This document shows, one piece after another, positions 1-64,000 of a stretch of DNA of 64,000 bases (within the stretch, counting starts at the first letter, position 1; every line of letters begins with the position of its first letter). The position numbers and the translations under genes were made by a program. This DNA comes from an uncultured Anaerolineales bacterium (GTDB taxonomy: Bacteria; Planctomycetota; Phycisphaerae; FEN-1346), in contig CAYNLG010000009.1 of the NCBI GenBank assembly GCA_964397995.1, positions 1,089 through 65,088 on the forward strand, written 5' to 3'. The notes beneath the pieces are model-generated. The model did not search any database. It saw nothing but the letters and a program-made list of their open reading frames with translations, and had not been told where the DNA came from.

Positions 1-141
1 CGGCGCGCGGCCACGTTGGAGCAACTTGCGAAGGAACAGACTGAGAGTGCGCGCAAGGACGGGGGCGGCCGTTTGGCTGGCGAATCCGACGCGGAACTGG
101 ACCAGAAGCAGCTCAGAAAGTGGGTCAAGGAGAAGCCGTAG
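1..141 (+). CDS. 3-prime end of an unidentified upstream gene (partial; ...ESDAELDQKQLRKWVKEKP*)
   Basis: Open frame from the window edge to a TAG at 139-141 with plausible amino-acid composition. No family is recognisable. Confidence 0.3.
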   Translation, partial: RRAATLEQLAKEQTESARKDGGGRLAGESDAELDQKQLRKWVKEKP

Positions 142-147
142 CCCCGC

Positions 148-169
148 CGTTCATGAATATTCATGAACG
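148..169. promoter_or_regulatory. 22-bp perfect palindrome CGTTCATGAATATTCATGAACG, candidate operator
   Basis: I read the site directly as a perfect inverted repeat. It is AT-rich within a 70% GC background and sits between an upstream gene end and the first gene of the mobile module. Confidence 0.5.
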
Positions 170-316
170 CCGAATCGCCCCCGGCGCTATCGCCAGGGGC
201 GTTTTTTGCGCCATTCCATGAATCTGCGGACGGTGGTGACGGGGGAATGATCCCCCGCGTCACGGAGGGTGCAGATCATGGGAACGCGTCCGCCCAGCTT
301 GGTTACTGTGGGTGTC

Positions 317-505
317 ATGGCCACCGAACTCGGGACCTCGGTGGACCGGGTGTGCCGCATCCTGCGCACGCGGTCGCACATCAGGCCCCGTGCCTACGCG
401 GGGCACGTGCGGCTCTTCGACAACAGCGCGATCGCCCAGGTGCGGCACGAGCTGACCGCCATCGACGCACGGCGCGCGGCCCGGGAGGGAGGTGAGGCCA
501 CATGA
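317..505 (+). CDS. small putative DNA-binding protein (HTH-like), mobile-element module
   Basis: The ATG at 317 lies in frame with ORF 269..505. The stop overlaps the next start as ATGA at 502-505, which indicates translational coupling. No confident family. Confidence 0.35.
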   Translation: MATELGTSVDRVCRILRTRSHIRPRAYAGHVRLFDNSAIAQVRHELTAIDARRAAREGGEAT

Positions 506-720
506 CCGCCACGAGCCCCCTGAAGGCGTGCCGGGAGAAATGCATGGACTGTTGCTGCGGCTCGTATCGTGCTGTGGGATTCTGCCCGGCGACGAAGTGT
601 GCTTTGTGGCCGTTCCGATTCGGGATGATGCCCAAGACTGCCGCGCGGAAGGTTGGCAAGGACCTCCTCACGCCGGCCACGATGCAGGACGCGCATGTGA
701 TGGGGGAGGACGGCCGATGA
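502..720 (+). CDS. small cysteine-rich protein (CxxxCxxCCC...C...C, possible zinc ribbon)
   Basis: 72-aa ORF with ATGA overlaps at both ends (502-505 and 717-720). Cysteine spacing suggests metal binding. Confidence 0.4.
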   Translation: MTATSPLKACREKCMDCCCGSYRAVGFCPATKCALWPFRFGMMPKTAARKVGKDLLTPATMQDAHVMGEDGR

Positions 721-1082
721 CCGCTTACGACGACAGAATCTCGCCGCCGGCCTCTACCCCCAGGGAGGGGACAGCTTCCGAAAACCCCCTGTCAGGAGCG
801 GGAGTTACGGCGCCAGGCGCCGCCTCAGGGGCCAGCGCGACGCCGCCGGCCTCCGCAGGGGAGACGCCGGCGCCGCTGCTCCTCAGCGCCACGCAGGCCG
901 CGCGGACGCTCGGCGTCAGCCGATCGCATTTCTACGCGCTCCACGACTCGGCGCGCGTCCCGTCCCCGGTCCGGCTGGGAAGCAGAGTGCTCTGGCGGCG
1001 GGACGACCTGGCGCGCTGGGTCGAAGCCTGCTGCCCGCCGAGGCACCTGTGGGAGGTGCGGCGCGAAGGGGGGACGCCATGA
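717..1082 (+). CDS. AlpA/excisionase-like HTH DNA-binding protein (MerR-superfamily excisionase-type HTH)
   Basis: C-terminus LLSATQAARTLGVSRSHFYALHDSARVPSPVRLGSRVLWRRDDLARWVE matches the excisionase-type HTH consensus. Low-complexity Pro/Ala/Ser N-terminus. ATGA coupling to both neighbours. Confidence 0.6.
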   Translation: MTAYDDRISPPASTPREGTASENPLSGAGVTAPGAASGASATPPASAGETPAPLLLSATQAARTLGVSRSHFYALHDSARVPSPVRLGSRVLWRRDDLARWVEACCPPRHLWEVRREGGTP

Positions 1083-2680
1083 CCGCGGAGCCCCGTGACC
1101 TGCCGACGGCCGATGCCTTGCACGACCAGGATGCCGAACGGGCCGTCCTCGGGGCCATGCTAATCGACCCGGCGGCCTGGCGCCAGGGCCTGGACATGCT
1201 CGAGGTGGCTGACTTCACCGATCCGCGCCATCGGCAGCTGTTCTCGTGGCTGCCTGGCTTGGCCGAATCTATGGAGCCTGGCGAGCGGCTTGACCTCGTA
1301 ACCCTCAAGTGTGCCCTTGCCGCCCACGGCGACCTGCTGGCCGTGGGCGGACAGTCCTACCTGATCCAACTGGCCGACTCCGTGCCGGGCCCCGGCAACC
1401 TCCGGGAGTACGCTCAGATCGTCCGGAAGAAGGCCCTGCGGCGGGCGGCCATAGACGAGGCCGAGGGCCTGGGCCGTGCCCTGGCATCGCCCGACGCCGA
1501 CCCTGGCCGGCTGGTCCGAGGGGCGTTGGGACGGCTCCAGTTGCTGGGCGAACGGATGGCCGGCGTGGGCCGACCCCCGCTGGCCGCTGTGCGGCTCTCG
1601 GATGTTGAGCCGGACGAGCTCGCGTGGTTGTGGCCCTGCCGCATCCCGCGCGGGCGCCTGACGGTCCTCGCGGGCGACCCGGGTGTCGGGAAGAGCTTCC
1701 TCTCGCTCGACATCGCGGCGCGGGTGACGCGCGGCGACGGCTGGCCCGACGGTTCGCCCGGCGACGGGACCCCGGGAACGGTCGTCCTGCTCCAGGCCGA
1801 AGACGGCCTGGCCGACACGGTCCGGCCGCGCCTGGACGCGCTCGGGGCGGACCCGTCCCGGGTGGTGGCGATCCGGGGCGTCGTGACGGCCCCGGACGGT
1901 CTGCCCCGCCAGGTCGACCTCTCGCGCGACGTGGCGGCCCTTCGGCAGACCCTCGATGGCGAGCCCGACGTGCGGCTTGTTGTGATCGACCCGCTCTCGG
2001 CGTATCTCGGCGACACCGACAGCCACAAGGACGCGGCCGTCCGGGGTGTCCTCGCGCCGCTGGCTGCGCTGGCGGAGGCCCACGGCGCGGCGGTCCTGGC
2101 GCTGATGCACCTAAACAAGCGTGCCGGGGCCAGCGCACTGCACCGCGCGATGGGCAGCGTCGGCTTTACGGCCGCGGCGCGGGCGGGGTGGGTCGTCGTG
2201 CCGGACCGCCAGGATGCCGACCGCCGCGTCCTCGCGGTGCTGAAGATGAACCTGGCCCCGAAGGTGAAAGGCCTCGCGTTCCGCCTTGTGGATGGGGTCG
2301 TCCGCTGGGAAGACGGTCCCGTCGAGGCCGACGCCGACGCGCTGCTGGCGCCGGTGGAGGGATCGACCGCACCGGCTCTCGATGAGGCAAAGTCGTGGCT
2401 CCGAGCCCAGCTCGCGGACGGGCCGGTGCTGGTGAAGGACCTTCAGGCGAAGGCCGAGGCCGACGGCGTGGCCTGGGGGACCGTCCGGCGGGCTAAGGTT
2501 GCACTGCATGTGGAAGCGCGGAAGATGGGCTTCGGGCGCGGCTCTTGGCGGTGGGCGATGCCCGATGAAAGGCGCGCAACCAAAGGCGAAGGGGCGCAAG
2601 CGCAGGGCGTGAGCGCCAATGCCGAGGATGCGCACCTATGCGGGACCCCGAAGGGCGAGGCGGCGAATGTTCTCATTTGA
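1079..2680 (+). CDS. replicative primase-helicase-like protein (DnaB N-terminal domain plus AAA_25/RepA-like RecA-fold ATPase)
   Basis: N-terminus DQDAERAVLGAMLIDPAAW is DnaB-N-like. Walker A LAGDPGVGKSF with ...VVIDPLSAYLG...LMHLNKR is characteristic of AAA_25 replication proteins of integrative elements and phages. Confidence 0.7.
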   Translation: MTAEPRDLPTADALHDQDAERAVLGAMLIDPAAWRQGLDMLEVADFTDPRHRQLFSWLPGLAESMEPGERLDLVTLKCALAAHGDLLAVGGQSYLIQLADSVPGPGNLREYAQIVRKKALRRAAIDEAEGLGRALASPDADPGRLVRGALGRLQLLGERMAGVGRPPLAAVRLSDVEPDELAWLWPCRIPRGRLTVLAGDPGVGKSFLSLDIAARVTRGDGWPDGSPGDGTPGTVVLLQAEDGLADTVRPRLDALGADPSRVVAIRGVVTAPDGLPRQVDLSRDVAALRQTLDGEPDVRLVVIDPLSAYLGDTDSHKDAAVRGVLAPLAALAEAHGAAVLALMHLNKRAGASALHRAMGSVGFTAAARAGWVVVPDRQDADRRVLAVLKMNLAPKVKGLAFRLVDGVVRWEDGPVEADADALLAPVEGSTAPALDEAKSWLRAQLADGPVLVKDLQAKAEADGVAWGTVRRAKVALHVEARKMGFGRGSWRWAMPDERRATKGEGAQAQGVSANAEDAHLCGTPKGEAANVLI

Positions 2681-2705
2681 CAAGCATCCGAACGCGTGGT
2701 ATAGT
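2677..2705 (+). promoter_or_regulatory. near-consensus sigma70 promoter TTGACA-N17-TATAGT driving a leaderless XRE regulator
   Basis: TTGACA at 2677-2682, exact 17-nt spacer, TATAGT at 2700-2705. The XRE ATG at 2714 lies about 8 nt after the -10 element, so the transcript would have essentially no leader. Confidence 0.5.
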
Positions 2706-2713
2706 GGTGTGCG

Positions 2714-2938
2714 ATGAGCGCCCCGCCGGACATCCAGGAGCAGTTGCGGCAGGCCATCCTGGAGGCCCCGTTCTCCCGGTACCGGTTGTCGCAGATGGCG
2801 GGTGTCTCGCAGGGCCAGCTCTCGCACTTCGTGAACCGGGACCGCAGCATCACGATGGGCACGGCCGCCAAGCTGGCGGCGGCCCTGGGGCTCTCGCTGG
2901 TGCCCCGGGGGCGGTCCCCGAGCAGCGAGGAGGCGTAG
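2714..2938 (+). CDS. XRE-family helix-turn-helix transcriptional regulator
   Basis: YRLSQMAGVSQGQLSHFVNRDRSITMGTAAKLAAALGL is a canonical Cro/C1-type HTH. 74 aa. Confidence 0.7.
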   Translation: MSAPPDIQEQLRQAILEAPFSRYRLSQMAGVSQGQLSHFVNRDRSITMGTAAKLAAALGLSLVPRGRSPSSEEA

Positions 2939-2941
2939 CCG

Positions 2942-4519
<1,578 letters not shown>

Positions 4520-5198
4520 GCCCTTGGAGCCGCGCCTCTTGCTCGATGGCGGGGCGCAGGTCGTGGTCTACCCGGCGCCGCCGGGCAGCCCCATCCCGGA
4601 GTCGGCCGCCTACGCGGTCACCGTCAACGGCCAGGACCTGGCCGTCTACGCCGACGAAGGGTCGAGCTACATCCTCATCGAGAAAAACCTCCTGCACCAC
4701 ACGTCCAGCGAGTGCCTGAACCTCCACTACGGCCGGGAGAACGTGGTCCGCAACAACGTCCTGGCCTTCTCGGGACTGGGGGTCGTGTCGCTGAGCGCGG
4801 CGGGCGACTGGAACTCGATGACGCTCGAGCGGAACATCATTCTCGCCCACGACCGGCCCGTCCTCGTCCCCCGCGACACCGACACGTTGGCCCAGCGTGG
4901 CTTCCGCAGCGACCTGAACTGTTTCTGGGACCTCGCGGGGGCCGTCTTCGCCGGCGACGAGGTCCGCGACGAGATGGCCCGGGTGACCTGGCGGCGATAC
5001 GACGTCGACGCCCTGCGCGCGATAGGCTACGACCGCCACAGCGTGGTCGCCGACCCCGGCTTCGCGGACCCGGCGTCGGGGGACTTCACCCTCCCGGCCG
5101 ACAGCCCGGCCCTGGCGGTGGGCTTCGAGCCGTTCACCGCCGCCGGCGTGGGCGTGGGCGAACCGGCGAGCGACGCACGCGCCGGCGCCTGATCCCCT

Positions 5199-8100
5199 CT
5201 ACGGTTTCTCGAGCTCCATCGGGTAGTTCACAAGCGCCGCGACCAGCTCCAGGCACCCGAGGCGACGGATCTCGTCGCCCTCGAGGTATCGGCGACGGAA
5301 CTCGCGGGCCATCTCGGCGCGGAGCGGCTCGGGCGCGGGGCCCATCATGAAACACAGCTCGCGGGCGCCCATCTGCCCGGCCGACCACTTCTCGGGATCG
5401 CTCGCCGGGCCCCACGGCGTGTCCGGATACAGGCCCCGACCGGTCGCGATCCATCGGGCCGAAACGAGCGGCCAGAGGATGTCCCCGCCCCGCCGCCCGC
5501 CGCGCTTGACGGCCCCGCCGGCCATCAGCGACGCCCGGCCGCCTTTCGACGCGACGTCGAAGATGAACGGCATGTCCTGGACCTGACCGGTCGCTTTCCA
5601 GCGGGCCTTGGCGGCCTCGTACTCGCGGACCAGCCACGCGTGCTTCTTCCACAGGGCCGTCGCGTACCCCGCCCGGATGGCCGGAAACCGCGGGTTGACG
5701 ACCGTCCCCACGACCTCGAGCAACAGCCGGTGGACCCCCGGTTCGAGGATCACCACCGTGCCCGACTCGATCCGCCGCCCGTGCAGGAAGACCGTCGACT
5801 GCGGGTGGCCGAAGTGCTGACCCCCGGGGATGCGGACGCACGTCGGTTCGCCGACCTCCAGCGTTGTGTAGAGGAGGCGCCGGCGCCTGGGGTCGCCCGG
5901 CGGAAAGAGGTATCTCTCCTTCGTGATGCCCGCGAGCCCCCTGAACGCCTTCTCCGAGAGGTGGCGGAAGGTGTAGTCCGCCCCGCCGAATGCGAACGTG
6001 TCGCCCGCCTCGATCCACGCGCCCTCGCGCCCGCCGAGGTCCGCAAGCACGTCCTCTTCGCCCGGCTCGACGCCACCGGCCCACAGCCACTCGGCCACGA
6101 GCCCGCCCGCCTCGAAAGGAACGGTTCGAGGCGTCGCGTCCCCCGGTGGGGTCTCGGCCTCGAGCGTCACGACCGCCGGCGGCGGGGCGGGCGGACGTTG
6201 CAGGCCGAGGCGGCCCTCCTCCCCGAGCAGCATCAGGGCGTTGGCGCCGGGCACCCCGAGGATGGAACGGCTGACCGCGTACACGCCGACCGGGCCCCAC
6301 TCGCACGAGAACGCCAGCCGCATGTGCCCCGCCGAGGCCAGCACCTGCCGCCGTTCATGCTCGGTGTACTCGGCGAATATCAGGTCCGCGGCGAACGGGT
6401 ACCGCGCCATCGGCCCGGGCAGCCGCTCCCCGTGTTCGCCCTGGTACGGCCGCTGGAGCGTGCGCGGCATGATCAGCTCGACGGCCCGCTCGCCGTGGCG
6501 ACGATCGTCGAAGACGCGGGCGAGGAACCCGTGACCCGTCGCTTGGTCGGCGCCGGCTTCCCAGTTGTTGACCCAGTCGAGCTTCGTGCGGTACAGGCGC
6601 TTGCCGGACGCCATCCGCGCCATTAGCGCCCGGAAGATCTCGCGGCCCACCGGCGTCCGGGTCCGCGCGCGGAGCTGGGCCACGTGGTGCGTGCGGAACA
6701 GCAGCCGCGGGTGCTCGTCGGGCGCCAGCGGCGGCACGTCGCCCGTGTCCCATGACGTCGGCCAGCCCGTGACCGTGGCGGGGCCTTCGCGCGGCTCGTC
6801 GTTGCACGTGCCGGTGAACCGGGCCGTCAGGCCCTTGTCCGAAGACCGCAGCTCGATCGTATATTCCGCGTAGGCCGCGTGCCGCCACAGGTCGCTGCCA
6901 AGCAGTATCTCCACGCGCAGCTTCGCCGGGTCGCCCGCCTCCCAGCCGATCACCCGGCCGCGATGGTTCCGCTTGTTGAACTTGACGGCGAACGCGTGGA
7001 AGTCCTCCTCCCACTCGCCGCCGCGCCGCGAGAACACCAGCAGCAGCGGGAACGCCCCCGAGTGATCCGGCCGGTCCGACCAGGTGATGCCGCCGTCGAG
7101 CTCGATGTGCACCACGCCGTCATCGGGCAGCGTCTCGATCCGCGTCCCCGGCCGGGCGACGTCCACCGGCCGGCCGCCGATCCGCGTCCACGCCTCGGGA
7201 CCGGGCTCGCCGCCGGGGAGGTCCGGCTCGGGCGCAGGGGTCGGCGGGGCTCGGCCGGTCCGCGACTCGATGGCCCGGCGGGCCTCGCCGACCGCCTCGT
7301 CCATCCCGGGCGCGCCCTGGCTGAGCGCGCGGCTGAGGGCCTCGGCGGTATCGGCTGAAGCGTCGCCGACGGCCCCGAGGACGGTGACCCAGGCCTTGAG
7401 CTCCTCGGGGTCGGGGTAGATCCGCCACGCCAGCAGCCCCTCGGCGACGGCCGGCCCCGCCGCCGGCCCGATCCGCGCGATCGCCGCCCGCGCCGCCGCC
7501 TCGGCCGCCTGGCCGCGCTCCTCATACACGGTCTCCTCGACGAGGACGGGCGCGGCCTCCGGCCCCATGGCGGCGAGCGTCGAGACAACCATCTCGCGCA
7601 GGCGCTCCGGCGGGTCGTCCCGCCGGCGCTGCCGCCCGCCCTCAAGCAGGTTCAGCAACGCCGGCGCCTGGTCGGCCGTCGCCACCAGGGCCATCATCCG
7701 GCCGAGGTCCAGCCGGTCGTCCTCGGACTCGATCGCACTGCAGTGCCGCAGCGCCAGCGGCGCCAGGTCCCCCTGTCGCGCCTGCACCTGTGCCTTGGCC
7801 GACGAGGCGATCGACGTCTCCGTATCGCCCAGCGCCGCGAGCAGCGCCCCGTACGCCGCCGACGCCCGCTGCATCGCGGCCTCCTCGACCGCCGCGGCGC
7901 GGACTGCCGAATCCGCGTCTCGGGCGGCGTCGGCCAGCGCCTCGGCGAGGTCGGGGTCGGCGCTGTCGTCGGGCAGTGCCCGGACGGCTGCCGCACGAAC
8001 CGCGGGACCGGCGTCGTGGAGCAGCGCGCCCAGTCCCTCCGGGCACAATCGCGCCCCCAGCGCCCCCAGCCCGCGCGCCGCCGCAAGGCGAACGCCCGCG

Positions 8101-8654
8101 TCGGGGTCCTCGGCCGCGGCTTCCAGCGCGTCGACCGCCTCCGGGCCGCCGATCGACGCCAGGGCCTCCAGCGCCGCCCGCCGGTGCGCCGGGTCCTCGG
8201 TCTTCGCGACCCAGGCCAGGTACGGGACCGCCTCGGGCCAGCCGGTCTCGCCCAGCCGCCGGGTCTCGCCCAGCCGCGTCGCGGGGTCCTTCAGGCGGGC
8301 GACCACGTCATCGGTGATCCGCGGCCGCAGCCACCACGAGCCGAGTATCACCATCCCGGTGCCCACGGCGGCCATGGCGATCAGGACCAACAGTGTCCGC
8401 AGCCAGTTCCACCCCGTCCCGTTCTCAGGCATGTCGCTCATCGCGGATCCTCTCGCTGTTGCGGGTTCCACCAGCCTCAACCCGCGAACGGCGGGAACGT
8501 ACGCGGTCTTTCTGACGTTGACCGAGACGAGGCGCTGGACGGCCGTCGACGCGATGGACCTCGACGCCGAGGACCGCGGGTTCTGGTGGTACGATTGCCC
8601 GAAGCTCGAGCACCAGCTCAACAACATCCGCCACGTCCAGCACCACGCCGCCAT
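5199..8654 (-). CDS. large membrane-anchored HEAT/PBS-lyase-repeat protein with a C-terminal domain of unknown function (possibly polysaccharide-lyase-like)
   Basis: N-terminal TM helix, then about 350 aa of HEAT-like repeats (EAVDALEAAAEDPDAGVRLAAARGLGALG...), then a roughly 600-aa non-repetitive domain. 1151 aa in total. The many opposite-strand ORFs across this span are compositional shadows. Confidence 0.6.
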   Translation of the reverse strand: MAAWCWTWRMLLSWCSSFGQSYHQNPRSSASRSIASTAVQRLVSVNVRKTAYVPAVRGLRLVEPATARGSAMSDMPENGTGWNWLRTLLVLIAMAAVGTGMVILGSWWLRPRITDDVVARLKDPATRLGETRRLGETGWPEAVPYLAWVAKTEDPAHRRAALEALASIGGPEAVDALEAAAEDPDAGVRLAAARGLGALGARLCPEGLGALLHDAGPAVRAAAVRALPDDSADPDLAEALADAARDADSAVRAAAVEEAAMQRASAAYGALLAALGDTETSIASSAKAQVQARQGDLAPLALRHCSAIESEDDRLDLGRMMALVATADQAPALLNLLEGGRQRRRDDPPERLREMVVSTLAAMGPEAAPVLVEETVYEERGQAAEAAARAAIARIGPAAGPAVAEGLLAWRIYPDPEELKAWVTVLGAVGDASADTAEALSRALSQGAPGMDEAVGEARRAIESRTGRAPPTPAPEPDLPGGEPGPEAWTRIGGRPVDVARPGTRIETLPDDGVVHIELDGGITWSDRPDHSGAFPLLLVFSRRGGEWEEDFHAFAVKFNKRNHRGRVIGWEAGDPAKLRVEILLGSDLWRHAAYAEYTIELRSSDKGLTARFTGTCNDEPREGPATVTGWPTSWDTGDVPPLAPDEHPRLLFRTHHVAQLRARTRTPVGREIFRALMARMASGKRLYRTKLDWVNNWEAGADQATGHGFLARVFDDRRHGERAVELIMPRTLQRPYQGEHGERLPGPMARYPFAADLIFAEYTEHERRQVLASAGHMRLAFSCEWGPVGVYAVSRSILGVPGANALMLLGEEGRLGLQRPPAPPPAVVTLEAETPPGDATPRTVPFEAGGLVAEWLWAGGVEPGEEDVLADLGGREGAWIEAGDTFAFGGADYTFRHLSEKAFRGLAGITKERYLFPPGDPRRRRLLYTTLEVGEPTCVRIPGGQHFGHPQSTVFLHGRRIESGTVVILEPGVHRLLLEVVGTVVNPRFPAIRAGYATALWKKHAWLVREYEAAKARWKATGQVQDMPFIFDVASKGGRASLMAGGAVKRGGRRGGDILWPLVSARWIATGRGLYPDTPWGPASDPEKWSAGQMGARELCFMMGPAPEPLRAEMAREFRRRYLEGDEIRRLGCLELVAALVNYPMELEKP

Positions 8655-8689
8655 CCTCTCGGTGTGGCTCCGCCTTACCGGTGGCCATC

Positions 8690-9171
8690 TTGAACGCCAT
8701 GCGGAGCAGCCCGGGGTTCATCTCCTCGTTGGCCCCGCGGAGGGCGTTCTCGACCCAGGTGTCCCCGTACTTCCTGGCGACTTCCGTGAGGTAAATGACA
8801 GTTTTGAGCGCCTCGAGTTTTCAGAAAAAGAGGCGGAGATTGCGGTCGTCTCCGGTCCAGTATTCGAGGAGCCGGGCCGTCGTGCGCGTCACGTCCGGGT
8901 GGCCGGCGTCACGCCAAACGGCGACCTTCTCCCGGATGCGGTTGATCTGCCGGTTCTCTTCGATGCGGTCACGGGTCCATTGCGTGTCAAAGACCATCGG
9001 CCCACCGCGGCCCTTCTTCTTGGGGGCAGGGATGGGCACGAAATAGGAACTGGGGCGGCGCTCGTCGGCGATCTTGTCCGTGATCCCCTGGTCGGCGAAC
9101 TCGAAGTGGCGCGTGGGTTCCGCGAAGGGGGAGTTGATGAGGGGGTTCTCGATGACGACTTGGGCTGCCAT
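8690..9171 (-). pseudogene. type III restriction enzyme Res / DEAD-box helicase N-terminal remnant (in-frame TGA, degenerate Walker A, truncated)
   Basis: MAAQVVIENPLINSPFAEPTRHFEF...LLEYWTGDDRNLRLFF-TGA-KLEALKTVIYLTEVARKYG...FKMATGKAEPH. The N-terminal signature is conserved. TGA replaces the expected Cys in FFCQ, a single-nucleotide change from TGC/TGT. Motif I reads MATGKAEP rather than MATGTGKT, and nothing recognisable follows. Confidence 0.5.
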
Positions 9172-9279
9172 GCGTGCCCCGCTAAGCAAGAGACATGCCG
9201 CTTGGCCGCGGCCATCAACAGCAGAACGCAAGCCTTCTGCCATTGATCGCCCAGTACGCAGCAGCGGCTCGGCAAATCA

Positions 9280-9594
9280 ATGAGGTGCGCGGGTCTCGTT
9301 CGACATGACTGCGTGGACACGGCGATGAAGGACGGCAGCCGCTGGGTGTTCTTCCAAGAAGGCGAGCCTTTGCCGGAAGAGGAGGTCAGCCGGTACAGAA
9401 AGTTGCGCGTGCGGGACCGCGTGGCGGCGGAGTACGTGCTGGAGGTCGCAGCACGGCTCGGATGGCAGTTGACCGGCCCCGACACGTCGGTTCCCCCCGC
9501 CAGGTGCTGCATCATGCTGGACGAGACGAGCGGGCCGCGCGTCGAGGGGTACCGGAGTTCCCAGGAAGCCCGAAGGCAGAACGGCCAGGCGTGA
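9280..9594 (+). CDS. orphan hypothetical protein (lower-GC ORF)
   Basis: 104-aa ORF with balanced composition and codon usage less GC-biased than its neighbours. There is a possible internal start at MKDGSRW. No family recognised. Confidence 0.3.
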   Translation: MRCAGLVRHDCVDTAMKDGSRWVFFQEGEPLPEEEVSRYRKLRVRDRVAAEYVLEVAARLGWQLTGPDTSVPPARCCIMLDETSGPRVEGYRSSQEARRQNGQA

Positions 9595-9699
9595 CGCCGG
9601 TCGAACGAGGTTCTCGGCCGGAAACTCACATGACCTTGACACCGAAGGGGGTATGATGGCTGGGGGGCTGGGGGTCTCGAGACGACCGGGAGAGGCGCG

Positions 9700-12210
9700 A
9701 TGCGAACGGCGTGGGGCGTGCTGGGAGCCGTGGGTGCGGTGTGGGTGTGGGCCTTGGCGGCCGCCGCGTCGTCGGCCGCGGAGCCGCCGCCCGCCTCGGC
9801 CGAGCCGGCGCCGCCTGAGACGGCCGAGACCGAGGCGGAAGCGCCGCCCGCCATGCCTTTGCCGCCCGACAGCCTCTACGTCACCGCGGAGGGCGGGCGC
9901 CTGGTGCTGAGCGGCCGGCCGCAGCGGTTCTGGGCCGCCATCGGCAAACTCTACGTCGAGAGCCGCGTCGAGCCCGGCGACCCCCCGGCCGTCCGCCTGG
10001 AGAAGGCCCGGGCCGGATGGCGGGCCACGGGTCAGCTTCTCGACCGCTTCCGGCGGCTCGGCTTCAACGCGTTCCGCTTCTGGAAGGGCGTGCCCGACGG
10101 CGACCCCCGGGCAACGCCGCCCTACGTGCCGACGTACACGCCGGGCGACGGGTCGCGGGCCGACGACATCGACGCCTTCGTCGCGGCCGCCAAGACCCGC
10201 GGGATGCGCATCTGGTTGGCGGCGCTCAACGGCGGCGAGGCGCGGCCGGAAGACGTGGGCATCCTCAACGATCCCGCGACGGCGGAGGCCTGGGCGGCCG
10301 CCGTCCGCGAGCAGTGCCGCGCGAAGGACGGCCAAGTCGTCGCCGGCTGGAAACTGAACCGGAACCCGGCGCGGGCGTGGGATGCGCGGCTCGAGGCCCT
10401 CGCCATCCGCCACATGCAACGCGTCGCCACGCACGTCAACCCGCACACGGGCCTCCGCTGGTGCGACGACCCCGTCTTCGCCGTCTGGGAACTCTCGAAC
10501 GAGGAGTGGTGGGTCAGCCGCATGGTGCGCGGCCAGTGGCAGACGCTGCCGGCCTTCTTCCGCGGCACGCTCGCGGCCAAGTGGAACGCGTGGTTGCGCG
10601 AGCAGTACCGCGACGACGCGGGGCTCGGGAAGGCCTGGGGCGAGCTCCTGCCCGGCGAGAGCCTGGACCGCGGGACGGTCCTCTTTGCCCCGATGCGGGG
10701 GGAGACCCGGGCGGCCGCCGGTCTCAACGACGCCAACCCGCACGCGAAGGCGGCCCTGGAGGCCCTGCCGGTGACGGTCACGCGGGCCGACGTCGCCCCG
10801 GCCCGGGCTTCGGACGTCCTGCGGTTCCTGGTGCGGCTCCAGATTGCCCACAAACAGCGCGAGGCGGCCGCCATCAAGCCCCTCGGCAAGAGCACGCGGT
10901 TGTCGCCGATGGTCTACGATACGGGCATCGGCTACGAGGTCCAGAGCCAGTACCTGCACCAGCACGCCGACGCGGTGGCCCACGACGCCTACGTCAACGG
11001 CTGGGGTCCGCCCCTGGAGGAGGCGCTCGCTGAGATCGACGCGCCGAACGAGCAGCAGCGGCTGGTGGCCGTCCTGCACGCCGAGCGGATGGCGCGGAAC
11101 GCCGGGCCGTGGGTCAACTGGCTCCTGAAACCGCCCGGCATCCACCAGGGCGTCCCGTGGTTGGAGCACAACCGGCACCCCGACAAGCCCTTCCTCTGCT
11201 ATGAGACGCAGATCCAGCAGCCCGCGAAGTACCGGGCGGATTTCCCGCTGCGGCTGGCGGCCCTGGCCAGTCTCCAGGACTGGGGCTGGGTCTCGTGGCA
11301 CTACTTCCAGGCGCCCCAGGACCTGGCCGAGGAGGCGCGGCCGTTCACGCGGCCGATGGACGTGACGACGGGCGGCCACCCGCAGGGGTACCACTACACC
11401 TTCGACGAGGTGCAGGCGGCGACGATGCGTGCGGCCGGACTGCTGTTTCGGCACTTCGCGGTCGACCCGGCACCGGAGCCGACGACGTTCGTCTACGGCC
11501 GCCACAGCCTCTACGACCCCGCGAGCATGAACTACGCCGGAAGCTACGGCATGACCGGCCTGGACATGGTCCACACGGTCTACCAGCACGGGGTGCGGCT
11601 CGTGATCGACCCCGGTCGCGAGGACGACGAGGCGCGCGGCCCGGTGGTGGCCGTCGGCGACCGCCACACGCACAACCCCTACACGCCGACTGACCAGGTG
11701 ACGTTCGACTGGAAGCGGGGCTGGATGAAGCTGGACGCGCCGGCGGCGATGGCGTGGGCGGGCCTCTTCGGCCGGACCGATGGCGAGGTCGCGTTCGAGC
11801 GCGGCGCCCGGTTCGGTAACGTCCGCATCGAGAATCCGCCCGGCATCTTCGACCCGGTCTCCAGCGAGGAAGGCTACCTGGCCTTCGCCCTCGTCAGCCG
11901 CGACGGCAAGCCTCTGGCCGCGTGCCGGCGCGCGGTGATGGCCCTCGTCTCGACGAGCTTCAACGCCGGGTACGCGTTCGGCCCGAAGGGCGGCACCGGG
12001 GGCGGCAAGAAGGGCGGGCTGCCCGTGCTGGAGGCGGCCGTCGGGGCGACGGTTCACTGCCCGGCTCTCGATGGCTTCCGGTACACGCTGATCGACTGGG
12101 AACTCGAGCAGATCGGCACCGGCATCGTCGAGAACGGCCGCCTGGAGGTCCCGCCCGACCCGCGGATCTTCACGATCGAGCTCAGCCGCTTCGGCCTCGT
12201 GCCAAGATGA
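9700..12210 (+). CDS. secreted glycoside-hydrolase-like protein (clan GH-A TIM-barrel-like; WELSNEEWW motif)
   Basis: Signal peptide followed by an Ala/Pro/Glu linker. AVWELSNEEWW resembles the GH-A acid/base NE(P) motif. The 1009-aa minus-strand ORF 9277..12306 is a low-complexity shadow of this gene. Confidence 0.5.
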   Translation: MRTAWGVLGAVGAVWVWALAAAASSAAEPPPASAEPAPPETAETEAEAPPAMPLPPDSLYVTAEGGRLVLSGRPQRFWAAIGKLYVESRVEPGDPPAVRLEKARAGWRATGQLLDRFRRLGFNAFRFWKGVPDGDPRATPPYVPTYTPGDGSRADDIDAFVAAAKTRGMRIWLAALNGGEARPEDVGILNDPATAEAWAAAVREQCRAKDGQVVAGWKLNRNPARAWDARLEALAIRHMQRVATHVNPHTGLRWCDDPVFAVWELSNEEWWVSRMVRGQWQTLPAFFRGTLAAKWNAWLREQYRDDAGLGKAWGELLPGESLDRGTVLFAPMRGETRAAAGLNDANPHAKAALEALPVTVTRADVAPARASDVLRFLVRLQIAHKQREAAAIKPLGKSTRLSPMVYDTGIGYEVQSQYLHQHADAVAHDAYVNGWGPPLEEALAEIDAPNEQQRLVAVLHAERMARNAGPWVNWLLKPPGIHQGVPWLEHNRHPDKPFLCYETQIQQPAKYRADFPLRLAALASLQDWGWVSWHYFQAPQDLAEEARPFTRPMDVTTGGHPQGYHYTFDEVQAATMRAAGLLFRHFAVDPAPEPTTFVYGRHSLYDPASMNYAGSYGMTGLDMVHTVYQHGVRLVIDPGREDDEARGPVVAVGDRHTHNPYTPTDQVTFDWKRGWMKLDAPAAMAWAGLFGRTDGEVAFERGARFGNVRIENPPGIFDPVSSEEGYLAFALVSRDGKPLAACRRAVMALVSTSFNAGYAFGPKGGTGGGKKGGLPVLEAAVGATVHCPALDGFRYTLIDWELEQIGTGIVENGRLEVPPDPRIFTIELSRFGLVPR

Positions 12211-12272
12211 GTGCCCCTTCCCCCGGCCGGGCGGGCGCCGTATGATGGCTCCGGACCGGTACGGGGCGGCGG

Positions 12273-13448
12273 ATGCGGCGACTGCGGGCGACGGCACAGG
12301 CGGCAAACCTGGCGGCCATCGGTCTGCTCGTTGCTCTCTCGATCGTCGGGGCCTTCCTCGGGGCCGAGCGGGCCCAGCCGCTCGTCACGTCGGCGCCCCT
12401 GACGGTCTACTGGTTTGCGCTCCTTGCGCTTCTGGTCGTCTGCTTCCCGGCCGACCTGGCGCTGGTGCGTAGCCCGGGCCTGGCCGCGATCCACCTCGGG
12501 GCCATCCTCGTCCTGGCCGGCTCGATGTGGGCCTCTGAACCCGGCCACCGCCTGGCCGACCGCCTCCTCGGCCGCGACAAGGTCCTCCACGGCTACCTCG
12601 TGGTGGCCGAGGGGACGCGCAATGACACGCTCGTGGCCTTGCCGTCGCAGGAGACGCTCGGGACGCTCCCGTTCTCGGTCGGTCTGAGAGACTTCCGGCT
12701 GGAGACCTACCCCACGGAGCGGCCGTGGATGCTCGGCGTCGAGGTCCCGCCGCACCCCGGCCAGCCGGCCGACCGGATGCTCGTCCGGACCGTGCCCTGG
12801 GAGGAGGGGGCGCGGGTGGAGGTCCCCGGCACGTCGCTCCGTGTTCTCGTCCACGCGTATCTGCCGGCGGCCCGGGCCGAGACGGACGACGCGGGGGACG
12901 TCGTCGGTGCGGCCGCCGATCCCGGTTCCGGCGTCCCGGCGATGGACGTCGAGGTCCGCCGCGGCGACGCCAGCCTGCGCGGCTGGATTGTGCCGCGCCC
13001 GGGCGAGCGGTACGCCGGCCTCAGCCTCCGCGACCTCCTGGGCATCCCCGAGGCGATGCCCGAGCACGCCGTCCCGCATCTCTACCTGATCCGCCCCGAG
13101 GGCATGCCCAAGGACTACTTCAGCGACCTGGTCATCATCGAGGACGGCGAGATCGTCCGCAAGGCGACCGTCGAGGTCAACCACCCGCTCCACCACCGGG
13201 GCTATCACCTCTACCAAGCCGACTACGACCACGAGGGCGAGGCATACACCGTGCTGAGCGTCCGGTCCGACTCGGGCCTCTGGGTCGTCTGGGTGGGGTT
13301 CGTTCTGCTGGTGGCCGGCACGTTCGTCCGGTGCTGGGGCGAGCGCGCGCTGCTGGCTTGGGCGGCGGGCGACCGGGCCTGCGAGGCGGCCGCATACCCG
13401 GAACCTGAGGCGGCACGGCCGGAGGCGGAGGAGGGCGCGGAGCCATGA
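12273..13448 (+). CDS. ccsB: cytochrome c biogenesis protein CcsB/ResB (system II)
   Basis: N-terminal TM segments and C-terminal ...EVNHPLHHRGYHLYQADYDHEG... with a final TM helix match the ResB family. It is adjacent to ccsA. Confidence 0.8.
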   Translation: MRRLRATAQAANLAAIGLLVALSIVGAFLGAERAQPLVTSAPLTVYWFALLALLVVCFPADLALVRSPGLAAIHLGAILVLAGSMWASEPGHRLADRLLGRDKVLHGYLVVAEGTRNDTLVALPSQETLGTLPFSVGLRDFRLETYPTERPWMLGVEVPPHPGQPADRMLVRTVPWEEGARVEVPGTSLRVLVHAYLPAARAETDDAGDVVGAAADPGSGVPAMDVEVRRGDASLRGWIVPRPGERYAGLSLRDLLGIPEAMPEHAVPHLYLIRPEGMPKDYFSDLVIIEDGEIVRKATVEVNHPLHHRGYHLYQADYDHEGEAYTVLSVRSDSGLWVVWVGFVLLVAGTFVRCWGERALLAWAAGDRACEAAAYPEPEAARPEAEEGAEP

Positions 13449-14233
13449 CGCCGGCTCTAGCTATCACGATCTACGCGGCCATGGGCGCGTACCTCGTGGC
13501 GGCCGGGGCGTTCGCCCTGGGCCGGCGGGGGGCTGGCTGGGGCCTGATGGCGGCCGCCGTCGCCGCCGGCGCCGGCGCGCTCGTCATCCGGGGCACGCAC
13601 ACCGGCCACGTGCCGCTTCAGAACCTGTTCGAGGTCTTTATCGTGATGGGGACGCTCGTCGGCGTCGTCTCGTTCGGGTGCCGGCGCGCTCTGAAGGTGG
13701 GCGGCCAGACCTGGGACGCGCTGCTGGGCGTGGTGCTGCTGGTGCCGGCGGCGTTCGTGATGGACCCCTCGCCGCAGCGCCTGCCGCCGGCGCTCCAGAG
13801 CTGGCTCTTTGTGCCGCACGTCGGCGTCTATCTTCTGAGCTACGTGGTGCTCTTCCGGGCGACGGTGCAAGCCCTCGGGCGGCTCCTCCTGGGGGAGGGC
13901 GGCGGCAGCGGCCCCGAGGCCCCGGTGGGGTACGCCGAAGGCACCCGCCGCATGCTCCTCCTGGGCTTCCCGCTGCTGACCCTCGGCCTCGTCCTCGGGG
14001 CGGTGTGGGGCAAGCTCGCCTGGGACGACTACTGGAACTGGGACCCGAAGGAGCTCTGGTCGCTGGCCTCGTGGCTGGTGTTCCTGGCGGCCCTGCACCT
14101 GCGGGGCATGGTCGGGCGGCGGCATCCCAAGGCCGTGGCCGCCCTGGTCGTCGCCGGCGCCGTCTGCATCCTCCTCACGCTTCTCTGGGCGAACCTCTCC
14201 AGCCTCTTCAAGGGGCTGCACTCCTACGCCTGA
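13445..14233 (+). CDS. ccsA: cytochrome c-type biogenesis protein CcsA/ResC (heme exporter with WWD domain)
   Basis: Polytopic protein with the Trp-rich motif WGKLAWDDYWNWDPKELWS. ATGA overlap with ccsB. Confidence 0.85.
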   Translation: MTPALAITIYAAMGAYLVAAGAFALGRRGAGWGLMAAAVAAGAGALVIRGTHTGHVPLQNLFEVFIVMGTLVGVVSFGCRRALKVGGQTWDALLGVVLLVPAAFVMDPSPQRLPPALQSWLFVPHVGVYLLSYVVLFRATVQALGRLLLGEGGGSGPEAPVGYAEGTRRMLLLGFPLLTLGLVLGAVWGKLAWDDYWNWDPKELWSLASWLVFLAALHLRGMVGRRHPKAVAALVVAGAVCILLTLLWANLSSLFKGLHSYA

Positions 14234-14334
14234 GTGCCCGGCGGAATCCCCTCCGCGGCGCGAATTCCCTTGCGGCCGGTGCGCGGACAAGGTATGGCGC
14301 CTGGCGCGCTTGCCCAGACACGAAAGGACGCACA

Positions 14335-15345
14335 ATGGCGGAGCAGATACGGATCGGCCTTGCGGGGTGCGGCGGCATCATGCACCGGCACGTCAGCGAC
14401 ATCGAGGGGCAGCCGGGGGCCGAGGTCGTCGCCCTCATGGACACCGAACCGGCCAACATCGCGAAGCACAAAGCGCGGCACCCGTTCCTTGCCGACGTCG
14501 CCGAGTACGGCGACTACGACCGGATGCTCGCCGAGGCCGACCTCACGGGCGTCATCCTTGCCAGCCCCCACACGGTCCACTACGAGCAGATCATGAAGGC
14601 CCTCGACGCGGGCGTCCACGTCCTTTGCGAGAAGCCCATGGTCTGCCGCATCGACCACGCCGGCGACGTCCTCAAGAGAGTCCGCGAGACCGGCCTCGTT
14701 CTGGCCCTGGCCTATCAGCGGCATTACGGCGGCACGTACCGGTACATCCGCGACCGCATCGCCGCCGGCGTTATCGGCCAGGTCCAGACCGTCATGTGTG
14801 TCCAGTACCAGGGCTGGAAGGAGGCCACCAAGGACACGTGGCGCCAGGTGCCCGAACTCTCGGGGGGCGGCCAGCTCAACGATTCCGGCAGCCACCTCGT
14901 CGACATCATGCTCTGGATGACGGGCCTGGCGGCCGAGACCGTTTCGGCCCAGATCGACGACTGCGGCACGCCCGTTGACATCAACTCCGCCGTCAGCGTC
15001 CGCTTCACCAACGGTGCCATCGGCACGTTGACCGTTGTCGGCGACTACCCCGGCCCGGGCATGTGGGAGGACATCAGCATCATGGGCACCAAGGGCGGGT
15101 TCCACATCCGCAAAGGCCAGCCCCTGGTGGAGATGGCCGGCCGCGACGCACCGGTCTATACCGTGGATGCCGAGCGCCTGGGCGGTGGGTCGATGTGCCT
15201 GAACTTCCTCGCGAGCATCCGCGGCGACGAGACCCCCGCCGCCCCGCCGGAGTGCGGCCTGCGCGTCATCGAACTCACCGAAGCCGCTTGGGAGAGCGGA
15301 CGCCAGGGCGGCGTCCCCGTCCGCGTGCCCCGCACGGACCTCTAG
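14335..15345 (+). CDS. Gfo/Idh/MocA family oxidoreductase
   Basis: MAEQIRIGLAGCGGIMHRH Rossmann N-terminus and the EKPM motif (VLCEKPMV). The listed ORF 13678..15345 over-extends 5-prime into ccsA. Confidence 0.85.
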   Translation: MAEQIRIGLAGCGGIMHRHVSDIEGQPGAEVVALMDTEPANIAKHKARHPFLADVAEYGDYDRMLAEADLTGVILASPHTVHYEQIMKALDAGVHVLCEKPMVCRIDHAGDVLKRVRETGLVLALAYQRHYGGTYRYIRDRIAAGVIGQVQTVMCVQYQGWKEATKDTWRQVPELSGGGQLNDSGSHLVDIMLWMTGLAAETVSAQIDDCGTPVDINSAVSVRFTNGAIGTLTVVGDYPGPGMWEDISIMGTKGGFHIRKGQPLVEMAGRDAPVYTVDAERLGGGSMCLNFLASIRGDETPAAPPECGLRVIELTEAAWESGRQGGVPVRVPRTDL

Positions 15346-15377
15346 CGCCGGACCTCGGGGAACGGCGCGGCCGCCCG

Positions 15378-16002
15378 CTAGTCGACCAGCGGCACGAACC
15401 GGCAGGGGCAGAACTCGCGACGGCGGTCCGCGCCGTCCGACCGCTCGATGCGGACGAGAATCTGGCCCCACCCGCTCCCGACCGGCGTCACCAGCACGCC
15501 CGGGTCGCCGAGCTGCGCGAGCCACGGTTCCGGAACCTCCGGGGCGGCGGCCGCGCAGAGGACGCGGTCGAACGGGGCTTCCTCCGGCCACCCCAGCCGC
15601 CCGTTGCCCACGCGGTAGTGAACGTTCGCGTACCCGAGCGACGTGATAACCTGTCGCGCCGCTTCCTGTAGATGCGCGTGCACCTCGATGGTGTAGACCT
15701 CCGCGGCCATCTCCGCGAGGATGGCCGTCTGGTACCCCGAGCCGGTGCCGATCTCCAGGACGCGCTCGTCGCCCGCGAGCGACAGGGCCTGAGTCATGAT
15801 CGCGACCATGTAGGGCTGGCTGATGGTCTGGCCGGAGCCGATGGGCAGGGGGCGGTCGCCGTAGGCATCGCCGTGCTGCCGGGCCGGAACGAAGGCCGCC
15901 CGGTCGACGGTGCGGAAGGCCTCCAGTACCCGCTCATCGTGGATGTCGCGGGCTTCGAGTTGGGTGCGGACCATGCGGTCGAGGTCGGCCTGGCTCATAG
16001 GC
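15378..16002 (-). CDS. pcm: protein-L-isoaspartate O-methyltransferase
   Basis: GQTISQPYMVAIM, VLEIGTGSGYQTAILA, and 208 aa. The long upstream extension of the listed ORF is spurious. Confidence 0.9.
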
Positions 16003-16048
16003 CCGAGTCTACCGCACCGCCGCCGCCGTGGTAAAGGCCGCGGCCAAA

Positions 16049-17854
16049 TCAGTCGGCGATCTGCTGGACGAGTTCCCAGTCGGGCTTCACGGGTTCGCGG
16101 ACGTCGACGTTCACTCGGCCGCCCGGGCCGCGCGACAGGACCAGATACCTTTGCCACCCGGGGTCGCGCCGGGGCAGGGGCTCGATGGCGTCGGGCGTCT
16201 CGAAGTAGAGATGCGGGCCGCGGCTCTCGTCGCGGGCGCCGCACGCGGTAAGGACGAGCCGGGCCGCGGCCGCCATGTTGCGGGCCTCGGCCAGGGCGAC
16301 CGGGTCGTCGCCCGTCCACGGCCGCGCCACCAGCGCGTCGAGCTCGCCCTTCGCGGTGCGAACGCCCTCGGCGGTCCGCTTCACGCTGGCGTACATCGAC
16401 ATCAGGTCCTGAATGCGGCCGCGGGCCTCCTCGACGGGGAGAGGCTCGCCCTCGGGGGCCGGCTCCTCGCCGGCCGGCTCGACCGGATCGCCGGGGGCGG
16501 AAGCGCTGGCGAGGGCGGCGGCGGCTTCGCCCGCGACGCGGCCCATGACCTGGCTGTCCATCAAAGCGTTGCCGCCCGGCCGGTTCGCCCCGTGCTGGCC
16601 GCCCGCGCACTCGCCGCACGCGAAGAGGCCCGGGACGGTCGTGGCGGCCGCCTCGTTGACTTTGATGCCGCCCTGGAAGTGCTGGCACGCCGGGGCGAGT
16701 TCGATGCGGTCGCCCCTGTCCAGGACCACGTCGCGCTCCGACAGCCACTCGACGCTGGGCAGGTTGATGGCCTTGAGACGCGCGAGCGGCGACTCGGCCA
16801 GCGGCCCCGACGCGAGGTCCAGCGCCGCGATCTTCGGATACACGCCGATGACCTCGGGGTCGATGGCGGCCGGGTCGAACCGGTCCGGGTTCCGCGAGAA
16901 GTCCATGTACACCGTCCGGCCCCGCTGCATCTCGGAGAAGACGGCGATGTCGATGACGTGGCTCTCGTCGCGGTACGAGAGGGGCCACGAGGCGCCCTTC
17001 CTGAAGAGGATCGTGTAGACCGTCGCCGGGTCGGTCCCCGCGGGGAAGTAGTCGAAGAGGAACTCGCGGTCGTTGTCATCGACGAGGCGCGGCCAGGCGC
17101 GCATCAGGCTGCCGGAGCAGGCGAGCTTCGTCTTGACGCTCGAGAGGCCGATCTGGATGAACTCCAGGTTCACGAGTTCCGCCCCCGCGCGGTAGGCCAT
17201 CGCGAAGCCGTCGCCCGTCATCCCCTCCGGGAAGACGTTCACGCGGTAGGCCGACCCCGCGCCGCCAGTGGCCAGGATGACCGCCCCGGCCCGGACGGTC
17301 CGCCCGTCCGTCAGGCGCGCCCCGGCCACGCGCCCGGTGGTGTCCAGGAGCAGGTCCTCGGCCATGACATTCTCAAGGAGCGGGAGGTTCCGGCGGCGGA
17401 ACTCGGTCCGCAGCGCCTCGTGGATGTGGTTGGCCGTGTACGGCCCCGTGTAGCAGGCCCGGGCGTACCGCGACCCGTCCGTGACGAACTGGTCGGCCAC
17501 GCCCGCGTCGGTCTTGGCGAAGGGCGTGCCAAGGTCATCCAGGTAGTGGAACGCGTCGCAGGCCCCCCGGGCGAGCATCCGGGCAAGCGAGGCGTCGGAG
17601 ACGCGGCCGCCGATCCGGTAGATGTCCTCGGCATGGTACCGCCAGGCGTCGGGCCCGCCGGGCTCGGTGTGTTCGAGGGTGGCGTGGAAGGCCATCCGGT
17701 CGGAGCAGGAGAGGGCGGTGACGCCGGCCTTGCCGAGCTCGCCCTTGGTGACGACGAGGACGTCGATGCCGCGGTCGGCGGCCGCCAGGGCCGCGCGGAG
17801 ACCCGCGCCGCCGCTGCCGATGATGAGGACGTCGGTCGAGAGTGCGTCTGCCAT
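16049..17854 (-). CDS. FAD-dependent oxidoreductase, succinate dehydrogenase/fumarate reductase flavoprotein family (L-aspartate-oxidase-like)
   Basis: DVLIIGSGGAGLRAALAA dinucleotide-binding motif, FRD/SDH flavoprotein-like body, C-terminal GLFACGECAGGQHGANRPGGNAL. Confidence 0.75.
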   Translation of the reverse strand: MADALSTDVLIIGSGGAGLRAALAAADRGIDVLVVTKGELGKAGVTALSCSDRMAFHATLEHTEPGGPDAWRYHAEDIYRIGGRVSDASLARMLARGACDAFHYLDDLGTPFAKTDAGVADQFVTDGSRYARACYTGPYTANHIHEALRTEFRRRNLPLLENVMAEDLLLDTTGRVAGARLTDGRTVRAGAVILATGGAGSAYRVNVFPEGMTGDGFAMAYRAGAELVNLEFIQIGLSSVKTKLACSGSLMRAWPRLVDDNDREFLFDYFPAGTDPATVYTILFRKGASWPLSYRDESHVIDIAVFSEMQRGRTVYMDFSRNPDRFDPAAIDPEVIGVYPKIAALDLASGPLAESPLARLKAINLPSVEWLSERDVVLDRGDRIELAPACQHFQGGIKVNEAAATTVPGLFACGECAGGQHGANRPGGNALMDSQVMGRVAGEAAAALASASAPGDPVEPAGEEPAPEGEPLPVEEARGRIQDLMSMYASVKRTAEGVRTAKGELDALVARPWTGDDPVALAEARNMAAAARLVLTACGARDESRGPHLYFETPDAIEPLPRRDPGWQRYLVLSRGPGGRVNVDVREPVKPDWELVQQIAD

Positions 17855-17984
17855 CGCAAGCGTTCCTTTCAGGGGTCGTCGACGCGGCCGCGCGGCCTCA
17901 TCGAGGCCGGTGCGGCGCGAGGGGGTGATACCGGTTTCGGCGGCGCCTGTCAAGCCGGGCGGACCGGCCCGGCGTCGAGGCGGC

Positions 17985-18986
17985 CTACGCCTCGGCCTCG
18001 ATGTGCGTCCGGTTGCCGCCGTCCATCTGGGCCCGGTAGAGCGCCCGCTGGGCCCGCTCGACGAGGGCGGAGACGGTGTCGCCCTCGGCGGCCACGGCGC
18101 CGCCGACGCTGAGCGTCAGCGCCGGTTCGGCGTGGCCGAACGCGGCCTCCGCGACCGACGCGACCAGCCGCTTGCCGGCCGCCGCCAGCCCCGCCGCGTC
18201 CGCCTCCGGCATGCTGACCGCGAGTTGCCACTGGTGGTACCGGCCGACGGTGTCCACCGGCCGCAGGTGCGAGCTTACGACGTGCACCACGCGAGCGACC
18301 GCCAGGGACGCCTCGCGCTGGCCGTGCACCTGGCGGTAGCGGTCGAGGTGGTCGAGTTCCAGGACGAGAACGCCGAGGCTCCGCTCGTAGCGGCCCGCCC
18401 GGGTCATCTCCTCGCGGAGCCGCGAGGCGAAGAAGTCGAACGAGTAGACCCCCGTGTCGGGGTCCGTGAGGGTCGCGTGTCGCTGCTGCTGGCGGAGCGT
18501 GTGCCGGTCGTAGCACCCGGCGACAAGGTGCCCAAGGAGGCAGCACAGGGTGACGTGCTCGTCGGCAAGCGCGCCGGGGTCGGCGGCCTCGGCCACCAGG
18601 CACCCCAGGCCCACGCTCCCGCCGCGCACCGGCACCGCCAGGGCCGAGCCGGGCGGGTGCTCCAGCGTCAGGTCCGACGCCGCCTCCGCGTCCACCGCCG
18701 CGTCGGCCACGTGGACGGTCTCCCCGCCGCGCACCACGCGGCTGAGGGTGGCATTCGCGTCCAGGTCCGGGCGGTAATGGTACGCGAAGTGGTCGCTCAG
18801 GCCGCGGTGGGTGATGACGTGGAGCTTCAGGTTTCCGTCGGTCAGGAGGAGCAGGGCGGTCGAACGGCAGCCCGTCATCTCCCGGGCCGCATGCACCACC
18901 GCCGAGCAGCCTTCCTCCAGCGACCACGCGCCGCTGATGCGGCCGCAGGTTCGGCACAGGACGTCCAGCAGGCGGCTCTGGTCCAC
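17985..18986 (-). CDS. GAF domain protein with degenerate GGDEF domain (RYHQWQ in place of RYGGEEF)
   Basis: N-terminal GAF-like region. GGDEF-domain core YSFDFFASRLREEMTRAGRYERSLGVLVLELDHLDRYRQVHGQ...VGRYHQWQLAV, with GQ where the GD Mg-binding pair is expected. The start is probably the GTG at 18986. Confidence 0.65.
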   Translation of the reverse strand: MDQSRLLDVLCRTCGRISGAWSLEEGCSAVVHAAREMTGCRSTALLLLTDGNLKLHVITHRGLSDHFAYHYRPDLDANATLSRVVRGGETVHVADAAVDAEAASDLTLEHPPGSALAVPVRGGSVGLGCLVAEAADPGALADEHVTLCCLLGHLVAGCYDRHTLRQQQRHATLTDPDTGVYSFDFFASRLREEMTRAGRYERSLGVLVLELDHLDRYRQVHGQREASLAVARVVHVVSSHLRPVDTVGRYHQWQLAVSMPEADAAGLAAAGKRLVASVAEAAFGHAEPALTLSVGGAVAAEGDTVSALVERAQRALYRAQMDGGNRTHIEAEA

Positions 18987-19117
18987 GGCGGGTCCTCCTC
19001 GCGGTCGGCCGGTTCCCCGCAGGCAGGTATACCTTGAGGGGTCGGGCGGCGTCAACGCTGGGCCCTTGACCCGCCCCCGCGACCGGTCCCATAATCGTCG
19101 CCCGAAAGGAGCCCCCC

Positions 19118-19942
19118 GTGCCGCGCATCGTCACGCTTCTGACCGACTTCGGCATCGCGAGCACCTATCCCGCCCAGATGAAGGGCGTCATCCTCGGCAT
19201 GTGCCCGGAGGCCGCCGTCGTGGACATCTCGCACGAGGTGCCGCGCCACGACGTCCGCACGGCCGGCTTCATGCTGGCGTCGGCGGTCGGGGCGTTTCCC
19301 GAGGGCACCGTCCACGTGGCCGTCATCGACCCGCAGGTCGGGTCGCCGCGGCCGATTCTGGCGGCCCGGGTGGACGGGTCCACCTACGTGGCGCCCGACA
19401 ACGGCCTCCTGACGGTCATCCTGCACGGCCGCAAGCTGGGCGAGGACGGCGCCGGCGGTGCCCGGCTCGTCCGCGTCGAGAACCGCGACATCTTCCGCAC
19501 CGAGGTCTCCAGCACCTTCCACGGCCGCGACATCTTCGCGCCGGTCGGGGCGGCGCTGGCCCGCGGCATGCCGCTCGACGACCTCGGCCCGGCCGCGCCC
19601 GTTCACGAGACCGTGCCCATGCGCGAGCCCGTCCGCGAGGGCGACCAACTGGTCGGCGAGGTCCTCTACGTCGACCCGTTCGGCAACCTGATCACGAACC
19701 TGCACCGCGATGTGCTGGAGGGGCTCGACTTGGCGGCCGTCGAGGTCCACATCCACGGCGCGGTCATCCGCGGCCTCTGCTGCGCGTACTCCGACGTGAC
19801 GCCCGGGTCACTGCTGGCCTACATCGGCAGCGCGGGGTACCTGGAACTCGCGGTGAACCGGCAGAGTGCCGCCGTGCGGCTTGGGGCCGAGGCCGGGGCC
19901 GAGGTCCGCCTGACGATCCCCTCCGCCGGGCCGGACGCATGA
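19118..19942 (+). CDS. SAM hydroxide adenosyltransferase (DUF62 family)
   Basis: TDFGIASTYPAQMKGVILGMCPEAAVVDISHEV...APDNGLLT...STFHGRDIFAPV are the family hallmarks. GTG start with an AAAGGA Shine-Dalgarno. ATGA overlap with bioA. Confidence 0.8.
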   Translation: MPRIVTLLTDFGIASTYPAQMKGVILGMCPEAAVVDISHEVPRHDVRTAGFMLASAVGAFPEGTVHVAVIDPQVGSPRPILAARVDGSTYVAPDNGLLTVILHGRKLGEDGAGGARLVRVENRDIFRTEVSSTFHGRDIFAPVGAALARGMPLDDLGPAAPVHETVPMREPVREGDQLVGEVLYVDPFGNLITNLHRDVLEGLDLAAVEVHIHGAVIRGLCCAYSDVTPGSLLAYIGSAGYLELAVNRQSAAVRLGAEAGAEVRLTIPSAGPDA

Positions 19943-21297
19943 GCGAGACCGACCGCCTTCGCCGCCTCGACCGCGCCCACCTGTGGCACCCGTTCACGCC
20001 GATGGGCCAGTGGGCCGAAGACCCGCCCCTTGTCATCGCCGCCGGCGAGCGCGAGTGGCTCATCGACACCGATGGCCGGCGGTACCTCGACGGCGTCTCC
20101 AGTCTCTGGTGCAACCTGCACGGGCACCGGCACCCGCGGCTCGACGCGGCCGTGCGCGCCCAGCTCGACCGGATCGCGCACTCGACGCTCCTGGGCCTGG
20201 CGTCGCCGCCGTCGGCGGAGCTCGCGGCCCGGCTCGTCGGCCTGGCGCCCGAGGGCCTGACCCGCGTCTTCTACTCGGACTCCGGGGCGACCGCCGTCGA
20301 GATCGCCCTCAAGATGGCCTTCCAGTACTGCCAGCAGCGCGACCCGCCGCGCCCCGAGCGGACCCGCTTCATCCGCCTCCAGCACGCCTACCACGGCGAC
20401 ACCTTGGGGGCGGTGAGCGTCGGCGGCATCGACCTCTTCCACGCGATCTACCGGCCGCTGCTCTTCGAGACGATCGAGACCCCGGCGCCGTACTGCTACC
20501 GCTGCCCCCTCGGCGCGGACCCCGCGACGTGCGGCCTGGCGTGTGCCGCCAGGATGGAGGCGATCGTCGCCGACCACGCCGACGAGACGGCCGCCGTGAT
20601 CCTCGAGCCGCTCGTCCAGGGCGCGGGCGGCATGATCGTCCATCCCGAGGGGTATCTGCGGCGCGTGGCCGACGCCTGCCGCCGCCACGACGTCCTGCTC
20701 ATTCTGGACGAGGTGGCCGTCGGGTTCGGGCGGACAGGGCGCCTGTTCGCCTGCGAGCACGAGGGCGTCGCGCCCGACCTGATGGCCGTTGCCAAGGGCA
20801 TCAGCGGCGGCTACCTGCCGCTGGCGGCCACGCTCGCCTCCGAGCGGATTTACGGGGCCTTCCTCGGCGACCCGGCCGAGGGGCGGACCTTCTTCCACGG
20901 CCACACGTACACGGGCAACGCTCTGGCGTGCGCGGCCGGGTTGGCGAGCCTTGACGTCTTCGAGGAGGAGGGCGTCCTGGAGCGCGTCCGCGCCCTGTCG
21001 GACCGCCTGGGGACGCTGCTCCAGCCGGTGGCCGACTTGCCGCACGTCGGCGAGGTCCGCTGGCGCGGCCTGATGGTGGGCATCGAACTGGTGGCCGACC
21101 GCGCGTCGCGCGCGCCGTATCCGGCCACCGACCGCCGCGGCGCCGCCGCGTGTCGCGCCGCCCGCGCCCGCGGCGCCTGGATCCGTCCGCTCGGGGACGT
21201 GGTCATCCTGATGCCGCCGTACTGCATCTCGGAGGAGAACCTGGCGCGGCTGGTGGAGGCGGCAGGCAAGGGCATCGAGGAGGCGACCGGCCCATGA
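19939..21297 (+). CDS. bioA: adenosylmethionine-8-amino-7-oxononanoate aminotransferase
   Basis: HLWHPFT N-terminus, class III PLP aminotransferase fold, and AVAKGISGGYLPLAA containing the PLP lysine. The listed ORF 18811..21297 is over-extended. Confidence 0.9.
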   Translation: MSETDRLRRLDRAHLWHPFTPMGQWAEDPPLVIAAGEREWLIDTDGRRYLDGVSSLWCNLHGHRHPRLDAAVRAQLDRIAHSTLLGLASPPSAELAARLVGLAPEGLTRVFYSDSGATAVEIALKMAFQYCQQRDPPRPERTRFIRLQHAYHGDTLGAVSVGGIDLFHAIYRPLLFETIETPAPYCYRCPLGADPATCGLACAARMEAIVADHADETAAVILEPLVQGAGGMIVHPEGYLRRVADACRRHDVLLILDEVAVGFGRTGRLFACEHEGVAPDLMAVAKGISGGYLPLAATLASERIYGAFLGDPAEGRTFFHGHTYTGNALACAAGLASLDVFEEEGVLERVRALSDRLGTLLQPVADLPHVGEVRWRGLMVGIELVADRASRAPYPATDRRGAAACRAARARGAWIRPLGDVVILMPPYCISEENLARLVEAAGKGIEEATGP

Positions 21298-22007
21298 GCC
21301 GCGGCTTCTTCGTCACCGGCACCGACACGGGCGTCGGCAAGACCGTCGTGACGGCGGCGTTGGCGACGGTGCTCCGGGAGCGCGGCCAGGACGTGGGGGT
21401 CATGAAGCCCTTCGCGAGCGGGTGCGTCCGCCGCCGCGAGGGCCTTGTCTCCGAAGACGCCGAGGTCCTCGCGAAGGCCGCCGAGGCGCTGGAGCCGCTC
21501 GAGGCCATCTGCCCGGTGCGGTTTGCCGAGCCGCTTGCGCCCACGGTCGCCGCCGCCCGCGCGGGCACGGCCGTCGACCTGGACGCGATGTGGGCGGCCT
21601 GGCGCCGGCTGCGCGCGGCCCACGCGTGGATGCTCGTCGAGGGCATCGGCGGGCTGCTCTGCCCCGTGACGCCCGACCGGCTCCTGGGCGACCTCGCGGG
21701 CGGGTTCGACCTGCCGCTGCTGATTGTCGCGCGGCCGGGCCTCGGTACGCTCAACCACACGCTGCTCACGGTGGAAGCGGCGCGGCGGCGCCAGCTGAGG
21801 TTTGCGGGCATCCTCGTTTGCGGCTATAACATTGATACAGGCGACGCGGCCGAACTGACCAACCCCGACGAGCTCCAGCGGGTCACCGGCCTGCCGGTCC
21901 TCGCCCTGATGCCATACGACACCGAGACGGACCTCGCGCGGGGTATCGTGGGGCCGGACGTGCTGGCAGCAGTCCGTCGTCTGGACCTGAGGCGGCTCGT
22001 GACGTAG
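21294..22007 (+). CDS. bioD: dethiobiotin synthetase
   Basis: FFVTGTDTGVGKTVVTAALA P-loop plus EGIGGLLCP. ATGA overlap with bioA. Confidence 0.85.
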   Translation: MSRGFFVTGTDTGVGKTVVTAALATVLRERGQDVGVMKPFASGCVRRREGLVSEDAEVLAKAAEALEPLEAICPVRFAEPLAPTVAAARAGTAVDLDAMWAAWRRLRAAHAWMLVEGIGGLLCPVTPDRLLGDLAGGFDLPLLIVARPGLGTLNHTLLTVEAARRRQLRFAGILVCGYNIDTGDAAELTNPDELQRVTGLPVLALMPYDTETDLARGIVGPDVLAAVRRLDLRRLVT

Positions 22008-22096
22008 CCTATAGTAGCACAAAGTGCACTCTGAAATACAATTTCGGCTTGACACAGGGCCGCACCACGATATCCTCAGGGCGATGTGAGGGGCGC

Positions 22097-22173
22097 GGGC
22101 GATTAGCTCAGTTGGCGAGAGCGCCTGGTCGACAACCAGGAGGTCACAGGTTCAAGTCCTGTATCGCCCACCA
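22097..22173 (+). tRNA. tRNA-Val (anticodon GAC)
   Basis: Folds as GGGCGAT / D-arm / CCTGG-TCGACAA-CCAGG / ACAGG-TTCAAGT-CCTGT / ATCGCCC-A-CCA. CCA is encoded. Confidence 0.9.
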
Positions 22174-22485
22174 TCTCGCACGAGGGGAACGTGGGTACGA
22201 CCGCACGCGACTGGGCGGTCACGCGCTGCCGGTGGGGAGAGCGAAAGGACCCCGTAGGCGGACGACAACGCCAAGACCAAAGCAACCCTCCGACGGCTGT
22301 GCTTTGCACAGCGATCCATCACCATGGGCATGACGTGCCGCAGGACGGTCCCTCCGGGCAAAGGGACCCGGTCGGCGTGAGCGACCCCGCTCGGCGCGGG
22401 GGCGCGAGCGACCGGTCGGTTTGCCCGGAAAGACCCGAGTAAGGCTGTTCTTTCCACGAATCGGGGGAACGAAAGGAAGTAACAC

Positions 22486-22788
22486 ATGGCGAAGACCGCT
22501 GCCAATCGACGCGCTGACCTGCAGGAATGGGCCAGGGGCTTCTCGCTCCTGTCCGACCCGACGCGCCTGGGTATCCTCAAGGAACTCGCGTCCGGACCGA
22601 AGAACGTGACCACGCTCTGCAAGGCGCTGGCGCTGAAGCAGCCCACGATCAGCCATCACCTCGGCCTGCTGCGCATGGGCCGCCTCGTGACCGGCAATCG
22701 TGAAGGCAAGTCCGTGGTCTACGAAACCAACAAGGACAACATGAAGGACCTGGACGACGCCCTCAGCAAGCTGACCCCCGCGAAGTAA
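22486..22788 (+). CDS. ArsR/SmtB family transcriptional regulator
   Basis: LLSDPTRLGILKELASGPKNVTTLCKALALKQPTISHHLGLLRMGRLV is a classic ArsR winged-HTH. Confidence 0.8.
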   Translation: MAKTAANRRADLQEWARGFSLLSDPTRLGILKELASGPKNVTTLCKALALKQPTISHHLGLLRMGRLVTGNREGKSVVYETNKDNMKDLDDALSKLTPAK

Positions 22789-22946
22789 GGGCGTCCCAGG
22801 GCCGAAACCTGCGCGGCCGGCCCCCCTTGGGCGGCGCGCCGCGCAAGGGCCGCGCCTGGTGCGGGGGTGCACCGGGACGGCGAGGGGTGACGGTGCGGAC
22901 GCCGGCGGGGCGTAACCCCCGGCCGCGCCCACCATCGACACGCCAC

Positions 22947-22988
22947 GACGGGGAACGGGCTTCGGTCCGTTCCCCGTCTCGTTTTGTG
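22947..22988 (+). terminator. intrinsic terminator (12-bp perfect stem GACGGGGAACGG/CCGTTCCCCGTC followed by a T-tract)
   Basis: I read the hairpin directly. It is followed by TCGTTTTGTG and lies downstream of arsR and upstream of the permease promoter region. Confidence 0.55.
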
Positions 22989-23085
22989 TCCTTGCATTGT
23001 CCCCCCCGCGCCGCTATCCCTTCGCTCAAGGGGCGGCGCCGCCGCGCGGGCGGCGCCCCCGCGGCCACCTCGTAGGGGGAGCGGC

Positions 23086-24642
23086 ATGTTCCAGATCGCG
23101 GAGCGCGGCAGCACGGTCGGCCGGGAGGTGCGGGGCGGCCTCGTCACCTTCCTGACCCTCTCCTACATCCTCTTCCTCCAGCCGGCCGTCATGAGCGCGA
23201 CCGGCATCCCCTACGGCGACGCCTTCTTCGCCACCTGCGTCTGCTCGGCCGTCGCCTGCCTCCTCATGGGGCTTCTGGCCAACTATCCCTTCGCGCTCGC
23301 CCCCGCCGTCGGCCACAACTTCTTCTTCGCCTTTACCGTCTGCGGCGCGGTCGCGATGGGCGGCATGGGGTTCTCGTGGCAGCAGGCCCTCATGGCGAAC
23401 CTCATCGCCGGTGGCCTCTTCCTCGTCCTCAGCTTCTTCGGCCTCCGCGAGGCCGTCATGCACGCCGTCCCCGAGAGCCTCAAGTACGCCATTGCCGTCG
23501 GCATCGGCCTCCTGATCGCCTTCGTCGGCCTCCAGTACGGCGGGCTCGTCCAGAATAGCGGCCCCGTGCTCGTCCAACTCGGCGACCTGACCAGTCCCAT
23601 CGCCCTCGTGGTCCTCGGCGGCCTGGCCGTGACGGCCGTGCTCAGCGTCCTGCGGGTCCGCGGGGCCATCCTCCTGGGCGTCCTCGTGACGGCGGTCCTT
23701 GCGCTGGTCGTGAGTGCCGCGCCGCCCGTCTACCACCAGCCCGACGGCCTGGAGGTCATCACCCAGGCCCAACTCCTGGAGCGGATCGGCGTGACCGAAG
23801 GCGCCGCCGACCCGGCCGCCTGCGTCCCGCCCGACCAGGTCCGCACCGTGTTGGCCGAGCCGCAGCCCTCGGACCACTGGTGGGGCCGCATCATCAGCCT
23901 GCCGAAGCTCCCGGGCGAGGCGGTCGGCGCCGCCGTCACGCAGGGGTGGACGCTCTTTACGGAGCGGTCGCCGCTCCAGGTCGCCATCGTCATCTTCATT
24001 TTTTTCTTCCTGGACCTCTTCGACACGGTCGGCACGCTGATCGGCATCTCAGAGCGAGCCGGGTTTCTGGACGAGAACGGGCGGCTTCCGCGGGCACGCT
24101 GGGCCCTCTTCGCCGACAGTGCGGGCACGGTCTCCGGCGCGCTCCTGGGCACGAGCACCATCACGAGCTACGTCGAGAGTGCCGCCGGCGTTGCCGAGGG
24201 CGCCCGCACCGGCCTCGCCACGCTCGTCACGGGCGGCCTCCTGCTCGCGTCGCTTTTCCTCTATCCGCTTGTGGAGATGGTGGGGCGGGGTGTCCGGTAC
24301 ATCCACGCCGAGACGGGCGAAGAACTGATCCAGGTCGTCGCCGGCACGCCGGCCGACGTCCACCGCTACCCCATCATCGCTCCGGTGCTCATCCTGATCG
24401 GCGTGATGATGATGGGCGGGGTGCGGCGAATCGGATGGGACGACTACACGGAGGCGATCCCCGCGTTCCTGACCGTGGTGATGATGCAGTTCAGCCTGTC
24501 GATCGCCGAGGGCATCGCCTGGGGCTTCATCGCCTTCACGCTGCTGAAGCTCGTCGCCGGGAAGGCCCGTGACCTGAACTGGATGGTGGTCGCCTTCGCG
24601 GTGCTCTTCCTGGTGTACCACGTCGCGGAGGCGATGGTCTGA
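23086..24642 (+). CDS. NCS2 family nucleobase permease (AzgA/PurP-like, with a large periplasmic/cytoplasmic insertion)
   Basis: LTLSYILFLQPAVMSATGIPYGDAFFATCVCSAVACLLMGLLANYPFALAPAVGHN is the AzgA-like N-terminus. About 12 TM segments. Confidence 0.8.
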   Translation: MFQIAERGSTVGREVRGGLVTFLTLSYILFLQPAVMSATGIPYGDAFFATCVCSAVACLLMGLLANYPFALAPAVGHNFFFAFTVCGAVAMGGMGFSWQQALMANLIAGGLFLVLSFFGLREAVMHAVPESLKYAIAVGIGLLIAFVGLQYGGLVQNSGPVLVQLGDLTSPIALVVLGGLAVTAVLSVLRVRGAILLGVLVTAVLALVVSAAPPVYHQPDGLEVITQAQLLERIGVTEGAADPAACVPPDQVRTVLAEPQPSDHWWGRIISLPKLPGEAVGAAVTQGWTLFTERSPLQVAIVIFIFFFLDLFDTVGTLIGISERAGFLDENGRLPRARWALFADSAGTVSGALLGTSTITSYVESAAGVAEGARTGLATLVTGGLLLASLFLYPLVEMVGRGVRYIHAETGEELIQVVAGTPADVHRYPIIAPVLILIGVMMMGGVRRIGWDDYTEAIPAFLTVVMMQFSLSIAEGIAWGFIAFTLLKLVAGKARDLNWMVVAFAVLFLVYHVAEAMV

Positions 24643-24646
24643 CGGG

Positions 24647-25441
24647 CTACAAGGCCAGGACGTCCTGCATGCTGTAGAGCCCCGGGCCGCGGTCGGCCAG
24701 CCACCGGGCGGCGCGCAGCGCCCCGCGGGCGAAGGTTTCCCGCGAGTGGGCCACGTGCCGCAGCTCGATTCGCTCGCCACAGCCGGCGTAGAGGACGGTG
24801 TGCTCGCCGACGATGTCGCCGCCGCGCACCGCGTGGACGCCGATCTCGCCGCCCGTCCGCGGGGCCGGCCCGCGGCCGCGCCCGTACCGCCCGGCGGTCT
24901 CCAGGTCGCGTCCGGTGGCCTCGGCGACGGCCTCGCCGAGGGCCAGGGCCGTGCCCGACGGGGCGTCCTTCTTATACCGGTGATGGGCCTCGACGATCTC
25001 GACGTCGTACTCGGGCCCGAGCGCCCGGGCCAGGTCCGCCGCCGCCCGGAAGAGCACGTTCACGCCGACGCTCATGTTCGGCGAGAGGAGCACCGGCGCC
25101 TTCTGGCCGGCCGCCGCCAGCTGCGCCCGCTGCTCGGGCGTGAAGCCCGTCGTGCCGACGACCACCGGCAGGCCGCGCGCCGCGCACGCCTCCACGAGGG
25201 CGAGCGACCCCTCGGGCAGCGAGAAGTCGATGGCGACGTCCGCCTCGGCCGGAAGCGCTGTCGCGAGCACCACCCCGCTTGTCCCTCCCGCGCCGGCCAG
25301 GACGCCCGCGTCCGTGCCGAGGGCCGGGTGGTCGGCCGCCTCGACGGCGCCGCTGAGTTCCAGGTCGTCGGCCTCCAGGACGAGCCCGAGGAGGATGCGT
25401 CCCATGCGGCCAGCGGCCCCGGCGATGACGATGCGGATCAT
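24647..25441 (-). CDS. dapB: 4-hydroxy-tetrahydrodipicolinate reductase
   Basis: MIRIVIAGAAGRMGR N-terminus and EAHHRYKKDAPSGTAL catalytic motif. Confidence 0.9.
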   Translation of the reverse strand: MIRIVIAGAAGRMGRILLGLVLEADDLELSGAVEAADHPALGTDAGVLAGAGGTSGVVLATALPAEADVAIDFSLPEGSLALVEACAARGLPVVVGTTGFTPEQRAQLAAAGQKAPVLLSPNMSVGVNVLFRAAADLARALGPEYDVEIVEAHHRYKKDAPSGTALALGEAVAEATGRDLETAGRYGRGRGPAPRTGGEIGVHAVRGGDIVGEHTVLYAGCGERIELRHVAHSRETFARGALRAARWLADRGPGLYSMQDVLAL

Positions 25442-25484
25442 GATCGGCCCTTTCGGTTGGTCGGGTGGGGCGGAGACGGCCCGG

Positions 25485-26888
25485 TCAGGCCCGGATGGCG
25501 GCGATGATCCGGTCGAGGTCGTCCTCGACGATCGTCGGCCGGTTGGCGTGGGTCGCGCCGCACACGCCGTACGGCCCGTACTTCGACTGGATGGCCGTGT
25601 CCGGCTGCGTGTGATAATCGACCGTGATGTTCGGGTCCTTCAGGGCGTGGCCCGTCAGCACGCACGCGACCCGGTCAGTCCGCTCGACGACGCCGGCCGC
25701 CCGCAGCTTCTTCAGACCCGCGACGGTGGCGGCCGAGGCTGGCTCGCAGCCGAAGCCTCCCGCGCCGACCTGGGCCTTCGCGTCCAGGATCTCCTGGTCG
25801 GTCACGGTGGCCACGAGGCCGTCGGTCCACTCGAGCGCCCGCAGGCACTTCTTCAGGTTCACCGGCCGATTGATCTCGATGGCCGATGCCAGCGTCTTCG
25901 CCCTCCGGTCCTCGGCGTCCATCTGCTCGTAGAAGGCGTTGATGCGGCCGACGTCGACCCGCCCGCCGTGCCACGCCAGCTTTTCCTCGTTGACGAGCCG
26001 GTGCAGGGTGTCGGCCCCGGCGGCGTTGATGACGGCCAGGCGCGGCACGCGGTCGATGAGGCCCAGGTCCGCCAGCTCCCGGAACGCCTTGCCGAAGGCC
26101 GACGAGTTCCCCAGGTTCCCGCCCGGCACGACGATCCAGTCCGGCACCTCCCACCGCATCCGCTCCAGGATGCGGTACATGATCGTCTTCTGCCCCTCCA
26201 GCCGGAACGGGTTCAGGCTGTTCATCAGGTAGATGCCCAGTTCCCGGGCGACCTCCTTGACGCGGATCATGCACGCGTCGAAGTCGCCCAGCACCTGGAG
26301 CACCTTCACGTGGTAGTCCAGGGCCTGGGCCAGCTTGCCGTAGGCGATCTTGCCGCTGCCCACCAGGACGACCGCCGGAATCAGCCCCGCCGCCGCCGAG
26401 TACAGCGCCACGGCCGCGCTCGTGTTGCCCGTCGAGGCGCAGGCGGCCCGGGTCGCGCCCACCAGGTGGGCGTGCGTGTAGGCCGCCGTCATCCCGTTGT
26501 CCTTGAAGCTGCCCGACGGGTTCATGCCCTCGTACTGGAGGGCGAGGCGGCCGTCGGCCATGCCGGCGTAGGCGGCCACACGGTCGGCCACCTGGAGCAG
26601 GGTGCGGCCCTCGCCGACGGTGATGACCTTGGCGCGCGGGGCGAAGGGCAGCAGCGCGTGGAACCGCCACACCCCGGAGAACGCCAGCGGGTCCGCCTGC
26701 CGCGACCACGCCGCCTCGAAGTCCGCCAGTCGCGACGGTACCTCGGCCCGGTTCCAGTCGTACTGGACGTCGAGCAGGTCGCCGCAGGCCTTGCACTCGA
26801 AGAGCGGTTCGGCGACGTCGAAGGTCGCCCCGCAGGCCGGGCTCAGGCACTGCTGGTACGCGATGTCGGTTCGAATCTCGGGGGCCAT
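25485..26888 (-). CDS. thrC: threonine synthase
   Basis: N-terminal Cys cluster and the PLP-lysine region GSFKDNGMT. The start is taken at MAPEIR. Confidence 0.9.
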
Positions 26889-27037
26889 GGTCTTCCTGTC
26901 GGCCGCACGGGGCTCCGGCGCGCACCGAAACTGCGCACCGCGTGCAACCGGCACGGCATCCTAGCGGCCGGAAATGAGGCCTTCAAGCCCAAAGCGATGC
27001 CAGGGGAGCCCGTCGCCGGGGGCGCCGCGGGCGCGGT

Positions 27038-28408
27038 CTACGACAGCCACCACGACCACGCCTTGCCGTCGCGGGTGAGCGTCGGCGGCGACTCGGTCAG
27101 CGCTTTCTCGAGCGCCGCCGCCTCCGCGTCGCCAAACCCGTACAGGAACGCCGCCCCGAGGTTGCCGACCGGCACCGTCCGCCGGTCCTCCATCGGCCGC
27201 ATCGCCTCGTAGGCCTTGACGAACTCGTCGCGGTCGCCGGGGGTGTCCCAGGCGGTGACCCACAGGCCCTTGGCCGCGGTGTCCTCCTTGGCCGCTTTGG
27301 CCAGGACGAACCGGTCGCCGCCCCAGCCGGCCGAGGCCGGGCCGGTCCAGTACGCCGCCGTCGCCGAGGCCATCAGGTTGAGCGGCCGGTCGGCCGGCTT
27401 CGCGAGCAGCCCGCACATCAGCTCCCCGGCGGTGGTCTGGAAGCCTGGCGTGCAGCCGGCCTTGGCCAGCAGCGTGCCGAGGGCCTTCGGGTCGACCGTG
27501 ACGGGCGCGTCGCGCCGCGCCGGGTCCCAGTACTTGTGCGGATGCAGGACCTGCTCGGTGCTCGCCGGTAGCGCCGCCATGGCCGCCTTCAGGGCATCGC
27601 CGCACCCGGCCTGCGGCACGAAGGGCCCGGTCGTGCTCGACTTGGCGAGGAACCGCATGCCGAGGATGTACGGGGCCATGAGCACCTGGAAGTACGGCGG
27701 GCTCTCCATGAACGGGCGGCTCTGCTTCAGTTCCTCCTGCATCATCTCCTGGAACTGCCGCATGGTCTCGCCGCCAGCGCCGCCGCCCAGCAGCACCTTC
27801 ATCTGGATCTGCGTCATGTACCGCGTCTGGAGGGTCGTGGCCGAGCCCTCGACGAGCGACGCCAGCACCAGGTCGAAGTCCTCGCTCTCGCCCAGCCGGT
27901 CCATCAGCGGCTGTATCCCGATCACCTGGTCGTCCAGGGCGTGCGTCAACTCGTGGACGATGATCGTCTTCAGGACGAACGGGCTCTCCAGCCGCGGGTC
28001 GCCGCGGATCATGTGGAACGTGCCGGCCTCGGGGTCGTAGTAACCGGCCACCTGGTTCCGCAGGATGCTCCGCGCCGTCGCCATGAAGTCGCAGTCCGGC
28101 GGCAGGAGGCCGACGCGCTTGAGGAAGGCGACGTTCAGCTCGAGGCGCTCGCCGCCGAACTGCTCCCGGAGCTGCGTTTCGAAGTGGGCGACCGCCTCCT
28201 CGCGGGTGACCAGGCGCGTCCCGACCGGCGTCTCGAACTGCCAGCCGCGCAGCCGCTCGACCTCGCGGCTCATCTCGGCGACGACGCGGGCCAGCGTCTC
28301 GGCCTCGTCGGTCGCCTCGGGCTGCGCCGCGGCGCAGGGCAGGGCCCCCGCCAGGACCAGGAGTGCCGGGACCAGCCATGCCATCCGCACGCGCCGCTTC
28401 CGCCGCAT
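27038..28408 (-). CDS. secreted HExxH protein, putative zinc metalloprotease
   Basis: Signal peptide MRRKRRVRMAWLVPALLVLAGALPCAAA and an IIVHELTHALDD zincin motif. No confident family. Confidence 0.5.
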   Translation of the reverse strand: MRRKRRVRMAWLVPALLVLAGALPCAAAQPEATDEAETLARVVAEMSREVERLRGWQFETPVGTRLVTREEAVAHFETQLREQFGGERLELNVAFLKRVGLLPPDCDFMATARSILRNQVAGYYDPEAGTFHMIRGDPRLESPFVLKTIIVHELTHALDDQVIGIQPLMDRLGESEDFDLVLASLVEGSATTLQTRYMTQIQMKVLLGGGAGGETMRQFQEMMQEELKQSRPFMESPPYFQVLMAPYILGMRFLAKSSTTGPFVPQAGCGDALKAAMAALPASTEQVLHPHKYWDPARRDAPVTVDPKALGTLLAKAGCTPGFQTTAGELMCGLLAKPADRPLNLMASATAAYWTGPASAGWGGDRFVLAKAAKEDTAAKGLWVTAWDTPGDRDEFVKAYEAMRPMEDRRTVPVGNLGAAFLYGFGDAEAAALEKALTESPPTLTRDGKAWSWWLS

Positions 28409-28469
28409 GGTGCCGCCTCCTCTCGGGGGTCTGACGCCCCTGACGGGCCGTCGAGAGCCGCGGGCCGCC

Positions 28470-33860
<5,391 letters not shown>

Positions 33861-33897
33861 ACCGTCTCGCGAAGCTTCCGGGGCGGGCCGGCCGCGC

Positions 33898-34461
33898 CTA
33901 CTTCACCCGCTCGAGGTACTCCCCGCTCCGCGTGTCGATGCGGATGCGTTCCCCGATCTCGATGAAGGGAGGCACCGAGACGCTGATGCCCGTCTCCATG
34001 GTGGCCGGCTTGTTCTGGTTGGTGGCGGTGGCGCCCTTAAGGGCGGGCGGCGTGTCCTTGACTTCCAGTTCCACCACGTTCGGCAGGTCCACGCCGATGG
34101 CCTTGCCCTCGTACCAGAGGACCTGGCACTCCGTGCCCGAGAGCAGGTACCCGATGGCGTCGCCGACCAACTCCTGGTCGATGGGCACCTGCTCGTACGT
34201 CTCCGGGTCCATGAACCAGTGTTGGCCCTCGGAGCTGTAGGAGTACTGCATGGGCTTGCGCTCGAGGAACGCCGGCTCGACCGATTCGGCCGAGCGGAAC
34301 CGGCGATCGAGCACTTGGCCGGTGCTGTACTTCTTGAGCTTGGCCTGGATGAAGGCCCCGCCCTTGCCGGGCTTGGTGTGCTGCTGCGATACGACAATGT
34401 ACAGCTCGCCATCAATCAGGATGGCGCCGCCGTTCTTCATTTCGGTCGCCCGAATGGCCAT
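33898..34461 (-). CDS. efp: elongation factor P
   Basis: The 187-aa sequence spans KOW and OB domains ([14 protein letters not shown] ... [38 protein letters not shown]). Confidence 0.95.
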
Positions 34462-34702
34462 ACCCGTCTCCTTCCGCGGCGGCCGGGGGCCGCTATGTTC
34501 CGGCCGAAGTATACCGACCCGCGCCGTGAGGTGTCAATGCGGCGGCGGCCGCGCGGCCGACCGGGGCGGCCAAAAGCCTTGCCTTCCTCGCGTGCCGCTG
34601 ATAGAGTCCGCCCGTGGCGATGGCGGCACGTGAGGGCACGGGCCGGCCAGCCGCCCGGGAGGCGGCGGGAGGGGTCCGGACGGGGAGGGCGGTAAGCGGC
34701 CC

Positions 34703-35848
34703 ATGGGCGAGACTCTGGCGGCACTGGCCGGCGGCTGGATCGCCGGCGTCTTCGTCTTCCTCCTCGGCCTGTGTGTCGGAAGCTTCCTGAATGTCTGCAT
34801 CCACCGTCTGCCCGCCGGCAAGAGCCTCGTCTGGCCCGGCTCCCACTGCCCGCGGTGTCTGGCCCCCATCGCCTGGTATGACAACCTGCCCGTCGTCAGC
34901 TACGTCGTCCTCGGCGGCCGCTGCCGCCGCTGCGGGTCCCGCTTCACCGCCCGCTACATGGCCGTCGAGCTGGCCACCGGGCTCCTGTTCTTTGGCTACT
35001 GGTTGCTGCTCGTGAGGCTTGGGGTGCGGCCGGGGGCGGGCCATATGGGCGTCTGGACCCTCTTCATGGTCCTCGTCGCCGCGCTGCTCGTCTCCTCGGT
35101 CATCGACTTCGAGCGCAAGGAAATCTACCCCGCGGTCACGAACCTCGTCGTCGTGGTGGCCGTCCTCGCCAGCGCTCTCTGGCCCCGCATCCAGGCCGTC
35201 GCCACCTACGCCGCCAGTGTGCCGCCCTACACGGGCTGGCGGCCGGGGGACGCGGCCGTGGCGGCCCTGGTGGGGGCGGGCGTCGGCGCGGGCATGGTCC
35301 TGGTGACGCGGGTTCTCGCCACCGCCGCCTTCCGCAAGGAGGCCATGGGCCTGGGCGACGCCCACCTTATGGCCGCCGTCGGCGCCGTCCTCGGCTGGCA
35401 GGGCGCCGTCCTGGTCTTCTTCCTGGCCCCGTTCCTGGCGCTGCCCTACGGCCTGTGGCAGATGCGGGGCGGCGCCCGCGGCGAGGACGAGGAGGATGAC
35501 GAGGCGGCCACAGAGGAGGACGAGCCCCCCGGGCCGCGCGTCCCATGGGCCTCGGCCGCGCTCACCCTGGCCGGGCTGCTGCTCATGGCCTTCGCCGGGC
35601 TGCAGGGGCGGACGGCGTGGACCTGGGGCCCGCGGCTGATGACGCTGGCGGGCCTGGCGGCCGTGGCGTACGGTTTCTACCGGGCCGAGCGCGACGAAGA
35701 CGTCCGCGAGGAGGCCGACGAGCCCATGCCCCGGGCCCCGGAGAGCCACGAAGTGCCTTACGGGCCCTTCCTGGGCGCGACTGCGTGTATCATGATGGTC
35801 GCCCAGGACGCCGTGCTGAACCTGCTGCTGCATCGGCTGGCCGGATGA
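34703..35848 (+). CDS. pilD: type IV prepilin leader peptidase (A24 family)
   Basis: N-terminal Cys tetrad (CPRC ... CRRCG), GSFLNVCIHRLP, RYMAVELATGLLF, and a C-terminal LGDAHLMAAVGAVLGW. Contains an acidic insertion (EDEEDDEAATEEDE). Confidence 0.8.
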   Translation: MGETLAALAGGWIAGVFVFLLGLCVGSFLNVCIHRLPAGKSLVWPGSHCPRCLAPIAWYDNLPVVSYVVLGGRCRRCGSRFTARYMAVELATGLLFFGYWLLLVRLGVRPGAGHMGVWTLFMVLVAALLVSSVIDFERKEIYPAVTNLVVVVAVLASALWPRIQAVATYAASVPPYTGWRPGDAAVAALVGAGVGAGMVLVTRVLATAAFRKEAMGLGDAHLMAAVGAVLGWQGAVLVFFLAPFLALPYGLWQMRGGARGEDEEDDEAATEEDEPPGPRVPWASAALTLAGLLLMAFAGLQGRTAWTWGPRLMTLAGLAAVAYGFYRAERDEDVREEADEPMPRAPESHEVPYGPFLGATACIMMVAQDAVLNLLLHRLAG

Positions 35849-35925
35849 GCCGCGCCGCCGCCAACCTGCAAGACGACTGGGCCGGGCCGCGCCGCCCGGC
35901 CGACGGACTCTGGAAAGGACGAGCC

Positions 35926-36597
35926 ATGCGGGATCGACGAACGTGGACGCGACTCGGGCGGGGGGCGGCCCTCGCTGCCGTGGCGGGGCTGGCCCTCGTG
36001 GCGGCCGGCGGCTGCCGCGAGCAACAGCTCGAAGAGCGGAACCTGGCCCTCCAACGGCAACTGGAGGTCGCCCTGCTGCAGAACGCCGAGCTCCAGACCG
36101 AGCTCGACCGGGCCCGCAGCGCCCCGGCCCCGGAGCCGGCCGTGACGCCGGTGCGGCCGGCCCCCGCGTTCGAGGAGCCCCCGGCACTCGCCTACCGGGC
36201 CTACCGGTCGGAGCCGGCCCCGGCGCCCGTACCGCGCACGCGCCAGGTCGTGCTCACTCTGACCCACGCCTTCGACCCCGGCAAAGGGACGCTCCGGGCC
36301 GACGCCAAGGCCCGGCTCGACGCGGTCGTGCCGCGGCTCCAGGGCGAACTGGCGGCCTACCAGATCCGCGTCGAGGGCCACACCGACAGCACGCCCATCA
36401 AGCACTCGAAGTGGGAGAGCAACTGGGCGCTCTCGGAGGCCCGGGCCGACGCGGTCGTCAAGTACCTGGCGGCGCGGGGCATCGCGCGGGCCCGGCTGGC
36501 GCCGGTCGGCGTCGGCGCGAGCCAGCCCGTGGCCACCAACGCCACCGCCGAGGGCCGCGCCAGGAACCGCCGCATCGAGATCATCGCCGTGCCCTAG
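35926..36597 (+). CDS. OmpA-family lipoprotein with coiled-coil linker (OmpA/MotB C-terminal peptidoglycan-binding domain)
   Basis: Lipoprotein-like signal (ALVAAGGC), heptad-like LQRQLEVALLQNAELQTELD, and the C-terminal HTDSTP...NWALSEARADAV...NRRIEI motif. Confidence 0.75.
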   Translation: MRDRRTWTRLGRGAALAAVAGLALVAAGGCREQQLEERNLALQRQLEVALLQNAELQTELDRARSAPAPEPAVTPVRPAPAFEEPPALAYRAYRSEPAPAPVPRTRQVVLTLTHAFDPGKGTLRADAKARLDAVVPRLQGELAAYQIRVEGHTDSTPIKHSKWESNWALSEARADAVVKYLAARGIARARLAPVGVGASQPVATNATAEGRARNRRIEIIAVP

Positions 36598-36667
36598 CGG
36601 CCGCTCGGTTCGCCCGGGGCCGCGCCCACACGCAAGACGGAACACACTGGCGGAAGGCAGTCTGCGC

Positions 36668-37327
36668 GTGATCGTCATCGTCGATTATCGGATGGGGAAC
36701 CTGCGGAGCGTCCAGAAGGCGCTGGAGCGCATCGGCGCCGAGGCGGTCGTCAGCGACGGGCCGGAGGACGTCGCGCGCGCCGAGCGCCTCATCGTGCCCG
36801 GCGTCGGTGCTTTCGGCGACGCCATGGCCGCCCTCCGCGACCACGGCCTCGTCGAGCCGATCCGCGACTTCGTGGCCACGGGCCGCCCGCTCCTCGGCAT
36901 CTGCCTGGGACTCCAGGTGCTGCTGGAGGAGAGCGAAGAGGTGGCCGAAGCGCCGGTCGACGTCGCGTCTCACGCCGGCGAGCCCTTGCCGCGCGGCTTC
37001 GGCCTGGTGCCGGGGCGGGTCGTGCGGTTCCCGCACGCCCTGGCGGATCGGGGCCTCAAGGTGCCGCACATGGGCTGGAACCGGGCCGTCCCGGCTGGCG
37101 ACGGGCCGCTCTTCCGCGGCCTCGACAAGGACGGGGTTTACTTTTACTTCGCGCATTCCTATCATGCCGCCCCCGCGGACGAGGCGGTGGCGGCCGCGTG
37201 GACCGACTACGGGGTCCGCTTCGCCAGCGCCGTGGCCGTGGAGAACGTGATGGCCACCCAGTTCCACCCGGAGAAGAGCCAGGCCGCGGGCCTGCACCTC
37301 CTGGCGAACTTCGTGGCCTTGGCGTAG
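36668..37327 (+). CDS. hisH: imidazole glycerol phosphate synthase glutamine amidotransferase subunit
   Basis: MIVIVDYRMGNLRSV and the catalytic-Cys region LLGICLGLQVL. Confidence 0.9.
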   Translation: MIVIVDYRMGNLRSVQKALERIGAEAVVSDGPEDVARAERLIVPGVGAFGDAMAALRDHGLVEPIRDFVATGRPLLGICLGLQVLLEESEEVAEAPVDVASHAGEPLPRGFGLVPGRVVRFPHALADRGLKVPHMGWNRAVPAGDGPLFRGLDKDGVYFYFAHSYHAAPADEAVAAAWTDYGVRFASAVAVENVMATQFHPEKSQAAGLHLLANFVALA

Positions 37328-37395
37328 CGCCGCCGCGTCGGCCGGTGCCCCGGGCGCCGGCGGCGGCCGCCGCCGGTGCCTTGGGGAGCACACGC

Positions 37396-38118
37396 GTGGA
37401 GATTCTGCCGGCCATTGACTTGCGCGGCGGGTGGTGCGTGCGCCTCAGGCAAGGCCGCTTCGACGACGAAACGGTCTTCGACGACGACCCCGTGGCCGTC
37501 GCCCGCCGCTTCGAGGACGCCGGCGCCGCCTGGCTCCACATGGTCGACCTCGACGGCGCCCGCTCCGGCGCGCCCGTGCACCTGGACACCGTCCGGGCCG
37601 TGGCCGAGGCCGTGGGCCTGCGGATCGAGTTGGGGGGCGGCATCCGGACCCGGGAGGCGGCCGAGGCGGCGCTGGAGGCCGGCCTGGACCGCGTCATCGT
37701 CGGCACCCGCGCCGTCCGCGACCCGGACGGCTTCGCCGACCTTGTCCGGGCCCTGCCGGGGCGCGTCGCCCTGGGTCTCGACGCCCGCGGCGGCAAGGTC
37801 GCGGTCGACGGCTGGGCGGCCGAGACCGCCGTGGACGCCGCCGACCTGGCCGACCGCGTCCGCGAGCTCCCCCTGGCCGCAATTGTCTACACCGACATCA
37901 GGCGGGACGGTATGATGACCGGCCCCGACATCGAGGCGACGCGGGCCCTGGCGTCACGGGCCGCCTGTCCCGTCATCGCCTCCGGCGGGGTGACCACGGT
38001 CGAGGACGTGGCGGCGCTCCGCGAGGCCGGAATCCCCGGCGCGATCATCGGCCGCGCTCTGTACGAAGGAACGTTGACCCTCGAGGCCGCCCTGAAGGCG
38101 GCCCGGGGCGACGCCTGA
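37396..38118 (+). CDS. hisA: 1-(5-phosphoribosyl)-5-[(5-phosphoribosylamino)methylideneamino]imidazole-4-carboxamide isomerase
   Basis: GTG start giving VEILPAIDLRGGWCVRLRQG, and VIASGGVTTVEDV. The 306-aa ORF 37198..38118 over-extends 5-prime. Confidence 0.85.
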   Translation: MEILPAIDLRGGWCVRLRQGRFDDETVFDDDPVAVARRFEDAGAAWLHMVDLDGARSGAPVHLDTVRAVAEAVGLRIELGGGIRTREAAEAALEAGLDRVIVGTRAVRDPDGFADLVRALPGRVALGLDARGGKVAVDGWAAETAVDAADLADRVRELPLAAIVYTDIRRDGMMTGPDIEATRALASRAACPVIASGGVTTVEDVAALREAGIPGAIIGRALYEGTLTLEAALKAARGDA

Positions 38119-38174
38119 GGCCGGCCCCCACGGGGGGGCGGCCCGGGCGCCACAGGAACAAGGTGGAGGACGCA

Positions 38175-40220
38175 ATGCCGGACGTCAAAACCGATGCCAT
38201 CCGCAACGTCGTGCTCGTGGGCCATACCCACGGCGGCAAGACCCAGATCGCCGAGGCCATGCTCCACAAGGCGGGCGTGACCACCCGCATGGGCAGCTCC
38301 GACGAGGGCAACACGCTCAGCGACTTCGAGCCCGAGGAGAAGGAACGCCAGGGCAGCGTCCTGGCCTCCGTCCTCCACTTCGGCTGGAAGAACCGCCACG
38401 TCAACCTCATCGACACCCCCGGCTACGGCGACTTCATCGGCCAGGTCATCAGCGGTTTGGCGGCCACCGACATCGCCGTCCTCGTCGTTTCGGCCGCCGT
38501 CGGCCCCGACATCCACAGCCGCCGCTACTTCCGCATGGCCGGGGAGCGCGGCATGGCCCGCGTGGTGGTCGTCAACAAGGCCGACGCCGAGAACGTCGAC
38601 CTGGTCGCCCTGTACGAGCAGATCCAGGAGGCCCTCGGCAGCCAGTGCCGCCTCGTCACCGCCCCGGTCGGCCAGGGCCCGAGCTTCAGCGGCGTGGTCG
38701 ACGTCTTCGCCCAGGAATCCGGCGACGCCCTGATGGACGTCGCCAGCGCCCACGGCGAGGTCGTCGAGTCCATCATCGAGGCCGACGAGACCCTCATGGA
38801 GCGGTACCTCGGCGAGGAAGAGATCACCCCCGAAGAACTCGCCGGCGCCTACGTCAAGGCCCTCGTCGAGGGCACCCTCGTCCCGGTCCTCTACACCAGC
38901 GCCCGCGGCGAACTGGGCGTCGAAGAGCTCATGGACCTCCTCGTCCAGTACGCCCCGAGCCCGGCCCAGGCCAAGGCCATCGCCGTCCGCACCGGCCCTG
39001 GCGAGGACGCCGAGACCGTCGAGGTCGGCGGCGACCCGGCCGGCCCGCTCTGCGCCCAGGTCTTCAAGGTCGTCAGCGACCCCTACGTCGGGCGCATCTC
39101 GTACCTCCGCGTCTGGAGCGGGACGCTCGAGGCCGATTCCTCGGCCCGCATCGGCGACGACCGCCGCGACACGCGCTTCGCCCAGCTCCTGCGCATCCAG
39201 GGCAAGGAGTCCGAGCCGCTCGCCAAGGCCGTCGCCGGCGACGTCGTCGGCGTCCCGAAGATGGAGGAACTCGGCGTCGGCACGTCGGTGTGCACCGAGG
39301 AGACGCGCCTCGTGCCGGAGGCCGCGTTCCCCGTGCCGATGTTCTCGCTCGCCCTGTCGCCGAAGAGCCGCGGCGACGAGCAGAAGCTCTCCGAAGCCCT
39401 CGCCAAGCTTGTCGACGAGGACCCGACGCTGACCACCAGCCGCGACCGCCAGACCCACGAACTCGTCCTCAACGGCATCGGCGACATCCACCTGACGGTG
39501 GCCCTGGCGCGCCTGAAGCGGCGCTTCCAGGTCGACGTCGACACCAAGCCGCCCAAGATTCCCTACCGCGAGACCATCATGGGCAAGGGCGAGGGCCACT
39601 ACCGCCACAAGAAGCAGACCGGCGGCGCCGGCCAGTTCGGCGAGGTCTACCTCCGCGTCGAGCCGATGGAGCGCGGCGAAGGGTTCGAGTTCGTCGACGA
39701 CATCTTCGGCGGGGCCATCCCCAAGCCCTTCCTCCCCGCCATCGAGAAGGGCATCCGCGAGGCCATGGAAGAGGGCGTCATCGCCGGCTACCCCTTCCAG
39801 GACGTCCGCGTCAGCGTCTACGACGGCAAGCACCACCCCGTCGATTCCAAGGAAATCGCCTTCAAAATCGCCGGCCGCAACGCCTTCCGCGACGCCGTCG
39901 ACAAGGCCAAGCCCACCCTCCTGGAGCGGTTCGTCGACCTCGCCGTCACCGTCCCCGACCAGTTCCTCGGTGACATCACCGGCGACCTGAACAGCCGGCG
40001 CGGCCGCATCCAGGGCATGGAAGCCGGTGCGGGCGGCACCCAGACCATCCAGGCCCAGGTGCCGCTGGCCGAGGTCACCCAGTACAACACGCAGCTCCGG
40101 TCGATCACGGGCGGCCAGGGGGCCTACACCATGGAGTTCTCCCACTACGAACCGGTGCCGGGCAATGTCCAGCAGCAGATCATCGACGCGGCCGCCAAGG
40201 CCAAAGAGGAAGAGGACTAG
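38175..40220 (+). CDS. elongation factor G paralog (translational GTPase with atypical P-loop GHTHGGKT)
   Basis: Five-domain EF-G architecture with NLIDTPGYGDF (G3), VVVNKAD (G4) and domain IV/V motifs. The 929-aa ORF from 37431 is a 5-prime over-extension across hisA. Confidence 0.85.
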   Translation: MPDVKTDAIRNVVLVGHTHGGKTQIAEAMLHKAGVTTRMGSSDEGNTLSDFEPEEKERQGSVLASVLHFGWKNRHVNLIDTPGYGDFIGQVISGLAATDIAVLVVSAAVGPDIHSRRYFRMAGERGMARVVVVNKADAENVDLVALYEQIQEALGSQCRLVTAPVGQGPSFSGVVDVFAQESGDALMDVASAHGEVVESIIEADETLMERYLGEEEITPEELAGAYVKALVEGTLVPVLYTSARGELGVEELMDLLVQYAPSPAQAKAIAVRTGPGEDAETVEVGGDPAGPLCAQVFKVVSDPYVGRISYLRVWSGTLEADSSARIGDDRRDTRFAQLLRIQGKESEPLAKAVAGDVVGVPKMEELGVGTSVCTEETRLVPEAAFPVPMFSLALSPKSRGDEQKLSEALAKLVDEDPTLTTSRDRQTHELVLNGIGDIHLTVALARLKRRFQVDVDTKPPKIPYRETIMGKGEGHYRHKKQTGGAGQFGEVYLRVEPMERGEGFEFVDDIFGGAIPKPFLPAIEKGIREAMEEGVIAGYPFQDVRVSVYDGKHHPVDSKEIAFKIAGRNAFRDAVDKAKPTLLERFVDLAVTVPDQFLGDITGDLNSRRGRIQGMEAGAGGTQTIQAQVPLAEVTQYNTQLRSITGGQGAYTMEFSHYEPVPGNVQQQIIDAAAKAKEEED

Positions 40221-40354
40221 GCCGCGCGCCCGGCGGCGGGGGAGGGCCCCGCCGCCGGCCGAACGGGCCCAAAACGGCCCGGGAAACGCGCTTGCCCGTT
40301 CGGGGCGCGTGCGTTATAATCCCTTTGCACGTCGTGGGTTAGAGGAACCGCCTC

Positions 40355-41323
40355 ATGTCCTCGCTGCCGCCCCGGGAGCCATTGCTCTCCGAGGTCATTG
40401 ACGCCACCGTGGCGTCGTACGAGCGCCACGAGGCCATCCACCATTTGAGTCACCGGCAGCTCCCGTCGCGCGATGCCGTGGCCGAGCTGGTCCAGGGCCT
40501 CAAGGAGATCCTGTACCCCGGCTACTTCGGCCGCCGCCACTTTACCCCCGAGAACATCACCTACCACATCGGCGACCGCATCCACCAGGTCTACCGGCTG
40601 CTGGCCGAGCAGATTTACTTGGGCATCCAGCACAGTTGCCGCCGCTGCGAGGGCCTGTGTCCCCATTGCCGGGAGCAGGCGGCCGACGTGGCCGTCCGGT
40701 TCCTCCAGCGCCTGCCCGAGGTCCGCCGCCTCCTCGCCACCGACGTCCAGGCCGCCTACGACGGTGACCCGGCGGCGCGCGGCACGGACGAGGTGATCTT
40801 TTCGTACCCGGGGGTGGCGGCCGTGACGGTGTACCGCCTCGCCCACGAGCTCTGGGACCTCCAGGTCCCCCTCCTGCCGCGCATCATGACCGAGATCGCC
40901 CACGGCGAGACCGGCATCGACATCCACCCGGGGGCGACCATCGGCGAGTACTTCTTCATCGACCACGGGACGGGCGTCGTCATCGGCGAGACCACCGAGA
41001 TCGGCCACCACGTCAAGCTCTACCAGGGCGTGACGCTCGGGGCCCTCAGTTTCCCGAAGGACGAGCGGGGCCGCCTCATCCGCGGGCACAAGCGGCACCC
41101 GACGCTCGAAGACCACGTGACCATCTACTCCGGGGCCACCCTCCTCGGCGGCGAGACCGTCGTCGGCGAGGGCAGCACCATCGGCGGCAACGTGTGGCTG
41201 ACGCGCTCCGTGCCGCCCCAGTCGTTCGTCAAGATCGAGGACCCGGCGCTCCAGGTGGCCGACAAGAAGGCCCGACGCCGCGCCGGCGACACCCACGCCG
41301 CGACGGCGCCGTCCGGCCAGTGA
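40355..41323 (+). CDS. cysE: serine O-acetyltransferase
   Basis: SAT N-terminal helical domain plus left-handed beta-helix hexapeptide repeats (DIHPGATIGEYFFIDHGTGVVIGETTEIGHHVKLYQGVTLG). Confidence 0.85.
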   Translation: MSSLPPREPLLSEVIDATVASYERHEAIHHLSHRQLPSRDAVAELVQGLKEILYPGYFGRRHFTPENITYHIGDRIHQVYRLLAEQIYLGIQHSCRRCEGLCPHCREQAADVAVRFLQRLPEVRRLLATDVQAAYDGDPAARGTDEVIFSYPGVAAVTVYRLAHELWDLQVPLLPRIMTEIAHGETGIDIHPGATIGEYFFIDHGTGVVIGETTEIGHHVKLYQGVTLGALSFPKDERGRLIRGHKRHPTLEDHVTIYSGATLLGGETVVGEGSTIGGNVWLTRSVPPQSFVKIEDPALQVADKKARRRAGDTHAATAPSGQ

Positions 41324-41379
41324 GTGTCGGGAAACAAGCGGGCAAGCCGCGGGAACTTGCGCACCAGGGGGTGGCCAGC

Positions 41380-41823
41380 ATGCAGACCGTCACGAAGAAG
41401 CAACTCACCGACGCCATCGCCGACGCCACCGGCATCAAGCGCGTCCTCGCCAAAGACATCATCCAGCGGTTCCTGGACATGATCGCGGAGGAACTCGCGC
41501 GCGGCAACCGGATCGAGTTCCGCGACTTCGGCGTCTTCGAGGTCAAACGCCGCGAGCCGCGCGTCGCCCAGAACCCGAGGACGCTCGAACGTGTGCCCCT
41601 CGGGGTCCGCTACACCGTCCGCTTCAAGCCCGGCCGCCGCATGAGCGACGATGTCCAGGACGGCAACGAGGCCGTGGCCGCCGGGGCGTCTGCCGAGACC
41701 GAGACCGAGGCCGCGGGCGAAGGCCCCGCCGCCGCCCGCCCCGAGGCCGCGCCCCGCCCGGCGTCGCCCGAGGCCGCCTCCGGGCCGCCCCAGGATGCGG
41801 CCCGGTCGGAGGCCGCCTCGTGA
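41380..41823 (+). CDS. HU/IHF family DNA-binding protein with Ala/Pro/Glu-rich C-terminal tail
   Basis: MQTVTKKQLTDAIADATG...RDFGVFEVKRREPRVAQNPRT...RFKPGRRM. Confidence 0.8.
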   Translation: MQTVTKKQLTDAIADATGIKRVLAKDIIQRFLDMIAEELARGNRIEFRDFGVFEVKRREPRVAQNPRTLERVPLGVRYTVRFKPGRRMSDDVQDGNEAVAAGASAETETEAAGEGPAAARPEAAPRPASPEAASGPPQDAARSEAAS

Positions 41824-42902
41824 ACGCCGTCCTCACGGGCCTCCCACTGACCGGCAAGACCTGCCTTTTCGACGCCCTCTGCGGAGGGGCTGTCGATTCC
41901 GCCGCCCACCCCGCCCGGGCCGACCAGCCGAACGCCGCCACCGTCGCCCTCGAGGACGAGCGCCTCGACTGGCTCATGGACCACTACCAGGCGAAGAAGC
42001 GGACGCCGGTCCACATCGAGGTCCTCGATGTGCCGGGGCTGGCGCCCGGCCAGAGCGACCTGGCCGCCCGGAACACGGCCGTGGCGGAACACCTGCGGAG
42101 GGCGGACGTCCTCGTCGAGGTCCTCCGCGCCTTCGAGAGCATGGCCGCGCCCCACCCGATGGGCTCCGTCGACCCCGTCCGCGACCGCGAGCTGATCCGG
42201 TCGGAGTTCCTCATCGCCGACCTCGACATCACCCTCCGCCGCATCGAGAAGCTCGAGGTGGCGATCACGAAGCCGACGCCCGAGCGCGAGGCCCTGAAAC
42301 GCGAACTGGACCTGATGCGGCGCGTCCGCGAGACGCTCGAGGCCGAGCTGCCCCTGTCGGCGGCCGACCTGTCGGAGGCCGAGCGGCGGCTGCTCCGCAG
42401 CTTCGCGTTCCTCACGGAGAAGCCGCGGGTGACCGTCCTGAACGTCGGCGAGGACGAGGCCGCCGACCCCGCCGCCGCGGCCCGATTCCCGGACCTGCCG
42501 GCGCCGGACGTGGCGCTGGTGGCGTCGCTGGAGGCCGAGATTGGCCAGCTCCCGCCGGAGGACCGCCCCGCGTTCATGGAGGAGATGGGCATCGCCCGCT
42601 TCCACACCCAGGACGTCCTCCAGGCCGTCTACCGCGCCCTCGACCGTGTCACCTTCTTCACCGCCGGCGAGCCCGAGGTGGCCGCGCGCAGCGTCGTGCG
42701 CGGCACGGGCATCGCCGAGGCCGCCGGCGAGATCCACACCGACATGGCCAAGGGCTTCATCCGCGCCGAGGTCGTCTCGTTCGACGACTTCAAGGCCGCC
42801 GGCAGCCTGGCCGGCGCACGCACCGCCGGCCGCCACCGTGTCGAAGGCCGCGACTACGCCGTCCGCGAGGGCGACATTGTCCTGATCCACTTCTCCCGGT
42901 AG
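41820..42902 (+). CDS. ychF: ribosome-binding ATPase YchF (Obg-like ATPase with C-terminal TGS domain)
   Basis: N-terminal P-loop GLPLTGKTCLFDAL, coiled-coil insertion, and C-terminal IHTDMAKGFIRAEVVSFDDF...REGDIVLIHF characteristic of YchF. Confidence 0.8.
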   Translation: MNAVLTGLPLTGKTCLFDALCGGAVDSAAHPARADQPNAATVALEDERLDWLMDHYQAKKRTPVHIEVLDVPGLAPGQSDLAARNTAVAEHLRRADVLVEVLRAFESMAAPHPMGSVDPVRDRELIRSEFLIADLDITLRRIEKLEVAITKPTPEREALKRELDLMRRVRETLEAELPLSAADLSEAERRLLRSFAFLTEKPRVTVLNVGEDEAADPAAAARFPDLPAPDVALVASLEAEIGQLPPEDRPAFMEEMGIARFHTQDVLQAVYRALDRVTFFTAGEPEVAARSVVRGTGIAEAAGEIHTDMAKGFIRAEVVSFDDFKAAGSLAGARTAGRHRVEGRDYAVREGDIVLIHFSR

Positions 42903-42911
42903 GGGCCCCGC

Positions 42912-44168
42912 GTGCCGGCCGTCATCCTCAGCATCGGCAGCGAACTGGTCTCGGGCCTGCGGCTTGACACGCACGCCCGCGATCTCGCCCGGACGCTCCG
43001 CCGCCTGGGCATCGACGTCGTCCGCCACGAGACCCTCGACGACGACATCGCCGCCATCGCCGACGCCTTCACGCGCGGCGCCGCGAGCGCCGAGGTCGTC
43101 CTCGCCACCGGCGGCCTCGGCCCGACGCCCGACGACGTCACCCGAGACGGCCTCGCCCGGGCCATGAACGCCGACCTGGAGGCGCACCCGGAGGCGCGGC
43201 GGCTTGTGGACGCGTGGGCGGCGTCGCGGGGCCGGACGCTCAGCGGCTCGAACCTCCGCCAGGCGGTGCTCCCGCGCGGCGCCGAGCCGATTCCGAATCC
43301 CGTCGGCTCCGCCCCCGGCATCCGCACCCGCCTCGGCCGCGCCGACGTCTTCTGCATGCCCGGCGTGCCCGACGAGATGCGCCGCATGCTCCGTGACCAG
43401 GTCCTGCCGCACCTCGAGGTCGGCCACGGCGCCGTCGTCCGCGTCCGGACCGTCCGGACCTTCGGCCTGCCGGAGTCGCAGGTGGGCGAGCGGCTGTCGG
43501 ACCTGATGGCGCGCGGGCGGCGGCCGCAGGTCGCCACCGCCTGCCACGTCGGCCGGATCGACATCCACATCCACGCCGCCGGCCTGGAGACCGAGGTCGA
43601 GCGGCTGCTGGAGGCGGACGCGGCCGAGGTCCGCCGCCGCCTCGGCGACGTCTGCTACGCCGAGGGCGAGACGTCCATGGAAGCCGTCGTGGCCGAGCGG
43701 CTGGCGGCGACCGGCGCCACGCTGGCCGTGGCCGAGTCGTGTACGGGCGGCTTGGTGGCGGCGGCGCTGGTCAGCGTGCCCGGCATGTCGGCCCACCTGC
43801 TCGAGGCCGTCGTCGCCTACGCCGATGAGGCCAAGACCCGGCGCCTCGATGTGCCGGCCGACGTGATTGCCGCCGAGGGCGCCGTCAGCGAGGCCGTCGC
43901 CAGGGCCATGGCCGAGGGCGCGCGCCGCCAGGCGGACGCCGACCTGGCCGTCGCCGTCACGGGCATCGCCGGCCCGGGAGGCGGCACGGAGGCCAAGCCC
44001 GTCGGGCTCGTCTGGTTCGCCATCGTCGATGCCGCGGGCACGGAGGCCGCGCGGCACGTCTTCCCGGGCGGCCGGCAGGGCGTCCGCGAGCGGGCGACGC
44101 TCATGGCGCTGAACCTGGTCCGGCTGCGGCTGAGTGACGGCGGGGCGGGGGGGCTGGATGGGCCTTGA
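42912..44168 (+). CDS. cinA: competence/damage-inducible protein CinA (MoCF-binding domain plus PncC-like nicotinamide-nucleotide amidohydrolase domain)
   Basis: ILSIGSELVSG N-terminus, LATGGLGPTPDD, and C-terminal AVAESCTGGLVAAAL. Confidence 0.85.
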   Translation: MPAVILSIGSELVSGLRLDTHARDLARTLRRLGIDVVRHETLDDDIAAIADAFTRGAASAEVVLATGGLGPTPDDVTRDGLARAMNADLEAHPEARRLVDAWAASRGRTLSGSNLRQAVLPRGAEPIPNPVGSAPGIRTRLGRADVFCMPGVPDEMRRMLRDQVLPHLEVGHGAVVRVRTVRTFGLPESQVGERLSDLMARGRRPQVATACHVGRIDIHIHAAGLETEVERLLEADAAEVRRRLGDVCYAEGETSMEAVVAERLAATGATLAVAESCTGGLVAAALVSVPGMSAHLLEAVVAYADEAKTRRLDVPADVIAAEGAVSEAVARAMAEGARRQADADLAVAVTGIAGPGGGTEAKPVGLVWFAIVDAAGTEAARHVFPGGRQGVRERATLMALNLVRLRLSDGGAGGLDGP

Positions 44169-44328
44169 AAGGAAGTGTCAGGTTGCGGACCTGCCCGCGG
44201 CGGGCATGGGCCTGGCGCGCCCTTTTCGCCGGGCCGCTTGCCGGCCCGCGTGTCGGCTGCCGTTGGCTTTGTGCCCCTGCACCACGGGCGACCATGCCAG
44301 TCGTCCCGCGTGGCTCAGCAGACGGAGG

Positions 44329-44580
44329 TCAAAGCCGGTCCCGGATGAAAATCTCACGAATCTCGCGGAGCGTGTACCGCCGCTTCAGGTCCTGGATGAG
44401 GCGAATGCGGCGGACGGCGGCCTCGTCAAAGAGGCGATGGCCCCCGGGCGTCCGGGTGGCTTCCGACAGGAGCCCGTACATGCAATACGAACTGACCACC
44501 TGCCGCGAGACGCCGGCCTTCTCCGCGATCTCGCTGATGCGGAGTAGCGGCTGCTCGGGCTGGGTCGGGTCCGGCGGCAT
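44329..44580 (-). CDS. MerR-family HTH transcriptional regulator (short)
   Basis: LLRISEIAEKAGVSRQVVSSYCMYGLLSEATRTPGGHRLFDEAAVRRIRLIQDL. The long N-terminal extension of ORF 44329..44838 is unsupported. Confidence 0.6.
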   Translation of the reverse strand: MPPDPTQPEQPLLRISEIAEKAGVSRQVVSSYCMYGLLSEATRTPGGHRLFDEAAVRRIRLIQDLKRRYTLREIREIFIRDRL

Positions 44581-44792
44581 GGCGAAGCCCCCTATAGGGC
44601 ATACATCGGGCCCGCCGAAACGGCGACTTGAGGCATTCGCCGCCGACCCCCGCCGGGCAACCCCGTGCGGCAAAGCGGGATTTTCTGGTGGCGAACCGCT
44701 TCGTGGCCTCGTATCACATAACGAACGGGGCAAAGCAGGGGGGCGGGCTGCAGTCTCCCGAACCTGAAGTGTCCCGAAGCAGCGGAGGGCCC

Positions 44793-45449
44793 ATGGGCAA
44801 GGCCATTGCCGCAACCGCCGCGGCCATCGCCGGCGCACGCCAGCGAGCCGCGCAGGACTACGACGTTCAACTGATGCTCGCCTTCCAGCGGGGCGACGAA
44901 GTCGCGTTCCAGGAACTCGTCGAGCGCAATCATTCCCGGGTCATCGGCCTCGTCTATCGGTTCATCGGCGACTCCGCCGACGCTGAAGACTTGGCCCAGG
45001 AGGTCTTCCTCCGTATCTACCGGGCCCGCGCGTCGTACAAGCCGACCGCCAAGTTTTCGACGTGGATGTTCCGGATTGCGGCCAACGTGAGCCTGAACGC
45101 GCTGCGGGCCCGTTCCAATCGGAAGGACGACGTCTCCATCGAGCAGCTTGCCCGGTCTCACGACGGGCCCCAGACGCTGCCCGACCCCGACAGCCGGGCC
45201 CCCGACTTCAACCTCAACCGCACCGAGCTCCAGGACAAGGTTCGCGAGGCCGTCGGCGAACTGCCCGAGAAGCAGCAGGTGGCTGTCGTCCTCAACAAGT
45301 ACGAGGGCATGAGCTACGCCGACATCGCCGACACCCTCGGGTGCAGCACCATGGCCGTCAAGAGCCTGCTGGCCCGGGCCCGCGAGAACCTGAAGAACCA
45401 GTTGCTGCTCTACCTGAAGACCGGCCGCGAGCGCCAGCCCATCGGCTAG
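44793..45449 (+). CDS. RNA polymerase sigma-70 factor, ECF subfamily
   Basis: Region 2 (DAEDLAQEVFLRIYR...KFSTWMFRIAANVSLN) and region 4 (MSYADIADTLGCSTMAVKSLLARAR). Confidence 0.85.
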   Translation: MGKAIAATAAAIAGARQRAAQDYDVQLMLAFQRGDEVAFQELVERNHSRVIGLVYRFIGDSADAEDLAQEVFLRIYRARASYKPTAKFSTWMFRIAANVSLNALRARSNRKDDVSIEQLARSHDGPQTLPDPDSRAPDFNLNRTELQDKVREAVGELPEKQQVAVVLNKYEGMSYADIADTLGCSTMAVKSLLARARENLKNQLLLYLKTGRERQPIG

Positions 45450-45541
45450 CCCGGCGCGGTCCCGTCCGCGTCGGCCCTTTTCCGCGGAACTCCCGCCCGC
45501 GCCCTCCGTTCAAAGAGGCGGACCCCCTTTCAGGGCGACCT

Positions 45542-46057
45542 ATGGGCAAGAGCGTCTGCAGCTGGGTACGGAGCGTGCTGGCCGCCTACCTCGACGGCGA
45601 ACTCAAGCCGTCGGCCGCCCAGGCCGTGCGCCGCCACCTGGAGGGGTGCGAGTCGTGCCGGGCCGAGCTGCGGCTGCTGAAGGACACGTGGTCGCTGCTG
45701 GACGAGGCGGAGACGCCGCCCGTCCGCGCGGGGTTCACCTCGCGGATGATGGCCCGCGTGGTCGAGGAAAAGGACATCCTGCGGTTGGAAGCCCGCCTGC
45801 GGCCGCACCGGACGCGGCGGCGGGTGATGGCCGGCGTTCTGGGCGTCGCCGCCGGACTTCTCCTGGGGCTGCTGCTCTTCACCTGGACGGGCCTGACGGC
45901 CGAGCCGGGCAGCCCCGTGGAACGCGAGGTGAGCGACCACCTGACGTTCCTCGAGGACGCCGAGTTGATGGACGAGATGGCCGTGGTGGCCTTGATGGAA
46001 GACCTCGTGGCCGAGGCGGACGAGGTGTCCGACCCGCTCGAGGGTGAGGGAAGCTGA
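45542..46057 (+). CDS. anti-sigma factor (zinc-finger type, HxxxCxxC) with TM helix
   Basis: YLDGELKPSAAQAVRRHLEGCESCRAEL is the ZAS-like motif, followed by one TM segment and an acidic C-terminus. It is immediately downstream of the ECF sigma gene. Confidence 0.7.
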   Translation: MGKSVCSWVRSVLAAYLDGELKPSAAQAVRRHLEGCESCRAELRLLKDTWSLLDEAETPPVRAGFTSRMMARVVEEKDILRLEARLRPHRTRRRVMAGVLGVAAGLLLGLLLFTWTGLTAEPGSPVEREVSDHLTFLEDAELMDEMAVVALMEDLVAEADEVSDPLEGEGS

Positions 46058-46607
46058 CGTGGACGCTCGCCGCGAAGAACTTCGACGCCTGCTCTACCGC
46101 CGTCGGCGGATGCGGTTGCTGGCCGTGTGCGTCGGGACGGCCTTGGTGTGCGGGCTGGCGGCGGCAATGGTCGCGCCGGAGGTGCTGATCGGCGGGGAGA
46201 CGCGGGTGCGTGCGGCCCCCGCGGCCGAGGCCGCCGGAGCCGAGGCCGCACCGGCCCCGGGTCTGCTGCACCTGGAGGACCACGTGCGGCTGGACCCGCG
46301 CGAGGTCCGCTTCAACAACCACCGCTGGACGGCGCTGCCCGAGAAGGCCCGCCGCGCCTACCTGGAGCGGTACTGGCGTCTGGCGGAGCTGGACGAGCCC
46401 GAACGGGACGCCCTCTTCCAGCAGTACCGCGAGTTCCGCGACGCGCCGAAAGCGACGCGCGACCGCCTCCGACGCCGCGCCAAGGCTCTGGCCGCGTTCG
46501 TCGAGACGCTCAGCCCGCAGGACCAGGCCGTGCTGGAGAGCCTCCCGCCGGAGGAGCGGGCCGCGAAGCTGATCGAACTCTGGCAGGCCCGACGCGACGC
46601 CTGGTAG
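46044..46607 (+). CDS. hypothetical periplasmic/membrane-anchored protein co-transcribed with the sigma/anti-sigma pair
   Basis: GTG start overlapping the anti-sigma stop, one TM segment, and a helical Arg/Glu-rich body. No family assigned. Confidence 0.45.
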   Translation: MREADVDARREELRRLLYRRRRMRLLAVCVGTALVCGLAAAMVAPEVLIGGETRVRAAPAAEAAGAEAAPAPGLLHLEDHVRLDPREVRFNNHRWTALPEKARRAYLERYWRLAELDEPERDALFQQYREFRDAPKATRDRLRRRAKALAAFVETLSPQDQAVLESLPPEERAAKLIELWQARRDAW

Positions 46608-46664
46608 TCCCGGGCGCCTTCCCCCCCCCGCGGAAACCCGTCGCCGCCCGGCGTACGCGCCGGC

Positions 46665-47759
46665 TCAGTACGGCCCGACGCGGCCTTCGAGCACCCAGTC
46701 CTCGCCGATCGCGTCCACCTGGACGTCCAGCACGGGCCACGCCTCGGCGAGCGCGCGCCCGTCGGGGCCCGCCACCGGCCCGAGGGCCCCGGCCGCCCCG
46801 AGAATCTTCGGGGCCATGAAGACCAGCACGCGGTCGACACAGCCGGCGGTGAAAAACGAGCCGAAGACCCGGGCGCCGCCCTCGACCATGACCCGCGACA
46901 TGCCCCGCGCGCCCAGGTCGTCGAGCACCGCCCCCGGCGAGACGCCGGCGGTGTCGGCCTCGACGCCCAGGACCTCGCAGCCGGCCTTCCGCAGCGCGGC
47001 CGCGCGGGCGTGCTCGGCCTCGCCGGGCCGCGTGTAGACCAAGACCGGCACGTCGCGGGCCGAGGCCGCCGGTTCGGCGCCGGGGTCCAGGACGAGCCCG
47101 TCGTCGAGGATGACCCGCGCCGGCTGGCCGCGCTCCGGCAGCGGCGCCACGTGCCGCACCGTCAGCGACGGCCGGTCCGCCCGGGCCGTCCCCGCGCCGA
47201 CAAGGACGGCGTCCGCGATGCGGCGCACCTCGTGGACGCGGCGGCGGGCGGCCGCGCCGGTGATCCAACGGCTGTCGCCGGCGGCCGTGGCAATCCGCCC
47301 GTCCAGCGTCATGGCCCACTTCGCGACGACGAGGGGGCGGCCGGTGGCCTGGCGCTTGAGGTAGGCGGCATTGAGGTGCCGGGCCTCCTCGCCCAAGAGC
47401 CCCACCTCGGCCGTCACTCCCGCCTCGCGCAGCCGCCGCGTCCCACCCCCAGCCACCCGCGGAAAGGGGTCCTCCGTGGCGGCCACCACCCGCGCGACCC
47501 CGGCGGCCAGGATGGCGTCGGTGCAGGGCGGCGTCTTGCCGTGGTGGCAGCAGGGCTCGAGCGTCACGTACAGGGTGGCGCCGCGCGCGGCCTTGCCAGC
47601 GGCGTGGAGGGCGACGACCTCGGCGTGCGGCCCGCCGAACCGGGCGTGGAACCCCTCGCCGATGATCCGCCCGTCGCGCACCACCACGCACCCGACGACC
47701 GGGTTCGGCTCGACCCGCCCCAGCCCGCCGGCCGCCAGCCGCAGCGCCCGCTGCATCAT
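46665..47759 (-). CDS. ribD: bifunctional riboflavin biosynthesis protein RibD (deaminase/reductase)
   Basis: CMP/dCMP deaminase zinc motifs HAEVVAL and TLEPCCHHGKTPPC, followed by the reductase domain. Confidence 0.9.
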   Translation of the reverse strand: MMQRALRLAAGGLGRVEPNPVVGCVVVRDGRIIGEGFHARFGGPHAEVVALHAAGKAARGATLYVTLEPCCHHGKTPPCTDAILAAGVARVVAATEDPFPRVAGGGTRRLREAGVTAEVGLLGEEARHLNAAYLKRQATGRPLVVAKWAMTLDGRIATAAGDSRWITGAAARRRVHEVRRIADAVLVGAGTARADRPSLTVRHVAPLPERGQPARVILDDGLVLDPGAEPAASARDVPVLVYTRPGEAEHARAAALRKAGCEVLGVEADTAGVSPGAVLDDLGARGMSRVMVEGGARVFGSFFTAGCVDRVLVFMAPKILGAAGALGPVAGPDGRALAEAWPVLDVQVDAIGEDWVLEGRVGPY

Positions 47760-47766
47760 CGCCCGG

Positions 47767-48378
47767 TCATCCGCCTGCACGGGAGCCCTCCCGGTCGGCC
47801 TCGGCGGCCGGTTGCTTCGGCGCAAAGAGCAGCGCGGCCGCCAGCCCTGCCACCCCGACCACCAGGAACACGTCGGCCGCGTTGAAGACGTACGGCCAGG
47901 CGAGGGTGTGCCCCAGGACGGTCGGCTGCCATGTGATCTGCAGGAAATCCCGAACCACGCCGTAGACGAGCCGGTCGTAGAGGTTGCCCAGCGCCCCGGC
48001 CAGGATCAGCCCGCACATGACATGCGTCCACCGATGGCGCGGGAGGCTCGAGGCGAACAGGTAGACGATCAGCCCGCACGTTACGAGGGTGAGCAGGGCG
48101 GTGAAGACGCGGCCGGCGACGTGGCCGAGGCCCAGAAGGCCCACGACGTCAAAGCCGAAGACGACGCCCGGGTTCTCGCTTGTCACGAACCGGAAGATGC
48201 CGGGCAGCAGGATACGAGTGCCGCCGAACCCGTCCCCCGCGGGGGGCGCGCCGAGCAGCCGGAAGGCCGCTTCTTTGGAAGCCAGGTCCAGGGCCAAGCC
48301 GAGGCCGACGGTGATCCAGAGCCGCAGATGGCTGGGCCGGTGGCCTAGAGCAAGCCCTTTTCCTCTTGGCGTTTGCAT
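47767..48378 (-). CDS. lspA: lipoprotein signal peptidase II
   Basis: Four TM segments with FVTSENPGVVFGF and VFNAADVFLVVG. The start at 48378 overlaps the dksA 3-prime end by 34 nt; a later start is possible. Confidence 0.75.
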   Translation of the reverse strand: MQTPRGKGLALGHRPSHLRLWITVGLGLALDLASKEAAFRLLGAPPAGDGFGGTRILLPGIFRFVTSENPGVVFGFDVVGLLGLGHVAGRVFTALLTLVTCGLIVYLFASSLPRHRWTHVMCGLILAGALGNLYDRLVYGVVRDFLQITWQPTVLGHTLAWPYVFNAADVFLVVGVAGLAAALLFAPKQPAAEADREGSRAGG

Positions 48379-48722
48379 TCGATGCAGAACTTCGCGTGGG
48401 GCTTGGCCTTCAGGCGGGCCTTCGGGATGGCCCCTTCGCACGCGACGCACTGGCCGTACTGCTTGTTCTCGATGCGCTCGAGGGCCTCGTCGATCTCCTG
48501 GAGGGTGGCCTGCTCGGTCTCGATCAGCCCGAGCGTGAACTCCTGCTCGTAGTTATCCGAGCCGATGTCGGCCATGTCAAGCGGCATCTTCGACAGGTCG
48601 CCGGAGGCGTCCTGCCGGTTCTTCTCCAAGGCCGCCCGCTCCAGGGCCGTCACGTCGCCCATGAGCATCCGGCGCTTCTGGAGGAGCACTTTCTTGAACT
48701 GCTCAAGCTCTCGTGCCCGCAT
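48345..48722 (-). CDS. dksA: DksA/TraR family C4-type zinc-finger transcription factor
   Basis: Coiled-coil plus CVACEGAIPKARLKAKPHAKFCIECK. Confidence 0.8.
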   Translation of the reverse strand: MRARELEQFKKVLLQKRRMLMGDVTALERAALEKNRQDASGDLSKMPLDMADIGSDNYEQEFTLGLIETEQATLQEIDEALERIENKQYGQCVACEGAIPKARLKAKPHAKFCIECKRQEEKGLL

Positions 48723-48953
48723 CGCTCATTCCCTTCTTCACGGTTACGCCTGACGGTCTTGCTGAAGCGCAGCAGTATAGGGCCGGTCGGGGGGTCTGTC
48801 AAGCCGGTAACGGCCCCTCGGGGCCAACCCCTACGGCCCCCCCAAACGGCCTCGCAAAGCCCCCTGCGGCCTTGCCCGGGGCTTTCCCGGACCGTACACT
48901 TAACCCGTTTCCGCGGCGCTGGCGGCACGTTTGAAACCGGTAGGGACAGGCGC

Positions 48954-50000
48954 GTGAGGCAGATCAGGCGAAGAAAGCGAGCCGGGGTCGCGCTGGCCGC
49001 GACCCTGGTACTGGCGGTGGTGGGTGGCATGGGGTGCGAGCCCCAGACCTTGCGGACCCCCGGCAACGACGCGGGCCCGCCCGTCGGCAAGATCGACTTC
49101 CTGAAGGACCCCGCGACCGGCCGCACCTACCACCTGTACGTGCCGACCACCTACACCCCCAAGCGGCGGTACCCGCTGGTCATCACCGCCCACGGGACAT
49201 TCCCCTTCGACCATGCCGCCGGCCAGCGCGACCGCTGGGTCGGCGTGGCCGAGCGCCACGGCCTGATCGTCTGTGCCCCGGACTTCGACGCCGCCACCGG
49301 CCTCCTTGGCGTGCCCGAGGACCGGCCCGCGCCGGAGCTGCTGCGCGACGAGAAGGCGGTCCTCCACATCCTCGATGCGCTTCAGGCCCGGTACCGGATC
49401 GACCCGGACGCCGTCATGATCACGGGCTGGTCGGCCGGCGGGTACCCGGCCCACTTCATTGGGCTCCGTCACCCCGACCGGTTCCGCTGCATCGTCGGCC
49501 GCACCGCCAACTTCAGCCCGCACCTGGTGACGGACGCGACGGCCCGGCGGGCGCGGCACCTGCACGTGTACGTGTACTTCGGGGAGGGCGACCTGCCCGG
49601 GTTCGACGCCATGAACCGCCAGGCCAACGCCTGGTACACCCTCCGCCAGTTCCCCAACTTCGAAATCCGCCGCATGCCCGGCGGCCACGACCCCAGCCCC
49701 GTGGAGGCGGCCCGGTACTTCCTGAAGCTGATCGGCCGGTGGCCGGCCGTCGGCATCCGCGCCTCGCGCCCCGCGGGGGCCGACCCGCGGACCGTCCGCC
49801 TGCGGGCCCTCGTCCGCGACCCCGACAGCCCCGGCAACCGGGTCGACTCGATCCTGTGGCAACTGGGCGACGAGACGGTCGACCTGGGCGCGACCGTCCT
49901 GCACACCTACCCCGGGCCGGGCGTGTACAACGTCTTCCTGACGGTCGTCGACCTGGACGGGCGCCGCGAATACGCGCAGGCGTGGCTGAAGATAGACTGA
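48954..50000 (+). CDS. alpha/beta-hydrolase esterase (PHB-depolymerase-like) lipoprotein with C-terminal PKD-like domain
   Basis: Lipoprotein signal (VVGGMGC), the nucleophile-elbow context ITGWSAGG, and a C-terminal beta-sandwich LHTYPGPGVYNVFLTVVDLDG. Confidence 0.7.
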   Translation: MRQIRRRKRAGVALAATLVLAVVGGMGCEPQTLRTPGNDAGPPVGKIDFLKDPATGRTYHLYVPTTYTPKRRYPLVITAHGTFPFDHAAGQRDRWVGVAERHGLIVCAPDFDAATGLLGVPEDRPAPELLRDEKAVLHILDALQARYRIDPDAVMITGWSAGGYPAHFIGLRHPDRFRCIVGRTANFSPHLVTDATARRARHLHVYVYFGEGDLPGFDAMNRQANAWYTLRQFPNFEIRRMPGGHDPSPVEAARYFLKLIGRWPAVGIRASRPAGADPRTVRLRALVRDPDSPGNRVDSILWQLGDETVDLGATVLHTYPGPGVYNVFLTVVDLDGRREYAQAWLKID

Positions 50001-50043
50001 AGGGTGACGGTCTGCCTCGCCGGTCGCGTGCCGCGGCCCCCCG

Positions 50044-51873
50044 TCAGGGCGCCATCACCTCGAGCGCCGTGTGCACGTTCCCGAACGGGGCGCTCACCTG
50101 GATGCCCGCCACCCGGTCGCGGACCCGCTCGACCGATTCCCGCGCGATGGCGATGCCTTCCTGCCGCTGGGCCTCGCGGTCGTCGTGGGCGGCCATGCGG
50201 TCCATGATCTCGTCCGGCACCGTGACGCCGGGCACCTCGTTCTTCATGAACGTGGCGTTGCGGAGGCTGGCCAGCGGCCAGACGCCCGCCAGCACCGGCA
50301 GGTGGCAGTCGGCCACCCGGTCCAGGAAGCGGAGCAGGGCGTCCGGGTCGAAGACGGGCTGGGTGATGGCGAACTCGGCGCCGGCCTCGGCCTTCTCGCG
50401 GAAGCGGCGCATCTCGCGGTCGAGGTCGATCGCGCTCGGGTCGGCCCCCACGCCCATCACGGCCGCCGTCGGCGGGTCGATGGCCTGGCCCCCGATGTCC
50501 GCCCCCCGGTTCAGCCGCGCCTGGTAGCCCACCATGCCGATCGAGTCGGCGTCGAAGACGCCGCTCGCGAACGGATAGCGCCCCAGCTTCGGCGGGTCGC
50601 CCGTCACGAAGAGCAGGTTCCGGATGTTCGTGGCGGCACAGGCGAGCAGGTCGGCCTGCATGCCGATCAGGTTCCGGTCGCGGCAGCAGAAGTGGAGGAT
50701 CGGCTCGATATGGGCCGCCTCCAGCAGGCGGATGGCCGTGACCAGCGGCGAGATGCGCGAGCTCGCCCGCGGGCCGTCCGGCACGTTGATCGCGTCCACC
50801 CCATGCCGGTGCAGGATCCGCGCCTTCTCGACGATGTCCGTCAGGTCGTGGCCGCGCGGCGGCACGAGTTCCACCGTCTGGACCCACTGGCGGTGGGCGA
50901 GGTGCCAGCCGAGGCGCGACCGCTCGGCCAGCGGCATCGGCTCCTTCAGTTCGCAGGCCTCGCCAAGGGTCTCCGCGGCCGTGACGCGCCGGCGCGTCAG
51001 GGGCTTGATCGTCTGGCCGATCACGCGGATGTGCTCCGGCGTCGTGCCGCAGCAGCCCCCCACGCCGACGATGCCCAGGTCCACGTACCGCTTGGCGTAC
51101 TCCGCCAGGTACTCCGGCGAGCACATGTAGATCATGCGGCCGCCCACCTCGCGGGGGGCCCCGGCGTTCGGGTAGACGAAGACGGGCAGGTCGGTCAGCT
51201 TCGTCACCTGCTCCACCGCGCCGAGAAGGGCGTCCGGGCCGGCGCCGCAGTTCATGCCCCAGCCGACGGGCCGCGGCCCCGCGGGGTCAAGCGGCGCGAC
51301 CATCGCCTTCAGCGGCTCCCCGGCCGCCGACTCGGTGTCCTCGAAGACCGTGAACGAGATCGCGAACGGGTGATCGACGCCGCGTATTGCCCGGGCGCAC
51401 CGGTCGATCATCGGCCGGTCGCGCTGGGTCTCGAAGAGGACCACGTCCACGCCCGCCTCGGCGAGGATCCGGGCCTGCTCGTGCAGCACCTCGACGACGC
51501 CGGCCTCCTGCTCGGGCCGCTCCGGCAGGACCGGGCCGATGGACCCGGCCACGAAGACGCGGGCCTCGCTCGAGTCGGCCACCTCCCGGGCGATCCGCAC
51601 GGCCGCCCGGTTGATCTTCTCCAGCCGGTCGCCCAGCCCGAACGGGGCGAGGGCCTGGCGGTTGGCCCCGAAGGTGTTGGTGATAAGGACCTCGGCCCCG
51701 GCCTCCAGATACTCGGTGTGGATCTCGCGGACCAGGTCCGGCCGCGACAGGTTCAGCTCGTCGAAGCACTGGTTGACGAAGACGTGCCGCCGGTAGATTT
51801 CCGTGCCCATGGCCCCGTCGAAGACGAGGATGCGGTGGCCCAGGGCGTCGGCGAACGTCTCGGGGGTCGGCAT
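50044..51873 (-). CDS. bifunctional homocysteine S-methyltransferase / 5,10-methylenetetrahydrofolate reductase (YitJ-like)
   Basis: N-terminal Hcy-binding domain (ILVFDGAMGTEI...GGCCGTTPEHI) fused to a C-terminal MTHFR domain (LHFCCRDRNLIGMQADLL...FVTGDPP). Confidence 0.85.
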   Translation of the reverse strand: MPTPETFADALGHRILVFDGAMGTEIYRRHVFVNQCFDELNLSRPDLVREIHTEYLEAGAEVLITNTFGANRQALAPFGLGDRLEKINRAAVRIAREVADSSEARVFVAGSIGPVLPERPEQEAGVVEVLHEQARILAEAGVDVVLFETQRDRPMIDRCARAIRGVDHPFAISFTVFEDTESAAGEPLKAMVAPLDPAGPRPVGWGMNCGAGPDALLGAVEQVTKLTDLPVFVYPNAGAPREVGGRMIYMCSPEYLAEYAKRYVDLGIVGVGGCCGTTPEHIRVIGQTIKPLTRRRVTAAETLGEACELKEPMPLAERSRLGWHLAHRQWVQTVELVPPRGHDLTDIVEKARILHRHGVDAINVPDGPRASSRISPLVTAIRLLEAAHIEPILHFCCRDRNLIGMQADLLACAATNIRNLLFVTGDPPKLGRYPFASGVFDADSIGMVGYQARLNRGADIGGQAIDPPTAAVMGVGADPSAIDLDREMRRFREKAEAGAEFAITQPVFDPDALLRFLDRVADCHLPVLAGVWPLASLRNATFMKNEVPGVTVPDEIMDRMAAHDDREAQRQEGIAIARESVERVRDRVAGIQVSAPFGNVHTALEVMAP

Positions 51874-52092
51874 GGTGGGCTCCGAAGAGGGTCGTGAGAG
51901 ACGGCGGGCGCCGGCCTCCGGTCCGGGGGGCGCCCCGCCGCTTTTGGCCAAAGCTTAAGGCGGTCGCTTCACGATGTCAAGGTAAGCCGCGGTCCGCGCC
52001 GGGGCCCTGGCGCTTGACGCCCCCCGCCGCCGGCGCCTACAGTGTCGGCCCGCCGGGGGCAGCGGTCCGGCCTCCGGCCCCAGGAGAGGTGC

Positions 52093-53781
52093 ATGCTCAG
52101 CGATATCGAAATCGCCCAACAGGCGACGATCCGGCCCGCGGCCGAGGTGGCTCGCGCGCTCGGCGTCCGCGACGACGAGTACGAGCCCTACGGGCCGTAC
52201 CTCGGCAAGGTCCACCCGCGCATCCTGGAGCGCCTGGCCGACCGGCCGCGCGGCAAGTACGTCGTTGTCACCGGCATCACGCCGACACCGCTCGGCGAGG
52301 GCAAGACCGTCACCACCATCGGCGCGTCGATGGCCCTGGCCCGCCTCGGCCACAGCGTCTGCACCTGCATCCGCCAGCCCAGCCTCGGCCCCACCTTCGG
52401 CATCAAGGGCGGGGCGGCGGGGGGCGGCCACAGCCAGGTCCTCCCCATGGAGGACCTCAACCTGCACCTGACCGGCGACTTCCACGCCGTCGGCCTCGCC
52501 AATAACCTCGCCTGCGCCTTCGTCGACAACCACCTGTATCACGGCAACCCCTTCGCCATCGACCCCTACGCCCCGACCCTCCGCCGCGTCATCGACCTCA
52601 ACGACCGCTGGGGCCTGGAGGAGATCGTCACCGGCCTCGGCAGCGGCGTCGTCCGCCGCACCGGCTTCGACATCACCGCCGCCAGCGAGGTCATGGCCAT
52701 CCTGGGCCTGGCGGCGGATTTCGCCGACCTCCGCGCCCGCCTTGGCCGCATGGTCGTCGCCTACCGGCGCGGCGGGGAGCCCGTGACGTGCGACGACCTC
52801 CAGGTCGCCGGCGCCATGGCCGCCCTCCTCAAGGAGGCCCTCAAGCCGAACCTCGTCCAGACCATCGAGCACACGCCGTGCTTCGTCCACACGGGCCCGT
52901 TCGCGAACATCGCCCACGGCAACTCGTCCATCCTCGCCGACCTCATCGCCACCAAGCTCGTCGACTTCACCGTGACCGAGGCCGGCTTCGGCGCCGCCAT
53001 CGGCATGGAGAAGTTCTTCGACATCAAGTGCCGCGCGAGCGGCCTGCGCCCCGACTGCGTCCTCCTCGTCGCCACCGTCCGGGCCCTGAAGGTCCACAGC
53101 GGCCGCTTCGAGGTCAAGGCCGGCAAGCCGCTCGACCCGGTCCTGCTGGAGCCCGACCCCGGGGCGGTGGCCGAAGGATGCGGCAACCTGGCGAAGCAGA
53201 TCGAGAACGTCCGCCGCCACGGCCTCCCGTGCGTGGTGGCTCTGAACCGGTTCGCCTCCGACGCCGAGGCGGAGTACGAGGTTGCCATCCGGGCCGCCCT
53301 GGACGCCGGCGCCGCCTGGGCCGGCACCTCCAGCGTCTACGCCGAAGGCGGCGACGGCGGCCTGGAGGTGGCCCGCGCCGTTGCCGAGGCCTGCGAGACG
53401 CCCGGCGACTTCCGCTTCCTCTACGACCTGGAAGCCTCCATCCCCGAGAAGATCGAGACCATCGCCCGCGAGATGTACGGGGCCGGCGGCGTCGCCTACG
53501 AGAAGGACGCCCTCCGCGCCATCGACCGCTACACCGCCCTCGGCTACGACCGGATGCCCGTCTGCATGGCCAAGACGCACCTCAGCCTGTCGCACGATCC
53601 CATGGTCAAGGGCCGCCCCGAGGGCTTCACGCTGCCCGTCCGCGACGTCCGGGCCAGCGTCGGCGCGGGGTTCCTGTACCCGCTGTGCGGGCAGATGCGG
53701 ACGATTCCCGGCCTGCCGACGCGCCCCGGGGGCGAGCGCATCGACCTGACGCCCGACGGTCGCGTCACCGGCCTCTTCTGA
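52093..53781 (+). CDS. fhs: formate--tetrahydrofolate ligase
   Basis: MLSDIEIAQQA, PTPLGEGKTVTTIG and full-length conservation. Confidence 0.95.
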   Translation: MLSDIEIAQQATIRPAAEVARALGVRDDEYEPYGPYLGKVHPRILERLADRPRGKYVVVTGITPTPLGEGKTVTTIGASMALARLGHSVCTCIRQPSLGPTFGIKGGAAGGGHSQVLPMEDLNLHLTGDFHAVGLANNLACAFVDNHLYHGNPFAIDPYAPTLRRVIDLNDRWGLEEIVTGLGSGVVRRTGFDITAASEVMAILGLAADFADLRARLGRMVVAYRRGGEPVTCDDLQVAGAMAALLKEALKPNLVQTIEHTPCFVHTGPFANIAHGNSSILADLIATKLVDFTVTEAGFGAAIGMEKFFDIKCRASGLRPDCVLLVATVRALKVHSGRFEVKAGKPLDPVLLEPDPGAVAEGCGNLAKQIENVRRHGLPCVVALNRFASDAEAEYEVAIRAALDAGAAWAGTSSVYAEGGDGGLEVARAVAEACETPGDFRFLYDLEASIPEKIETIAREMYGAGGVAYEKDALRAIDRYTALGYDRMPVCMAKTHLSLSHDPMVKGRPEGFTLPVRDVRASVGAGFLYPLCGQMRTIPGLPTRPGGERIDLTPDGRVTGLF

Positions 53782-53866
53782 CGAGACCGGCCGCCGGCCG
53801 CGAAGTTTGCTTGCACGCCGCCGCGGCGCGCGCTAAGGTACGCACGAACCCGGGAAGGAGAACGCC

Positions 53867-54160
53867 ATGCAGTCCGTACCACAGTTCGAAGGCGCCGAGG
53901 TGATGACGGGCATCGGGGCCCTCTTCGCCCTCGTCATTGCTCTGGTGTCGGTCGTCATCGGCATCATCGTCTGGTGGAAAATCTTCTCGAAGGTCGGCTG
54001 GTCCGGGGCGCTGGGCCTCCTGATGCTCGTCCCCATCGTCAACCTCGTCATGATCTTCGTGCTGGCCTTCGGCACCTGGCCCATCGAGCGCGAACTGGAG
54101 CAGCTCCGGGCCGCGCGCAGCCAGTCGGCCGGAGGGCCGGCCCAGCCGCCCTTGGCTTAG
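53867..54160 (+). CDS. small two-TM membrane protein
   Basis: Two hydrophobic helices (GIGALFALVIALVSVVIGIIVWW; ALGLLMLVPIVNLVMIFVLAF). 97 aa. Confidence 0.4.
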   Translation: MQSVPQFEGAEVMTGIGALFALVIALVSVVIGIIVWWKIFSKVGWSGALGLLMLVPIVNLVMIFVLAFGTWPIERELEQLRAARSQSAGGPAQPPLA

Positions 54161-54223
54161 CGCCCGCGGCCGGGGCCCCGCCGGCGCCGCCCGCGGGACC
54201 GCGGCGCCGCCCAAGGAGTCCGT

Positions 54224-55129
54224 GTGCCCGCCAAACGTATCGACGGGGAGGCCCTCGCGGCCCGCATCCGCGCCGACCTCGCCGACGACCTCCAGGAGGT
54301 CGTTCGGGTCTCCGGCCACGCGCCTGCCCTCGTCTCCGTCATGGTCGGCGCCAACCCGGGCGGCCGCGTCTACGCCCGGAGCCTGGCGGCCGCGTGCGGC
54401 CAGGTCGGCATCGACTGCCGCCTCGTCGACCTCTCCGGCGACACCACCTCGGGCCAGCTCGGCGCGCGCCTCTCGGCGCTGGGGGCCGAGGCCGACGTCG
54501 ACGGCCTCCTCCTGCAGATGCCGCTGCCGGCGGGGCTGAACGCCCGCGACGTCGCCGAGCACATCCCCCCCGAGAAGGACGTCGAGGGCCTGACCTCCCA
54601 CAACCTCGGCCGCCTCTTCTTCTACGAGCCGCCCGACCTCGTCCCCGCCACCGCCGCCGCCGCCTACGAACTCATCCGCTTCGCCGGCTGCCAGCTCCAC
54701 GGGGCCGAGGCCGTCGTCGTCGGCCACTCGCCCATCGTCGGCAAACCCGTGGCCTGCCTGCTGGCCAACGACCTGGCCACCTGCACCATCTGCCACGTCG
54801 GCACGCGCGACCTGGCGGCCCACACGCGCGCGGCCGACGTGCTGGTCGTCGCGGTCGGCAAACCCGGCCTGATCACGGCCGAGCACGTCCGCCCCGGGGC
54901 GACCGTCATCGACGTCGGCATCAGCCGCGTCCCCGTCTTCGGCCCCGACGGCGAGCCGGTCCTCGCGAAGTCCGGGCGCCCCAAGATGAAGACCGTCGGC
55001 GACGTCGACGCCGCCTCCGTCCGGCCCGTCGCGGGGGCGCTGACGCCGGTGCCGGGCGGGGTCGGGCCGGTGACCGTGGCGATGATCATGCGGAACACGG
55101 TCCGCGCCGCCCAGGCCCGGTGGCTGTGA
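54224..55129 (+). CDS. folD: bifunctional methylenetetrahydrofolate dehydrogenase/cyclohydrolase
   Basis: GTG start, VGHSPIVGKPVACLL, PVPGGVGPVTVAMIM. Confidence 0.9.
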   Translation: MPAKRIDGEALAARIRADLADDLQEVVRVSGHAPALVSVMVGANPGGRVYARSLAAACGQVGIDCRLVDLSGDTTSGQLGARLSALGAEADVDGLLLQMPLPAGLNARDVAEHIPPEKDVEGLTSHNLGRLFFYEPPDLVPATAAAAYELIRFAGCQLHGAEAVVVGHSPIVGKPVACLLANDLATCTICHVGTRDLAAHTRAADVLVVAVGKPGLITAEHVRPGATVIDVGISRVPVFGPDGEPVLAKSGRPKMKTVGDVDAASVRPVAGALTPVPGGVGPVTVAMIMRNTVRAAQARWL

Positions 55130-55270
55130 CCGACGCGGGGCCGCCGGCCGCCCCCCCGGGCAGCCGGAATGCCCTTTTCGCTTGATTTGCGGCCCCGACT
55201 GCCTACACTGCTTTGTTCCCCCGGCCCGCGGCGGCCGGGGTCTCACTCGGAATCGACGAAGGAGCGAAGC

Positions 55271-56467
55271 GTGGCGAGCAAGGCTTGGGACATCCCGAAG
55301 GGCCATCGGCTCTTCACCAGCGAAGCGGTCACCGGCGGCCACCCGGACAAGATGGCCGACCAGATCTCCGACGCCGTCCTCGACGCCATGATCCGGCAGG
55401 ACCCCCGCAGCCGCGTGGCCTGCGAAACCATGGTCACCACCGGCATGGTCGTCGTCGCCGGCGAAATCACCACCGAGGCCCGCGTCGACATCCCCGACGT
55501 CGTCCGCGCCACCATCAAGGACATCGGCTACACCGACGCCGACATGGGCTTCGACCACGAACACTGTGCCGTCTTGGTGGCGCTGGACCGCCAGAGCCCG
55601 GACATTGCGCGCGGCGTGAACGCGGGCGAGGACAAGGAACAGGGCGCCGGCGACCAGGGCATCATGTTCGGCTTCGCCTGCCGCCAGACACCCCAGCTCA
55701 TGCCCATGCCCATCCAGCTTGCCCACCAGCTCTGCAACCGCCTGACCCAGGTCCGCCGCGAGGGCGGCCTCCCGTGGCTCCGCCCCGACGGCAAGAGCCA
55801 GGTCACCGTCCAGTACGACGCCGAGGGCAAGGTCGTCCGCATCCACACCGTCGTCATCTCGACCCAGCACGCCGATTCGGTCTCGAACGACGAGCTCCAC
55901 CGCGGCATCAAGGATCAGATCATCGAGCCGGTCATCCCAAGCGAGTACCTTGACGACGACACCATCTACCACATCAACCCGACCGGCCGCTTCGTCGTCG
56001 GCGGGCCCCAGGGCGACTGCGGCCTGACGGGACGCAAGATCATCGTCGACACCTACGGCGGTATGGGCAGCCACGGCGGCGGGGCCTTCTCCGGAAAGGA
56101 CCCCTCCAAGGTCGACCGCACCGCCGCCTACATGGCACGCCACGTCGCCAAGAACATCGTCGCCGCCGACCTCGCCCAGCGCGTCGAGGTCCAGCTCTCC
56201 TACGCTATCGGCGTCGCCGACGCCCTCAGCGTCCACGCCGACACCGGCGGCACCGGCGTCCTGGCCGACGAGGACCTCGCCGCCGTCATCCGCGACGTCT
56301 TCCCCCTGAAGCCCCGCGAGATGATCGAGTACCTGGACCTGCTGCGGCCGATCTTCCGCAAGACCGCCGAGGGCGGCCACTTCGGCCGCGAACTCCCCGA
56401 GTTCACCTGGGAGGGCCTCGACAAGGTCGACGAAGTCAAACGGGCCGCCAAGGCCCGCGGGGCGTAG
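55271..56467 (+). CDS. metK: S-adenosylmethionine synthetase
   Basis: GTG start, [41 protein letters not shown]. Confidence 0.95.
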
Positions 56468-56516
56468 CGCCCGCGAAGAGCGGCCATCCGACGCGACCGC
56501 TGCAAGGGGAGGGACC

Positions 56517-57932
56517 ATGCCCTCAGCCGAGCGCGCGCCGTCTGCCCCCGACCGGCCGAACATCGTCTTCGTCTTCGCCGATGACTGGGGCTGGGGCGAC
56601 CTCGGCTGCTACGGCCACCCGTACGTCCGCACGCCCCATCTCGACGCCCTGGCCGCCGAGGGGCTCCGCTTCACCCAGTTCTACGTCTGCTCCGGCGTCT
56701 GCTCGCCCAGCCGCGCCGCCGTCCTGACGGGCCGGTTCCCCGCCCACTGGGGCATCCACGGCCACTTCGCCACGCGCGCGCACAACGCCGAGCGAGGCAT
56801 GCCGAACTGGCTGGACCCGGCGGCCGTGACGTACACGCGCCTCCTGCAGAGCGCCGGCTACGCCGTCGGCCACTTCGGCAAGTGGCACCTCGGCCACGGC
56901 GACGGCGCCCCGCCGCCCGCGGACTACGGCATCGACGTCTCCCGCGTCACCACCGGCAACGGCCCGCGCTTCGACTGGCACGATGTCTACGGCGACCGCG
57001 TCCCTTTCTTCCCGCGGACCGGCCTCGACACCCTCGCCGGGCCGCGCAGCCGCTCCAGCGAGCGCATCGTCGACGAGACCCTCGCCTTCATCGAGGCCCG
57101 CCGCGACGGGCCGTTCCTCGTCAACGTCTGGCTCAACGACACCCACGCCACCCTCGACCCCGACGAGACCCAGCTCGAGCCCTACCGGCACCTGATGCCC
57201 GTCGGCGTGGAGCACAAGCACGTCGGCGCCAAGGCCATCTATGCCGCCACCGTCACCGAGGCCGACCGCCAGGTGGGCCGCTTGGTCGCGCGGCTCGACG
57301 AGCTGGGCCTGGGCGAGAACACCGTCGTCATCTTCTCGGCCGACAACGGGCCGGAGGACATCGTCATCGGCAACGCCTCGCACAGCGGCGTCGGCAGTCC
57401 CGGTCCGTTCCGCGGCCGCAAACGCAGCCTGTACGAAGGCGGCGTGCGGACGCCGTTCATCGTCCGCTGGCCCGGCCGCGCCCCCGCCGGCCGCGTTGAT
57501 GACGATACGCCGCTCTGCGGCGTGGACCTGCTGCCGACCTTCTGCGCCCTGGTTGGCGCCGACGTCCCGGCGGCCGCCGCCTGCCAGGGCGAGGACATGA
57601 CCGAGGCGCTGTGCGGTCGGCCGCGGGGCCGCACCACGCCGCTGTTCTGGGAGTGGCGGTTCCACGTTGTCGGCCACGTCCTCAACCGCAGCCCGGCCCT
57701 GGCCGTCCGCCGCGACAACTGGAAGCTGCTCGTCAACCCCGACGGCAGCCGCGCCGAACTCTACGACGTGCCGTCCGACCCGACGGAGCTCGCGAACCGC
57801 GCCGCCGCCGAGCCGGGCGTCGTCCGCCGCCTCCGCGACGAGGTCATGGCCTGGCACGAGACGCTGCCCGAAGGGCCGTGGGCCGATGGCGCCGGCTCCA
57901 ACGCCTACCCCTGGCCGCGCGCCTCGGCATAG
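56517..57932 (+). CDS. sulfatase (formylglycine-dependent arylsulfatase family)
   Basis: PNIVFVFADDWGWGDLGCYGH and the CSPSRAAVLTGR active-site C-x-P-x-R motif. Confidence 0.85.
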   Translation: MPSAERAPSAPDRPNIVFVFADDWGWGDLGCYGHPYVRTPHLDALAAEGLRFTQFYVCSGVCSPSRAAVLTGRFPAHWGIHGHFATRAHNAERGMPNWLDPAAVTYTRLLQSAGYAVGHFGKWHLGHGDGAPPPADYGIDVSRVTTGNGPRFDWHDVYGDRVPFFPRTGLDTLAGPRSRSSERIVDETLAFIEARRDGPFLVNVWLNDTHATLDPDETQLEPYRHLMPVGVEHKHVGAKAIYAATVTEADRQVGRLVARLDELGLGENTVVIFSADNGPEDIVIGNASHSGVGSPGPFRGRKRSLYEGGVRTPFIVRWPGRAPAGRVDDDTPLCGVDLLPTFCALVGADVPAAAACQGEDMTEALCGRPRGRTTPLFWEWRFHVVGHVLNRSPALAVRRDNWKLLVNPDGSRAELYDVPSDPTELANRAAAEPGVVRRLRDEVMAWHETLPEGPWADGAGSNAYPWPRASA

Positions 57933-57964
57933 GCGCAGACCGGCGTGCGCGGCATTGCCGTTGC

Positions 57965-58050
57965 CGTATGTGGCACGGGCTTCCCGCCCGTGAGTTTGGC
58001 TTGCATGCCGTTCTGCTGTCGGCGTATGTGGCACGGGCTTCCCGCCCGTG
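57965..58050. repeat. two identical 28-bp direct repeats (CGTATGTGGCACGGGCTTCCCGCCCGTG), each containing a 7-bp hairpin, 58 bp apart
   Basis: Copies at 57965-57992 and 58023-58050. Each carries CACGGGC-TTCCC-GCCCGTG. A third TGTGGCAC core occurs at 58097-58104. They lie in the convergent intergenic region between the sulfatase and the radical-SAM gene. Confidence 0.7.
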
Positions 58051-58181
58051 GCCTCCGCTTTCTTTGGTCTTGCCGCGCCATGGACTGCGGTGCCTCTGTG
58101 GCACCGCCATGGCTGTCGTCTGATGTCTTGCCGTTTCCACACCCGGCACGGCCCGCCGACGCGATGGTCATTGCGCCATGC

Positions 58182-59309
58182 CTAACTGAACGTCACGTAC
58201 GCGGCCGCCTTCGCCAGGCGTCTGCCCGGCCGCCCGAGAGCGTCCATCCGCGCGATCCGCCCGCCGCCCTTCCGCAGGGCCAGGATGTGCCTCACCGTCA
58301 CGGGGCCGAACCCCGGGACGCGCAAAAGGTCACGCCGCGCCGCCCGGTTCACGTTGAGCGGCCACCGCTCCGGATGCCGCCGGGCCCAGAGTTCCTTCGG
58401 GTCCGCGTCCAGGGGCAGGGCTCCCGACCCGTCGAAGCCGATCTCCTCGTCCGTGAACCCGTATTTGCGGATCAGGAAGTCGACTTGGTACAGCCGGTGT
58501 TCCCGCGTCGCCAAGGCCCGCGGGTCCGGCCCGCCCGTCCGCTCGCCCGGCAGCGCCGCGTCGCCCAGGCCCTTCTGGTACGCGCTGAAGTAGACCCGCG
58601 CCAGGCCCAGCCGCCGGTACAGGCCGAAGGTCGCCCGGACGATCTCGGCGTCGGTCTCCGTCGATGCGCCGACGATGAACTGCGTCATCTGCCGCACCCG
58701 CGGGAACCGGCTCCCGCGCCCCGTCAGGCCGCTGATCAGCCGGACCGGCCGCACGATGTCGCGGGCGTAGTCCTTGCGGCTGGAGAGGGCGGCCATGGCC
58801 GCACGCGTCGGCACCTCGACATTGACGCTGACGGTGTTGGCGACCGCGCAGCACGCCTCGATGGCCGCGTCGCTCGACCCCGGTAGGACCTTCAGGTGAA
58901 GGTACCCGCCGTAGGCGTGCTTCCGCCGCAGGATCTCCGCCACCGCGACCATGCGGTCCATCGTGTGGTCCGGCCCCCGCACGACGCCGGAGGAGAGGAA
59001 GAGGCCGTGGACCTGGCCGCGCCGGACGTAGGCCATGAACGCGTCGGCGACCTCCTCGGGCCGGAGCGTGCAGCGTCGGGTGTCGCGGTCGCGCCGCAGG
59101 GGGCAGTACCGGCAATCGTTGACACACGCGCTTGACAGGAGCGTCTTCAGCATGACGCTCTGCCCGCCGCGCGGAAGCGACGTCGGGTAGACCCACAGCC
59201 CGTCGTCCGACCGCTGCCGGTGGTCCGGCCCGCTCCGCGTCCCGCACGCGCACGAGAGGTCGTACCGTGCCTCGTCGGCCAGCACCTTCAGCTTGTCGGT
59301 GGTATCCAT
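58182..59309 (-). CDS. putative DNA modification/repair radical SAM protein with C-terminal helix-hairpin-helix (TIGR03916-like)
   Basis: CVNDCRYCPLRRD (CxxxCxxC) radical-SAM cluster, a TIM-barrel body, and C-terminal LLRVPGFGPVTVRHILALRKGG. Confidence 0.75.
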   Translation of the reverse strand: MDTTDKLKVLADEARYDLSCACGTRSGPDHRQRSDDGLWVYPTSLPRGGQSVMLKTLLSSACVNDCRYCPLRRDRDTRRCTLRPEEVADAFMAYVRRGQVHGLFLSSGVVRGPDHTMDRMVAVAEILRRKHAYGGYLHLKVLPGSSDAAIEACCAVANTVSVNVEVPTRAAMAALSSRKDYARDIVRPVRLISGLTGRGSRFPRVRQMTQFIVGASTETDAEIVRATFGLYRRLGLARVYFSAYQKGLGDAALPGERTGGPDPRALATREHRLYQVDFLIRKYGFTDEEIGFDGSGALPLDADPKELWARRHPERWPLNVNRAARRDLLRVPGFGPVTVRHILALRKGGGRIARMDALGRPGRRLAKAAAYVTFS

Positions 59310-59324
59310 GGTGCGCTCAGGGCC

Positions 59325-59939
59325 TCATACAAGCGCCCCCTCCGTCAGGGACCGCACCCCTCGCCCGGCTCGGAGCCCACGCGGGCCACGCAAGGTATGT
59401 CTCGCCGACCGATGGCGCCGGGCGCTCCGCCGGACCGGCCGTCTCCAAGGAGAGCGCGACGGCATCCGCCGGGTTCGCCCGGGCCTCCGCAACCGTATCG
59501 CCCTGGCTTGCCACGTCCAGGCTGGGGCAGAGGGCGACGTAGGCGTGCCTTCGCGGTAGATTACCGCGGCGACCACCCTCTGGGCCCAAGGCACCCCCTT
59601 ACCCGTCGGGCGCAGCGGGCCGCGGCAAGTACGCAGCCGCCCGCGGGCCTGTGCTGTGTGTCGCCAAGACGGCCTCTTCCAGCGTGGAGCCAACGAGCCG
59701 TACCGGCGGATCATCTCGCGCATGAACTCGCGCGACGGGTCGCCGCGCCACCCCTCCGTCACACACTCATGCGCGGCCGCTACCTCGCGGAGCGTCTCGT
59801 CCGTCCACGGGTGTGGCGGCAGGTGGGGGGCGTCCTGGTAAAGGTCCTCGCGGCGGGGGGCCTCGGCCGGGTCGACCGGCCCGTGGTGCAGGCAGTCCAT
59901 GTGGATGTAGCCCTCGTCCATCGGCCGGATGTCGAGCAT
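59325..59939 (-). pseudogene. upstream partner ORF of the radical-SAM gene, possibly a UDG-like (TIGR03915-type) partner, apparently disrupted by a frameshift near 59700 and an in-frame TAA near 59600
   Basis: The first ~85 codons have GC3 above 90%. After ~59700, GC3 in that frame falls to ~70%, while a second frame carries high GC3 from 59700 to 59320, interrupted by a TAA. That second frame contains a CPSLDV segment that may correspond to the family-4 UDG HPS motif. Confidence 0.3.
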
Positions 59940-60002
59940 TGAGGGCGCAGACCTCCCTCGCGGGCGCGCGGACGGCGCACGGCCCGGGTGACGCGTGGGG
60001 CC

Positions 60003-60602
60003 TCAGTACTTACGCAACACGCCGATGACGACGCCCTGGATGCGGCACTCGTCGACGTAGATCGGCTCCATCTCCGGGTTGGCCGGCTGGAGCCGGATGC
60101 GGCCGCCCTCCTTGTAGAACTTCTTGAGGGTGGCGTCGCCGTCCTGGAGCAGGGCGACGACCGTCTCGCCGTTGCGGGCGGTGGTCCGCTTCTCGACGAT
60201 CACGTAGTCGCCGTCGCGGATCTGCTCGTCGATCATCGAGGTGCCGCGGACCTGGAGGACGAACGTCTCGCCCGGCCGCCCCCCGAAGAGGCTCTCGACG
60301 TCCAGCACCTCCGGGTCTTCGACGGCCTCGATGGGGCTGCCGGCGGCGATGCGGCCCACCAGGGGCAGCTGGCCGGCGTCGGGGGCGAACTGCGGCGCCA
60401 GCGAGATGGTCCGCGTCCGCGTGGGCTCCCGCGAGAGCGCGCCCTTGGCCTCCAGGGCCTCGATGTGCTCGAAGACCGTGGGCCGCGACACGCCCAGGTG
60501 GTCGGCAATCTCCTGCATCGTCGGCGCATACTCGTACTCGGCCGTGTAGTCCCGGATGAACTCGACGATTTCGAGCTGCCGGGGGGTGAGGTGGATCTCC
60601 AT
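60003..60602 (-). CDS. lexA: LexA repressor
   Basis: N-terminal wHTH (LTPRQLEIVEFI...PTMQEIADHLGVSRPTVFEHIEALEAKG) and S24 peptidase domain (QVRGTSM ... VIVEKRTTARNGETVVA ... TLKKF). The 376-aa ORF extension upstream is spurious. Confidence 0.9.
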   Translation of the reverse strand: MEIHLTPRQLEIVEFIRDYTAEYEYAPTMQEIADHLGVSRPTVFEHIEALEAKGALSREPTRTRTISLAPQFAPDAGQLPLVGRIAAGSPIEAVEDPEVLDVESLFGGRPGETFVLQVRGTSMIDEQIRDGDYVIVEKRTTARNGETVVALLQDGDATLKKFYKEGGRIRLQPANPEMEPIYVDECRIQGVVIGVLRKY

Positions 60603-61538
60603 GACCAGGGTCCTTAGGTTCGCGTTCAGGGTCCGATCTATCCGGCATCGGGCCGCCCGGGCGCGGCACCTCCACCCCCGCCCGGTGTTCGCCGGACGGA
60701 AGGCCGCCCCCCGGCAGGGGGGCGCCGAGGCACCGACCGGGCCGGGAGCCCGCGGCGCGCATGCACCGGCCGACAGCGCCCCCCGGCGCCCCGGCTGGTG
60801 CGGGAGAACGGCCAGGCCGCATGTCATACGTTCGGTCGGAGGGTCAGCCACCGCGAAGGGAGGGGCCGGAGTCCGGGGAGGACCCCGGCCCGCCTTCATG
60901 GCTGCGTCGCCGGTGGGTGCGGCAACGCGTGAAATCGCGCGATCCGGGCCGACGGGATGCTGCGGGGGCCGGTCGGGTGGGGAGAGGTCGACCGGTCCGG
61001 GCCCGTGTGGGGGACGGGTCCGGCCGCGAGGGACGGCCACGCCGGCGGGCCGCGGGTGGGGACCGCGGGGGCCGGGGGGTCGCGCTGGCTGACGCGGGGG
61101 CTCGCCGATCGCCGTGCCGGCGAAGCCCCTCAAAGGTCTTGATGAACCTGGGCGAGCGGAGCGGGGCGGGGCGAGGCGGCCGGGCTGGGAAGGGGCACGG
61201 GATAACTCCCCAGCCGCGGCCCGCGCTCACCTTCACCGTGTCCGTCGCGGCCGCGCCTGCCCGGGGAGCCTGCTTGACCCTCCGGTGGGCGGCCGGTATA
61301 AGCGCCTGAGCCGTTCACGGGATGCCAAGGATCGTTGCCGCTCGTCGTTAGGGCAATGATAGCCTAACATGCCCCGTACGTCAACCCGAAAATCGGGAAA
61401 TCCGGCCCGGCCCTTTAGCGAAATCCGTCGTCGGAATCCGAACGAATCCCTAACATCTTGTCCCGGCCGGACTTACGTTCGTGAAAAATCTTCCCGCGCC
61501 CGGCGAAAAAGTCGCCGCGACGCCCCCCGGGGAGGCCC

Positions 61539-62639
61539 ATGGCCCGACTTCGCGCGACCGTCCGCGACCGTCTCGACGCCTTTCGCCGCGCCGTCCGTCG
61601 CGGCGGGGCACGCTCGGCGCTCGTCACCCACCCGACCGACATCCGGTACCTCTCGGGCTTCGCCGGCGACGATTCGTGGCTGTTCGTCACGCCGTCGGCG
61701 GCGACGCTCGTCACGGACTTCCGGTACGCCGAGCAGGCCGAGCGCGAGTGCCCGGGCGTCGGGCTCATCGTCCGCCCGGGACCCATCGCGGAGGCGTTGG
61801 CGGCCGAGGTCCGGCGGCGCGGTCTCACGGCCCTGGCCTTCGACAGCGAGCGGGTCAGCGTGGCCGAGCGTGAGCGCCTGGGCGCGGCCCTGGCGGGGGT
61901 TGAGCTGGTGCCGCTGGCGTCGCCGACGCGGGCGCTCCGCATGCACAAGGACGCGACCGAGCGCCGGGCCGTCGTGCGGGCCATCGAGGTGGCCGAAACG
62001 GCCTTCGCGGCGTTCCGGAAGGCGATCCGCCAGGGGATGACGGAACGCCGCCTGGCCGCCGAACTCGACGGGCGGCTCCGCCTGGCGGGGGCGGAGGCCC
62101 CGGCGTTTCCGACCATCTGCGCGATCGACGCCTCGGCCGCCATGCCCCACGCCCGCCCGGGCGAGGCCCGCCTGAAGCGCGGTTCGGTGCTCCTGGTGGA
62201 CTTCGGGGCCCGGGTTGAGGGGTACGTGTCCGACTTGACACGCTGCCTGGTGGCCGGTAGAATCCCGGCCCACGTCCGCGAGGTTTACCGGGCGGTTCTT
62301 GAAGCACAGGCGGCGGGTATCGCCCGCGCCGGCCCCGGTGTGAGCCTGCGGGACGTGGACGCCGCCGCCCGCCGCGTCATCGAGGACGCCGGCTTCGGCG
62401 ACGCCTTCGGCCACGGGCTGGGCCACGGCATCGGCCTGGACGTGCACGAGCCGCCGGCGGTGAGCCCGCGGAGCGCGGCCGAGGCGGTGCTGGAACCGGG
62501 CATGGTGGTGACGGTGGAGCCGGGGGTGTACCTCCGGGGGCGGTTCGGCATCCGGATCGAAGACGACGTGCTCGTCACCCGCCGCGGGTGCCGGGTGCTC
62601 TCGAGCCTGGCGAAGGACCTGGAGGCGATGGTCCTGTAG
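61539..62639 (+). CDS. pepP: Xaa-Pro aminopeptidase / M24 family metallopeptidase
   Basis: Pita-bread fold metal ligands: VDFGARVEGYVSDLTR, HGLGHGIGLDVHE, VEPGVY, IRIEDDV. Confidence 0.85.
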   Translation: MARLRATVRDRLDAFRRAVRRGGARSALVTHPTDIRYLSGFAGDDSWLFVTPSAATLVTDFRYAEQAERECPGVGLIVRPGPIAEALAAEVRRRGLTALAFDSERVSVAERERLGAALAGVELVPLASPTRALRMHKDATERRAVVRAIEVAETAFAAFRKAIRQGMTERRLAAELDGRLRLAGAEAPAFPTICAIDASAAMPHARPGEARLKRGSVLLVDFGARVEGYVSDLTRCLVAGRIPAHVREVYRAVLEAQAAGIARAGPGVSLRDVDAAARRVIEDAGFGDAFGHGLGHGIGLDVHEPPAVSPRSAAEAVLEPGMVVTVEPGVYLRGRFGIRIEDDVLVTRRGCRVLSSLAKDLEAMVL

Positions 62640-62713
62640 GTGGTTGCCTCGCAAGGGGTTGCGTGCGAGGCGTCGCGGCCGCCGGCCGCGGCAGGGCATG
62701 TGGGGAGAGGCCG

Positions 62714-63202
62714 ATGGCAGACGAGAGGCCCGAGGACCGGCCGGCCGAGACGGGGCGCCGCCGGCTCGACGTGGACGCCGTCCGCGAGTTGCTCGACCTG
62801 ATGGCCGAGCACGAGCTGGCGGAACTGGAGATCGAGCAGGACGACTTGGCGGTCCGGCTTCGGAAGGCGTTCAGCGGCCCGGTGCCGGCCCCTCCCGCGG
62901 CCGCGCCCGCCGCCCCGGCCTCTGCCGCGCCCCCACCCGCCGCCGCGCCCGCCGACGAGGGCCTCGTCCACATCACCTCGCCCATGGTGGGCACCTTTTA
63001 CGCGGCGTCCGGGCCGGACGCGGCCCCGTTCGTCCAGGTTGGCGACCACGTGGCCGAAGACACCGTCGTCTGCGTCATCGAGGCGATGAAGGTCTTCAAC
63101 GAGATCCGGGCCGAGACGAGCGGCACCATCGAGAAGATTCTCACCGCCAACGCCGATGCCGTGGAGTTCGGGGAGCCCATGTTCGCCGTCCGGCCGGACT
63201 AG
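62714..63202 (+). CDS. accB: acetyl-CoA carboxylase biotin carboxyl carrier protein
   Basis: Ala/Pro linker and the biotinyl-lysine motif [12 protein letters not shown]. Confidence 0.9.
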
Positions 63203-63221
63203 GCGGCGGGTGAGAGGGACC

Positions 63222-64000
63222 ATGTTCTCACGCATCCTGGTCGCGAATCGGGGCGAGATTGCGCTGCGGGTCATCCGCGCCTGCCGCGAGCTCGGCATTG
63301 AGGCCATTGCCGTCTATTCCCAGGCCGACGCGGGCGCCCGGTACCTGGACCTGGCCGACGACGCCCTCTGCATCGGCCCGGCGGCCCCGGCCCAGTCGTA
63401 CCTGAACATCGCGCGGATCATCTCGGCGGCCGAGGTGGCCGACGTCGACGCCATCCATCCGGGGTACGGGTTCCTGGCCGAGAACGCCCACTTCGCCGAG
63501 GTCTGCCGCAGCTGCAACATCGAGTTCATCGGCCCGAGCGTCGAGGCCATGCAGCGCCTCGGCGACAAGGTCGAAGCCCGCCACATCGCCGAGACGGCCA
63601 AGATCTACACGATTCCCGGCTCCTCGGCCGCCCTGGACGACGAGCAGGAAGCCCTCCGCCTCGCCCACGAGATCGGCTACCCGGTGATCGTGAAGGCGGC
63701 CGCCGGCGGGGGCGGGCGCGGCATGCGGATTGCCCACAACGACATCACGCTGAACCAGGCCGTCGGCCAGGGCCGCGCCGAGGCCGAGGCCGCCTTCGGC
63801 GACGGCCGCGTCTACCTCGAAAAGCTCATCGAGGGCGCCCGCCACGTCGAGGTCCAGGTCCTCGCCGACGCCCGCGGCGCCTGCGTGCACCTGTGGGAGC
63901 GCGACTGCTCGTGCCAGCGGCGGCACCAGAAACTCGTGGAGGAGTCGCCCTCGCCGGCCATCAGCCGCCGCACCCGCGAGAAACTCTGCGACGCCGCCGT
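63222..64000 (+). CDS. accC: acetyl-CoA carboxylase biotin carboxylase subunit (partial; continues beyond the window)
   Basis: [26 protein letters not shown] and the ATP-grasp motifs. Truncated at the window edge. Confidence 0.95.

Follow-up and report, generated by a model that had tools for sequence, protein, structure and literature searches.

A remnant of a type III-type restriction gene

The minus strand of positions 8677 to 9171 very probably holds the non-functional remnant of a restriction-subunit (Res) gene from a type III-type restriction–modification (R–M) system of the NCBIfam family NF046055 (BPTD_3080 family restriction endonuclease). What is left amounts to codons 1–165 of about 1000, or about 17% of the protein. 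It is interrupted by a TGA at codon 117 and breaks off inside the Walker A motif, where it abuts a fragment of a second, convergent gene. The window, meaning the whole 64-kb stretch of DNA that was analysed, comes from an uncultured high-GC bacterium. An earlier note on this DNA had proposed a decayed N-terminal relic of a type III Res gene, and the family match given below bears this out. The main addition to that reading concerns what it called a corrupted Walker A, which is better read as the junction with the second gene fragment. The features of the locus are listed here.

5199–8441, minus strand: HEAT-repeat gene, 1080 aa, start ATG at 8441 with GAGAGG before it
8350–9700, no strand assigned: lower-GC patch of about 1.3 kb, GC 0.59–0.67 between host genes of 0.75–0.84
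8476–8676, plus strand: DinB-superfamily-like gene fragment (phmmer, family HMM and tblastn), reading ...TAVDAMDLDAEDRGFWWYDCPKLEHQLNNIRHVQHHAAILSVWLR; its 3' break abuts the Res break
8677–8820, minus strand: Res relic, codons 118–165, in the same frame and without indels; its last residues, KMATG, are the start of Walker A
8821–8823, minus strand: in-frame TGA where relatives have the invariant Cys of LFFCQ
8824–9171, minus strand: Res relic, codons 1–116, N-terminal domain of a BPTD_3080-family restriction subunit, equal to a 116-aa ORF in public assemblies (P0001)
9172–9324, no strand assigned: non-coding stretch upstream of the relic start codon, with no coding periodicity and without resemblance in DNA to what lies upstream in relatives
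9325–9594, plus strand: orphan 89-aa ORF with coding periodicity (GC 0.66/0.51/0.86 by codon position), between the relic and the 836-aa gene
9700–12210, plus strand: gene for an 836-aa protein of a conserved uncharacterised family, the putative hydrolase of the earlier note

Homology and state of preservation

Starting from the ATG at 9171, the minus-strand translation of the relic runs MAAQVVIENPLINSPFAEPTRHFEF...LLEYWTGDDRNLRLFF up to the TGA (this part is also given as MAAQVVIENPLINSPFAEPTRHFEF...ARLLEYWTGDDRNLRLFF) and continues in frame as KLEALKTVIYLTEVARKYGDTWVENALRGANEEMNPGLLRMAFKMATG, followed by KAEPHRED.... The frame after the TGA, KLEALKTVIYLTEVARKYGDTWVENALRGANEEMNPGLLRMAFKMATG plus KAEPHREDGG..., stays open until a stop at 8425–8427. 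The earlier note describes this sequence correctly but for a few bases. Relic residues 7–165 correspond to positions 1–162 of the 970 positions of NF046055 with an E value of 7.6e-45, a match far beyond chance. The relic scores 153.2 bits against a curated cut-off of 800, compared with 1184.5 bits for an intact relative (locus L005). It derives from this family but is no working member of it.

An HMM built from 56 full-length relatives was run unfiltered on all six frames of 8200–9300 with a report limit of E ≤ 100. The relic was returned as a single domain covering positions 2–163 of 993 (E 1.4e-80, mean posterior accuracy 0.98), and no other Res domain was reported in any frame of this interval at that limit. 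A search of 5.8 billion proteins gave 534 relatives with at most 66% identity, many of them labelled "type III restriction enzyme" and carrying PF04851. Over relic residues 1–165, identity to relatives from many phyla was 57–66%. Among the matches listed, all proteins from this search were 340 aa or shorter. These lengths were not taken to reflect a real class of short proteins, and full-length relatives from genome loci were used instead.

Pfam and PADLOC gave no match for the relic fragment itself, because it lacks the ATPase core with which their ResIII models begin. A phmmer search of PDB sequences with the relic and with a full-length relative as queries gave no hits, and a literature search for 'BPTD_3080' returned no papers.

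The relic has retained the composition of a coding sequence. GC at the three codon positions of the minus frame is 0.63/0.45/0.85 in 8824–9171 and 0.58/0.40/0.88 in 8677–8820, so that third-position GC is 0.85–0.88 as against 0.92–0.94 in host genes. No frameshift occurs across the 165 codons. Of 36 columns that are invariant among the 56 relatives, 34 are kept, and the two losses, Cys117 (the stop) and Gln118 (now Lys), are adjacent. In columns where at least 80% of the relatives agree, the relic departs 11 times; within the family, the median is 5 such departures and the 95th percentile 11. The retention of nearly all invariant residues suggests that the decay of the gene is probably recent. 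Conservation of the 165 remaining codons at this high level would also fit continued selection on the fragment, a reading that is taken up below.

The in-frame stop codon

The nonsense codon that the earlier note had placed at the Cys of FFCQ was confirmed at this position, the column being Cys in all 56 relatives. In an alignment of 25 sequences, the TGA likewise falls on the Cys of LFFCQ, which is at least 90% conserved there, and the alignment continues through FKMATG, after which the relatives read SGKT. The codon after the TGA is AAA (Lys) in place of an invariant Gln. Relatives encode the two residues as TGC or TGT followed by CAG or CAA, so the TGA AAA of the relic requires at least two adjacent substitutions.

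The TGA is present in all four assemblies. Moreover, 1101 bp including the TGA and the junction are 100% identical in the separately assembled runs SRR7048219, SRR7048224 and SRR7048228. A base-call error in one assembly, which the earlier note had named as a possible refutation, is excluded by this identity.

The junction within Walker A

The homology ends abruptly. Of 87 blastn alignments to the DNA of relatives, 68 break off at 8677/8678, and this sets the limit of the relic at 8677 and not at 8690, where the earlier note had put it. Protein and DNA homology both cease within 1–2 bp of 8677, after MATG; relatives continue with GSGKT where the relic has the junction 8676/8677. The MATGKAEP string is accordingly best described from these alignments as a probable deletion junction and not a Walker A altered by point mutation. 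Of the truncated and corrupted motif I proposed earlier, the truncation therefore stands, and the corruption by mutation is replaced by a junction with the DinB-like fragment.

A continuation of Res homology past MATG, with a small internal deletion and subsequent decay, was also considered, as a MAFFT alignment placed PHRED...LRAIVPPEP...RLGQ on family columns. It was ruled out: the unfiltered six-frame HMM match ends at position 163, DNA similarity stops at 8677/8678, and codon periodicity switches strand at the same place.

The DinB-like gene fragment

The sequence on the far side of the junction is read on the opposite strand. Codon-position GC of 8443–8676 is 0.64/0.47/0.87, the pattern of a plus-strand gene, and KAEPHRED... 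is the antisense of a DinB-like gene fragment. This fragment, also shown as ...AVDAMDLDAEDRGFWWYDCPKLEHQLNNIRHVQHHAA..., is unannotated, has lost both ends, and lies between the Res relic and the start of the HEAT gene. A phmmer search of 1.84 billion representatives with the plus-strand peptide returned 104 proteins at E ≤ 1e-3 (best 2.4e-13). These homologues are mostly 120–190 aa long and the matched region lies near their C-termini. Positions 88–156 of 173 of the family HMM align to 8476–8682 of the window, and tblastn agrees. The fragment thus covers about 67 of about 173 positions, with about 87 N-terminal and about 17 C-terminal codons missing.

Assignment to the DinB superfamily is by similarity. 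The fragment aligns to the C-terminal helices of proteins 170–190 aa long, including the histidine-rich ...KLEHQL.NIRH.QHHAA... motif, and several homologues have weak matches to DinB_2 (PF12867). Nevertheless, the piece at 8476–8676 is partial and falls short of the full four-helix-bundle domain of about 130–170 residues that characterizes the superfamily; its homologues lie mostly below the DinB_2 gathering threshold, which was passed by one of ten tested, and Pfam gave no match for the fragment itself. An inverted copy of a HEAT repeat was considered as the source of the fragment on account of a 38-nt inverted repeat with 79% complementarity, and was ruled out (BLASTP E 0.34).

The lower-GC patch and its neighbors

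The lower-GC patch is probably the remainder of a horizontally acquired island. It contains the DinB-like fragment and the Res relic, followed by the 153-bp non-coding stretch and the 89-aa ORF. Repeats, tRNA genes and integrase genes were looked for at the patch borders and none was found. Upstream of the relic start codon, blastn alignments to relatives reach no further than 9175; the non-coding stretch from 9172 to 9324 may hold the old res promoter. The 89-aa ORF matched nothing but itself among 5.8 billion proteins, and nothing in Pfam or NCBIfam. It could be an orphan gene of the island or a further relic that is past recognition. The relic does lie between the HEAT gene and the 836-aa gene, as the earlier note had it, with this ORF intervening as well.

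The mechanically called HEAT ORF spans 5199–8654 (1151 aa), and its extension beyond 8441 is a wrong-frame antisense reading of the DinB-like fragment. Gene calls place the start at 8441, and orthologues, whose alignment begins at residue 2, support it. It lies 236 bp downstream of the relic on the same strand, with 34 bp between the DinB-like fragment and the HEAT start codon. Orthologues of the HEAT protein (52–54% identity) have different neighbors, and no Res or Mod is found beside them. On the other flank, the 836-aa protein matches no Pfam family significantly, the best being GH42 with an E value of 0.053. Its 46 metagenomic relatives (loci L088–L133, 25–59% identity) include tandem duplicates in L109 and L117. 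The neighbors at these 46 loci are again different, with no HEAT, Res or Mod gene among them.

Intact relatives and the missing methyltransferase

An alignment-based scan of a species-representative genome collection, to which the species of the window does not belong, identified 80 family loci; a single-sequence scan of the same collection found none. The loci come from Planctomycetota, Chloroflexota, Acidobacteriota and Proteobacteria, and also from a Methanoregula. Intact Res proteins are 990–1030 aa long in most of them, and NF046055 carries the Pfam domain ResIII (PF04851). In loci L005, L012 and L023, Res scores against NF046055 reach 1184 bits, and a gene for an N6_N4 DNA methylase of 890–940 aa lies downstream of res in the same orientation. 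The downstream methylase matched the PADLOC MTase_III model PDLC03632 with an E value of 2e-297. The intact order is Res, zero to two inserted genes, and then the methylase. On this sequence evidence, "type III-type res–mod pair" is a fair name for the intact system.

The spacer between res and mod seems to tolerate cargo. TcmP (three-Cys-motif partner) and DUF5131 genes are found there in L005 (4755–6668), and a Fic gene in L023 (12677–13795).

In the classical type III enzymes EcoP1I and EcoP15I (Mod2Res1), Res is a ResIII-type SF2 ATPase that depends on the Mod methyltransferase. The intact NF046055 loci resemble these systems in that the methylase partner is filed as type III by PADLOC. 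They differ in having res before mod, sometimes with unrelated genes between, and similarity of the Res protein to solved structures is undetectable by phmmer; the family is known here from its sequences.

The earlier note had suggested a TBLASTN comparison with full-length Res proteins. When the 64 kb were searched in this way with Res proteins of full length (three), Mod proteins (three) and the hitch-hiker proteins, only 9171–8668 was matched, corresponding to Res residues 1–167. Neither the rest of Res nor a Mod methyltransferase (N6_N4_Mtase, MTase_III) was detected by tblastn in the window, in agreement with the absence of a mod gene claimed earlier. A candidate Mod relic at 20056–20271 (plus strand), where the C-terminal ~70 residues of the three Mod proteins aligned with E values of 0.006–0.03, was rejected. 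It lies within the N-terminal part of a long aminotransferase-like ORF and the similarity was judged to be due to chance.

Compared with its family, the relic aligns end to end with positions 1–162 of NF046055 and keeps the invariant N-terminal residues apart from Cys117 and Gln118. In contrast to intact members, it has a stop, its SF2 ATPase core is reduced to an incomplete Walker A (MATGSGKT in full) cut after MATG, and the DEAH box (NDEAHH), the helicase C lobe, the C-terminal region and the Mod partner are absent. The protein has lost its ATPase and translocase motifs (GSGKT and all that follows, DEAH box included), its C-terminal helicase lobe and its nuclease region, and the methyltransferase is missing as well. 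The fragment is therefore predicted to be unable to hydrolyse ATP, to cut DNA or to methylate it.

Origin of the relic and alternative readings

We infer that a complete res–mod pair once stood here and that this lineage lost it by deletion. A horizontally acquired island would have brought in res, mod and the convergent DinB-like gene. A tandem substitution, from TGC-CAR to TGA-AAA, would have created the stop at Cys117. Res codon 165 would have been joined to the DinB-like gene, close to the 3' end of the latter, by a rearrangement, in the simplest case a single deletion of 5 kb or more; the size is estimated from the remaining ~2.5 kb of res, ~2.7 kb of mod and the spacers. A second break, beside the start of the HEAT gene, would have taken the 5' two-thirds of the DinB-like gene.

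The same present-day sequence would result if the system had never been complete here. In that case the patch, already mosaic, would have come as junk DNA by illegitimate recombination, or as the last sliver of an island that had decayed beforehand, and no functional type III system would have been lost. This appears unlikely, but it is the alternative that carries the most weight. The patch is short and both of its recognisable genes are fragmentary; fragments of the Res family sit in mobile elements elsewhere (for example at L135, described below); and no syntenic intact copy is known from the loci of the flanking-gene orthologues. Nevertheless, the relic starts exactly at the family start codon with an undamaged N-terminus, which points to a whole gene that was cut from its 3' side, and the borders of the patch bear no marks of insertion. 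A much less probable reading is that part of the locus has been kept for use. The 116-aa ORF might be maintained as a stand-alone protein, such as a regulator or decoy, or the captured res promoter or 5' region might drive the HEAT gene, whose own upstream region would have been lost in the same rearrangements. The retained invariant residues and the intact frame fit this, as do the calling of the ORF as a gene in four assemblies and the closeness of the HEAT start on the same strand, with only 34 bp separating the DinB-like fragment from the HEAT start codon. However, the 48 codons past the stop are equally well conserved, as in a recently broken gene, and the departures at the well-conserved columns are at the upper edge of the family. 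Short family matches examined elsewhere were contig-end partials, IS-interrupted genes or truncations, with no conserved stand-alone form among them, and a sigma-70-like promoter was not found on the minus strand, though this is a weak test.

There is scarcely any room for the view that the gene is not interrupted, the TGA being decoded as selenocysteine or a reassigned codon, or being an error of sequencing or assembly. A conserved Cys position occupied by TGA classically marks a selenoprotein, but several observations have already effectively refuted this explanation. TGA is the commonest stop in the window and ends 14 of its 22 coding-like long ORFs, including the 836-aa, ResB-like and aminotransferase-like genes, and is therefore an ordinary stop here. 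No hairpin was found downstream of it (fold z-score +1.1, with 175 of 200 shuffles folding at least as well). In the window, Rfam detected no SECIS family at threshold, and there is no tRNA-Sec, the sole tRNA being tRNA-Val. The neighboring invariant Gln is mutated too, and the base is the same in the three independent assemblies. Moreover, a read-through product would leave Res homology after codon 165, so that function would be lost regardless. The preferred reading remains that of a Res gene broken twice, by the stop and by the junction.

Damaged copies in other genomes

The locus is an ordinary pseudogene of a curated family and the scar of a lost or never-completed defence system. Its import reaches little beyond annotation: this uncultured bacterium carries the scar of a type III-type R–M system and not a working one, and in public assemblies the 116-aa 'hypothetical protein' deserves to be marked as a pseudogene fragment.

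The gain and decay of R–M systems are well documented. In the present sample, the gene was readable at 66 loci, and at about 10 of these (~15% of sampled loci) Res is truncated, internally deleted or interrupted by an IS; in some of the cases from long-read MAGs, the frameshifts may stem from misassembly. The relic differs from these other decayed NF046055 copies in being fused directly to a convergent, unrelated gene fragment with no IS at the junction, and in having a separate nonsense mutation. Res is truncated at its 3' end in L009, L046 and L047. In L134 (6001–6645), it is cut at GSGKTV and an IS3-like gene starts 64 bp later. A stump of Res residues 1–209 in L135 (6001–6844) overlaps a Y1 transposase fragment inside an integrase/Rep_trans element. 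In L065 (9995–15171), both genes of the pair carry in-frame internal deletions, of 262–584 in Res and 162–545 in Mod.

What the first reader, a model, noticed from the sequence alone, without database searches (positions are those of the whole stretch)
58182..60700. lexA-linked radical-SAM / UDG-like DNA-repair gene pair in which the UDG-like partner looks broken
The radical-SAM gene (CxxxCxxC plus C-terminal HhH) matches the putative DNA modification/repair pair that normally travels with a UDG-superfamily partner and is often SOS-associated. Here it is adjacent to lexA and co-oriented with it. The upstream partner ORF keeps strong coding signal for ~85 codons. The signal then shifts to another frame, which is interrupted by a TAA. 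This suggests the partner has decayed while the radical-SAM enzyme is intact. This is the third nonsense- or frameshift-disrupted accessory gene in the window; the integrase has TAG and res has TGA, so each uses a different stop codon. That pattern argues for genuine decay rather than codon reassignment.
Basis: partly seen in the sequence, partly recalled or inferred. Interest (0 to 1): 0.55.

Follow-up and report, generated by a model that had tools for sequence, protein, structure and literature searches.

The report
lexA–radical-SAM operon with acetyltransferase gene stump
The "broken UDG partner" is the first 84 codons of an unrelated GNAT acetyltransferase gene, stranded between lexA and an intact radical-SAM gene that, in this group of Planctomycetota, travels with lexA and has no UDG-like partner next to it.

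Summary
lexA (60003-60602) and a TIGR03916-like radical-SAM/HhH gene (58182-59309) are intact and lie on the minus strand. They are 693 nt apart.

The ORF between them has no UDG, DUF4130 or TIGR03915 similarity in any frame. Its first 84 codons (59939-59688) match the N-terminus of a 250-265-aa planctomycete GNAT acetyltransferase family at 60-70% identity. A family HMM matches only positions 1-83 of 261. The catalytic core is absent from all six frames, so this is a truncation, not a frameshift plus nonsense codon.

The remaining 378 nt (59687-59310) have no homologs, non-coding-like codon usage and no unusual RNA fold. Two independent single-run assemblies are 100% identical across the locus, so an assembly error is unlikely.

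Relatives show a conserved lexA-rSAM linkage: 10 of 14 informative loci with LexA at least 70% identical. The spacer between the two genes ranges from 15 nt to 2.8 kb and sometimes holds unrelated cargo genes. None of the relatives has a TIGR03915 partner next to the rSAM gene.

A conserved promoter with GTTAG-N6-GTTAG repeats lies about 750 nt upstream of lexA. It is followed by a leader with covarying hairpins.

Verdict: an ordinary gene relic inside a modestly novel, partnerless variant of a known SOS-linked repair gene.

The parts
61439..61454 (-). Distal candidate LexA operator O2 (GTTAGGGATTCGTTCG), a direct repeat of the GTTAG-N6-GTTAG type
   Evidence: One mismatch to the pattern. It starts 75 nt upstream of O1, the same 74-75 nt spacing seen in L035, L038, L040, L043, L045 and L046. 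Its function is inferred; no binding data exist.
61356..61384 (-). Sigma-70-like promoter TTGACG-17-TATCAT with candidate LexA operator O1 (61379..61364, GTACGGGGCATGTTAG) between the -35 and -10 hexamers
   Evidence: This is the only promoter-like site in 57800-61600 (10 of 12 matches; 0.0 expected in shuffles). The same architecture, TTGACGTTAGG-N5-GTTAGGnTAnnAT, lies 404-891 nt upstream of the lexA start in 14 related loci. It also lies directly upstream of the rSAM gene in L006 and L008.
60603..61355 (-). 753-nt lexA leader with no gene-like ORF. It has a conserved sequence block B1 (61333..61265) and conserved hairpins B2 (61228..61173) and B3 (60927..60905 and 60891..60863).
   Evidence: Alignment of 14 leaders. 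For B2, 6 of 15 pairs show compensatory changes, 97% of cells are paired against 45-59% when the partner is slid, and 0 of 500 shuffles reach the covariation score. For B3, 9 of 18 pairs show compensatory changes. No Rfam family matches.
60003..60602 (-). lexA, intact (199 aa)
   Evidence: TIGR00498 at 187.8 bits; Pfam LexA_DNA_bind plus Peptidase_S24. The Ala87-Gly88 cleavage site, Ser122 and Lys160 are present. GC3 is 0.9-1.0.
59688..59939 (-). Stump of a GNAT-family acetyltransferase gene: start codon plus 84 codons, corresponding to residues 1-84 of homologs that are 250-265 aa long
   Evidence: It is 60-70% identical to P0001-P0017 over their residues 1-84 only. An HMM of 28 full-length homologs matches positions 1-83 of 261 (E 4e-43) and nothing else in six frames. 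Codon usage is gene-like at +0.40 per codon. The acetyl-CoA motif of the homologs lies at about aa 157-209 and is missing here.
59310..59687 (-). 378-nt spacer of unknown origin. It holds the non-coding-like tail of ORF204 (ends 59325), the second-frame ORF 59317-59589 and the TAA at 59601-59599.
   Evidence: Codon log-odds is -0.54 (ORF204 tail) and -0.26 (second frame) per codon. It has no protein homologs. It has no DNA similarity to spacers of related loci or to the rest of the window. The RNA fold z-score is 0.11. It has no Rfam hit, and no promoter, terminator or SOS-box match.
58182..59309 (-). Intact radical-SAM/HhH gene (375 aa) of a TIGR03916-like, partnerless planctomycete clade
   Evidence: Domain evidence. 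It keeps all 100+ invariant columns of a 50-sequence clade alignment. The AF2 model has pLDDT 88.4 and a radical-SAM barrel fold. More than 120 clusters at 60-74% identity exist, mostly from Phycisphaerae/Planctomycetota.
57956..58050 (+). Two 37-nt direct repeats (57956-57992 and 58014-58050, 92% identical), each with a GC hairpin CACGGGC-TTCCC-GCCCGTG. They lie in the convergent gap between the sulfatase gene and the rSAM gene and are probably terminator or REP-like elements marking the operon end.
   Evidence: Repeat family D3. One copy is scored as terminator-like. Similar TGGCAC-containing hairpins were seen by eye in the flanks of L005, L010 and L011.

Best explanation
The region is the downstream half of a lexA operon that is conserved in one lineage of Planctomycetota (Phycisphaerae-like MAGs).

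Proposed transcription (inferred). Transcription starts at a LexA-box-bearing promoter about 780 nt upstream of lexA. It runs through a structured leader, then lexA, then a spacer of variable length, and ends after a radical-SAM enzyme with a C-terminal helix-hairpin-helix DNA-binding domain.

The enzyme. It is a diverged, shorter relative of TIGR03916/COG4277. In this lineage it is encoded without the TIGR03915/UDG-like partner that accompanies canonical members.

The spacer. In this genome the lexA-rSAM spacer is 693 nt; in the most similar syntenic relatives it is 72-184 nt. It contains the first 84 codons of a GNAT-family acetyltransferase gene followed by 378 nt of sequence with no detectable relatives. 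The acetyl-CoA-binding catalytic core of the GNAT is gone. The stump is therefore most likely the dead remnant of a cargo gene that once sat in this insertion-prone spacer and lost its 3' two-thirds by deletion or rearrangement.

What is shown: the gene identities, the truncation, the reproducibility of the sequence, the conserved lexA-rSAM linkage, the absence of an adjacent partner, and the conserved promoter motif.

What is inferred: co-transcription of lexA and the rSAM gene, LexA binding to the GTTAG repeats, SOS induction, a DNA-lesion substrate for the enzyme, and non-function of the stump.
For: Identity of the stump:
- All 33 database hits to the frame-joined query are proteins related to the 250-265-aa family (five are shorter, 124-229 aa). 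Several carry PF00583 or are named GNAT by their sources.
- tblastn aligns only their residues 1-84, to 59939-59688.
- The family HMM matches positions 1-83 of 261 (E 4e-43) and nothing else in six frames with all filters off.
- No second copy exists in the window.
- The Pfam GNAT motif of intact homologs lies at aa 157-209.

Not UDG:
- No Pfam or NCBIfam hit at E <= 1 in any frame.
- phmmer with a verified TIGR03915 protein finds nothing in the window.

Sequence is real:
- Logan assemblies of SRR7048219 and SRR7048224 are 100% identical to window 56032-60476 and 56083-60235.

Operon conservation:
- lexA lies directly upstream of, and co-oriented with, the rSAM gene in L004, L005, L009, L010, L011, L013 and L029/L030.
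- The same is true in 10 of 14 informative metagenome loci whose LexA is at least 70% identical, and in none of the loci whose LexA is 63% identical or less.
- L029 shares the window's neighbourhood: accC-accB-pepP | lexA-rSAM | X | metK.

Spacer variability and cargo:
- Spacers range from 15 nt to 2.8 kb. Inserted genes include DinB_2, DUF72, a GIY-YIG-like gene and unknowns.

Partnerless:
- No TIGR03915, DUF4130 or UDG gene lies next to the rSAM gene in any planctomycete-type locus.
- The canonical L012 pair scores 702.6 bits (TIGR03916) and 199 bits (TIGR03915).

SOS link:
- The same promoter-embedded GTT[AC]G-N6-GTTAG repeat lies upstream of lexA in the window and in 14 relatives, and directly upstream of rSAM genes that lack an adjacent lexA (L006, L008).
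- L009 has dinB immediately after the rSAM gene.
- The literature predicts LexA control of the TIGR03916-TIGR03915 operon in Verrucomicrobia, Alphaproteobacteria and Bacteroidetes (PMC4951493, PMC8565304).
Against: - The stump shows no decay within its 84 codons: the start codon is intact, codon usage is gene-like and all family-conserved residues are kept. Either the truncation is recent or the stump is still under selection.
- No intact GNAT was found between lexA and the rSAM gene in any relative. The idea of a former cargo gene truncated in place has no direct ancestor to point to. A fragment could equally have arrived already truncated.
- Co-transcription rests only on orientation and on the absence of a recognisable promoter, terminator or operator in the spacer.
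- The operator assignment is comparative only. About half of the related rSAM genes that lack an adjacent lexA carry a different promoter palindrome.
- Whether a TIGR03915/UDG partner exists elsewhere in this genome cannot be seen from a 64-kb window.
Confidence: 0.8

Rival explanations
1. One reading: the ORF between lexA and the rSAM gene is the UDG-superfamily/TIGR03915 partner of the radical-SAM enzyme, inactivated by a frameshift and a TAA codon.
For: The rSAM gene belongs to the family that is normally paired with TIGR03915 (PMC4951493). A second frame with a mild GC3 bump and a TAA does exist.
Against: - No UDG, DUF4130 or TIGR03915 similarity in any frame.
- The conserved part is unambiguously a GNAT N-terminus.
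- The canonical partner lies downstream of the rSAM gene.
- No relative of this rSAM clade has an adjacent partner.
- The second frame has non-coding-like codon usage.
Confidence: 0.02
2. Assembly or sequencing artefact: the organism really has an intact gene here, and the break is a chimeric join or an indel error.
For: The window comes from a metagenome-type assembly. Other disrupted genes occur in the same window.
Against: - Two independent single-run assemblies are base-for-base identical across the whole lexA-rSAM interval.
- Indel errors cannot explain the complete absence of GNAT positions 84-261 from all six frames.
- Synteny on both sides of the break is as in relatives: lexA upstream, rSAM downstream.
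Confidence: 0.03
3. The stump is not dead. ORF204, or just its 84-aa N-terminal domain, is expressed with lexA as a small SOS-induced protein with a new role.
For: The ATG is intact 63 nt after the lexA stop. The ORF stays open for 204 codons and ends 15 nt before the rSAM start. The first 84 codons have undecayed, gene-like codon usage and retain all family-conserved residues.
Against: - The 120-codon tail has strongly non-coding codon usage (-0.54 per codon).
- In a 72% GC genome long open frames arise by chance; many spurious ORFs appear.
- No protein with this architecture exists among 5.8 billion database sequences.
- The gene callers behind the Logan assemblies did not call it.
- It is unique to this genome among about 30 related loci.
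Confidence: 0.1
4. The 378-nt segment 59310-59687 is a functional element in its own right, such as an internal promoter or regulatory region for the rSAM gene or an orphan small protein in the second frame, and not junk left by a rearrangement.
For: There is a mild GC3 elevation in one frame. That frame's ORF ends 7 nt before the rSAM ATG.
Against: - Codon log-odds is -0.26 per codon.
- There are no homologs.
- There is no promoter-like, terminator-like or SOS-box match.
- The fold z-score is 0.11.
- It is not conserved in any related spacer.
Confidence: 0.07

Closest known systems
TIGR03916-TIGR03915 (COG4277-COG1573) putative DNA base-excision/modification operon, predicted to be LexA-regulated in Verrucomicrobia, Alphaproteobacteria and Bacteroidetes (PMC4951493, PMC8565304)
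   Same: The enzyme is a radical-SAM protein with CxxxCxxC, N-terminal conserved cysteines and a C-terminal HhH. TIGR03916 is by far its best family match (E 1.8e-84). It is associated with the SOS system.
   Different: - It scores below the family's curated cutoff (284 against 343.5 bits) and lacks about 40 C-terminal profile positions.
- No TIGR03915/UDG partner lies in the operon, either here or in about 27 related loci.
- The gene is physically fused into the lexA operon, not merely preceded by a LexA box.
lexA-led SOS operons such as lexA-imuA-imuB-dnaE2 (established knowledge; cited in PMC4951493)
   Same: lexA is the first gene of an autoregulated operon whose downstream gene or genes act on damaged DNA.
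   Different: - The downstream gene is a radical-SAM/HhH enzyme, not a translesion-synthesis cassette.
- The promoter is 0.4-0.9 kb upstream, behind a structured leader.
- The lexA-to-effector spacer accumulates unrelated cargo.
SplB/COG1533 radical-SAM 'DNA repair photolyase', a recurrent SOS-regulon member (PMC4951493)
   Same: It is an SOS-linked radical-SAM enzyme presumed to act on DNA lesions.
   Different: It is a different family: no SplB/COG1533 model matched. Fold search gives only generic radical-SAM barrels such as LipA, HydG, HydE, ThiH and BioB at TM about 0.45.
GNAT (PF00583) acetyltransferases: a 250-265-aa subfamily from Planctomycetota/Phycisphaerae with a conserved N-terminal 'IRPMDE.YI..DCLH.GP' region
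   Same: Residues 1-84 are 60-70% identical and align to HMM positions 1-83.
   Different: Only the N-terminal third is present and the acetyl-CoA-binding core is absent. Intact members are never next to lexA or the rSAM gene.
Alphaproteobacterial LexA box GTTC-N7-GTTC (direct repeat; own knowledge) and the Verrucomicrobia TGTTC-N4-TGTTC tandem-repeat motif (own recollection of PMC4951493; the sequence was not seen in the passages read)
   Same: The candidate operator is a direct repeat, GTT[AC]G-N6-GTTAG, with 11-nt start-to-start spacing like the alphaproteobacterial box. It is embedded in the lexA promoter.
   Different: The half-site sequence differs (GTTAG). It is not experimentally tested. 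The SOS response had not been documented for Planctomycetes as of PMC4951493, and no later paper was found in the library searched.

Membership tests
TIGR03916 (putative DNA modification/repair radical SAM protein, COG4277) | Whole-protein HMM score at or above the curated cutoff (343.5 bits) | tested here: not met
   284.3 bits, E 1.8e-84, profile positions 2-375 of 415. Clade relative L004 scores 295.1 bits. Canonical L012 scores 702.6 bits over positions 1-415.
TIGR03916 (putative DNA modification/repair radical SAM protein, COG4277) | Radical-SAM CxxxCxxC cluster motif in the N-terminal half | tested here: met
   C62, C66 and C69, invariant in 50 clade members. PF04055 scores 31.8 bits, above the 29.5 cutoff. 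The AF2 model is a radical-SAM barrel.
TIGR03916 (putative DNA modification/repair radical SAM protein, COG4277) | C-terminal helix-hairpin-helix DNA-binding region | tested here: met
   PF12836 HHH_3 at residues 318-358, E 1.5e-4, although 22.2 bits is below the gathering cutoff of 27. There are weak ComEA matches. Clade members are named 'predicted DNA-binding helix-hairpin-helix protein' by JGI.
TIGR03916 (putative DNA modification/repair radical SAM protein, COG4277) | Encoded in an operon with a TIGR03915 (DUF4130 +/- UDG) partner ('arranged always in operon configuration', PMC4951493) | tested here: not met
   No partner lies next to the rSAM gene in the window or in any planctomycete-type locus. 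The rest of the genome cannot be tested.
TIGR03915 / UDG family 4 (claimed for the ORF at 59325-59939) | Profile similarity to TIGR03915, DUF4130 (PF13566) or UDG (PF03167) in some frame | tested here: not met
   No family matched at E <= 1 for any of the three frames of 59300-59990. phmmer with the verified L012 TIGR03915 protein gave E > 5.
GNAT acetyltransferase (PF00583), planctomycete 250-265-aa subfamily | Homology to the family's N-terminal region | tested here: met
   HMM of 28 full-length members, positions 1-83, E 4e-43. Identity is 60-70%.
GNAT acetyltransferase (PF00583), planctomycete 250-265-aa subfamily | Acetyl-CoA-binding core (motif A region, about aa 157-209 of the homologs) | tested here: not met
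   HMM positions 84-261 are not found in any of six frames of 59250-60050 with all filters off. The ORF is therefore a gene fragment, not a functional member.
LexA (TIGR00498) | HMM score above cutoff, N-terminal winged HTH plus S24 peptidase domain, and Ala-Gly cleavage site with Ser/Lys dyad | tested here: met
   187.8 bits against a cutoff of 110.95; PF01726 plus PF00717. A87-G88, S122 and K160 are present.
LexA (SOS) regulon membership of the operon | A LexA-binding site in the promoter, bound by the cognate LexA | tested here: inconclusive
   A conserved direct-repeat motif lies inside the promoter upstream of lexA in the window and 14 relatives, and upstream of the rSAM gene in L006 and L008. 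With one mismatch allowed, about 5 matches are expected by chance in 261 kb (my estimate), but 9 of 10 observed fall in these upstream regions. No binding or expression data exist.

The most novel reading that the evidence does not exclude
In this Phycisphaerae-like lineage the SOS master operon has an unusual build. A LexA-box promoter (GTTAG-N6-GTTAG, two operators 74-75 nt apart) drives a 0.4-0.9-kb structured RNA leader that matches no described family. The leader has at least three covarying hairpins with invariant C-rich loops. After it come lexA and a partner-independent TIGR03916-like radical-SAM/HhH enzyme. On this reading the enzyme works on damaged DNA without the UDG-like protein thought to be obligatory for the family. 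The lexA-rSAM spacer would act as a landing pad for SOS-co-expressed cargo genes, of which the GNAT stump is a decayed example.
Probability: 0.4. Interest if true: 0.6.

Novelty: new variant of a known kind. Interest (0 to 1): 0.33.

Why it matters
For the finding as written, the value is a correction. There is no decayed UDG partner here, so the window should not be used as an example of partner loss by mutation. The broken ORF is an ordinary gene fragment.

What remains is modestly useful in three ways.

1. It shows that a large planctomycete clade of the uncharacterised TIGR03916/COG4277 DNA-repair radical-SAM family is encoded without an adjacent TIGR03915/UDG partner. The family description treats that partner as universal. 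If the partner is also missing genome-wide, it would mean the radical-SAM enzyme has a self-sufficient activity.

2. The tight lexA-rSAM operon, together with the shared promoter motif, gives the first comparative handle on an SOS regulon and LexA operator in Planctomycetota. The 2016 literature says the SOS response had not been documented in that phylum.

3. The conserved structured leader upstream of lexA is a candidate new regulatory RNA that can be tested directly.

Tried and rejected
- UDG/TIGR03915 identity of the upstream ORF. Pfam and NCBIfam on three frames gave nothing at E <= 1. Rejected.
- Simple frameshift model. I joined the two frames and searched 5.8 billion proteins, ran tblastn with all 33 hits and ran a family HMM with filters off on six frames. 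Only residues 1-84 are present. Rejected in favour of truncation.
- Internal deletion bringing the GNAT motif A region into the second frame. I considered this because 'LVGSTLEEAVLA' looks superficially like motif A. The HMM gives no support. Rejected.
- Second GNAT copy or a TIGR03915/UDG gene elsewhere in the window. None found by tblastn, HMM, phmmer or a motif scan. These are weak tests for UDG.
- Origin of 59310-59687. blastn and tblastx against all related loci, their spacers and the rest of the window gave only GC-rich noise. Rfam gave nothing. The RNA fold z-score is 0.11. The origin stays unexplained.
- GNAT as a conserved member of the SOS operon. Contexts of 7 intact homologs (L016-L024) show no lexA or rSAM gene, and no GNAT appears in the 80 lexA loci. 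Rejected.
- Palindromes such as CACCCG-N8-CGGGTG as the LexA box of this genome. They are not enriched in the window: 11 matches against 17.6 expected. The motif is a real conserved promoter element only in other lineages (L001, L003, L025, L027).
- Specific structural relative for the enzyme, such as spore photoproduct lyase. Sequence search against the PDB and Foldseek against the PDB gave only generic radical-SAM barrels.
- Consensus fold for leader block B1. RNAalifold finds none.
- Whole-window Pfam annotation by concatenated pseudo-proteins. I prepared the sequences but did not run the search, because inspection of the translations showed no candidate.

Full report
**1. What is in the sequence**

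The window is 72% GC, and codon position 3 is about 90-100% GC in real genes. Three minus-strand features lie in the same reading frame:
- lexA at 60003-60602;
- a 204-codon ORF at 59325-59939;
- a 375-codon radical-SAM ORF at 58182-59309.

LexA is a full member of TIGR00498 (187.8 bits against a cutoff of 110.95). It has LexA_DNA_bind and Peptidase_S24 domains, the Ala87-Gly88 cleavage site, and Ser122 and Lys160.

The radical-SAM protein has these features:
- CVNDCRYC at residues 62-69;
- a Radical_SAM match above the Pfam cutoff;
- an HHH_3 match at 318-358 (E 1.5e-4, below the gathering score).

Its best NCBIfam match is TIGR03916 (E 1.8e-84). At 284.3 bits this is below the curated cutoff of 343.5, and it covers only profile positions 2-375 of 415.

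**2. The ORF between lexA and the rSAM gene is a GNAT stump, not a UDG-like partner**

None of the three minus-strand frames of 59300-59990 matches any Pfam or NCBIfam model at E <= 1.

It returned 33 hits. Most are 250-265 aa long and come from Planctomycetota/Phycisphaerae metagenomes. Several carry PF00583 or are named 'GNAT family N-acetyltransferase'.

The homology is confined to the N-terminus:
- tblastn of all 33 hits against 59201-60100 aligns only their residues 1-84, to 59939-59688, at 44-69% identity. Nothing significant appears in any frame for residues 85-260.
- A profile HMM of the 28 full-length homologs, run with all filters off on the six frames of 59250-60050, matches positions 1-83 of 261 (E 4e-43) and nothing else.
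- In intact homologs the Pfam GNAT match (motif A region) lies at residues 157-209. The catalytic core is therefore missing entirely.

The lesion is a truncation or replacement after codon 84, not a frameshift followed by a nonsense codon.

**3. The 'second frame' and the rest of the spacer**

I trained a codon-usage log-odds model on the window's long genes. Per-codon scores are:

| Segment | Score per codon |
|---|---|
| The 84-codon stump | +0.40 |
| Real genes | mean 0.51, 5th percentile 0.30 |
| Tail of ORF204 | -0.54 |
| Second frame (59320-59589) | -0.26 |
| Off-frame windows, 95th percentile | 0.08 |

The GC3 bump (0.83-0.86) and the TAA at 59601-59599 are real. The frame is nevertheless not gene-like. 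It has no homologs, even though it was part of the query.

The 378 nt at 59310-59687 are otherwise featureless:
- They show no similarity to the spacers or flanks of related loci, or to the rest of the window.
- They have no Rfam match.
- They contain no promoter-like, terminator-like or SOS-box site.
- Their RNA fold energy is indistinguishable from shuffles (z 0.11).

Their origin is unexplained.

**4. Artefact check**

The exact rSAM protein is found on two Logan single-run assemblies, SRR7048219 and SRR7048224. Their contigs are 100% identical to window 56032-60476 and 56083-60235, with no gaps. Both span the entire lexA-rSAM interval.

An assembly chimera or an indel error is therefore unlikely. 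Neither could remove 178 HMM positions from all six frames.

**5. Comparative context**

*The rSAM clade.* The protein belongs to a large clade of more than 120 clusters at 60-74% identity. Members are 372-442 aa long, mostly 373-400 aa, and come mostly from Phycisphaerae, Planctomycetota or Brocadiia. Many are named 'predicted DNA-binding helix-hairpin-helix protein'. The window's copy keeps all 100+ invariant columns of a 50-member alignment.

*The canonical pair.* A canonical family member from a Lachnospiraceae genome (L012) scores 702.6 bits against TIGR03916. It is followed downstream by a 283-aa protein scoring 199 bits against TIGR03915 and matching DUF4130.

*No partner in the clade.* No planctomycete-type locus has such a neighbour. 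This holds for 12 genome loci, 4 further long-contig contexts and 10 metagenome loci.

*lexA linkage.* Instead, lexA lies directly upstream and is co-oriented:
- in L004, L005, L009, L010, L011, L013 and L029/L030;
- in 10 of 14 informative metagenome loci whose LexA is at least 70% identical to this one;
- in none of the loci with more distant LexA, 63% identity or less.

L029 shares the whole neighbourhood with the window: accC-accB-pepP | lexA-rSAM | X | metK (window genes).

*The spacer.* The lexA-rSAM spacer is 15-184 nt in seven loci. In others it is 0.3-2.8 kb and holds unrelated genes: DinB_2 in L010, DUF72 in L009, a GIY-YIG-like ORF in L034, and unknowns in L005, L011, L039 and L048.

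*GNAT context.* GNAT genes occur in none of these spacers. Seven intact GNAT homologs examined in their own contexts are never next to lexA or the rSAM gene.

The simplest reading is that the spacer is insertion-prone and that this genome carries the remains of one such insertion.

**6. How the operon probably works** (shown versus inferred)

*Promoter and operators (shown).* The only sigma-70-like promoter in 57800-61600 is TTGACG-17-TATCAT at 61384-61356 on the minus strand.
- Between its hexamers lies GTACG-N6-GTTAG (O1).
- A second site, GTTAG-N6-GTTCG (O2), starts 75 nt further upstream.
- The same architecture, TTGAC-GTTAGG-N5-GTTAGG-nTAnnAT, lies 404-891 nt upstream of the lexA start in 14 relatives. 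It is often accompanied by a second site 74-75 nt upstream.
- GTT[CT]G-N6-GTTAG variants occur in more distant lexA loci.
- The motif also sits directly upstream of the rSAM gene in L006 and L008, which lack an adjacent lexA.

*Operator identity (inferred).* The geometry, a direct repeat with 11-nt spacing, matches the alphaproteobacterial GTTC-N7-GTTC SOS box (own knowledge). I infer that this is the LexA operator and that lexA and the rSAM gene are co-transcribed and damage-induced. This is not shown.

*Supporting context.* In L009 the rSAM gene is followed by dinB. The literature predicts LexA control of the TIGR03916-TIGR03915 operon in Verrucomicrobia, Alphaproteobacteria and Bacteroidetes (PMC4951493, PMC8565304).

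*The enzyme.* The AF2 model (pLDDT 88.4) is a radical-SAM barrel. Its closest solved folds are generic: LipA, HydG, HydE, ThiH and BioB, at TM about 0.45. No solved structure is close by sequence. I infer that reductive SAM cleavage generates a 5'-deoxyadenosyl radical that acts on a DNA lesion or base positioned by the HhH domain. The substrate is unknown.

**7. Side observation: a structured leader**

The 753 nt between the promoter and lexA contain no gene-like ORF. They do contain blocks conserved across 14 loci:
- Block B2 (61228-61173) is a hairpin with an invariant CCCGUGCC loop. Six of its 15 pairs show compensatory changes. 97% of cells are paired, against 45-59% when the partner column is slid. 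None of 500 shuffles reaches its covariation score. G-U pairs are tolerated on this strand.
- Block B3 has two hairpins (60927-60905 and 60891-60863), with compensatory changes in 9 of 18 pairs.
- Block B1 is conserved in sequence but has no consensus fold.

No Rfam family matches, either here or in four related loci.

**8. Comparison with what is known, and verdict**

The closest known system is the LexA-regulated TIGR03916-TIGR03915 (COG4277-COG1573) operon. This locus shares the enzyme type and the SOS association. It fails two membership criteria: the curated score cutoff and the adjacent partner. I therefore describe it as a partnerless, lexA-fused variant of that kind, not as a member of the canonical pair.

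The 'broken partner' is a GNAT gene fragment, which is an ordinary relic.

From a quick translation, there is an in-frame stop in the integrase N-terminus, and an in-frame stop plus loss of the downstream part in a type III res-like N-terminal fragment. I did not pursue this.

Interest for the finding as written is low. The operon variant, the candidate operator and the leader raise it modestly.

Noticed in passing
window 61356-61454 (-); also L010, L029, L033-L047 upstream of lexA; L006 about 5961 and L008 about 5917 upstream of the rSAM gene: A conserved promoter, TTGAC-GTTAGG-N5-GTTAGG-nTAnnAT, lies 0.4-0.9 kb upstream of the lexA start. It is often paired with a second GTTAG-N6-GTTAG site 74-75 nt further upstream. 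This is a candidate LexA operator for this Planctomycetota lineage. The SOS response had not been documented in that phylum as of PMC4951493.
   Followed up: partly
window 60603-61355 (-): B1 61333-61265, B2 hairpin 61228-61173, B3 hairpins 60927-60905 and 60891-60863: The 400-890-nt leader between the SOS-box promoter and lexA has no gene-like ORF. It has conserved blocks and three hairpins with compensatory base changes and invariant C-rich loops (CCCGUGCC, CCCCAC). No Rfam family matches. It may be a new structured regulatory RNA or an SOS-induced ncRNA.
   Followed up: partly
L001 about 5790, L003 about 5900, L025 about 4910, L027 about 4900 (upstream of rSAM genes that lack an adjacent lexA): A different, strongly conserved promoter, TTGACACCCGnCAnnTGAnGGGTGTAnnATG, has a palindrome (CACCCG-N8-CGGGTG) between the -35 and -10 hexamers. 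It could be an operator for another regulator or for a LexA with different specificity. It is not enriched in the window.
   Followed up: partly
window 57956-57992 and 58014-58050 (+): Two 37-nt direct repeats (92% identical), each holding a GC hairpin preceded by TGGCAC, lie in the convergent gap between the sulfatase gene and the rSAM gene. Similar TGGCAC-hairpin elements recur in the flanks of L005, L010 and L011. They look REP-like or terminator-like.
   Followed up: no
window 8821-9171 (-) and 2900-4519 (+): A type III restriction (res)-like N-terminal fragment has an in-frame stop after '...NLRLFF' and then loses the rest of the gene. The adjacent 1151-codon ORF (5199-8654) appears to be an unrelated protein with HEAT-like repeats. 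The integrase has an in-frame stop between '...AFKDKG' and 'SHEFGKK...'. These were seen only by translation.
   Followed up: no
lexA-rSAM spacers of L005, L009, L010, L011, L034, L039, L048: The spacer between lexA and the rSAM gene holds different small genes in different genomes: DinB_2, DUF72, a GIY-YIG-like ORF on the opposite strand, and several unknowns. This suggests an insertion hotspot whose cargo would be co-expressed with the SOS operon.
   Followed up: partly
L020 330-2005: The GNAT family to which the stump belongs occurs as two tandem paralogs (about 45-50% identical) in one metagenome contig. The family has a distinctive conserved N-terminal region (IRPMDE.YI..DCLH.GP ... PPHPW.DET) that no Pfam or NCBIfam model covers.
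   Followed up: no
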